A DNA stretch of 40,797 nucleotides from a virus (Duplodnaviria > Caudoviricetes): positions 1 through 40,797 of the IMG/VR virus record IMGVR_UViG_3300020042_003562. The stretch is one strand, 5' to 3'. How positions within the stretch are numbered: the stretch's first letter is position 1; every line of letters begins with the position of its first letter. Below are positions 1-40,797 of the stretch, piece by piece. A program made the translations under genes and the position numbers. A model generated the notes under the pieces. It saw only the letters and a list, made by a program, of their open reading frames with translations, searched no databases and was not told where the DNA came from.

Positions 1-275
1 AACCCAAGTATTACCATGTGACCCCATCTGGTTCACATAATCACGCAACTGGGTTTCTACAAACCACAGTGCCATAGGGCCATCCTGTTTGTTCTTAGTT
101 CCAGGTGCCCATGTTATTAGTTGCTCAATGAGCGCTTTAACGCCCTCGTTATCTGTACGAGGTAATTCAATAAGGCTGGATCCCTTAATGTACTTTCCTG
201 CCTGGTCCAACTGACCAAACAAGGGTCCAAGTGAAGCGACACCATACTCCAAATCCATTTTATTAGCACCCGTGT
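1..275 (-). repeat. Inverted near-identical copy of terminase gene segment 2310-2584 (probable strain-variant chimera)
   Basis: Reverse complement of 1-275 aligns without gaps to 2310-2584; 9 substitutions counted by eye, all synonymous in the terminase frame. Confidence 0.95.
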
Positions 276-790
276 CACTAACAAGACACACGGCACACTT
301 AGCCACAACTTGCACCCTGCCCAGCCCCAGACACGGCACGCCCTGCCCTGCAAGTGGCACGGGGGGCACTGCCTGAACTATGGGGGGGTATGCCTGCACA
401 CACAGGCCAACCAAGCCAACGACCCACGGGTTTTTAATACGTGATACATGTGGTGTATAGTATCCAGTGAAATATTTTTTCTAAAGTAGCTACTATAAAA
501 TCGTTGTAATTAAAGGGTTTTTAGCACGTTACCAAAATGTTATAAAAGTTTTTTGTAAAAATGCGTGGTAAAGCATTAGTTTCCCCCCCTTAGTATTAGT
601 GAGGGGCTTCGCCCCTAGAAGCCCCGAACCTTCACGGTTGTTACGGTTCGTGGAACGCCAGTGGAACGGACCGTGACGGCTCGCAAGCTTCGCTTGCTCA
701 CCGTATAAAAATGGTTTTTCACTACCAAGGTTTTATTCTAGGACTACTACTAACCAGGCTTTCCCTTGGGAGTAAAAGCATGGAGGCACA

Positions 791-2686
791 ATGTCTAGCC
801 CTAAGAGAAATTCGCAGCATCGTACCGTTGGTACGCTGACTGCTGACCAGGCCAAGGAAAGATTACTTTCCCTGCTCCAGGATGGCTTCTCGGTAGCAGA
901 TGCTTGCGCTGGAGTTAACAAGTCCGAGAAGACGTATTACTATTACATCCAGTCCGACCCTGAATTTAATCGCGCTGTTAAGCTCATGCGAGCTGTACAG
1001 CAACGTAAGGGCCATATCTCGGATGAAGACAAAGAGATTACCTTCGAGGAATTTAGATCCAAGTATTTGAACTCGGTGACCTTTGGTCACCAGTTAAATG
1101 TGGTGGACCTGATCGAGAATCGGCCTCCACGCTGGGTACATGAATCAATGACGTACGAGGCAGGATTGCCGCAGTACGTATTAGTCAACATGCCGCCTGA
1201 GCACGCCAAATCTATGACGGTCTCGATTGACTACATTACCTACCGTATTTGTACAGATCCCAACATCCGTATTAAGGTAGTTTCCAAGACTAGGGAAATG
1301 GCCAAGGAGTTCTTGTATGCGGTTAAGCAGCGCCTTACCTCCCCTTCCTACGCGGAACTACAAAGACGTTACGCTCCTGCTGACGGTTTCAAAGCAACGT
1401 CAGATAAGTGGACTGCGGATGCAATTTATCTTGAGCGAGATTCAGGTGAAAAGGATCCGACACTTCAAGCTTTGGGTATTGGCGGGCAGATCTACGGTGC
1501 CCGTGCAGATCTCATCATCCTCGATGACACAGTTACTCTGGCAAATGCTGGAGAGTACGAAAAACAGATCCGTTGGATCCAGCAAGAAGTTCTAACACGT
1601 GTAGGACCTACAGGTAAAATCCTTGTAGTGGGTACCCGTGTAGACCCAGTAGATTTATACCGCGAGATTCGTAACGAAGATCGCTACCCTGACGGTGCGT
1701 CCCCCTGGACGTACCTAGCAATGCCAGCCGTTTTGGAGTTCAACGATGATCCGAATAAATGGGTCACTCTTTGGCCGCGTTCAGACCGCCCTTGGGCTAA
1801 CGATCCCGTTGATCCTGACCAAGATGGCTTCTTTCCTCGATGGGATGGAGTTAGACTCCGACAACGACGAGGACTTCTAGACCCTAAAACCTGGGCAATG
1901 GTTTACCAACAGCAAGACGTACAGTCTGAATCGGTGTTTTCTCCCGAAGCAGTACGTGGATCTGTTAATGGTATGAGAGCTTGCGGACAGCTGATCGCTG
2001 GTGCCGCAGGTCACCCTAAAGAAACTAATGGTTTCTATACAGTATGCGGCTTAGATCCCGCTATGTCGGGTGACACGTTCGGTGTTGTGGTGTCGGCTGA
2101 TAGAACGACAAAAAAACGGTATTTACTTGATGCGTCACGTATGCCCGCACCCACACCGCAACGTATTCGTGAACTTATTATGACGTGGACTGAGAAGTAT
2201 AGCCCACAAGCATGGGTTATTGAGAAGAACGCCTTCCAGTTGTTCTTAACTCAGGACGAACAGATCAATCAGTTCTTAGCTTCTCGCGGTATTAGACTTA
2301 TTAGCCACTACACGGGTGCTAATAAAATGGATTTGGAGTATGGCGTTGCTTCCCTTGGACCCCTGTTTGGTCAGTTGGACCAGGCGGGAAAATACATCAA
2401 GGGATCCAGCCTTATTGAATTACCTCGTACAGATAACGAGGGCGTTAAAGCGCTCATTGAGCAACTAATTACATGGGCACCTGGAACTAAGAACAAACAG
2501 GACGGCCCTATGGCACTGTGGTTTGTAGAAACCCAGTTGCGTGATTATGTGAACCAGATGGGGTCACATGGTAATACTTGGGTTCGTAATCCTTTTGCTA
2601 CTCCTAGAGATTTAGCAAAACGTATGACCGTAGACCTAGAAGAGTATTCAAGATTACAGCAGCAACTAGCTGCGGGAGGTTACTAA
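791..2686 (+). CDS. terL: Terminase large subunit with N-terminal HTH-like extension
   Basis: Walker A-like VLVNMPPEHAKS, Walker B LIILDD, RNase H-like nuclease motif GLDPA and late Asp (KQDGPMA); SD GGAGG upstream; adjacent to portal. Confidence 0.93.
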   Translation: MSSPKRNSQHRTVGTLTADQAKERLLSLLQDGFSVADACAGVNKSEKTYYYYIQSDPEFNRAVKLMRAVQQRKGHISDEDKEITFEEFRSKYLNSVTFGHQLNVVDLIENRPPRWVHESMTYEAGLPQYVLVNMPPEHAKSMTVSIDYITYRICTDPNIRIKVVSKTREMAKEFLYAVKQRLTSPSYAELQRRYAPADGFKATSDKWTADAIYLERDSGEKDPTLQALGIGGQIYGARADLIILDDTVTLANAGEYEKQIRWIQQEVLTRVGPTGKILVVGTRVDPVDLYREIRNEDRYPDGASPWTYLAMPAVLEFNDDPNKWVTLWPRSDRPWANDPVDPDQDGFFPRWDGVRLRQRRGLLDPKTWAMVYQQQDVQSESVFSPEAVRGSVNGMRACGQLIAGAAGHPKETNGFYTVCGLDPAMSGDTFGVVVSADRTTKKRYLLDASRMPAPTPQRIRELIMTWTEKYSPQAWVIEKNAFQLFLTQDEQINQFLASRGIRLISHYTGANKMDLEYGVASLGPLFGQLDQAGKYIKGSSLIELPRTDNEGVKALIEQLITWAPGTKNKQDGPMALWFVETQLRDYVNQMGSHGNTWVRNPFATPRDLAKRMTVDLEEYSRLQQQLAAGGY

Positions 2687-4504
2687 ATGGCTGACATTCA
2701 GCAAATCGCTGCGCGTGTCAAGCAACTGCGCGATAAGGCGCGGGAACGGGACTCTCGTTGGGCTGACGTACTTGAGGTACGTAAGGGAAACATTAACAAA
2801 GTGTTCCCTGGTTTATTCCCAGATGATTACCCGAAGCCTATGGTTGCAAACTTTATTGACATTGCAGCACGCGACGTATCTGAAGTTATAGCCCCGCTTC
2901 CAGCGTTTAACTGCTCGGCAACCAACTCAGTATCAGACCGCGCACGTCAGAAGGCTGACAAGCGTACAATGATCGCTGCAGGTTACCGTGACCAGTCACG
3001 CCTACAGACTCAGATGTTTACAGGTGCAGATCGCTACGTAACCTTTGGCGTATTGCCAATACTTGTAGAGATTGACTACGAACGTAAGACCCCTGTTATT
3101 AACATTGATGATCCTATCGGATCATACCCAGATTTTGACCGCTTTGGTCGTCTAGTTTCCTACACTAAGCGCTACACTAAGACCGTAGCTGACCTAGTGC
3201 GTGAGTTCCCAGAGCATGAGTCCGTTATTCGTGGCCGTATGGGTACCACAAATGATGAAACTCGTTTGGACATGTATCGTTACCACGATAAAAATGCAAC
3301 TATCTTGTTCTTATCGGAGCGCAACAACTTTGTTCTAGCTCAGACCCCTAATCCTATAGGCGAGATTATGGCTGTTATGGCCGTACGCCCAGGTATTGAC
3401 TCAGATACAGAGTTCCGTGGTCAGTTCGATGACATTCTATGGGTCCAGGTGGCGCGTTCGCGCTTCGCTACCCTAAGCCTTGAAGCTGCACAGAAATCTG
3501 TACAAGCACCGTACGCATTGCCAGCAGATGTAAACGTAATGGAGATTGGCCCTGATGCCACCATCCGTTCGGCTTCTCCAGAGAAGATTCGTCGTGTAGA
3601 TCTTAATGTTCCTCCTGGTTTGTTCCAGGAATCAGCAGCATTAGACCAAGAATTGCGTGTTGGCGGACGTTACCCAGAGGGTCGCCTAGGCAACATGTCT
3701 GGATCTATTGTTACAGGCCGTGGCGTTGAAGCCCTTATGGGTGGATTTGACACTCAGGTCAAGACAGCACAGACCGTATTTGCCCAAGCATTAACTGAGG
3801 TTATGTCACTTTGCTTTGAAGTTGACGAAAAGATCTTTAAGAACGTACGCAAGACCGTACGTGGCATGGATGCAGGCGCACCATTTGAGGTAGAATACAC
3901 CCCATCTAAGGACATTGCAGGCGAATACGTAGTAGATGTTACCTACGGTTTGATGGCTGGCCTTAACCCTAACCAAGCTTTAGTCTTTGGTTTGCAGGCA
4001 CGTGGAGATCAGTTGATCTCACGCGACTTTTTACGTCGTCAGATGCCATGGGAAATCAACGTAACCATGGAAGAACAGAAGATCGAAGTAGAAAAAATGC
4101 GTGATTCGCTACTCGCTGCGGTATCTGGTTTAGCCCAATCGTTACCAGCCCTAGTACAAAGCGGGCAGGATCCTTCACAGTTTATTGGAAAACTAGCAGC
4201 AATCATTGATGGTCGCCTAAAGGGTGAATCTATTGAATCAATCGTAGCTGAAGTTTTCGCACCTGAGCCACCACCGTCCGCACCTGGATCGCAGCCTGCA
4301 GTCCCTGGCTCTCCAGAAGAAGCGGCCGCTGCGGGCGGTGGTGTTTCTGGACTTAATCCACTGACGGGTTCACCTACTGGTGTAGCCCCTGGTCAGGTAG
4401 GGGTAGGCGGAAAGCCTCCAATTCAATATCTCCTTGCTGGTCTAAACAGTAGGGGAAAACCAACACTAGCTTCTAGTGTTACAAGAATGATGCCAGCAGG
4501 ATAA
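2687..4504 (+). CDS. Portal (head-tail connector) protein
   Basis: 605 aa directly after terminase; helical portal-like composition with Pro/Gly-rich C-terminus; synteny. Confidence 0.85.
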   Translation: MADIQQIAARVKQLRDKARERDSRWADVLEVRKGNINKVFPGLFPDDYPKPMVANFIDIAARDVSEVIAPLPAFNCSATNSVSDRARQKADKRTMIAAGYRDQSRLQTQMFTGADRYVTFGVLPILVEIDYERKTPVINIDDPIGSYPDFDRFGRLVSYTKRYTKTVADLVREFPEHESVIRGRMGTTNDETRLDMYRYHDKNATILFLSERNNFVLAQTPNPIGEIMAVMAVRPGIDSDTEFRGQFDDILWVQVARSRFATLSLEAAQKSVQAPYALPADVNVMEIGPDATIRSASPEKIRRVDLNVPPGLFQESAALDQELRVGGRYPEGRLGNMSGSIVTGRGVEALMGGFDTQVKTAQTVFAQALTEVMSLCFEVDEKIFKNVRKTVRGMDAGAPFEVEYTPSKDIAGEYVVDVTYGLMAGLNPNQALVFGLQARGDQLISRDFLRRQMPWEINVTMEEQKIEVEKMRDSLLAAVSGLAQSLPALVQSGQDPSQFIGKLAAIIDGRLKGESIESIVAEVFAPEPPPSAPGSQPAVPGSPEEAAAAGGGVSGLNPLTGSPTGVAPGQVGVGGKPPIQYLLAGLNSRGKPTLASSVTRMMPAG

Positions 4505-4518
4505 CAGGAGAAAATATT

Positions 4519-4689
4519 ATGGCGTTCGGATCAGGAAAGAAGCCAGCGAACCAAGGTTCAGCAGGCAAAGTATACTACGATGCTCCACACAAGAGTGGAA
4601 CACCAAGCCCAGCCAAGCCAGGCGCAAGCAAGATTATGTTTGGCGTACAGCCAGGTGGAACCAAGGGTTCAGGCAAAGGCTCAAAGTAA
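4519..4689 (+). CDS. Small Gly/Lys-rich protein, 56 aa (MAFGSGKKPANQGS...KGSGKGSK)
   Basis: Hand-translated ORF below the track cutoff; SD AGGAG at 4506-4510; fills the gap after portal. Confidence 0.75.
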   Translation: MAFGSGKKPANQGSAGKVYYDAPHKSGTPSPAKPGASKIMFGVQPGGTKGSGKGSK

Positions 4690-4763
4690 GTAAATAAACG
4701 TCCAGAACTGTGTTCTGGTCTGCAAGTAAAATCATTCGGTTTAATTAAAAAGGCGGTAGAATC

Positions 4764-5210
4764 ATGGCAGGAAAAGGTGGGTATCAAGCCCCAGCAAACC
4801 CAGCGCCAGCTTCAGGCCCAGGCGCATTGTCGCAGCGTACCGATGGTGGACCAGCAGACTCACAAGCAGCACAGTACGTATCTGGTCTTCCGTATGGTGA
4901 GGGGCAGGCTTTCATGGCACAACAACAGGCAGCGCCTTTGGCTGCGTCTGGCATGATGCCTGAACCTGCCCCCATCGTACCTCTTAACGCACCAACACAG
5001 CGCCCTGATGAGCCTGTTACTGCTGGTGCAGATGCTGGCCCTGGGCCAGGTATGAGTGCTTTAGGTTTAGGTGCTAAGGACGTAGCGGCAGATAAAGAGT
5101 TTAAGGCTACAATAGCCGCATACATGCCAGTTCTTATGCACGTCGCTTCCCGTTCTAGTACATCACCTGAAACACGCAACATCATCCGACAGTTGCGGGA
5201 GATGATTTGA
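4764..5210 (+). CDS. Hypothetical Pro/Ala/Gly-rich virion-module protein
   Basis: 148 aa ORF within the structural operon; stop overlaps next start. Confidence 0.75.
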   Translation: MAGKGGYQAPANPAPASGPGALSQRTDGGPADSQAAQYVSGLPYGEGQAFMAQQQAAPLAASGMMPEPAPIVPLNAPTQRPDEPVTAGADAGPGPGMSALGLGAKDVAADKEFKATIAAYMPVLMHVASRSSTSPETRNIIRQLREMI

Positions 5211-8200
5211 GTTTCTGGGACCGTCTGGGCACATTAGCCCAAGACACCGCAGGCGCAGTTGCTGCCTCACCAAAGTTTCTTTGGGACATAGCAACCGCAC
5301 CGTGGAATGATGATGAAGATTTTAACGGCTTTGCCAACACCTTTAAGAGTGCTGGCACTGACTGGGCAAAGGCAATGCTTAAGCCTATTGCCAATGTTGC
5401 CGAAACCCCAGGTATCAAGCAAGGACTTGAGAAGTGGGATGCTTTTAATCGTGAATACATCCGTGAGCCACTAACTACAGGCATACTTGCTGCCAGTGAA
5501 ACTGGCGGAGATATCAATAAAGCCTACCAAATGGCACAGGATACTTCCTTTGGTCAGGCACTTGTTGGTGGTATTGGCGCTGCTTTGCCAGGCCGACAAG
5601 CTGTAGATAGAATTAACTTTGAAGACGAAGCCGAAGTAGACAAGTTCTTTTCTACTGGTGCACCACGTTTCTGGTCAGGCTTTGGAGATACTGGTATCCA
5701 GATCTTTGGTGACGTGGCTATTGCTGGTGGTAAAGCTGCCAAGCTTGCACGCGAATCATCCTTAATAACTAACAAACTTACCAATGCTCAAAAAACCGCT
5801 AAAGCAATAAATGATTTAGCTGATACTGCTGATGGTGTTGTAACTAGGTACACCAAACCTGTTGAAGATTTTGTAGCAAATGGCGCAGAGTATGCTTGGA
5901 ATCATCCAATGGTTCGCAAGTCACCAATGCGCGATACTTTAGCCTATGGTCTTGGACAATCAGATAATGTGTATGATGCTACTCTTATGCTTAGAGCAGC
6001 AGTTGCAGATCCACGTGCGCTTGAAGAATTAAAGATTGTTCGTGCTAGCATTGGTAATGCAATGGAACGCCAAATGGGTGTACTAGATGATTACCAAGAG
6101 TTCCTAGTTAAAAAGGCTGACGACCCAGAAGGTGTAGCTAAACTTCCACACGAAGATCAACTCATAGTACAAAATGCTCAAAAAGAACTAGAAGACTTGC
6201 GTAACAATGACGCTATGTTTGCCGCTTGGGAACTAATGGCTAAGACACCTGGTGGTGTAATTGACCGCACCGTAGGTGCACGTCCAATGCAGGCAGTAGA
6301 TGACTTCCTTGCTAAAGGTCGTTCCGCTAAGTTTGTTGCAGGTTCAACCCGTGCTGAAGCATGGCAACCAACTCCTTTCCACCGTATGTACCAAGTTGTA
6401 TCTTGGGTAGGTAACGAACGTCCAGCTGGAATTGTTAACCTTAACGAAGCCGAATCAAGTGCCGAAGTTATGGCATTTGTTAACCGTGGTCACCGCATTG
6501 CTGGTGACGATATTTACAGTTTCTTCCCTGAAGGTGCTGATGTACCTAAAGAGTTTAAGGGTGTAACTGACGAACGTGCCGCTGGCATGATGGCTAATTA
6601 TTACCGAGCCACAACTCCAGAAGATAAAGCACGCGCTATTGCTATCATTGAAAACGCTGCATTTTCTGCTATTGCTGGAAAGCATGGTATTGATCGTGAA
6701 CTTGCAAACAAGATCTACCAGAACTATTACCGTTCACGTCTAGGTGCTCAAGAGTCACTTCGTAAAAACGGATTTATGATTGATGAAGATGGTGGCGTAA
6801 TTAGCGCACCAGTGTTTGAGTCTCAGACTGCAAACTACTTGCCAATGATGGATCTTGACCTACTTGATTCCTTATTAAAGCGTCATAGACTTGCCACAAA
6901 AAATAAGCCATTGTCAGTTCTTTACGGAATTGGAAACGAACTTACTGGTGCTATGGACATACTTCAAGCCATGTTCAAGGCTGGCGTTCTTATGCGCCTT
7001 GGTTACACTATTCGTAACGGCACTGAAGCACAGCTTCGTATTGCTGCATCCGTTGGCTCTATGGCATCTATGCGTCACCTTGGCCCTGGCCTACGCAACA
7101 TGGCCTTTAACGCTACAGATAGTTTGTCTGCCCGTACGGTAGATCGTTTATCACTTTCATCTGGCCCTGCCACAGTAGAATCAACCGTTCGTTCTTTAAC
7201 TAAAGTTGACTCAGAGATTACCGAACTGCAGGCAAGGTACGCAGAAATTGCTGACCAGTACAACAAAGAACTTGACGAGTTTAATAAGTTTGTGCCACCA
7301 GAAGATCCAGTATTTACTAGCACAAAGTACACTGATGAAGAAGTTAACCTACTAGATCAGGGCATACTTCCTGAGCGTCTTGGATTTAACAGCCCAGAAT
7401 ACCAGAAGGCCGCTAAGGCTGAAGCAAAGCGTTTAACTGATGAGCATCGTGCAATTATTGACGAGGACTACCTTGCCAAGCAAGAAGAAACAGTAAGCGC
7501 ATTTGGACTAAATGACCGCGACATTAAACTACTTGAGACCAAGGGTTTAATTCCGTTAAACAAAGTATTGGCAGCATACAAGGCTGGACGATTAAATGCA
7601 GATGAACTATCTGCTATTGTTTCAACTGGTCGTATTGAGGCAGCTAGCCTTGATGGATTAGGAAGTGAAGCCTACCAGTTCCTTGATGAAGCATCGCTTC
7701 GCGGTATGGCTGTTCGTAATGGCAAGTCACCTCAGCAGTACATTGAAGTACCATGGCGCAGACAAACTCTTGATGAGTATGTAAACGATGGCATTGCTCA
7801 GTTTGATTCAGCCTACGAAGCACAGACATTAGAGCGCGCACTTGCTGAATACACCGATGAGGCTAACGCTTGGTATGGTGAGAACGCTTCCTCTGTTTAC
7901 TCACCAACTACTCCAAACGTACAGCTAGAATCTGACATGCGAGTAATTGAAAAACTTATTGACGATAAGCGATCACTTGCTGAAGATTATTTTGCTCAAC
8001 TTGAAAATTTGAAGAGTTCAGCAAAGCGTGGAGAAAAGCGCAAGATTGGCAAAGGTAAGTGGAGAGTAAAGTCATTTGATGGCGGATACTATGATGACCT
8101 TGACGATGCTTTAGGTGGACAGTTTGCTGATATTCACAGAGCAAACTCTAGTGCAGAAAACTCATTTAATACTTTAGTTGATGACAATGCTGGATTAGTT

Positions 8201-10399
8201 TCTAAGAGCCTAACCAAGGTTGGCTATGGCGAAGTAAAGCCAGATGCACCAAACTACTACCAGGCTTGGGCACACGCACTTAACTACCAGTTCCGTAACT
8301 CTGGCGTAGCCATGAAGTTAATGGATAACATGGATCCTGCTGATGTAGCCAGATGGCTTAAGTCAGATCCTGAAGGTCGCATTGTTGCAAAGCGCCTTGG
8401 ATTAGATCCTTGGGAAATTGATGGTCACGTTGCTGCTGTTAAAGGCTTTGTTGATAGTTACATCCCAAGCGCTAGTTTGCGTAAAACACTGGTTGAATCA
8501 ACCGAAAACGCGCCTATTACACCAGAGATGCTACGCGGTATCTACGCTGGAACTGATGGATTACCTACAGTTCACGGACATATCCTTGAAGAAAACTTAA
8601 ATCTTGGATCTGTTAGAAATGTAAAAAACATAGTTAATGGCATTTTTAGATTCCTTGGATCTATGCCAGAAGATCTTTGGGCACGTCATCCTTTGTACAT
8701 TTCTATGTACAGGACCGAGCTAAAGCGTCGCATTGACATGTTTGAAGGATTGAACAAACGCCGTCTAACTACTCAAGAGCAAGCTGATCTTATGTCAGTA
8801 ACTCACAAGGTTGCATTGCGTCAGTTAAAGAACACATTGTTTACCATTGACCGCAAGTCAAACTTGGCACATTACATGCGTTTGATCTCTCCATTCTTTT
8901 CGGCATTTGAAAACACCACAAAGACATGGGCAAGAATTGCTTACGAAAAGCCTCAGACAATCAACCGTGCTAACTTAATCTTTACTTCACCTAACCGTGC
9001 AGGTATTGCAACTGATGAGAACGGCAACCCAGTTCCGCCAGAAGAAGCAAGCATGAATGACTACATCTGGATTGAAGTACCTGAGTCGCTAAAGAAAGTT
9101 CCTTTCATTGGTAAAGGACTTACATCTTTAACTGAGATGGGTATCCAAAAGAAGTCACTAGACGTTATCTTCCAGGGTGAAGCAATACACATCCCTGTAG
9201 GTCCATACGTTGCAGTGCCTATCTCGGAGATGGTTAAGAGAAAGCCTGAACTAGAAAAGACTTTATCTTGGGCTATTCCTTACGGACCAGAGCGTAGCGC
9301 AGTCCGTGCGTTCCTACCTACCTGGGTTAAGCGTCAGCTTACAAAGGAAGATGGACAGAGCAACCAGCAGTATGCAAATACTTATGCCTTGATCTGGACT
9401 ACTGAACAGCACAAGCGTCGTGAGATGGGTCAGCCTGCAGCTACCGCTGCTGAGATTGAAAAGATGACAGATGCGTACTACAACATGCGTACTGTTGCCA
9501 ACCTAATCCTTCCATTTGCCCCTACATTCCAGACACCATACAAGTTCTACATTGACCAATGGAGACAGTATCAGGAACAGTTTGGTATGGAAGCACAGAC
9601 TAAATTCTGGCAGGATTACGGCGATGACTTCTTTGAGTTTACTCAATCGTTATCAAAGAATACTACTGGTACATTTGCATCCATTGGTTCTGTAGGTAAT
9701 GCTAAAGCACACGCTGATTTGATTACAGAATTGTCAGTGATTGATCCTAAACTTATTGGTATCGTAACCAATGCTGGCCAAGCTTATGATTTTTCACAGG
9801 CCGCTTACATGTGGCAACAGGCCAATACTATTTCTCCAAGTTCAAGTGAGTTCTACCGTACACGTAAGGATCCAGCAGAAGCTGCCCTAGACAGTGAGCG
9901 CTCACTTGGTTGGATTAAGTATCGTCAGGTTATGTCTCAGATTGATTCAGAAATGCAACGTCGTGGGTTAACTAGCCTACAGTCAAAAGCTGGCGCAGAT
10001 TTAGCATCAATGAAGAAGCAGATGGTTGCTCAACTTGGTGCAGAAAATGCAGCCTGGTATGACGATTACTTAGACACCGATGGATCAAAAACTAATAAAA
10101 TTATTCGTGGTCTTGAGACTATTGTAAACAATGAAAAGTTTATGAGCCAGTACGGTGATAATCCAACATTCAAGTCTATTGCAGTTTACCTGGAAATACG
10201 CACAGCAACAGAAGCTGCACTTGCATCACGTGAGTCTAAGAGCATTGATGCTAAAGCAAATGCTGACATTAAGTTTGCATTTGAGTCGGTTGCCAACAAA
10301 CTAAAGCAGGAAGACATTGGCTTTGGAGATTTGTATGACCGTTGGTTATCTTACGATTCGGTTTATGATGCCGTTTATTCACAAGGAGTTGCTCAGTAA
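5207..10399 (+). CDS. Very large (1730 aa) putative internal virion/DNA-ejection protein
   Basis: Long ORF with TTG start overlapping the upstream TGA; lies between portal and scaffold; no tape-measure repeats seen; function inferred from size and position only. Confidence 0.6.
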   Translation: MSFWDRLGTLAQDTAGAVAASPKFLWDIATAPWNDDEDFNGFANTFKSAGTDWAKAMLKPIANVAETPGIKQGLEKWDAFNREYIREPLTTGILAASETGGDINKAYQMAQDTSFGQALVGGIGAALPGRQAVDRINFEDEAEVDKFFSTGAPRFWSGFGDTGIQIFGDVAIAGGKAAKLARESSLITNKLTNAQKTAKAINDLADTADGVVTRYTKPVEDFVANGAEYAWNHPMVRKSPMRDTLAYGLGQSDNVYDATLMLRAAVADPRALEELKIVRASIGNAMERQMGVLDDYQEFLVKKADDPEGVAKLPHEDQLIVQNAQKELEDLRNNDAMFAAWELMAKTPGGVIDRTVGARPMQAVDDFLAKGRSAKFVAGSTRAEAWQPTPFHRMYQVVSWVGNERPAGIVNLNEAESSAEVMAFVNRGHRIAGDDIYSFFPEGADVPKEFKGVTDERAAGMMANYYRATTPEDKARAIAIIENAAFSAIAGKHGIDRELANKIYQNYYRSRLGAQESLRKNGFMIDEDGGVISAPVFESQTANYLPMMDLDLLDSLLKRHRLATKNKPLSVLYGIGNELTGAMDILQAMFKAGVLMRLGYTIRNGTEAQLRIAASVGSMASMRHLGPGLRNMAFNATDSLSARTVDRLSLSSGPATVESTVRSLTKVDSEITELQARYAEIADQYNKELDEFNKFVPPEDPVFTSTKYTDEEVNLLDQGILPERLGFNSPEYQKAAKAEAKRLTDEHRAIIDEDYLAKQEETVSAFGLNDRDIKLLETKGLIPLNKVLAAYKAGRLNADELSAIVSTGRIEAASLDGLGSEAYQFLDEASLRGMAVRNGKSPQQYIEVPWRRQTLDEYVNDGIAQFDSAYEAQTLERALAEYTDEANAWYGENASSVYSPTTPNVQLESDMRVIEKLIDDKRSLAEDYFAQLENLKSSAKRGEKRKIGKGKWRVKSFDGGYYDDLDDALGGQFADIHRANSSAENSFNTLVDDNAGLVSKSLTKVGYGEVKPDAPNYYQAWAHALNYQFRNSGVAMKLMDNMDPADVARWLKSDPEGRIVAKRLGLDPWEIDGHVAAVKGFVDSYIPSASLRKTLVESTENAPITPEMLRGIYAGTDGLPTVHGHILEENLNLGSVRNVKNIVNGIFRFLGSMPEDLWARHPLYISMYRTELKRRIDMFEGLNKRRLTTQEQADLMSVTHKVALRQLKNTLFTIDRKSNLAHYMRLISPFFSAFENTTKTWARIAYEKPQTINRANLIFTSPNRAGIATDENGNPVPPEEASMNDYIWIEVPESLKKVPFIGKGLTSLTEMGIQKKSLDVIFQGEAIHIPVGPYVAVPISEMVKRKPELEKTLSWAIPYGPERSAVRAFLPTWVKRQLTKEDGQSNQQYANTYALIWTTEQHKRREMGQPAATAAEIEKMTDAYYNMRTVANLILPFAPTFQTPYKFYIDQWRQYQEQFGMEAQTKFWQDYGDDFFEFTQSLSKNTTGTFASIGSVGNAKAHADLITELSVIDPKLIGIVTNAGQAYDFSQAAYMWQQANTISPSSSEFYRTRKDPAEAALDSERSLGWIKYRQVMSQIDSEMQRRGLTSLQSKAGADLASMKKQMVAQLGAENAAWYDDYLDTDGSKTNKIIRGLETIVNNEKFMSQYGDNPTFKSIAVYLEIRTATEAALASRESKSIDAKANADIKFAFESVANKLKQEDIGFGDLYDRWLSYDSVYDAVYSQGVAQ

Positions 10400-11457
10400 T
10401 GGCCGATGATGTAGACAAGCGGTTAGCCGAGATTGAGGCTAAAAACAAAGAGAAGCAAAAAGCTGCTAGGGAACGTGCTGCCAAATTAAAAGCAGCACAA
10501 GCTAAAGCAGAAGCTGATCGCAAGAAGCGTGAGCAGGAAACTGCTAAGGTTGCACAAGAAAACTCACAGCGACGTGGTGCACCTATTACAGAAAAGCGCC
10601 TTAACCCTCAGACTGAAGCTGGCAGAAACGCTAGGCAAGATCAGCGTATTGAAAGCGAAAACAAGACTAATCTTTCAAACAAGTATGGTCAGGCTTATCG
10701 CAGGCGCGAAGATCTTATTGAAAAGTATGGCAAGACTGGCGATCCTAAAGACAAGCAAGCAGTTCTTAATGCACAGGCTGCACTTGAGCCTATTGTTGCT
10801 GAGTACGTAAAAGTATTTGGAACCGAGCCTCCAGGCTACAAGCCAGCCACAACTCTTTCAAAAGAGACTGGTCGTACCGAAGGTCAGATGCGCCAGGGCG
10901 AAAGAAAATTCCCTACTGCTGGTGAAACTCAGTCACGTGAAGTTGCTCGTTCTGCTGGTCGTAATGCTGGCGTAGGCGCTGTACCTGCAGTTGTTGCTCA
11001 GGTTGCAGATCCAAACGTACAAAGAATTATTGACGCTGCCGCTAAAGCAGGATTCCAGATTTCAGTTGCTGATGCTTCAGCCGCACTTGGAACACCTATC
11101 ACTGGCGGTGGTGGCGGTGGAAGCATGGCTTCTACTCGCAAGCAAACAACTCAATACAGCCTACAACAGGTACGTTCTGCCGCAGATAGCATTTACCAGA
11201 ACTCCATTGGCCGTGCACTTAACGATGAAGAACTACGCATGTTGCACCAGTCGTTAAATAACACGTTCAAGGAAAACCCTGAAGTTACTAAAATGTCAGC
11301 CAAGGGAAATGTAACTACTTCTGGTGGAGTAGACGCACGTGGATTCATAGAGCAGGAAGCTCAAGCCAATCCAGAGTTTGCTTCTTACCAAAAGGCAACT
11401 ACTTATTTTGACGCAATGTTAGACACGCTAAGAGGCCCAGTTGGAGGTGGCATTTAA
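10399..11457 (+). CDS. Hypothetical virion protein with N-terminal Lys/Ala/Glu coiled coil
   Basis: 352 aa; TAATG coupling on both sides. Confidence 0.7.
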   Translation: MADDVDKRLAEIEAKNKEKQKAARERAAKLKAAQAKAEADRKKREQETAKVAQENSQRRGAPITEKRLNPQTEAGRNARQDQRIESENKTNLSNKYGQAYRRREDLIEKYGKTGDPKDKQAVLNAQAALEPIVAEYVKVFGTEPPGYKPATTLSKETGRTEGQMRQGERKFPTAGETQSREVARSAGRNAGVGAVPAVVAQVADPNVQRIIDAAAKAGFQISVADASAALGTPITGGGGGGSMASTRKQTTQYSLQQVRSAADSIYQNSIGRALNDEELRMLHQSLNNTFKENPEVTKMSAKGNVTTSGGVDARGFIEQEAQANPEFASYQKATTYFDAMLDTLRGPVGGGI

Positions 11458-12434
11458 TGGCAACACAACCAGGTGCCGCATGGGTAAAGAATAGCAAGGG
11501 TAAGTGGGTTAAGCCAAAGGCTCCTGCTACTGGCGGTCCATACGAATGGAACGATACTAGCGGTTGGGTAAAAGTAAAGACTGCCTCAGACTTTGCAGCA
11601 GAATACGGAACTCAAGCTGCCCTAGTTAACAGCAACCCAGAACTCCAAAGTTTGTTTAACCAAGCAGTTGCAGAGCAATGGTCTCCAGCCAAGTTCAAGG
11701 CTACCTTTGAAAACACAAACTGGTTTAAGTCTAACGGACCAACATGGCGTATGGCAGAAACTGCACGCCTATCTGATCCTGGTTCCTGGAACGCTTCTCT
11801 AACTGAAATCAAGGCAAAGATCCAGCAAACCTCACGGGACATGGGATTTGAATTAAACCCTGCCGATGTTGACAAACTTGCTAACGACACACTTTACCTA
11901 TCATGGGGTAAGGGTGTAGATGATTCTATGCTTAAGCAACATGTTGCTGCTACGGGCCGTATCACTGGCACTGGTGGCGAAGTTGCTACCACCATGCAGA
12001 AACTTAAAGAACAAGCTGGTAGCATGGGTGTACAATATGCTGACGACTGGTTTGCCAATGCAGCACAAAGCACACTGGCTGGTCAGTCTAACATTGACTA
12101 CTACAACCAGAAAATTAGAGATGATGCCAAAAGTAAATATGCAGCCTTTGCTGACCAAATTGATGCTGGTCAAACAGTTGCCGCCATTGCTTCGCCGTAT
12201 GTACAAAGTATGGCACGAATCTTAGAGTTACCTTCGACAGACATTGACTTAAACGATCCAACCATCTCACAGGCTTTGCAGGGATTTGATGCACAAAACA
12301 AGCCAGTTGCTAAACCAGTTTGGGAATTTGAACGTGAGCTAAAGCAAGATGATCGCTATTTCAAGACCAACACTGCAGTTAGAGACATGACTGGTTTGGC
12401 TTCTGAAATTGCCCGACAGTTTGGAAAGATGTAA
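11457..12434 (+). CDS. Hypothetical virion protein (putative internal protein)
   Basis: 325 aa; TAATG coupling; function unknown. Confidence 0.7.
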   Translation: MATQPGAAWVKNSKGKWVKPKAPATGGPYEWNDTSGWVKVKTASDFAAEYGTQAALVNSNPELQSLFNQAVAEQWSPAKFKATFENTNWFKSNGPTWRMAETARLSDPGSWNASLTEIKAKIQQTSRDMGFELNPADVDKLANDTLYLSWGKGVDDSMLKQHVAATGRITGTGGEVATTMQKLKEQAGSMGVQYADDWFANAAQSTLAGQSNIDYYNQKIRDDAKSKYAAFADQIDAGQTVAAIASPYVQSMARILELPSTDIDLNDPTISQALQGFDAQNKPVAKPVWEFERELKQDDRYFKTNTAVRDMTGLASEIARQFGKM

Positions 12435-13282
12435 TGGCTGAACCAGTAGTACCACCTATGGATGCCCGCGATGTATTTACTCGCACTCTTAAAGACCTTG
12501 GGTTTAGCGACGCACAGATCAATGAACTGCTACCGCAAGTTACTCAATGGCAATCGGTTTACACACCAACCCAGATCGTTACCGACTTGCTACCTACCAC
12601 AACTGTTTACCAGCAAAGATTTTCTGCTAATGAAACTCGCGTAAAGAATGGCTTAAAGCCACTTAGCCCAAGTGAGTACCTGTCTCTTGAAACAGCCTAC
12701 CGAGCCACACTTAAAGACGCTGGACTTCCTGCAGGTTTTTATGATAGCCCAGATGATTTTGCTGGATTCATCGGCCAGGACACATCTGCTGCTGAGATTA
12801 AACTACGTGCAGATGCAGCAGCTCGCGCTGTAAACAATACAGATCCTGCATACACACAAGCACTTAGGGATATATACGGAATAGATGAAGGCATGATGGC
12901 CGCGTTTATGTTAGACGCAGAACGTGCCCGACCTCTAATTGAAAAGCAAGCCAAGGCTGTTGAGTTTGGAACTGCCGCTGTTAGACAGGGTTTGCAAGCT
13001 ACCAGAGTTGGCGAACAATTTGCACAACGTGGACCTGCTACTGGTTACACTGCAGATCAAGGCTACAGCGCTATTGCTGGGATGCTACCAACCGCTTCAA
13101 AACTTGGTCAGGTCTATGGTCAAACTTACGACCAGGCAACGGCAGAGCAAGAGGTCTTCTCTGGTCTTGAGTCTGCAAAGCGCAAGCGTCAGAAACTTGG
13201 ACAGATGGAAACAGCAACTTTTAGTGGACAGTCTGGCGTAGCCGCTGGTTCATTGAAGGCAAGCAAGTCGGGACAGTTTTAG
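12434..13282 (+). CDS. Hypothetical virion protein (putative internal protein)
   Basis: 282 aa; TAATG coupling; function unknown. Confidence 0.7.
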   Translation: MAEPVVPPMDARDVFTRTLKDLGFSDAQINELLPQVTQWQSVYTPTQIVTDLLPTTTVYQQRFSANETRVKNGLKPLSPSEYLSLETAYRATLKDAGLPAGFYDSPDDFAGFIGQDTSAAEIKLRADAAARAVNNTDPAYTQALRDIYGIDEGMMAAFMLDAERARPLIEKQAKAVEFGTAAVRQGLQATRVGEQFAQRGPATGYTADQGYSAIAGMLPTASKLGQVYGQTYDQATAEQEVFSGLESAKRKRQKLGQMETATFSGQSGVAAGSLKASKSGQF

Positions 13283-13288
13283 TCCCAA

Positions 13289-13365
13289 GGGTGTGAAAGG
13301 TTAGACCGAATCTAAATCCGCATGACGGACAGATACGGGACGCGGTTCGATTCCGCACACATCCA
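13289..13365 (+). ncRNA. Miniature tmRNA-like RNA (tRNA-like domain with Ala identity; mRNA domain reduced to a hairpin)
   Basis: Acceptor stem GGGTGTG/CACATCC with G3:U70 and A73; stemless D-loop AAAGGTTAGA; helix CCGAATCT/AGATACGG; GAC linker; T-arm GCGG-TTCGATT-CCGC; no encoded CCA. Confidence 0.8.
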
Positions 13366-13368
13366 CTC

Positions 13369-13458
13369 CGCACGGATCGGTCGGCCCATGTGCGTGTAAA
13401 TAAGCCCGATAGTGAAAGCCAACACAGGTTCCCCTGCTTGTGTTGTGGTTCGCGACTA
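13369..13458 (+). other. Structured leader upstream of scaffold/capsid genes (putative pseudoknot plus long hairpin)
   Basis: CGCAC/GTGCG stem whose loop (ATCGG or GTCGG) can pair with downstream CCGAT; AACACA/TGTGTT stem within AGCC/GGTT, with a TTCCCC loop. Confidence 0.45.
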
Positions 13459-13487
13459 ACCTAAAAAAACGAAAGGGAGTGGCTGCT

Positions 13488-13949
13488 ATGGCCAACCAGT
13501 ACAACGATTACGATGACGACGACGACTTCGATACCGAAGAAGAAAGCGGTCCTGCAAACCTTCGCAAGGCTTTGAAAAAAGCTGAACGTGAAGCAAAGCA
13601 ACTCCGAGATGAACTTACTTCTTTGCGATCAGAATCGCGTTCACGAACCGTAAAGGACGTTCTGGAAACCAAGGGTGTTAATCCAAAGATTGCTGCGTTC
13701 ATTCCAGCAGATGCGGATACACCTGAAAAGGTTGCTCTATGGCTTGACGAATACTCAGATGTATTTGGGTATCAATCAAATGGGCAATCAGACGACATTG
13801 TGGCTCCAGAATCGGCTCGCCGTATTCAGGAATCCACTTCAACTGCTACAGGCGCAGGTCGTGACGAGGACTTAGCTTCTCGTCTAGCCGCTACCAACAG
13901 CAGAGAAGAGCTGGATCAACTGATCTTTGGTATGTCCACAGGTCGTTAA
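13488..13949 (+). CDS. Capsid scaffolding protein
   Basis: Acidic N-terminus then coiled coil (LRKALKKAEREAKQLRDEL); immediately before capsid gene; SD AAAGGGAG favours ATG 13488 over the track start. Confidence 0.8.
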   Translation: MANQYNDYDDDDDFDTEEESGPANLRKALKKAEREAKQLRDELTSLRSESRSRTVKDVLETKGVNPKIAAFIPADADTPEKVALWLDEYSDVFGYQSNGQSDDIVAPESARRIQESTSTATGAGRDEDLASRLAATNSREELDQLIFGMSTGR

Positions 13950-13990
13950 CAGCAACTACAACAACCCCTAATTCCCAAGGAGGGAAATAA

Positions 13991-14950
13991 ATGCCTAACG
14001 CATTTACAGACACAGGCACGGGTTCGCTTGGTACCAATCTGGTCCAAGCCGCCTATGACCGTTATGTTGAGTTTGCACTTCGCGCAATCCCATTGATTCG
14101 CGACGTTGCAGACAAGCGCCCAGCGCAACAGGCAATGCCAGGTTCCTCAGTCGTGTTCCAGCTTTACAGCGACATGGCTAAGGCTACTACAGCATTGACT
14201 GAAACCACAGATCCAGATGCAGTTGCTCTTGGCAACACCACATCTGTATCCGTAACACTGAACGAATACGGCAACGCAGCCCTTGCAACTCGCAAATTGG
14301 AACTGTTCTCGCTGTCCGATGTTGATCCAGCTATTGCTAACATCATCGCGTTCAACATGGCTGATTCCCTAGATGAACTGGCTCTTACCGAACTACGCGG
14401 TGGAAGCAACGTAATCTACTCAGCTAACTCAACTGGCACTGCCGCAACTGGCACTGCTTACATTGGTGCAACAAACACCCTTAAGTCCGCTGATGTTCGT
14501 AAGGCAGTAGCCAAGCTTCGTGCTGGCAAGGCTGTCCCACGTACAGGCGAACTATACTGGTGTGGTATCCACCCTGAAGTTTCACACGATCTTCGTGCTG
14601 AGACTGGTGCAGGTGGCTGGCGTGAGGCTCACGTCTACAACGAATCTGGCGCAGGAAACTTGTGGCCAGGAAGCATTGGTACCTACGAAGGTGCAATGTT
14701 CGTTGAATCACCACGTCTATACAACGCAACCGATGGCGCAACAAGCACTCGCGTGTTCCGCACCATCGTTGCAGGTCAGCAAGCACTTGCAGAAGCAGTT
14801 GCAGAAGAGCCACATGTAATCATTGGCCCAGTTGTTGACAAGTTGATGCGCTTCCGTCCAATCGGATGGTACGGCGTACTTGGCTGGAAGCGTTACCGTG
14901 AAGCTGCGCTTTACCGTATCGAATCCACCTCAAGCATCAACAACGTCTAA
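13991..14950 (+). CDS. Major capsid protein (N4-gp56-like family)
   Basis: 319 aa; VTLNEYG, IHPEVSHDL, GSIGTYEG and DKLMRFRPIGWY motifs resemble this family; strong SD AAGGAGG; follows scaffold. Confidence 0.9.
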   Translation: MPNAFTDTGTGSLGTNLVQAAYDRYVEFALRAIPLIRDVADKRPAQQAMPGSSVVFQLYSDMAKATTALTETTDPDAVALGNTTSVSVTLNEYGNAALATRKLELFSLSDVDPAIANIIAFNMADSLDELALTELRGGSNVIYSANSTGTAATGTAYIGATNTLKSADVRKAVAKLRAGKAVPRTGELYWCGIHPEVSHDLRAETGAGGWREAHVYNESGAGNLWPGSIGTYEGAMFVESPRLYNATDGATSTRVFRTIVAGQQALAEAVAEEPHVIIGPVVDKLMRFRPIGWYGVLGWKRYREAALYRIESTSSINNV

Positions 14951-14963
14951 TTTAGACAACACG

Positions 14964-14999
14964 GTGCGGTCCCTGTCATATAACGGGCAGGGACTGCAC
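14964..14999 (+). terminator. GC-rich hairpin after capsid gene (terminator or mRNA stabiliser)
   Basis: GTGCGGTCCCTGTC/GGCAGGGACTGCAC 14-bp stem with two G:U pairs; no immediate U-tract. Confidence 0.6.
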
Positions 15000-15027
15000 T
15001 ACCCCCATAACTTTTGAAAGGACAGCA

Positions 15028-15287
15028 GTGACGTACTACTTCACCCCACCAACCGTTGAAGAAGGTCCTGCTGGTGGTGGTCGCTTATTCTGGCGCTACC
15101 GACTAAACAGATCAGACACCGTATTGCTAAACAGCGACGGGTCTTACTCACATTATCGCTCCCCTGGTATCGAGGAACTTGAAGCCGCAGTTCGATTCTA
15201 CCAAGGTGGACACATCTATCCAATTACAGAAGCAGAACGTGCCAGCCTAATTGCAGGTGGCTACGGTCCTAACATTACGGAGGCATA

Positions 15288-15288
<1 letters not shown>
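15028..15288 (+). CDS. Hypothetical structural-module protein
   Basis: 86 aa, GTG start with SD AAAGGA. Confidence 0.75.
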
Positions 15289-17131
<1,843 letters not shown>

Positions 17132-17132
17132 C

Positions 17133-17462
17133 GTGGCTTATACATACAAGGTTCTTGCTCAAGCTGCACCTAGCGCTACAACTAACACTGATGTTTACAC
17201 AGTGGGCGCTGGTAAGACTGCCATCATTTCCACTATGACCATCGCTAACCGTGGTACATCTAGCGCTTCATACCGCATTGCTATTCGTCCAGCTGGCGCT
17301 ACCCTTGCTAACCAGCACTACATTGCATACGACGCTGTAGTTGCAGGTAACGATACAACAGCGCTAACCATTGGCCTTACCCTTGCTGCATCTGATGTAG
17401 TAACTGTGTACGTTTCTAGCGCTAACATCTCCATTGGACTATTTGGTTCTGAGGTAGCGTAA
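17133..17462 (+). CDS. Hypothetical beta-rich fibre/decoration protein
   Basis: 109 aa; in fibre cluster; TAATG coupling to next gene. Confidence 0.7.
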   Translation: MAYTYKVLAQAAPSATTNTDVYTVGAGKTAIISTMTIANRGTSSASYRIAIRPAGATLANQHYIAYDAVVAGNDTTALTIGLTLAASDVVTVYVSSANISIGLFGSEVA

Positions 17463-18067
17463 TGGCAGTAGATAAGTTCTCTAGTGCCGCTGGTCCCCAA
17501 CATGGAATGATCTGTGTTGTTCCTACATCCATCGGAGTTGATAACGGTTCAGCATCTTCAAATGCTTTTGGCAGAGTAACTTTTTCTGGTACTAGTGGTT
17601 TTAGACTTAATGGTGTATTTAGTTCTTTATACGATAACTACAAAATTATTATGAGCGTAGATAGCCCTTCTGCTGGTTATGACCAATACGTGAGAGTAAG
17701 AGTATCAAATACGGGTTCAGCGCCAGAATCATCAAGTGTTTACAGAATGGCTGGATACCAATCTTATAGTGACGGCGCAACTGTAGGTTCAGCCTCTTTT
17801 CAAACAACATCCACAGGATTAGATTTATTGGCTACAGGTGGTCCAGCACATCAAAATGTACCAGGATCTATGGAAATATTTGGACCAGCAAAGGTTGGAT
17901 ACACTCATTTTCAATGGTTAAGTTATGTTGCCGTTAACCCAGAATATTATGGAAGATATGAAATTGGAAAACACTCTATATCTGCATCCTATGACGGAAT
18001 TTATTTTTATACTACAAATAGCACTGCAATGGGCGGTACTGTTCGTGTTTACGGATACAACAACTAA
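17462..18067 (+). CDS. Putative adhesin-domain protein, paralog 1 (ends GTVRVYGYNN)
   Basis: Shares TFSG...F.S.YDNYK and C-terminal motif with 18295 and 18864 ORFs. Confidence 0.7.
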   Translation: MAVDKFSSAAGPQHGMICVVPTSIGVDNGSASSNAFGRVTFSGTSGFRLNGVFSSLYDNYKIIMSVDSPSAGYDQYVRVRVSNTGSAPESSSVYRMAGYQSYSDGATVGSASFQTTSTGLDLLATGGPAHQNVPGSMEIFGPAKVGYTHFQWLSYVAVNPEYYGRYEIGKHSISASYDGIYFYTTNSTAMGGTVRVYGYNN

Positions 18068-18076
18068 GGAAAACAA

Positions 18077-18295
18077 ATGGAACTTGTAGAAATTACCCCA
18101 GAAGACTCAGTAGTACCTGTGTACCTTGAAGTCTTGACAGATGAAGAACAAGCACAGCGCGATGCTGAACAAGCAGAAATGCTAGCCCAGGAAGAAGCAC
18201 GTAAGGCTGAAGCTGAAGCCAAGGAAGAACTAAAGCAGGCAGCTCTAGCGCGGATCGGTCTAACCGAAGACGAGATTAAGGCTATATTCAACTAA
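18077..18295 (+). CDS. Small acidic coiled-coil protein (fibre-assembly chaperone-like)
   Basis: 72 aa; LTDEEQAQR...LARIGLTEDEI; SD AAGGA. Confidence 0.65.
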   Translation: MELVEITPEDSVVPVYLEVLTDEEQAQRDAEQAEMLAQEEARKAEAEAKEELKQAALARIGLTEDEIKAIFN

Positions 18296-18864
18296 TGTCT
18301 GTATCAAGAGTTTCTAATGCGACTGCTGCAACGGCGGTTGCAGGGTTACATATGGTTACTCCTACGTCAGTAACAGTTGGTTCTGGTACTGGCAGTGTGT
18401 CTGGTCAAGGCGCTGTAACTTTTAGTGGTGCTACTTCTGTAATTCTAGATAACTGCTTTAATTCTAATTATGAAAACTATAAAGTCCTGTTAAATGTAGT
18501 TACTTCTGGAACTTCACAGGATATCTATGTTCAATTAACTGACGGGGCAAGTTACTATCAATCAAAGTGGCAACACTATTTTGGCAGCAGCGCTGTTACT
18601 GCTAACTCCAGCGCTCAAACCTATTGGAACGCTGGAAGAACCAGCATTTATGGAGGCTCTTTAGTAGTTGATATATTTTCTCCAAATAAGAGTGTAAGAA
18701 CTTTTATGAATTCTCAAAGTTCAGATGCCGATAAATTTGGTTCTGTAACTGGAGGTTTTACTGATGATTTTAACCAACACACTCGCTTTAGAATACTTGG
18801 CAGTTCCAATGGAGCATTTACAGGAACTATTCGTGTCTACGGCTACAACAACGGTGGTGCATAA
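18295..18864 (+). CDS. Putative adhesin-domain protein, paralog 2 (ends GTIRVYGYNNGGA)
   Basis: Paralogous motifs as above. Confidence 0.7.
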   Translation: MSVSRVSNATAATAVAGLHMVTPTSVTVGSGTGSVSGQGAVTFSGATSVILDNCFNSNYENYKVLLNVVTSGTSQDIYVQLTDGASYYQSKWQHYFGSSAVTANSSAQTYWNAGRTSIYGGSLVVDIFSPNKSVRTFMNSQSSDADKFGSVTGGFTDDFNQHTRFRILGSSNGAFTGTIRVYGYNNGGA

Positions 18865-19856
18865 TGACTACAAGACCAGGTTACGTATGGGATAACACCG
18901 CATTAGAGTGGGTATCCATTGGACCAGTAGCGCTACCAGGTTCCAAGGTTTCTTATCAAGCATCAGCGCCAACTTCCCCAGCAACAGGTGACATCTGGGT
19001 AGACGCTGACGATGAAGTACCAGGTATCACATCATCCCTTAACTACCGCTGGCGCAAGATCGCAGCTGGTGGAGAGACTTCTCTGTCAGGTAACGACAAC
19101 TCAGGTCTACCGCTTGCCTACAATCCAGGCTACGAACAGGTTTACCTAAACGGTGTACTGCAATACCGTGGCAGTGACTACGTTGCTACAACTGGTAACA
19201 CCATTACAGGATTAACAGCGCTAGTAGCCAATGACACTATTGAAGTGTTGTCCTTTGTAACTGCACCTATCGGTGATACTTATACTCAGGCTGCTGCTGA
19301 CTCAAAGTTTCAAACTAAGATTGCAACTGGATTAAACCTTGTAATTCCTGCATCTGTAACTGGTGGAACACTTGCCGCTAATGGGCAAATAACTTTTAGC
19401 GGTGTATCTACGGTTGATGTAGTTAATTGTTTTTCATCAGCGTATGACACTTACAGAGTTTTAATATCTGCTCATGTTGCTGCTGGCAGTCCTTTACTTG
19501 CTTTATATTTTAGAGACAATAATTCTCTTGTAGGCAGTGGGTACTATGGTGGTGCTTACAGTTCTAGATTTGATGGAGTTAATGGAGCGACTGCTATAAA
19601 TAACGCAGGTTTTATTACTGCAGTTCCAAATATAGGAAATACTGCTAATTCTAGGTCCGTTGTTAGTTTAGATGTTTACCGAAGCGCAACGGATGGAATT
19701 GTAACTGGTAGCGCATTTAACGGTAACACTTCTGCCACAGTAAGTATTTCTGCCAACAGAAGCGCAATGACAAACTTTAATGGATTTACAATTAGCCCTG
19801 CGTCTTCTACATTTACTGGAACCATCCGCATCTACGGCTACAACAATGGAGCATAA
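18864..19856 (+). CDS. Fibre protein with C-terminal paralog-3 domain (ends GTIRIYGYNNGA)
   Basis: APT...GDIWVD and VYLNGVL...DY.AT.G fibre motifs plus the shared C-terminal domain. Confidence 0.7.
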   Translation: MTTRPGYVWDNTALEWVSIGPVALPGSKVSYQASAPTSPATGDIWVDADDEVPGITSSLNYRWRKIAAGGETSLSGNDNSGLPLAYNPGYEQVYLNGVLQYRGSDYVATTGNTITGLTALVANDTIEVLSFVTAPIGDTYTQAAADSKFQTKIATGLNLVIPASVTGGTLAANGQITFSGVSTVDVVNCFSSAYDTYRVLISAHVAAGSPLLALYFRDNNSLVGSGYYGGAYSSRFDGVNGATAINNAGFITAVPNIGNTANSRSVVSLDVYRSATDGIVTGSAFNGNTSATVSISANRSAMTNFNGFTISPASSTFTGTIRIYGYNNGA

Positions 19857-19858
19857 CA

Positions 19859-20308
19859 ATGACTAGAGCGAAAGACTTAAGTACCGTAGCAAGTCCAAGA
19901 CCAAACTTTCTTGTTTATCTTTCAGTTAACACTACCGCTGCCAATGACGCAACCATTGGATATAACACAAAAGTTTACGATGACCTAAATAACTTCAGCA
20001 CAAGCACTGCAGTGTTTACTGTTCCTGCTGGACATGCTGGAACATATTCTTTTACGGTAAATGCAAATGTTTATAATATTGGTACTGGAAATTGGAGAGT
20101 TGCCATAGTAACAACTGGAAGTAACGCAATGACTGCTCAGGGGACTTTTGCACCAGCGCTAAGTGCTTTAGACACTTTTGCCAGTGCGAGTCTTATTACT
20201 AAACTTGCTGTTGGTGATACAGTCAGAGCCGTTTATAAATTACCAGCATCGGGAACCAACTCAGGTGGAATTAGTTACAATTCGTTTAGTGGAGCAAGGA
20301 TTTTCTAA
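19859..20308 (+). CDS. C1q/TNF-like domain protein
   Basis: NNFSTSTAVFTVP...GTYSF...LAVGDTV...FSGARI matches the C1q pattern. Confidence 0.7.
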   Translation: MTRAKDLSTVASPRPNFLVYLSVNTTAANDATIGYNTKVYDDLNNFSTSTAVFTVPAGHAGTYSFTVNANVYNIGTGNWRVAIVTTGSNAMTAQGTFAPALSALDTFASASLITKLAVGDTVRAVYKLPASGTNSGGISYNSFSGARIF

Positions 20309-21396
20309 TGGCTAAGAAAGCAAAGGTATACACAGGCACTGAATGGGTTGACTTGGCTGCTGCCACAACTGACCTGTCTCAGTACCCAAACATGACCACC
20401 ACACCTATCAGTGGTTTCCGCAATGCCATTATCAATGGTGATTTTAGAGTTAACCAACGTGGATTTACTAGCGGTTCAACTGGTGGAACATTCTTAGCGG
20501 ATAGATGGTACTTCAATAACCAAGGTGGTACTGGAACTTTAACTGCTTCTTTACAAACCTTTACTCCTGGAGCATCTCCTACAGGGTACGAAGGTACAAG
20601 ATTTGCTCGCATAGTTACAAGCGGTCAGTCTGCAACAAGTACACGTTCTGATTTAATTCAAAACATTGAAGACGTTAGAACTTTTGCTGGTCAAACAATT
20701 ACCGTTTCTTTCTGGGCTAAATCTGCTTCTGGTACACCAAATGTTTCTTTTGAAATTGGTCAATACTTTGGAACTGGCGGTTCTCCATCGGCATTTATCT
20801 CTACTACAAATAAGTTAACTCTAACTGGTGGAACTTCTTGGACTAGGTATTCATTTTCCTACACAGTTCCGTCACTATCTGGAAAAACTATTGGTACAAA
20901 CAATGACCATTACTTGTATTTAGGTATCTGGGTTTCAGCAGGTTCTGATTTCAATGCACGCTCAGGAACACTTGGTATTCAGTCAAACACTTTTGATTTC
21001 TGGGGTGTACAAGTAGAAAAGGGTTCAATAGCCACACCATTTGAACAACGTCCTATTGGTACAGAACTAGCGCTGTGTCAGAGGTATTACCTAAAAGAAG
21101 TGGCTGGAGTTTATGTTGGATACGGAACTCCAGTATTTTGTGCGTCTACCACTTCGGTAAATTCTATGCACAAATTTATGGTTGAAATGCGTTCTGCTCC
21201 AGTATTTTCTGTAGTTTCAGGTTCACCTGCTATTGATAATTACGGTGTTGCAACTGGAATAACTTACGGTTCTCAATACACAGGGACACAAGGAGCGCAA
21301 ATAAATTGGACTGGTTCTGGGTTTACTCAGGGAAGACCAACTACTTTGATTGGTAATGGAAACGTTTTAACTATGGCTTGGAGCGCAGAACTATAA
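20308..21396 (+). CDS. Fibre/receptor-binding protein with carbohydrate-binding-like module
   Basis: RNAIINGDFRVNQRG, TVSFWAK and GVQVEKGSIATPFEQRPIGTELALCQRYY motifs common in phage fibres. Confidence 0.75.
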   Translation: MAKKAKVYTGTEWVDLAAATTDLSQYPNMTTTPISGFRNAIINGDFRVNQRGFTSGSTGGTFLADRWYFNNQGGTGTLTASLQTFTPGASPTGYEGTRFARIVTSGQSATSTRSDLIQNIEDVRTFAGQTITVSFWAKSASGTPNVSFEIGQYFGTGGSPSAFISTTNKLTLTGGTSWTRYSFSYTVPSLSGKTIGTNNDHYLYLGIWVSAGSDFNARSGTLGIQSNTFDFWGVQVEKGSIATPFEQRPIGTELALCQRYYLKEVAGVYVGYGTPVFCASTTSVNSMHKFMVEMRSAPVFSVVSGSPAIDNYGVATGITYGSQYTGTQGAQINWTGSGFTQGRPTTLIGNGNVLTMAWSAEL

Positions 21397-21491
21397 TGGC
21401 TTGTAGAACAGGATGTCCAACACAGGACTGTGAATCATACGCAGATTGCTGTAAGGGTGTAGCTATAAACAAATCGTCATTACGCCCATAG
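21396..21491 (+). CDS. Cys-rich 31-aa peptide MACRTGCPTQDCESYADCCKGVAINKSSLRP
   Basis: Hand-translated; TAATG coupling; N-terminus paralogous to ORF 22566. Confidence 0.6.
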   Translation: MACRTGCPTQDCESYADCCKGVAINKSSLRP

Positions 21492-21493
21492 TA

Positions 21494-21509
21494 TGATACA
21501 ATCTGGGCA
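21494..21509 (+). promoter_or_regulatory. Putative extended -10 leaderless promoter for the glycosyltransferase
   Basis: TG-A-TACAAT, then 6 nt, then ATG at 21509; no SD. Confidence 0.6.
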
Positions 21510-22576
21510 TGGTAAAGATAGCAGTGTACGCCATTGCCCTCAATGAGGCAAAGCACGTAGCTCGCTGGGCCAAGGCCACAGCGGGTGCTGATGTAAGAAT
21601 TGTAGCAGATACTGGGTCAACTGACAACACAGTACAACTGCTCAACCAATACCGCATAGAGACCTACGAGATCAACGTAAGCCCTTTTCGCTTTGATGAT
21701 GCCCGTAATGCAGCCCTAGCCTTAGTGCCTGCTGACGTGGATGTGTGTGTCTCCTTGGACATGGACGAGATTCCAGATCCAGACTTCTTCGACAAGATCA
21801 AAGATGCTTGGGTTCCAGGCACGGAACGTGCATGGGTTGCATGGGACACTGGCCAGCAATGGATGAACAATAACAGGATCCATGCTAGGCATGGGTACCG
21901 TTGGGTTAAACCATGTCACGAAGTGACAGTGGCCTATCCACCACGGCAAGAGCAAGATGTGGTCATAGAAACTATGGTCTACCACAAGCCAGATGACAGT
22001 AAGCCAAGGTCACAATACCTGACATTACTGCAAATGGGAGCTGCTGAGGATCCATCAGATTCCCGCATTAGATTTTACCTTATCCGAGAATACTACTTTC
22101 ACAAGCAATGGGAGAACGCAGTCCATGAAACAGAGCGACTCTTCTCTGACAAGCGAGTGGAAGGTGGCTGGCCTGTTGAGCTTGCTGCCGCTTGTCGCGG
22201 TGCTGGCGATAGTCTTGTCGAACTAGGTAAGCCAGAACGGGCAATAGGTTGGTTCCTCAAGGGAACTGAACTAGCCCCAGACCAGATGGAAGCATGGTTT
22301 GCTTTAGCCCACTTCCTGTATACACAGCAGCGCTGGCAAGAATGTTTTGATGCGGCTAATAAAGTAAACGAACTTGAGATGGGTAGTCACTATCTGATTG
22401 ACAGTTCAATCTACAAGTGGCGAGCATACGATCTTTTGGCCATCGCTTCCTGGAACCTAGGTAAAAAGGGTTCGGCTAAAAAATGGGCAAGACTGGCGGT
22501 AGAGGGAAACCCTACAGACAAACGCCTTATTGACAATTACCAATTCATGCTGAAGGGACAAACTAATGGCATGTAG
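21509..22576 (+). CDS. Family 2 glycosyltransferase with C-terminal TPR-like repeats
   Basis: IAVYAIALNE, ADTGSTDNT, FDDARNAAL, DxD motif SLDMDE; helical TPR-like C-terminal half. Confidence 0.9.
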   Translation: MVKIAVYAIALNEAKHVARWAKATAGADVRIVADTGSTDNTVQLLNQYRIETYEINVSPFRFDDARNAALALVPADVDVCVSLDMDEIPDPDFFDKIKDAWVPGTERAWVAWDTGQQWMNNNRIHARHGYRWVKPCHEVTVAYPPRQEQDVVIETMVYHKPDDSKPRSQYLTLLQMGAAEDPSDSRIRFYLIREYYFHKQWENAVHETERLFSDKRVEGGWPVELAAACRGAGDSLVELGKPERAIGWFLKGTELAPDQMEAWFALAHFLYTQQRWQECFDAANKVNELEMGSHYLIDSSIYKWRAYDLLAIASWNLGKKGSAKKWARLAVEGNPTDKRLIDNYQFMLKGQTNGM

Positions 22577-22883
22577 AACAGGGTGTCGCACACAAGATCA
22601 TGCTTCGTGGGGTGATTGCTTGCGTGCTTCAAACATCCAGATGAACGCTGGCGATGCAGCCAGTGGCAAAGCTATGTCCAATGCTAAGTGGAACGGTGAG
22701 CTAGATGCTTACGCTAACGCCAGAGCACAGGGCATACAGCCAGCAGGTACTCGTATGGGTCAGATCATCGAGGCTGAAAAGGCTAGTGAAACTTTGGGTA
22801 AGGCGTATGACGCAGGTACTATGCCAGCCGCAAAGACAATAGATAAAGCAACAGCAAGAACTATGACGGAAGTTGGACTGTAA
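22566..22883 (+). CDS. Hypothetical protein with N-terminal Cys/His motif (MACRTGCRTQDH..W.DC)
   Basis: 105 aa; SD AAGGGA. Confidence 0.75.
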   Translation: MACRTGCRTQDHASWGDCLRASNIQMNAGDAASGKAMSNAKWNGELDAYANARAQGIQPAGTRMGQIIEAEKASETLGKAYDAGTMPAAKTIDKATARTMTEVGL

Positions 22884-22885
22884 AC

Positions 22886-23002
22886 ATGTCAGTTAAAGGC
22901 GAGAAGTACAAGTCAAAGGCAGCCAAGGTTAAGCACGAAAAGACCGAAGGCAAAAAAGAACGCAAGATGGAATACGGCAGTGCCAAGAAGGGTAAGAAGT
23001 AA
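22886..23002 (+). CDS. Very Lys-rich 38-aa peptide (MSVKGEKYKSK...AKKGKK)
   Basis: Hand-translated; packed tightly between neighbours. Confidence 0.65.
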   Translation: MSVKGEKYKSKAAKVKHEKTEGKKERKMEYGSAKKGKK

Positions 23003-23004
23003 TC

Positions 23005-23118
23005 ATGTGCGTTGAATGTGGATGCAACAAGAACCAAATTGGCAAGATCAATGACAAGCTAACTGGTAAGCCAGACAAGCCAGGTGGCGGTTACGAAGGT
23101 GTTGGCGGTAGCAAGTAA
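23005..23118 (+). CDS. 37-aa peptide starting MCVECGC
   Basis: Hand-translated; TAATG coupling to next ORF. Confidence 0.6.
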   Translation: MCVECGCNKNQIGKINDKLTGKPDKPGGGYEGVGGSK

Positions 23119-23273
23119 TGGCCGCTAAGAAAACTAAAGTGCAGAAAGTAATGCACGAATACAAGGCAGGAACATTGCACTCTGGCAAGAAGGGTCCTGT
23201 TGTTAAATCCCGTAAGCAAGCAGTTGCTATCGCACTAAGCGAAGCGGGCAAGTCTAAGAAGAAGGGTAAGTAA
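23118..23273 (+). CDS. Small basic protein, DUF6496-like (51 aa)
   Basis: KVQKVMHEYKAGTLHSGKKGPVVKSRKQAVAIALSEA resembles this family as I recall it. Confidence 0.75.
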   Translation: MAAKKTKVQKVMHEYKAGTLHSGKKGPVVKSRKQAVAIALSEAGKSKKKGK

Positions 23274-23275
23274 TT

Positions 23276-23530
23276 ATGGCTGCTGGTGATGGTCGCACAA
23301 TGCAATACCACCTAAACCGTTTGGCTGGAACATTAAACGCTTTTGATGTACCGCGCTATGACGCTCAAGGTGCTGCAAATATTTGGGCTGGCACCAGTGG
23401 TCTGGCTCTTCAAGGTGCTTTGAATAGCAAGGCTGGAACATCTGGTCTTGCTACTCAAGGTGCACTAAACAAACTAGCTGGGACTTCTGGTCTTGGCGTT
23501 AACGAAGCCGCAGCAAGGATCACAGCATGA
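23276..23530 (+). CDS. Hypothetical 84-aa protein with three AGTSGL-based tandem repeats
   Basis: AGTSGLALQGALN / AGTSGLATQGALN / AGTSGLGVNEAA. Confidence 0.7.
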   Translation: MAAGDGRTMQYHLNRLAGTLNAFDVPRYDAQGAANIWAGTSGLALQGALNSKAGTSGLATQGALNKLAGTSGLGVNEAAARITA

Positions 23531-24414
23531 ACTTTCAGGACATGGTAGATGAGGTACTCATCAACGTGGCTGGCTACACTCAGCGCCAGGATCAAGCAAC
23601 ATTCCTAACAGTTGCCATGGTTGAAGCAGACCTACAGTTTACAGTACAAGACGGCACGGTACTATCCCGTGGCCTTATTGAAATTGATGATGAACTTGTA
23701 TGGGTTGACCGCTTTGACCGCGCCAATGGTATTGCTTACATTGCACCATCTGGCCGTGGATTCCGTAACTCAACAGTAGCACCACACTCCGTTGGTGCAC
23801 GTGTAGTTATTAGCCCTGCATACCCACGTGTCGTAGTTAAGAAGGCACTTAACAATGCTATTGCTGGTGTATACCCTGATTTGTTCGGTACGTTCTACAC
23901 CACGTTCCCATTTGTAGCCACACGTTCTACCTACCAGCTACCTTCGGATGCACTAGATGTACTTGCTGTATCCTGGCAGACCGTAGGACCTACAAAGGAA
24001 TGGTTACCAGTACGTCGTTGGCGCATTGATAAGACCGCTAACCCACAAACATTTAACACAGGTAAGTCACTGTCCATCTACGATGGCATTGTTCCTGGCC
24101 GCACAGTAAACGTGGTTTACTCAAAGAAACCAACTAAACTTGTACTTAATTCAGATGACTTCCTAGACTCAGGCCTACCTGATTCTGCCGAGGAAGTTAT
24201 TATCCTTGGTGCTTCATACCGTGTAGCTGCTTACCTAGATCAAGCACGTGTTACAGGTATGTCCGTTGAAGCTGACGCTATTGACCAGTCTAACCCATCA
24301 GGTGCTGGTGCTCAGGTTTCCCGTTACCTCTTTGCTCAATACCGAGATCGCTTAAGTGTTGAGGTACGTCGTCAGCAAGAATATTTCCCAGTCCGCGTTC
24401 ACTACACCCGATAG
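23527..24414 (+). CDS. Putative tail adaptor / tail tubular protein A-like
   Basis: 295 aa; MNFQDMVDEV start and position before fibre and nozzle-like genes; function inferred. Confidence 0.55.
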   Translation: MNFQDMVDEVLINVAGYTQRQDQATFLTVAMVEADLQFTVQDGTVLSRGLIEIDDELVWVDRFDRANGIAYIAPSGRGFRNSTVAPHSVGARVVISPAYPRVVVKKALNNAIAGVYPDLFGTFYTTFPFVATRSTYQLPSDALDVLAVSWQTVGPTKEWLPVRRWRIDKTANPQTFNTGKSLSIYDGIVPGRTVNVVYSKKPTKLVLNSDDFLDSGLPDSAEEVIILGASYRVAAYLDQARVTGMSVEADAIDQSNPSGAGAQVSRYLFAQYRDRLSVEVRRQQEYFPVRVHYTR

Positions 24415-24421
24415 GTAAACC

Positions 24422-25702
24422 ATGCCAGCAGTAAACCGTTATTATTCATCAGTTGCAGTTGATACAACTCTTAAGTTTGCTATCACCGATCCAGATGGAA
24501 CCAGCTTTGAGGTCAACTCAACCGCAGGTTTCCCTACCTCATACCCGTATACCCTTGCTATTGGTTACGATTCAAGCAATGAAGAACTTGTAACTATTAT
24601 TGGTGCATCAGGTGCTATTCTTACTGTAGGTCTAACTGTTGCTGGTGGCCCAAGTTCTGCTGGTCGTGGTGTTGATGGAACTAACAATCAGACACACACC
24701 GCAGGTGAAACAGTAAAGCATGTAATTTCTGCACGTGACATGACTGAAGCGCAAGCACACATTGCTGCTGAAACTAACATCCATGGTCTTGGAGTTGGAG
24801 TTTCTCCAGCACCAGCAGCAAGTCCAACATTTACTGGAACCGTTGTGCTTCCATCTACCACTTCAATAGGTAGCGTAAGTTCAACTGAGATTGGTTATCT
24901 TGATGGAGTAACATCTGCCATTCAAACTCAATTAAACACCAATACTCCAGTAGGTATGGTATCTCCTTACGCAGGATCTACATCTCCAACTGGGTGGTTA
25001 CTATGTAATGGTGCTGCTGTTAGCCGTACTACTTACTCCGCATTGTTTGGTGTAATTAGCACAACTTACGGTGCTGGTGATACGTCAACCACATTTAATG
25101 TTCCTGATCTTCGTGGTCGTACACCTATTGGTGCTGGAACTGGTGCTGGTTTAACTGCACGTACACTTGGAGCTACAACTGGTGTTGAATCTGTAACACT
25201 TACTGCAGCGCAGTCTGGTCTTCCAGCCCATACTCACACCAACAGTGCATCTACTACAACAACTGGTGGTAGTCACGGCCACACGGCAACTGGTAGTACA
25301 AGCCTAAGTGATGCTGGTGCTCAAACTGCAACTGGTTCTATTTCTACTGGTGGTCACGGTCACTCACTTACTATGCGATATACCTCTGTTGCACATGACC
25401 ATGCAATTTCTGGTATTAGTGATCCTCTACCAGCAATGCAAGGTGATCCTTCAAGTGGAAATATTGGTAATAACAACGCAACTGCTATTAACAATGTTGG
25501 TGACCTTGGTGGTTCAGCAAGTGTATCTGTTGGAAACCACAATCACACTACTTCAACAAGTGTAACCGTTGCAGACTCAACAAGTCACTCACACACTGCA
25601 GCTACAACAGTGACGATTGATAACAACACAGCAGCTGGCGCTTCCGCTTCACACGACAACATGCAACCATCTTTGGTTCTTAACTACATCATCAAGCACT
25701 AA
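24422..25702 (+). CDS. Tail fibre with phage tail-collar domain
   Basis: PVGMVSPYAG...GWLLCNGAAVSRTTYSALF...FNVPDLRGR; HxH repeats; HDNMQPSLVLNYIIK end. Confidence 0.88.
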   Translation: MPAVNRYYSSVAVDTTLKFAITDPDGTSFEVNSTAGFPTSYPYTLAIGYDSSNEELVTIIGASGAILTVGLTVAGGPSSAGRGVDGTNNQTHTAGETVKHVISARDMTEAQAHIAAETNIHGLGVGVSPAPAASPTFTGTVVLPSTTSIGSVSSTEIGYLDGVTSAIQTQLNTNTPVGMVSPYAGSTSPTGWLLCNGAAVSRTTYSALFGVISTTYGAGDTSTTFNVPDLRGRTPIGAGTGAGLTARTLGATTGVESVTLTAAQSGLPAHTHTNSASTTTTGGSHGHTATGSTSLSDAGAQTATGSISTGGHGHSLTMRYTSVAHDHAISGISDPLPAMQGDPSSGNIGNNNATAINNVGDLGGSASVSVGNHNHTTSTSVTVADSTSHSHTAATTVTIDNNTAAGASASHDNMQPSLVLNYIIKH

Positions 25703-25710
25703 GGACTGAC

Positions 25711-27615
25711 ATGGCTGAATACAGCATTACAGAAGATCCAGTCAATCCCATAGGCCTTCCGCCTCAAGCTAATGTTCTTTACACAAATCAAAACAATGTG
25801 TATGACGTAGCTATTGGTGGTGAGCCATTCTTCTTGGGTGCCTCGGATAAGTACCCATACCACAGGGAAACTGCATCGTACAAAAGACAGCAGTTAGACC
25901 TCACTCAACAACCAGGTGAGCAGACCTTTGAAGGCTGGTGGCTACGGTCCCAGTCTTCTTGGCATTTAGGTGCAGGCATCAATTACCTTGAACCATTACA
26001 GGGTGAAGATGTTATCTACCGATTTAACAAATCAAATGGTGTAGATGTATGGACTCCAGGCGAAGCAACTTTGTTGTCTGATGTAACTAACGTACTGGCG
26101 GTGTCTGGCGAAAGCCATGCTATTGGTGCTATTGATGGTAACAATGAATCCTGTGTGTTTGTGTCTGACGGTTCAGCGCTTAAGCGCGTTGCACCTACTG
26201 GTTCTACTGGATCTGTAACTACCGTAACCTACGGTGGCTCAGGCTCTGACATAGTTGACCTTACCCAAGATGGTACAAGTTACTACGCAGCTAATAGCAC
26301 TGGCATTTACAAAGGTTTACTAACTGGCGCAGGAACTGGAGTTAAAGTCTGGGACACTGGCACAGCCAAGGTATCTATGGGTTGGGTTAAGCAACGTCTG
26401 TTTGCTGGTATTGGCACATCACTTTACGAACTAATTGGAACTGGTCCTACTTTACCTACTCCTATTTACACACATCCAAACTCAAACTGGACATGGACTT
26501 CTATTGTTGAAGGTCCAACTGCAATCTACGCTTCAGGCTTTGCGGGTACAGCCTCTGCCATCTACAAGATAAGCCTTGATGCAGATGGTACTTTACCTAC
26601 ATTAACCTCTGCCGTAACAGCAGCAGACTTCCCAGATGAAGAACATGTAACTAGCCTTGGTACATACCTTGGTAAGTATATGCTTATTGGAACTAACAAG
26701 GGTGTACGTGTAGGTCTGATAGATACCGCAGGTAACATTGCCTATGGCGGTCTAACCTATAACCAGGATTCAAATGACCATGTTACTAGCTTTGCTTTCC
26801 AAGATCGCTTTGCTTACGCAACCGTAACTCAAGACATTGATGGTAAGTCTGGCTTAATACGCATTGACTTGTCTTCACCTAATAGCGATGGGTTACATCC
26901 ATGGGCTAACGACCTTGCTTCAACGGCAACTGGTAACTGCAATAACGTGGTGTTTATTGGTGAGACCAATCGCCTTGCCTTTGTGGTTGAAGGTAGCGGT
27001 CTGTACTTCCAGCACCCAACTCAATTAGTTGCATCTGGTTACCTAGATACTGGTGCTATTCGCTACAACACTATGGAGAAAAAACACTTTAAGTTAATTA
27101 AGGTGCGCGTCACTTCTCCATTCCAGGGAACTGTAGCCATCTCAACTATCGCTAAAGATGGAGACGTAGCTAGCATCATCACCGTAGGTAGTGAAGCGTC
27201 AGCAGATCAAGACTTTACAACTAACGTATACACAGCTCAAGAGCAACTAGCATTTAGGTTTACTCTTGGCCGTAGCACAACTGACAGCACCAAAGGTGGT
27301 GGCATAGTTGGTTACCAGGTTAAAGCATTACCTGCCAACAAGCGCACTCGTAGCATCTCAATACCTTTATTGTGTTATGACTTTGAGCAAGACCGTAACA
27401 ACATCATGGTTGGTTGGGATGGTCGCGCTTGGTCACGTCTATCAAAAATAGAAGAAATTGAATCTAGTGGTAACACCATAACTATCCAAGACTTCACCAG
27501 CGGTGAGCAGGTTGAAGGTCTTATTGAAAGAGTTACCTTTGATCGCATCTCACCTCCTGACCGTAGGTTCCAGGGATTCGGAGGAATCATTTACGTATCG
27601 GTTAGGACAACCTAA
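25711..27615 (+). CDS. Putative tail nozzle / tail tubular protein B-like (beta-propeller)
   Basis: 634 aa, beta-rich, last structural gene before lysis; function inferred. Confidence 0.55.
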   Translation: MAEYSITEDPVNPIGLPPQANVLYTNQNNVYDVAIGGEPFFLGASDKYPYHRETASYKRQQLDLTQQPGEQTFEGWWLRSQSSWHLGAGINYLEPLQGEDVIYRFNKSNGVDVWTPGEATLLSDVTNVLAVSGESHAIGAIDGNNESCVFVSDGSALKRVAPTGSTGSVTTVTYGGSGSDIVDLTQDGTSYYAANSTGIYKGLLTGAGTGVKVWDTGTAKVSMGWVKQRLFAGIGTSLYELIGTGPTLPTPIYTHPNSNWTWTSIVEGPTAIYASGFAGTASAIYKISLDADGTLPTLTSAVTAADFPDEEHVTSLGTYLGKYMLIGTNKGVRVGLIDTAGNIAYGGLTYNQDSNDHVTSFAFQDRFAYATVTQDIDGKSGLIRIDLSSPNSDGLHPWANDLASTATGNCNNVVFIGETNRLAFVVEGSGLYFQHPTQLVASGYLDTGAIRYNTMEKKHFKLIKVRVTSPFQGTVAISTIAKDGDVASIITVGSEASADQDFTTNVYTAQEQLAFRFTLGRSTTDSTKGGGIVGYQVKALPANKRTRSISIPLLCYDFEQDRNNIMVGWDGRAWSRLSKIEEIESSGNTITIQDFTSGEQVEGLIERVTFDRISPPDRRFQGFGGIIYVSVRTT

Positions 27616-27923
27616 TGGGTATCGAATACTGGGCAAGTGTTGCACAAATATCATCTGTTGTAGGGGGCATGTTGTTTGCGTTATGGAAGATCTGGCGAAA
27701 GATTGACCAGCACCAAGCAAGCAGTACCGCTAGATCAGATATAATTGAAGTTCGTCTTGAGCGCATTGAATCCCAGTTTGGACCTAATGGTGGTGGCCTG
27801 CGTGAAGCGGTTAACCATATCTCTAATAGCTTGCAACACATGGATGCAAAGTTAGACAACGTAAGTAATGATTTATCTCAACTCAAGGGAGAGTTCAAAG
27901 AGCATGTCAGACATGATGATTAA
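27615..27923 (+). CDS. Membrane-anchored coiled-coil lysis-module protein
   Basis: One N-terminal TM segment, then PNGGG motif and coiled coil. Confidence 0.65.
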   Translation: MGIEYWASVAQISSVVGGMLFALWKIWRKIDQHQASSTARSDIIEVRLERIESQFGPNGGGLREAVNHISNSLQHMDAKLDNVSNDLSQLKGEFKEHVRHDD

Positions 27924-28128
27924 ATTTGGTATCTGGTTAGCAGATAGCCCACTAGGCGGAATGTTAAAAGCTGCATCAGGTGCCGTAGTTGTATGGTGCC
28001 TAGAGAATGTTGAGTCATTTAACCTTAGCCCAATAGTTCAAGTTGCAATCGTAGCTGCGCTACCCGTATTGATTAACTACCTTAACGGTATGGACATGCG
28101 TTACGGCAACGTAGGTGAATCTGAATAA
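27913..28128 (+). CDS. Putative holin
   Basis: About 71 aa with two hydrophobic segments, directly before endolysin; start could be 27904, 27913 or 27916. Confidence 0.65.
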   Translation: MMIKFGIWLADSPLGGMLKAASGAVVVWCLENVESFNLSPIVQVAIVAALPVLINYLNGMDMRYGNVGESE

Positions 28129-28529
28129 TGTATCCAGTTAAGGGCTATCCAATTACGACTAAGTATGGTGCGTTGGGACCACTATGGAAATCGGGTTGGC
28201 ACGATGGTGTTGACTTTGCTTGCCCTCTTGGTACACCAGTTTACGCAGCACGTAAAGGTGTAATCACAAGTAGGCAGTGGGGAAAATCCTACGGGGTACA
28301 CATAGTCCAGCGCAGGACATTCCCTGTTGGTACAAAAAACCATCTTATCTACGCACACCTATCCAGTAAGACAGTCCGCCCTGGAGACAGAGTTAAGAAG
28401 GGACAGCTAATTGGATACACTGGTAACACAGGAAATTCCACGGGCTTGCATCTTCACTTCGGTGAGCGCAATGGATCCACTTGGAGTGGAAGCAATCCAG
28501 TTAACCCACAAAAAACATTGGAAGCATAA
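28128..28529 (+). CDS. M23 family peptidase (endolysin)
   Basis: HxxxD (HDGVD), YAHL, GNTGNSTG and HxH (HLHF) motifs. Confidence 0.92.
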   Translation: MYPVKGYPITTKYGALGPLWKSGWHDGVDFACPLGTPVYAARKGVITSRQWGKSYGVHIVQRRTFPVGTKNHLIYAHLSSKTVRPGDRVKKGQLIGYTGNTGNSTGLHLHFGERNGSTWSGSNPVNPQKTLEA

Positions 28530-28915
28530 TGATTGACAAAGTAGCATCAAACGTAGACAAGCAGTCCGTCATCAATGGTAAAGCCGTTGCTGTTCGCATC
28601 AATGGTAAGACCTCATGGAAGGGTTCAGCCCGCCAGAAGCGCAACATGTGGGAGACCACAGTGCAGGTAGAACTACCTGGTGGTGGATTACCAAGCGTCA
28701 TCCGCTTCCGCTTCTGCCGCTACCCAGGAACTGACAAGGCAGATTACACTGGCCACTTCTCCTACCCTGTACATCCAGGCATGGCAGGTAAGACTATCTG
28801 GGTAACACTAGCTCATGGGTTTATCTCAGGTGGGTCCATGCCAGTAGGTCTATTCATTGACCATGACGGTAGTGCACCTATCGTACTTGATGGACGACAA
28901 ATTAAGGCTAATTAA
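28529..28915 (+). CDS. Hypothetical protein at end of lysis cassette
   Basis: 128 aa; TAATG-coupled to the M23 gene. Confidence 0.7.
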   Translation: MIDKVASNVDKQSVINGKAVAVRINGKTSWKGSARQKRNMWETTVQVELPGGGLPSVIRFRFCRYPGTDKADYTGHFSYPVHPGMAGKTIWVTLAHGFISGGSMPVGLFIDHDGSAPIVLDGRQIKAN

Positions 28916-28980
28916 AACTCAATAAACAGTGGGGTAGAATACCCATTGCTGGCTCTCAGAGCCACGTAGAGCGACTTTAA

Positions 28981-29018
28981 GGGTCACTTGGTACTTCGGT
29001 ATCAGGTGGCCCTTTTTT
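28981..29018 (+). terminator. Intrinsic terminator ending the late operon
   Basis: GGGTCACTTGGTAC-TTCG-GTATCAGGTGGCCC stem with cUUCGg loop followed by T6. Confidence 0.9.
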
Positions 29019-29247
29019 CGTCGTTTACGGGGCTTATAGTTTGGATCAATAGCTGGGCCGTAGCGTATGCCTCGGCACACAGGGCAGCAGTTCTTATGTC
29101 CCACTTCTCGTCATTGAAGCAACCTTGAATGTGACTGGATTCATCAGCCTTAAAAGCCTCCAGGAAATCCAGAAACTTCTGCAGGTCCTTGGACTTAGCC
29201 ACTGCCTTGGTTGCCTTGGTTAAAGCTTCTACTGTTTCGTCACTCAT
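29002..29247 (-). CDS. Hypothetical 81-aa protein, lone leftward gene
   Basis: ORF with purine-rich upstream region and a leftward consensus promoter. Confidence 0.6.
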   Translation of the reverse strand: MSDETVEALTKATKAVAKSKDLQKFLDFLEAFKADESSHIQGCFNDEKWDIRTAALCAEAYATAQLLIQTISPVNDEKRAT

Positions 29248-29341
29248 TGCTTCTCTTTTCTGTTAAGTAGGTAAGGGGTTTACCAAACATGGCCCTGTTG
29301 GGTGGTGTAACCACCCTACCTGTTTACTCGCTGTCGCTCGT

Positions 29342-29372
29342 ATTATACTCACACCTTCAAGGAACCTGTCAA
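29342..29372 (-). promoter_or_regulatory. Leftward sigma70/sigmaA-like promoter, TTGACA-N19-TATAAT
   Basis: Perfect hexamers on - strand (-35 at 29367-29372, -10 at 29342-29347); spacer is long. Confidence 0.6.
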
Positions 29373-29394
29373 ATCACGGCGTTACCAAGCTCGT

Positions 29395-29430
29395 TTGCAT
29401 TGTGTACTGAGTGGGTGTACAGTGTGCGTA
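29395..29430 (+). promoter_or_regulatory. Rightward leaderless promoter TTGCAT-N17-TACAGT-N6-ATG for the replication operon
   Basis: Canonical spacing; predicted transcription start coincides with ATG 29430. Confidence 0.7.
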
Positions 29431-29624
29431 TGGGAATAATAAAAGAAACAACGATAGGGCATAGATCCTTCTCGTCATTTACATCCTGGGTCAAGTGCGG
29501 TAAGTCATGGCAACTTGAACGGGAGCTAAAGGTACCCACTGATACAGCGTGGTACTTCGTCGGAGGTTCAGCCTTCCACCTAGCAGTAGAGCGTTACCTC
29601 AAGGGGGAACTACCTGATGCTTAA
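29430..29624 (+). CDS. N-terminal piece of split Cas4/RecB-like PD-(D/E)xK nuclease
   Basis: SFSSFTSWVKCG...GSAFHLAVE matches the family N-terminus, including the first Cys. Confidence 0.8.
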   Translation: MGIIKETTIGHRSFSSFTSWVKCGKSWQLERELKVPTDTAWYFVGGSAFHLAVERYLKGELPDA

Positions 29625-30300
29625 CATCAAACTATTGTGGGAGCAAGCTTTCAATGAAAGCATTGGTGCCGAGCAAGAGAAGTATGGTACTAACCCTGTT
29701 GATTGGAAGGCATCTGGTAGAACCAGCAAGGCTTGGCCTAACAAAGAAAACGGTGACTGGTGGGCTGAGAAGGGACCAGAGATGGTCGGTAACTTCATTG
29801 ACTTCTGGGAACAGTCAGGCTGGCAGGTATGGGAAACACCTGAAGGTATCAAGGCCATCGAACTACAGCTCAACATTGACTACGGTGACGTACGCATCAA
29901 GGCTTTCGTTGACCTTGTTGCTGTCACCCCTGATGGTGAACTTGTAGTCATTGACTTTAAGACTGGTGCCAATATGCCAACCAATGCAATGCAGCTAGCG
30001 CTGTATGCCTGCAGTATCGAGAAGCAGTTTGGCATACGCCCAAGTCAGGGTTACTATTACGACGCACGTAATGTCATGTTGCTACCAGCCGAAGGCTTTA
30101 ACAACTGGACATACCCACTGTTTACTGAACTGTTTAGGCAGTTTGAGTTTGCAGTAGAGAACAAAATATTTCTACCAAACTTGAGCATGATGTGTAGCTA
30201 CTGCTCAGTGAAAGACTTTTGCTACGCCTACGGTGGAGACTTTAAGGATGCCGTAGATCCATTAGCACTAATCGCACACCCGAAGGAAACAAATGTTTAA
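29617..30300 (+). CDS. Catalytic piece of Cas4/RecB-like PD-(D/E)xK exonuclease
   Basis: FVDLV...VIDFKTG, QLALY and C-terminal CSYCSVKDFC; own SD AAGGGGGA. Confidence 0.88.
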   Translation: MLNIKLLWEQAFNESIGAEQEKYGTNPVDWKASGRTSKAWPNKENGDWWAEKGPEMVGNFIDFWEQSGWQVWETPEGIKAIELQLNIDYGDVRIKAFVDLVAVTPDGELVVIDFKTGANMPTNAMQLALYACSIEKQFGIRPSQGYYYDARNVMLLPAEGFNNWTYPLFTELFRQFEFAVENKIFLPNLSMMCSYCSVKDFCYAYGGDFKDAVDPLALIAHPKETNV

Positions 30301-30478
30301 GAAAAGAAACAAGAAGATTCAGATCTTGCAGGAAGAGTTATACATCACAAGGTTAGAGAACGCATCACTTCGTGCTCGCCTTGCAAAGGCAACAACCAAG
30401 GAAGTAATTAAGAAAACAACCAAGCCTAAGAAGGCAACCGTTGCAAAGAAAACCACAACAAAGAAAGCAGCTAAATAA
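30293..30478 (+). CDS. Small basic protein with histone-like Lys/Thr/Ala tail
   Basis: 61 aa ending KKTTKPKKATVAKKTTTKKAAK; SD AAGGA. Confidence 0.7.
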   Translation: MFKKRNKKIQILQEELYITRLENASLRARLAKATTKEVIKKTTKPKKATVAKKTTTKKAAK

Positions 30479-30885
30479 TGAGCGCACCAGATAGCACAAA
30501 GTTCCAAGCCAACTTCAAGACAGCATCGGGTGCACTGTACAACGTGTATGCCAGCAGTACCGAAGAGTTCATTAGCGCACTCAATGACATGGGTGACCTA
30601 GTTGCAGTAATCACATCTGTTGAGCAGGCCCTGGCTACAGGTCAGACCATTGCCCAGCACATCCCACTAGCACCTGCATCACAGCAAGCTGCTCCAGTGC
30701 AGGCACCAGCACCAGTACAGCAACCAGTTCAGGATGCTTCATCAGCTGCACCATCTGCACCAATGTGTCGTCACGGCGCAATGGAATGGAAGACTGGTAG
30801 CAAGAATGGCAAGGACTGGAAAGCCTGGATGTGTTCAGCGCCAAAGGGTGCGGCTGACAAGTGTGATCCACAGTGGGTCCGATAG
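30478..30885 (+). CDS. Hypothetical protein with Pro/Gln linker and C-terminal Cys/His Zn-binding-like domain
   Basis: CRHGAMEWK...WKAWMC...KC. Confidence 0.75.
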   Translation: MSAPDSTKFQANFKTASGALYNVYASSTEEFISALNDMGDLVAVITSVEQALATGQTIAQHIPLAPASQQAAPVQAPAPVQQPVQDASSAAPSAPMCRHGAMEWKTGSKNGKDWKAWMCSAPKGAADKCDPQWVR

Positions 30886-30888
30886 TCC

Positions 30889-31113
30889 ATGACCGTACGC
30901 AAGGGAACTAAGGTACACCCTGCGTCGTTTGAAATAGTGCTCAAGTTGAAAGATCACTGGGGTTTTACTTATGAAGACCTCAGTGATCTACTTGACGTTA
31001 CTCCGTCGCGGGTACAGCAAATAGTATTACACCAACGTAAGAGAGGATTAGACGATGTTGACTCTCGCTCAAGCAGCGAACAAGCAGAAGAGTGGAGCGC
31101 AACTACTTCCTGA
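30889..31113 (+). CDS. HTH DNA-binding protein
   Basis: GFTYEDLSDLLDVTPSRVQQIV. Confidence 0.7.
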   Translation: MTVRKGTKVHPASFEIVLKLKDHWGFTYEDLSDLLDVTPSRVQQIVLHQRKRGLDDVDSRSSSEQAEEWSATTS

Positions 31114-31882
31114 TCTATTCCCTGCGTTGGCTAATGATGGTGTCAGGTTCCGTAGGGGACAGGTCACTATGATTGCAGGTCAACCCAATAGTGGTAAGTC
31201 ATTGCTTGCTTTGTTCTATGCGGTTAAGTCAGATGTACCAACACTGTACGTCAGTGCTGATACAGATGCCTATACTACAGCGATCCGAGCTGCCGCAGTT
31301 ATCACAGGTAACCAGGTATCCAGTGTTGAAGAATCATTTAACAGTGGCAATGGGTATGAGTTCTACCAGGACGAACTGGAGACATTGAAGAACTTACAGT
31401 TCAGCTTTGATCCATCACCTACCTTGGATGACATTGACTTGTCTATCCAGGCGTACGGTGAAGCGTTCGGGGAATACCCACACCTGATTATCATTGACAA
31501 CTTGATGAACGTAGCCGCATTACATGACAACGAGTGGACTGGTATGCGTGACATAGCCAAGGCTATGCACCACGTGGCCAGACAGACAGAAGCTGCAGTA
31601 TTCCTGTTGCACCATACGTCCGAGGGTGAAGGTAGACCAGAGCTACCACCATCACGCAAGTCTATTCAAGGTAAGATCAGTCAGTTACCTGAGATGATCC
31701 TTACTGTAGCAATGGACCATGACACTAATGAATACCGCATAGCGTGTGTTAAGAATCGCTTTGCTAAGAACTCAGCAAGTGGTGCTAACTTCACGGTGTT
31801 GTATGCTGATGCTTCACGCATGACGCTATACAATGACCGTCAAGGTGGTAACAATGCAGAATATTGGAGGGGATTGTCGTGA
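31055..31882 (+). CDS. DnaB-like/RecA-fold replicative helicase ATPase
   Basis: Walker A AGQPNSGKS, Walker B LIIIDNL, LHH and VKNR motifs. Confidence 0.88.
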   Translation: MLTLAQAANKQKSGAQLLPDLFPALANDGVRFRRGQVTMIAGQPNSGKSLLALFYAVKSDVPTLYVSADTDAYTTAIRAAAVITGNQVSSVEESFNSGNGYEFYQDELETLKNLQFSFDPSPTLDDIDLSIQAYGEAFGEYPHLIIIDNLMNVAALHDNEWTGMRDIAKAMHHVARQTEAAVFLLHHTSEGEGRPELPPSRKSIQGKISQLPEMILTVAMDHDTNEYRIACVKNRFAKNSASGANFTVLYADASRMTLYNDRQGGNNAEYWRGLS

Positions 31883-32094
31883 GCTATAAGAAGTACATTA
31901 CAAAGTTATGCCCTAACTGCGGTAACCAAGGTAGCTTAACTATCTGGGAGGATGACATGAACAGGTACCTTAACGGGGCCAATGCTCAAGATGCTTTCCC
32001 TGATTTACTACCACCAATGCGTGAACAGATTATGAGTGGCATCCATCCTCAGTGTTGGAATAAAATATTTAAGGATGATGATGACCAGAAGTAA
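31879..32094 (+). CDS. Hypothetical Zn-ribbon-like protein
   Basis: CPNCG...GIHPQCW; GTG start overlapping helicase stop, SD GGAGG. Confidence 0.7.
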   Translation: MSYKKYITKLCPNCGNQGSLTIWEDDMNRYLNGANAQDAFPDLLPPMREQIMSGIHPQCWNKIFKDDDDQK

Positions 32095-32440
32095 GCAAGC
32101 TGCGGCTAAGGCACGTGGCTCACAGTTTGAGACAGGTGTACTTAAGTGGCTACGCACCAAAGGTGTAACTGCTGAACGGCTACGCCTAGCAGGTAAGGCT
32201 GATGAAGGTGACATTGTTTGCTTTGTATCTGGCCAACCCTATGTGTTGGAACTCAAGGCAACAGCGAAGCTGGACTTGCCTGGGTTCTGGCGTGAAGCGG
32301 TAGTTGAAGCAGAGAACTACGCAAAGGCACGGGGTATTAGTCCTACACCACCAGCGTACGTTATTGTCAAGCGACGCAATGCAAGTATTGACCAGGCATG
32401 GGTAGTACAAACCCTTGAGCAATGGATAGGACAACAGTGA
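32081..32440 (+). CDS. Holliday junction resolvase (Hjc-like PD-(D/E)xK)
   Basis: KARGSQFE...DEGDI...LELK; start approximate (three ATGs at 32075-32081). Confidence 0.8.
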   Translation: MTRSKQAAAKARGSQFETGVLKWLRTKGVTAERLRLAGKADEGDIVCFVSGQPYVLELKATAKLDLPGFWREAVVEAENYAKARGISPTPPAYVIVKRRNASIDQAWVVQTLEQWIGQQ

Positions 32441-32616
32441 ATAAGAAACAATGGAATGAACGTGCCGATTGGGTACAATACGGCATAGGTAAAGGCTGGG
32501 TAACAGATAGTATCTGCGCTACCCATGATGGAACTTATGATTACGCAACTGATGAAGAGCGTGAGCAATGGGATGAGGGTGGAGATCCATGCGACCTGGT
32601 GCTCAAGCTACTATGA
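32437..32616 (+). CDS. Hypothetical protein (59 aa)
   Basis: GTGA overlap start; W...G...GW...CATHDG...GGDPC. Confidence 0.65.
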   Translation: MNKKQWNERADWVQYGIGKGWVTDSICATHDGTYDYATDEEREQWDEGGDPCDLVLKLL

Positions 32617-32975
32617 CCGACAAGCCTGACCTTGCTACGGTACTGGAGCACTACGGTGCAACGATACCTAACAAGTATGGCTACATCTCAATGCGGTGTG
32701 TACTGCATGAGGACACGCACTCAAGTGCAACAGTAAACATAGACAAGCAACGATACCATTGTTTTGTTTGCCAGTTTGATGGCGATGTGTATGATGTGGT
32801 ATCTAAAAAGGAAGAGATAGGTTTTAAGGATGCTGTCACAAGAGCAGAAGCTATTGCTAACGGAAACCGCAGAGAAGTACGTCAGCACACTGGATCAAGC
32901 AACGGCCTCTTACCTGCTAGGGCGAGGAATAACAAAGGAAGCCGCAGGTACGTTCCGCCTAGGTACAGTAAATGA
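32613..32975 (+). CDS. Primase zinc-binding (CHC2) domain ORF
   Basis: CVLHED...HCFVC...GD. Confidence 0.85.
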   Translation: MTDKPDLATVLEHYGATIPNKYGYISMRCVLHEDTHSSATVNIDKQRYHCFVCQFDGDVYDVVSKKEEIGFKDAVTRAEAIANGNRREVRQHTGSSNGLLPARARNNKGSRRYVPPRYSK

Positions 32976-33465
32976 TCCTGCGCCTGGCCATGAGCACGCT
33001 GTTGGGTGTCTTAGTATTCCTTATCGCACTCCCACTGGTATTGTTGGTATTAAGTTTCGTAAGGTTGATGGAGGTTCTCCTAAGTATCTGTGGCCGACTG
33101 GTCAAAAGGTTGGGATGTATAACGTCATTGACTTGCATGAAAGCTCAGATGTTATTGCTATCTGCGAGGGTGAACTTGATACCTTGGTTATGTCTGCTCT
33201 TGTGGGTGTGCCTGCTGTGGGTATTGCTGGCGTGAGCCAGTGGAAGCCACACTTTCCTAAGATGTTTGAAGGCTTTGATCGTATCGTTATCTTTGCAGAC
33301 AATGACCTTAAGGAAGATGGCCGTAACCCTGGCATGGAGCTGGCCAAGCGCATCAAAGAAGATCTTGACAAGGCGGTAGTCATCTCACTACCTGAGAACA
33401 ATGACGTGAACCAGGTGTACCTAGATGGTGGCGAAGAATGGTTACGTGAAAGGGCGTTAGCATGA
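32830..33465 (+). CDS. Primase catalytic TOPRIM ORF
   Basis: YLLGRGI, IPY, KFR, ICEGELD, FADND and DVN motifs. Confidence 0.88.
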   Translation: MLSQEQKLLLTETAEKYVSTLDQATASYLLGRGITKEAAGTFRLGTVNDPAPGHEHAVGCLSIPYRTPTGIVGIKFRKVDGGSPKYLWPTGQKVGMYNVIDLHESSDVIAICEGELDTLVMSALVGVPAVGIAGVSQWKPHFPKMFEGFDRIVIFADNDLKEDGRNPGMELAKRIKEDLDKAVVISLPENNDVNQVYLDGGEEWLRERALA

Positions 33466-33641
33466 ACTACACAGAAAAGTATTTACTAGATCAAATCCAA
33501 CGTGTGCGTGACTTGCATACAAAAATTCCAGCAAGAAATTCTAGTAATAAATTTACCTGTAAAGAATGCTATGCGTTTTACACACACTACGAGTACGAAT
33601 ACCCTTGCCTTACTATTCAAGCATTAGACGGTGAAGTATGA
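33462..33641 (+). CDS. Small Cys/His protein (59 aa)
   Basis: Hand-translated RVRDLH...CKEC...YPCLTIQAL; ATGA overlaps at both ends. Confidence 0.7.
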   Translation: MNYTEKYLLDQIQRVRDLHTKIPARNSSNKFTCKECYAFYTHYEYEYPCLTIQALDGEV

Positions 33642-34159
33642 CGATCATAGTGGGCATAGCCCATGACGGTAAGGTCTACATGGCTGGTGACCGTGGTATG
33701 TCAGACAAAGACTTCATAGGTAGTATGGTTACACCCAAGATACACAAGGTTGGACCCATAATTATGGGTTACTCTGCATCTCAAGGTACAGGTCAGCTGG
33801 CTCACCTCATCACCTATCCCAAGCCAGTGTACGAGAACCTTGAAGCCTGGCTACGCATAGATTTCTGTGATGCCATACAAAAAGCAGCTGACCTATTCAA
33901 GATTGACATTAACTCCGAGGATAACGGTGCTGATTTTCTTGTTGGCATAGACGGCAGGCTATTTGAGATCAGTACCGAGGACTGGTCAGTAGCTGAGTAC
34001 GACATGATAGCCAATGGATCAGGCTACGCCTATGCCATGGGGTCATTGTTCAGTACCCGTGACTGGGATAGCCCCCGTAACCGTGTTAGGGAGGCTGTCA
34101 AGGCCTCTATTCGGTACTCCCCTACGTGCCAGGGGCCAGTAGACACTCTCGTTCTATGA
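33638..34159 (+). CDS. Ntn-hydrolase, HslV/proteasome beta-subunit-like
   Basis: N-terminal M-T-I-I-V-G, AGDR, Lys in TPKI, and ANGSG...AMG motif. Confidence 0.78.
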   Translation: MTIIVGIAHDGKVYMAGDRGMSDKDFIGSMVTPKIHKVGPIIMGYSASQGTGQLAHLITYPKPVYENLEAWLRIDFCDAIQKAADLFKIDINSEDNGADFLVGIDGRLFEISTEDWSVAEYDMIANGSGYAYAMGSLFSTRDWDSPRNRVREAVKASIRYSPTCQGPVDTLVL

Positions 34160-34341
34160 TTTACACGTATTACGGTGGTCCAGCTGACGGTGCTGAGATA
34201 CCTAAGTTCCTGGCCAAGCAAGACTACCTTATTGTTGAGCGACCCATTGCAAATAACAAGGTTGTAAGTTACTATTACGAGAAGTGCGAAGATCATCCAT
34301 GGTTTGAATACTGTGGGGAAATAGAGGAAGAAGATGAGTGA
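34156..34341 (+). CDS. Hypothetical protein with GGPADG motif
   Basis: 61 aa; ATGA overlap. Confidence 0.65.
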   Translation: MIYTYYGGPADGAEIPKFLAKQDYLIVERPIANNKVVSYYYEKCEDHPWFEYCGEIEEEDE

Positions 34342-34747
34342 CAAAGACGGACTGGGAAAACCTTATCACGTGCCTTACCTCGATGGGTTTGGTGATTACC
34401 CAAGTGGATACGACGAATGGGACTATCTTAGTTACAGTACCACCGACAAGAAACTAAGTATGCAACAGTTCGCAGCTGACATGTGGGATGTTATTGACCA
34501 CTGCGGTAACGTACTGCTGTCCAAGCAAGAGGACTATGGTCCACTTAACATTGCACGTGCACCTGGTGGCCCGCTTAATGGTCTACGTGTACGTATCTTT
34601 GACAAGATCTCCCGCATTAACAACTTGATTGACGAGAACCAAGACCCTAAGCATGAGTCACTACGTGATTCATTCCTTGACCTAGCCAACTACGGCATCA
34701 TTGCACTCATGGTGCTTGATGGCACGTGGCCCAAACTAGAGGACTAA
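34334..34747 (+). CDS. DUF1599/Nmad1-like nucleotide-modification-associated domain protein
   Basis: KQEDYG...RIFDKISRI...ESLRDSFLDLANYGII. Confidence 0.8.
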   Translation: MSDKDGLGKPYHVPYLDGFGDYPSGYDEWDYLSYSTTDKKLSMQQFAADMWDVIDHCGNVLLSKQEDYGPLNIARAPGGPLNGLRVRIFDKISRINNLIDENQDPKHESLRDSFLDLANYGIIALMVLDGTWPKLED

Positions 34748-34748
34748 A

Positions 34749-35492
34749 ATGAAAGCTATTGTCTGCATCTCAGACCTGCAAGTTCCATACCATGACAAGC
34801 GTGCGGTTGCTAACGTGGCTACGTTTATCCGTGCGTTCAAGCCTGACACTGTGGTATCTGTTGGTGATGAGATGGATTTCCAGACCATTAGCCGCTGGGC
34901 ACAAGGCACACCATTAGAATACGAGCGCACCATTGGTCGTGACCGTGATGCTACCGTTGGTGTGCTTGAATCCCTACGTGTAGACCATGTGATACGTAGT
35001 AATCACACTGATCGGTTGTTCAATACCGTGATGATGCGTGCGCCTGGCCTTATTTCCTTGCCTGAGCTGGAGATTGGTAACTTCCTACGCTTTCCTGAGC
35101 TAGGTATCAAGTACCATAAGAGACCATACGAATTAGCACCAGGCTGGCTGTTAATGCACGGTGATGAGGGTAACATCTCTCAGAATGGTGGCACTACTGC
35201 CCTTAACCTGGCTAAGAAGACTGGTAAGAGCGTGGTATGTGGTCATACACATAGAATGGGTCTCGTACACCACACTGAATCGTTCTCTGGTGTGCCTACT
35301 CGTACCCTATGGGGCATGGAAGTGGGTAACCTAATGGATGCCAAGCAAGCCAGCTATCTAAAGGCTGGCATCAGTAACTGGCAACAAGGGTTCGGTATCC
35401 TATGGGTAGACGGTAAGACTGTAGTACCACAACTCGTACCTATCGCACGTGATGGTTCATTCTTTGCTGAAGGGAAGGTATGGGGTAAGTGA
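34749..35492 (+). CDS. Calcineurin-like metallophosphoesterase
   Basis: SDLQ, GDEMD, SNH, HG and GHTHR motifs. Confidence 0.88.
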   Translation: MKAIVCISDLQVPYHDKRAVANVATFIRAFKPDTVVSVGDEMDFQTISRWAQGTPLEYERTIGRDRDATVGVLESLRVDHVIRSNHTDRLFNTVMMRAPGLISLPELEIGNFLRFPELGIKYHKRPYELAPGWLLMHGDEGNISQNGGTTALNLAKKTGKSVVCGHTHRMGLVHHTESFSGVPTRTLWGMEVGNLMDAKQASYLKAGISNWQQGFGILWVDGKTVVPQLVPIARDGSFFAEGKVWGK

Positions 35493-36166
35493 CCGAGCAA
35501 TGGTTAGTGGAAGCTGATGAGATAGCGGCAACAGTAGCCAGACAAATACACAATAGGTATGCGGTTTACTTCGAGGCCTCGGATGTAAAGCAAGAGCTTA
35601 TCATCTGGGCACTCAAGCGTCCCAATAAGATTAAGGAATGGTTAGATCCTGAGCAAGAACCAGCAGACCGCAAGGGTGGCATACGCCAGTGCGCTAAGGC
35701 CATGCAACGTGAAGCGGATAAGTATTGCCGTAGCCGTAAGGCCAAGGCCGTTGGGTATGAGACCAGGGATGAAGCGTTCTACAACATTGGTATCATTGAA
35801 GAGCTGATCGCTCATATGAATGAAGCCAATGAGCAGCAGGTAACCCAGCAGATACGGGTCTCTGGTGGTGGCGGTGACCCCGCTACTGGTGGTAACTTCC
35901 TGATCTCTATCATTGACGTACGTGCTGCTATGGATAAGCTTGATCCTGATGATAGACTTATACTTGAGATGAGATACCAGGAGAACATGACATTGGGGCA
36001 GATAGCTACGGTCTTTGACCTATCTGATACCACCATACATAGACGAATCAACGGATCACTCAAGCGTATGGTTAAGGTACTAGGTGGCGAAAGCCCGTGG
36101 ACATATACTGCTCGTCGGGTTATGTCAAACTCCCAAGCTAATGCTATAGTATCTGATAACAACTAA
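35489..36166 (+). CDS. Sigma70-like transcription factor (region 4 HTH)
   Basis: LDPDDRLILEMRYQENMTLGQIATVFDLSDTTIHRRI; region-2-like DVKQELIIW. Confidence 0.75.
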   Translation: MTEQWLVEADEIAATVARQIHNRYAVYFEASDVKQELIIWALKRPNKIKEWLDPEQEPADRKGGIRQCAKAMQREADKYCRSRKAKAVGYETRDEAFYNIGIIEELIAHMNEANEQQVTQQIRVSGGGGDPATGGNFLISIIDVRAAMDKLDPDDRLILEMRYQENMTLGQIATVFDLSDTTIHRRINGSLKRMVKVLGGESPWTYTARRVMSNSQANAIVSDNN

Positions 36167-36207
36167 ATAGATTTCCGATACCAGAGGGGAAGCTGGCTAT
36201 CGGATAC

Positions 36208-36249
36208 GCAAGGCCTCGGATCTTAATTGGTTCGGGGTCTTGTTGTTTT
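36208..36249 (+). terminator. Intrinsic terminator of rightward operon
   Basis: GCAAGGCCTCGGATC/GGTTCGGGGTCTTGT stem followed by TGTTTT. Confidence 0.75.
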
Positions 36250-36289
36250 CCAGGTGAGCTGGACATTCGAGACTGTGTGATAGTAATGC

Positions 36290-36322
36290 AAAAACCCCTA
36301 GCGGATAGGAGTACGCTAGGGG
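36290..36322 (-). terminator. Intrinsic terminator of leftward operon
   Basis: CCCCTAGCG/CGCTAGGGG stem followed by T5 on - strand. Confidence 0.8.
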
Positions 36323-36349
36323 CTTGCAATTAGTGAGAGGATAGGGACT

Positions 36350-36649
36350 CTAACTAATGTTTATCATACACGGATCTTGTAGCTTTGCCAAATAGGCACG
36401 GCTACGCTCGTCATACCTGGTGAGCTTAGTCGGTATGTCTTTGATCGCTTGGTTAGACGTGGCGTATGGGCCGATAGCCTTGGCCACACTAAGCGAGGGT
36501 TCAATCTGCACTAACACGTACGTGTCCCGCTTGGAGCGCATACTGTCAATGAGTTCAATGACGGATCTTGCTAGCTCATCCACGCTTTCGTGTTCCTGCG
36601 ATAGCAGATCTGATACGGCTTTAATTTCTGTTGGTCGGATCTGTAACAT
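36350..36649 (-). CDS. Hypothetical protein
   Basis: 99 aa; last gene of leftward operon; TAATG coupling. Confidence 0.7.
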   Translation of the reverse strand: MLQIRPTEIKAVSDLLSQEHESVDELARSVIELIDSMRSKRDTYVLVQIEPSLSVAKAIGPYATSNQAIKDIPTKLTRYDERSRAYLAKLQDPCMINIS

Positions 36650-36717
36650 TAGTCGGTGTACTTAATGACTATTGCTAGGATCAACATAATCGCTACGTAA
36701 ATTAAGATCGTGTCCAT
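36649..36717 (-). CDS. 22-aa single-TM peptide MDTILIYVAIMLILAIVIKYTD
   Basis: Hand-translated; coupled to next ORF. Confidence 0.5.
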   Translation of the reverse strand: MDTILIYVAIMLILAIVIKYTD

Positions 36718-36722
36718 AACTG

Positions 36723-36866
36723 TTACCACCCGCCTAAACATTGGTCGGAGTGTGTGTGTATCCAATGGTTACCTTCTAAGTGTTTCTTTGTGGGTGCGTA
36801 TAGCTCGGTATTGCAGGTGCGGCAGGTGTATGTCCACTCCTGGCCAAAGTAATCGTAGTTGTACAT
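36723..36866 (-). CDS. 47-aa C2H2-like peptide
   Basis: Hand-translated CRTC...HWIHTH; SD GAGGAG; TAATG coupling. Confidence 0.65.
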   Translation of the reverse strand: MYNYDYFGQEWTYTCRTCNTELYAPTKKHLEGNHWIHTHSDQCLGGW

Positions 36867-37006
36867 TACTCCTCGTCTCGGATCACGCGGGTATCAAAGT
36901 CATCCTCGCGATCATAAGCTACGCCGTGGTAGATGCGAGAATTGCACACGGTGCATACATCATACCCGTCATCACTATCTATCCAAGTGTGTTCATAGTT
37001 ACTCAT
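36866..37006 (-). CDS. 46-aa acidic CxxC peptide
   Basis: Hand-translated MSNYEHTW...CTVC...RDEE. Confidence 0.55.
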   Translation of the reverse strand: MSNYEHTWIDSDDGYDVCTVCNSRIYHGVAYDREDDFDTRVIRDEE

Positions 37007-37156
37007 CAAAGCTATCCAACCAAGCAATACTGTCCAATAAATAACGGATCATAGCTTCATCACTTGCAGGGGTGGGATCATTCATCACTAGGTGTTGTAG
37101 TTCCCCTAGGTACTGCGTATCCCTGCGGATAGCACGCTTAATCTTTAGTTCCTTAA

Positions 37157-37582
37157 TCATAACTTAACTCCATTCATTTTGTTCAAGCGTTCACGTACGA
37201 TACGTGCCCCGCTTACCGCCATTGCTTCTGCGTTAGTTAATCTCTTACCCGTTAGCTTGGCGCGTAATGCTAGGCGTTCACCTGATAGTAGCCCGCCCCA
37301 GATACCGTATCGTATGTCATCATCTTGCATACCTACCTCTAAGCATTGCTCTCGGATAGGGCAGGCCTTGCAAATCTCTAGTGCCATACCTGCCGTAGCT
37401 ATCTCATCTAGTGTGATGTGGTTAGTTGTCGCGGGATACCACCAATCGGGGTAGGTAGCACCTTGACATAGGGCACTATCCCATAGCGATCCGTCATGCG
37501 TAAGGTGTGCGAATAGTCTTTGTGCATCTATTGCTTGTTGCTCACGCGGTCTTAGTTTCCTGCCGTTCGGTTTCCTGCTCAT
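37157..37582 (-). CDS. whiB: WhiB-family Fe-S transcription factor
   Basis: Four Cys (C...CKAC.....C) and GIWGG turn; SD GGAGG. Confidence 0.92.
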   Translation of the reverse strand: MSRKPNGRKLRPREQQAIDAQRLFAHLTHDGSLWDSALCQGATYPDWWYPATTNHITLDEIATAGMALEICKACPIREQCLEVGMQDDDIRYGIWGGLLSGERLALRAKLTGKRLTNAEAMAVSGARIVRERLNKMNGVKL

Positions 37583-37656
37583 CTCTCACCTCCCAGTAAG
37601 GCTCGGTCTCTAGTGATAGCTTGACTAGCTCGGTCATGCGCTCAAGTGATAACAAG

Positions 37657-37797
37657 TTAAACATTTTGATACTCCTCCTCGCAATCAAGGCATACCACAT
37701 CATCATAATAATCTGACCAAGTAGGGCGTAGGTACGATACGTTACTATCCATAGTATCTAAGCAATTAGGGCAGGCGTTGCCGTTAAACTCTTGCAT
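37657..37797 (-). CDS. 46-aa Zn-ribbon peptide
   Basis: Hand-translated CPNC...CLDC; TAATG coupling. Confidence 0.6.
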   Translation of the reverse strand: MQEFNGNACPNCLDTMDSNVSYLRPTWSDYYDDVVCLDCEEEYQNV

Positions 37798-38075
37798 TAG
37801 TTCACCTCGATAACTATGTCTTGGTTATCCCAAGGTATTTCGGTAATGAAATAACCAATGCGGTTTACAACATGGTATCCAGCGGTAAGTAGATAGCCGT
37901 CATCACTATCCATGTATGTCCACACGTTCTCATTAGGTTGCGTCTTAACCCATTCAAGTTCAATGCCATAAGCTTCAAACATAATGCCGTTGCCGTTATC
38001 ATCTTGCCAGCTAGCATTGCTATCAAACTTATTTATAGTTGGCTTGTATTTAGTTTCCCATTCTTGTACGTTCAT
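37797..38075 (-). CDS. Hypothetical early protein
   Basis: 92 aa; VWT...GYHVVNRIGYFITEIPW; TAATG coupling. Confidence 0.75.
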   Translation of the reverse strand: MNVQEWETKYKPTINKFDSNASWQDDNGNGIMFEAYGIELEWVKTQPNENVWTYMDSDDGYLLTAGYHVVNRIGYFITEIPWDNQDIVIEVN

Positions 38076-38335
38076 TACGCCACGTCCAATTTATTCTTGG
38101 CAAAGAATAGATCCGTGCCGTCCTCGTCTTTGATACTGATCTGCACGGGTACATCTATGTAGCTATCAAGAAATAGCTGGTGCTCAATCTGCCACTCGCG
38201 ATCCTTAACAAACTCAACCATTGCTTCGTGACTAATTGGGTGGCCGTGTAATCCGTACTCACCCGTTGCTAGCATTTCTTTAATAAGGTACTCCTCACTA
38301 AAGATAACTTCGGTAGTTGCTACAAGGTATGTCAT
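38075..38335 (-). CDS. Hypothetical early protein
   Basis: SD ATAGGAG favours ATG at 38335. Confidence 0.65.
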   Translation of the reverse strand: MTYLVATTEVIFSEEYLIKEMLATGEYGLHGHPISHEAMVEFVKDREWQIEHQLFLDSYIDVPVQISIKDEDGTDLFFAKNKLDVA

Positions 38336-38345
38336 TGTGTTACTC

Positions 38346-38567
38346 CTATTCATTCTCTAAGTTGTGCGGTGCAAGGATAGTTGATAGCTGATCCTCGATC
38401 GCTAGATAGACTTCACGATTAACGGCGTACTCTGAATCATCAGGATAGATCCACTCACTAGTAAGCTCGTCATACATAAGCCTATCGTTTAGATCCTGCG
38501 CCGTGTCTACATCCACCTGCCATTGTTCGGTGCGGGTGTCGTACATTACAACGTATTGGTATTGCAT
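38346..38567 (-). CDS. Hypothetical acidic early protein
   Basis: 73 aa; SD GATAGGGG. Confidence 0.7.
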   Translation of the reverse strand: MQYQYVVMYDTRTEQWQVDVDTAQDLNDRLMYDELTSEWIYPDDSEYAVNREVYLAIEDQLSTILAPHNLENE

Positions 38568-38638
38568 TGTGTTGCCCCTATCTTTCGTTGTGTATCCATT
38601 GTGCCCCTATGACACAATGAAAGTCTAGCGGATCTTAT

Positions 38639-38696
38639 CTAGCTAGCCCACCCGTACCCCGTGCCCTGCGACACGGGATACAGGTTAGTCATCTAG
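38639..38696 (-). repeat. Intergenic long hairpin A (CTAG-closed, CCCGTGTC-N4-GGCACGGG core)
   Basis: Imperfect inverted repeat; several mismatches are G:U pairs on - strand. Confidence 0.8.
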
Positions 38697-38697
38697 A

Positions 38698-38895
38698 CTA
38701 TTCCGACCAATGGCTTGGAATTACCACGCCGTTATCTTTGGCACGGGTTAGCCACTCATCAACCGTGTATCTCAATTCCTGAAACACACTGATCAAGCTG
38801 GCTAGATCATTGCCGTAATAGTCGCGAGCTATCTGCTCACTAATCTCGTCAATGGTAGCAAACTCTTGTTCACGGTACAATTTCCTTGTATCCAT
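38698..38895 (-). CDS. Hypothetical early protein
   Basis: 65 aa; SD GATAGGGGG. Confidence 0.7.
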   Translation of the reverse strand: MDTRKLYREQEFATIDEISEQIARDYYGNDLASLISVFQELRYTVDEWLTRAKDNGVVIPSHWSE

Positions 38896-38947
38896 TCTGC
38901 ACCCCCTATCTATCCCTATCTATTAACGGATCAGCTGAATCCGTGGG

Positions 38948-39005
38948 CTAGGTAGCCCGCCCGCACCCCGTGCCGTGTGACACGGGATGCAGACTAGTTA
39001 CCTAG
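38948..39005 (-). repeat. Intergenic long hairpin B (paralog of A)
   Basis: CTAGGTA...CATCCCGTGTC-acac-GGCACGGGGTG...TACCTAG. Confidence 0.8.
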
Positions 39006-39217
39006 GGGCGCAGACAATCGTGCTCGCGTGCGCCAGTTAGACCATTGAGTAGTTTCCAGTTAGGATCAGGGTTATCCCAATCCTCCCAAGCACCAATACC
39101 GCAATGGTGGCATTGCCAGCTGGTCGCTGGCATAGACCATTCTTTCAGGTGTACGGTAACTCCGTTAGGCCAGTAGTTAAGGCCTCGTTCCGTAGACCAA
39201 GGGTCTAGCTTGCTCAT
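39002..39217 (-). CDS. Hypothetical early protein with CxxC
   Basis: 71 aa; SD GATAGGAG. Confidence 0.7.
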   Translation of the reverse strand: MSKLDPWSTERGLNYWPNGVTVHLKEWSMPATSWQCHHCGIGAWEDWDNPDPNWKLLNGLTGAREHDCLRP

Positions 39218-39287
39218 AATTTCTCCTATCGAGCTCGCAACAATTTGTTGCTAATTCTATTCTACCACCCTTGTCAAGTACCCTTGA

Positions 39288-39494
39288 TTATTCGGCGTGT
39301 CGCACTAGCACCAAGCTAGGCTTGGTAGGTGCTGGCTTGCGGATCTTGTCTGGCGTATGCCGTGCCTTTAGGTGCGCCGTCATAGCTACGGATACCTGCG
39401 ATAGCTTGGCGTAGTTATCGGATACCCACTCACAATGATCGCACACTATGCGGTATGGTTCATACGTTAGTATGTCGTGTTTAATTGTTAGCAT
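39288..39494 (-). CDS. C2H2 Zn-finger-like early protein
   Basis: CDHC...HLKARH. Confidence 0.65.
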   Translation of the reverse strand: MLTIKHDILTYEPYRIVCDHCEWVSDNYAKLSQVSVAMTAHLKARHTPDKIRKPAPTKPSLVLVRHAE

Positions 39495-39672
39495 TAGGCA
39501 CTATGTCCATTCTTGCGCCCGTGACTAGGGGTATCGTGTCTACCCGTGCCCCTGCCATAATGTCGGATCGCATTAGATCGGATAGCTCGTCAATGACTAG
39601 CGATTCAAGCTCGGATCTATCGCCGTAGCTGTCGCTATCTATGTCTAACTCTATCGTTACCCTAGTAATCAT
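39481..39672 (-). CDS. Hypothetical acidic early protein
   Basis: 63 aa; TAATG coupling. Confidence 0.6.
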   Translation of the reverse strand: MITRVTIELDIDSDSYGDRSELESLVIDELSDLMRSDIMAGARVDTIPLVTGARMDIVPNANN

Positions 39673-39938
39673 TACTTAGCCCCATTCCAAGCGTAATCGT
39701 ATAGTAAGTCTGCCACGGCCTTAGCCTTTAGCCGTGTGCCGTTAGTATCGTAAACGTGCACGCCAGCTAGTGTCTTTAGTTCCTGACGGATCTCACCTAA
39801 TGCTTGGTACAGGCCAGCATCATTAAAGGCGTGATCTATGATCGCGTTACCCTTTACTATTTGATAGCTACCCGTGCCCGTATTACACCCGATACCGTGC
39901 GCCGTGATCGTATCCGTGCCACACTCTAGACATTCCAT
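39672..39938 (-). CDS. Hypothetical early protein (MECLECG...)
   Basis: ATG 39938 follows the upstream ORF's stop; start uncertain. Confidence 0.6.
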   Translation of the reverse strand: MECLECGTDTITAHGIGCNTGTGSYQIVKGNAIIDHAFNDAGLYQALGEIRQELKTLAGVHVYDTNGTRLKAKAVADLLYDYAWNGAK

Positions 39939-39942
39939 AGGA

Positions 39943-40080
39943 TCACACCGCCTTACTATCTGCACGGAATAAGGCCACGGCCTGCGCCTTGGTGTATCCG
40001 TAATAGCTACGCGCTACACGGTAGCCCCCGATTATGTCGGAGATTACCCACGCGCCCGCGTGATTTTTTTCTATCGTCAT
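39943..40080 (-). CDS. 45-aa early protein (MTIEKNHAGAWVIS...YYGYTKAQA)
   Basis: Hand-translated; SD GATAGGA. Confidence 0.7.
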   Translation of the reverse strand: MTIEKNHAGAWVISDIIGGYRVARSYYGYTKAQAVALFRADSKAV

Positions 40081-40112
40081 AGTATTAGTTTCCTATCGTG
40101 TTAAGTTCTGGC

Positions 40113-40175
40113 CTAGCACCAGATAGCCAGACACGGGGCAGGGATAACGCGCCGTGCCTGACTAACCCGCGCTAG
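40113..40175 (-). repeat. Intergenic long hairpin C (CTAG-closed; GGCACGG...CCGTGTC core)
   Basis: CTAGCGC/GTGCTAG and TAGTCAGGCACGG/CCGTGTCTGGCTA stems with G:U pairs. Confidence 0.75.
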
Positions 40176-40423
40176 AGTAGCTCTCGCATCATTGCGTTGA
40201 GTTCGCGCTTAGATAGCTTAGGGTCATTGAATAGCACGCCGTCACTAGTGCTTATGTACCCGTAGGCATCCGTGAAATCTTGGAATGGTGATCGCCCTTT
40301 ATAGTCCACCATAAACCCCCGTGCCTGTTCGTATGCTGCCCAATCGTTGTTAATAAATAGAGACACGTTCCACGTCTCACGATTTGCCCAACCTTGGTAA
40401 GTCTCGCGTGTAGCTGTTGCCAT
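40172..40423 (-). CDS. Conserved phage early protein (YxGWxNxETWxVxL..ND motif)
   Basis: 83 aa; motif resembles a widespread small phage family; SD GATAGGA. Confidence 0.75.
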   Translation of the reverse strand: MATATRETYQGWANRETWNVSLFINNDWAAYEQARGFMVDYKGRSPFQDFTDAYGYISTSDGVLFNDPKLSKRELNAMMRELL

Positions 40424-40448
40424 TGTGTTAGTTTCCTATCTTGTTTCT

Positions 40449-40498
40449 GATCTCATCAGACACCGCCCTACGGTGTGACGGCTCTCGCCGTTTCGATC
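40449..40498 (-). ncRNA. Type II hammerhead ribozyme
   Basis: - strand GATC-GAAA-CGGC-gaga-GCCG-TC-ACACCG-taggg-CGGTGT-CTGATGA-GATC: full core, three perfect stems, GUC cleavage triplet. Confidence 0.93.
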
Positions 40499-40618
40499 TT
40501 AGTTAGTGGCCTTAATTAAGAATAGCGCAAGCACGCCCAGCACCATTGACCAACACGCCCAAGCTATTAAGTTATCGCGCCAGCGGTAGGCCTTGGGTGT
40601 CCAATTCCATTTATTCAT
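40499..40618 (-). CDS. 39-aa membrane peptide
   Basis: Hand-translated MNKWNWTPK...CWSMVLGVLALFLIKATN; stop abuts the hammerhead. Confidence 0.5.
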   Translation of the reverse strand: MNKWNWTPKAYRWRDNLIAWACWSMVLGVLALFLIKATN

Positions 40619-40797
40619 ACGCGCTTAACCCATACCCTCTCAAGCTGGCCGAGCTATTAGCAAGCAAGGCAGGCAACTAATGATTAAGGAAATGTGGCAC
40701 TTTAGTAGATGCCTAGGCTGTAACAGCGTGAATGAGGCGTGCTGGGTAGATAGTGGCAACGGCTACGAGTGCGCCAGCCCGTGCCGTTATTGTGGGG

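Follow-up and report, generated by a model that had tools for sequence, protein, structure and literature searches.

The window, by which we mean the whole 40,797-base stretch of DNA analysed here, is a viral record rated complete, and a PHROGs scan of its proteins revealed terminase, portal, major capsid, tail fibres, helicase, primase, a sigma factor and WhiB, with no integrase among the 53 proteins scanned. Its capsid protein shares ~56-58% identity with those of the listed Streptomyces phages, and this similarity, together with WhiB, makes an actinobacterial host likely. An SmpB gene was not found in the phage record (0/1) by a search that was positive in 10 of 14 controls, and blastn against 50,697 cultured phage records returned three short chance-level matches and nothing more.

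On the + strand, a gene without an assigned function (phrog_8424; 12434..13282) ends with its stop 6 nt 5' of a message-less mini-tmRNA, consisting of the tRNA-like domain (TLD) only and measuring 77 nt up to the discriminator (13289..13365). This RNA is followed by the leader of a scaffold-like gene (13366..13487), the scaffold-like gene itself (phrog_7813, a family without an assigned function; 13488..13949), whose scaffold role is suggested by its place ahead of the capsid gene, and the gene for the major capsid protein (phrog_1357; 13991..14950). No sigma-70-type promoter was found in 12900-14100.

The window contains a single match to a TLD-shaped pattern, against none in 300 Markov-1 simulations of the window, and the fold of the RNA has a z-score of -2.56. 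The 7-bp acceptor stem (13289-13295/13358-13364) contains G3·U70, formed by G3 of the 5' strand (13289..13295; G3 at 13291) and U70 of the 3' strand (13358..13365; U70 at 13362), the latter ending in the discriminator A73 at 13365. CCA is not encoded, ACTC standing in its place. The stemless D loop (13296..13305) falls one base short of the Rfam consensus and carries A8, GG at 13299-13300 and then G16/A17, the counterparts of E. coli G19/A20. Helix 2a, an A-rich bulge and a small hairpin occupy 13306..13338, an interior of the type found in mycobacteriophage DS6A: helix 2a has 8 bp (13306-13313/13331-13338) with one A:A mismatch, and encloses 17 nt (13314-13330) in which the small hairpin, TCCG/CGGA around CATGA, spans 13317-13329. 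The connector GAC (13339..13341) corresponds to the connector in which A334 makes contact with SmpB, and E. coli G19 is also an SmpB contact as described in PMC8363625. The T arm (13342..13357) has four Watson-Crick pairs and a TTCGATT loop (13346-13352), with A13357 either unpaired or in a C·A mismatch. Every part listed in an earlier note on this DNA is present where it had been placed; what that note missed was that the interior is a hairpin, that the T stem has four pairs with a spare A, and that CCA is not encoded.

The Rfam tmRNA model RF00023 matches the element over model positions 1-374 (30.7 bits, E 2.3e-10), without reaching the gathering score of 47, and matches from the same clan scored lower. 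This score alone is not discriminating because ordinary tRNAs score as high on RF00023 (31-35 bits, an ordinary 76-nt tRNA reaching 34.8), and it was therefore dropped as proof of tmRNA identity; the anatomy decides. ARAGORN made no call in the window, and misses both this RNA and its close relatives. Hallmarks of a tRNA are missing, with A8 rather than U8, no D stem and no anticodon arm with a 7-nt loop; an ordinary tRNA using the inner hairpin as its anticodon arm was rejected, as U33, the D stem and an ARAGORN call are all lacking. Also missing are the standard tmRNA features of a pseudoknot domain and a tag reading frame with a resume codon. The acceptor sequence differs from those of the five full tmRNAs compared. 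An attP fragment of a tmRNA, left by an integrative element, was likewise rejected, since both gene ends are present and covarying and no integrase was found among the 53 proteins scanned.

Selection on the RNA and its alanine identity

Homologous loci were collected using the capsid protein (80 loci) and the upstream protein (80 loci) as anchors; these sets are redundant, and part of the loci do not cover the slot. The scan of these loci did not require G3·U70, and yielded 36 matches whose acceptor pairs perfectly and whose loop fits TTCRANY. Excluding L001-L003, which had been found by pattern, G3·U70 is present in 32 of 33 such matches, many from redundant loci, and the remaining one is a chance match. 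A degenerate pattern run on the viral collection recovered at least 119 stretches, with ~240 estimated. All viral loci taken together comprise 102 unique sequences of 63-89 nt, falling into 74 clusters at 85%. Across these clusters, pairs form in 220 of 222 acceptor cells and 293 of 296 T-stem cells at positions that the pattern left free, using many pair types. In an alignment of 81 sequences, 89.5% of cells are paired, as compared to 59.6% when shuffled and at most 55.2% when slid, in an alignment that was itself fitted to the RNA model. G1, G2, G3, G7 and U70 are largely set by the search pattern in this alignment, and their invariance there is no evidence.

A control pattern specifying G3:C70 returned 21 stretches (15 unique), as compared to ~240 for G3·U70. 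Eight of the 15 come from one family and two resemble ordinary tRNAs. G3·U70 is thus ~10x commoner than G3:C70, and alanine-less forms exist. A viral TLD-like family with G3:C70 (L283, L284, L287, L290, L291, L295, L296 and L300) has an AT-rich, poorly paired interior.

The positions expected to contact SmpB are also kept: the connector A is retained in 77 of 81 family members, and G is found at the fourth or fifth place after GG in 67 of 78. Between near-identical phages the connector N varies, with AC constant. A T stem of fewer than five pairs is seen in three of the 81 members. The window RNA and L013 are two of these, and in them the four pairs show covariation while the spare A stays in place. 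Taken together, these comparisons of sequence argue that the mini-tmRNA is a real RNA gene under selection, and that its alanine identity (G3·U70/A73) has been retained under selection across homologues. The proposal that this is the tRNA-like domain of a tmRNA rather than a tRNA is thereby borne out, by the anatomy and by selection on homologues.

A genome collection gave a mixed set of 93 stretches (85 unique). Look-alike cyanobacterial matches and other rows with 4-6 acceptor pairs were left out of the family count; a Calothrix match (L334) was rejected as a mini-tmRNA, being only the 3' part of an ordinary tmRNA. Poribacteria chromosomes carry a conserved TLD-only RNA of 82-85 nt (L342:3001-3086 in G004, and another 14 loci of Poribacteria type within L305-L396), besides a full 353-nt tmRNA in the single genome that was checked. 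DS6A-type mini-tmRNAs also occur in Actinomadura genomes, at sites separate from the full tmRNA, including a tandem pair (L355:2998-3079 and 3293-3374) and L379:2998-3078.

The interior hairpin and kinship with DS6A

The earlier note had read GCA-TGA (13320-13325, with A at -4) as a message reduced to alanine and stop. These six bases lie inside the small hairpin, with the G of GCA paired, and the stem of this hairpin covaries among RNAs of the DS6A subtype (CCG/CGG, CCT/AGG, CTC/GAG, CCA/TGG), which by a strict definition accounts for 18 of the 81 aligned RNAs. The commonest loops in the subtype are CACG, CTTG and CATG, which are stable tetraloop types, and the TGA of the window arises from one extra A in a loop of this sort. 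The aligned codon is GCN in 10 of the 18, and a stop follows in only two, the window RNA and L237; GCA-TGA is also found in near-identical phages, DS6A reads GCA-CGC, and L013 likewise has no stop there.

Over the whole family, GCN-stop occurs in 13 of 81 members at offsets from 5 to 29, as compared to 7.8±2.7 in dinucleotide shuffles (51/1000 reaching 13), and is no more frequent than CTN-stop (15) or ACN-stop (14). With A at -4 it is found in four members, as compared to 2.0 in shuffles (135/1000). An earlier mononucleotide shuffle test had given 13/74, reached in 22/1000 shuffles. There may be a slight excess of GCN-stop, without a fixed position; the conservation that an Ala-stop message would call for is not found. 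Furthermore, helix 2 of tmRNA is directed away from the ribosome, and it is a ring around the 30S beak that brings in the message, as described in PMC8363625. Since a message needs this large ring to reach its channel, 17 nt would be unable to make the path. The Ala-stop message was therefore rejected. GCATG as a leftover of tmRNA helix 2 was also considered; it is present in one of the five full tmRNAs compared.

The closest known RNA is that of DS6A (JN698994.1 28478-28560; tmRNA Website tmID 11587), classed as 'TLD only' in PMC4131195. Both RNAs are phage-encoded and ~80 nt long, with G3·U70/A73, a stemless D loop, a NAC connector and no encoded CCA, and the DS6A interior resembles that of the window RNA in its helix 2a, A-rich bulge (AAAA in DS6A) and CCG/CGG hairpin. 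Their Rfam scores are similar (30.7 bits for the window RNA, 34.7 for DS6A). The two differ in acceptor sequence, D loop (10 nt in the window, 13 in DS6A), T stem (four pairs versus five) and hairpin loop (CATGA versus CACG). Their locations also differ, the window RNA standing ahead of scaffold and capsid genes and that of DS6A ahead of a DNA polymerase III gene; in different phages, RNAs of the subtype adjoin replication, terminase, portal and capsid genes. This kind of RNA is thus already in print through DS6A, and barely studied. New here, on sequence grounds, are the four-pair T stem and the position in a slot where cultured relatives keep tRNAs.

A standard one-piece tmRNA (RF00023) shares both TLD ends, the alanine identity and the SmpB-contact positions with the window RNA, whilst its pseudoknot ring and tag frame are absent from the latter (353-393 nt in the five full tmRNAs versus 77 nt). 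CDS-less organellar tmRNAs, described in PMC11915505 from mitochondria and from Mallomonadaceae plastids (~65 bp), are likewise TLDs without a tag frame. These are apparently the organelle's own tmRNA, the mitochondrial form having a reported nucleus-encoded SmpB; in contrast, the window RNA is an additional copy carried by a phage, and the host tmRNA alongside which it would act is intact. Engineered TLD fragments (PDB 2CZJ and 4ABR, as described in PMC3985003 and PMC3968760) have helix 2a with a small closing loop and bind SmpB, whereas the window RNA is natural.

Our search of the openly accessible literature did not bring up any description of such RNAs as a widespread family in phages. 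The term 'mini-tmRNA' had no match, PMC10690425 names tmRNA in a reference only, and the supplement of PMC11915505 gave no match for phage entries.

The slot ahead of the scaffold-like gene

Within the anchored loci, the RNA model finds a mini-tmRNA in 9 of the 80 capsid-anchored and 24 of the 80 upstream-gene-anchored loci, down to ~28% protein identity, and many of the relatives listed have the leader alone, with no tRNA-like head. Where a head is present, it mostly ends directly at the leader. Cultured Streptomyces phages Abafar and Manuel carry 14 and 19 tRNAs in the stretch ahead of their scaffold-like gene. Close relatives hold, in the same slot and at the same spacing, non-alanine micro tRNA-shaped RNAs of ~45-55 nt that lack G3·U70 and consist of an acceptor, one hairpin and a T arm (L086:3357-3401, L429, L014:1833-1883, L102:3332-3376), with a compensatory acceptor change between L429 and L086. 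In L012 and L086-L088, whose upstream protein is 88% identical, the slot contains such an RNA of ~45 nt with A3:U70, and in L423 and L430 it contains another DS6A-type RNA. A row of tRNA-like and degenerate tRNA sequences fills the same slot at L107:3245-3480.

The conserved leader is a separate element, also present in relatives without the mini-tmRNA. It contains two crossing helices (13369-13373/13390-13394 and 13380-13384/13406-13410), a hairpin and the Shine-Dalgarno sequence GGGAG (13475-13479), with which its first bases are predicted to pair. The crossing, pseudoknot-like helices covary in 45 distinct pattern-matched relatives, the window copy having been placed by homology. These predictions make the leader a candidate translational control element of the capsid assembly genes. 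In nine loci searched against Rfam at E<=0.1, neither the leader nor the non-alanine elements gave a match, bar one tRNA.

Transcripts were compared using eight runs, all of assembled contigs, of which seven are RNA and one (X6) is probably DNA. Contig pieces 95-99% alike cover the leader and the scaffold gene. The upstream ends of the RNA contigs lie at 13375 (X3, X9), 13382 (X7), 13383 (X2, X5), 13406 (X1) and 13562 (X4), those at 13375 and 13382-13383 coming from separate river or freshwater studies. The loose end of X9 resembles a sequencing adapter, which would shift its true start to ~13379. The probably-DNA run continues across the slot, with 65 other letters replacing 71. These ends weakly suggest that a 5' boundary lies 10-18 nt past the discriminator, in strains that may or may not carry the mini-tmRNA, and could fit processing, a promoter with its transcription start, or reverse transcription halting at the pseudoknot. 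None of the listed contig pieces of the seven RNA runs spans 13289-13365; standard-library contigs lose small RNAs, so this is uninformative on expression.

Possible functions of the RNA

At the level of sequence, the fold, the alanine identity pair, the SmpB-contact positions and selection on all of these are established, as is the lack of a conserved reading frame. The explanation that we favour, with a probability of about 0.5, is that the window RNA is an alanine-charged, SmpB-bound competitor of host tmRNA that withholds degradation tags, the steps beyond sequence and structure being ones that we infer. Host RNase P and 3' nucleases would excise the RNA from the late transcript and CCA would be added, after which AlaRS would charge it and the charged RNA would bind EF-Tu and SmpB, none of the latter being phage-encoded. 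SmpB would be drawn away from host tmRNA, and the RNA itself would be able to enter non-stop ribosomes and accept the chain, with no degradation tag added. Overall, phage proteins on stalled ribosomes would be tagged and degraded less during late expression. This decoy or competitor role, one of those suggested in the earlier note, has by analogy a published precedent: a molecule like that of DS6A is a strong inhibitor of tmRNA whether or not it can be charged, and may act through titration of SmpB (Mao 2009, cited in both PMC4131195 and PMC11915505). In addition, PMC3968760 describes how stalled ribosomes are bound by a TLD fragment together with SmpB and EF-Tu. Because the cited inhibition is independent of charging, simple titration does not explain the kept G3·U70, and some ribosome-side role is implied. 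The four-pair T stem or the shortened D loop could weaken binding of EF-Tu or SmpB. Against competition stands the patchiness of the RNA, its slot being empty in close relatives or filled by an RNA without G3·U70.

Since the alanine identity is retained, nearly invariant, though titration does not need it, a productive tag-free rescue is kept alive, which we consider possible if on the unlikely side. Ala-RNA·SmpB would accept the stalled chain and eject the broken mRNA, and the ribosome would then be freed by drop-off and peptidyl-tRNA hydrolase or a back-up factor, or more copies would add alanines; rescue capacity would be added, not blocked. CDS-less tmRNAs are the sole form in some mitochondria and plastids as described in PMC11915505, and Poribacteria chromosomes retain the mini form, in one genome alongside a full tmRNA. 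However, the sole experimental precedent described in PMC4131195 and PMC11915505 is inhibition, and according to PMC4131195 it is normally a stop codon in the message of the tmRNA itself that allows release. The exchange of slot contents among relatives in turn keeps alive a role as a tRNA-shaped processing signal, at which host tRNA nucleases would cut the ends, thereby defining where the scaffold-capsid mRNA, with its pseudoknot leader, begins. Any head of tRNA shape would then serve, in agreement with the tRNA rows of the two Streptomyces phages and with the non-alanine RNAs and their one compensatory pair. The RNA contig starts at 13375 and 13382-13383, with the probably-DNA run continuing upstream, are a weak hint in the same direction that could equally reflect a transcription start or a reverse-transcription stop. 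We nevertheless judge this role unlikely, as most relatives have the leader without a head, the same subtype adjoins replication, terminase and portal genes elsewhere, and a cutting signal would need neither G3·U70 nor SmpB contacts. A combination of the two, rather unlikely in our estimate, would have host tRNA nucleases excise the RNA, setting the mRNA 5' end, and the charged, SmpB-bound RNA then cap or tail stalled chains with alanine without a message; if true, it would amount to a phage-borne, message-free ribosome rescue across hundreds of viral genomes, missed by annotation.

Defence nucleases that cut tRNAs exist, and the RNA might serve as a decoy substrate absorbing those aimed at tRNA or tmRNA, being small, stable, tRNA-shaped and exchangeable with other tRNA-shaped RNAs in a tRNA slot. 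Such nucleases mostly cut anticodon loops, which the window RNA lacks, and SmpB-specific features are retained, making this quite improbable. Far more doubtful is a minimal trans-translation template, from which the ribosome would read GCA-TGA and terminate. Two-residue Ala-Ala tags exist in some bacterial tmRNAs according to PMC11915505, GCA-TGA with its A at -4 persists in near-identical phages and in L237, and GCN-stop lies slightly above both kinds of shuffle, but DS6A and L013 read through, and the six bases belong to a covarying hairpin in an interior too short to span the message ring. Hardly credible is a decayed tmRNA or attP fragment without a function of its own: tmRNA genes are common integration sites as described in PMC11915505, and the element is patchy among relatives, but its ends are intact and covarying, its acceptor is unlike those of the five full tmRNAs compared and no integrase was found among the 53 proteins scanned.

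The papers found name one phage RNA of this form, DS6A, as an oddity, and a single narrow pattern leads to an estimated ~240 viral stretches. This number, together with the failure of ARAGORN to call the window RNA and its close relatives, suggests that interference of phages with trans-translation is a common, unstudied trait. A natural comparison is offered by the slot in near-identical phages, which in some holds the alanine-marked RNA, in others a tRNA-shaped RNA of non-alanine type and in others nothing; this makes an SmpB sink, tag-free rescue and a processing signal testable using transcripts of 50-80 nt.

Three further observations concern other parts of the phage genome. The exonuclease (29289-30300) and primase (32589-33465) each show up as a pair of overlapping ORFs that correspond to consecutive parts of a single PHROG, which may reflect a frameshift, a split gene or an assembly error. 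A glycosyltransferase gene (21509-22576) lies inside the tail-fibre region. Finally, an HslV-family peptidase gene is located at 33638-34159, and may deserve attention in a phage whose mini-tmRNA possibly affects protein quality control.
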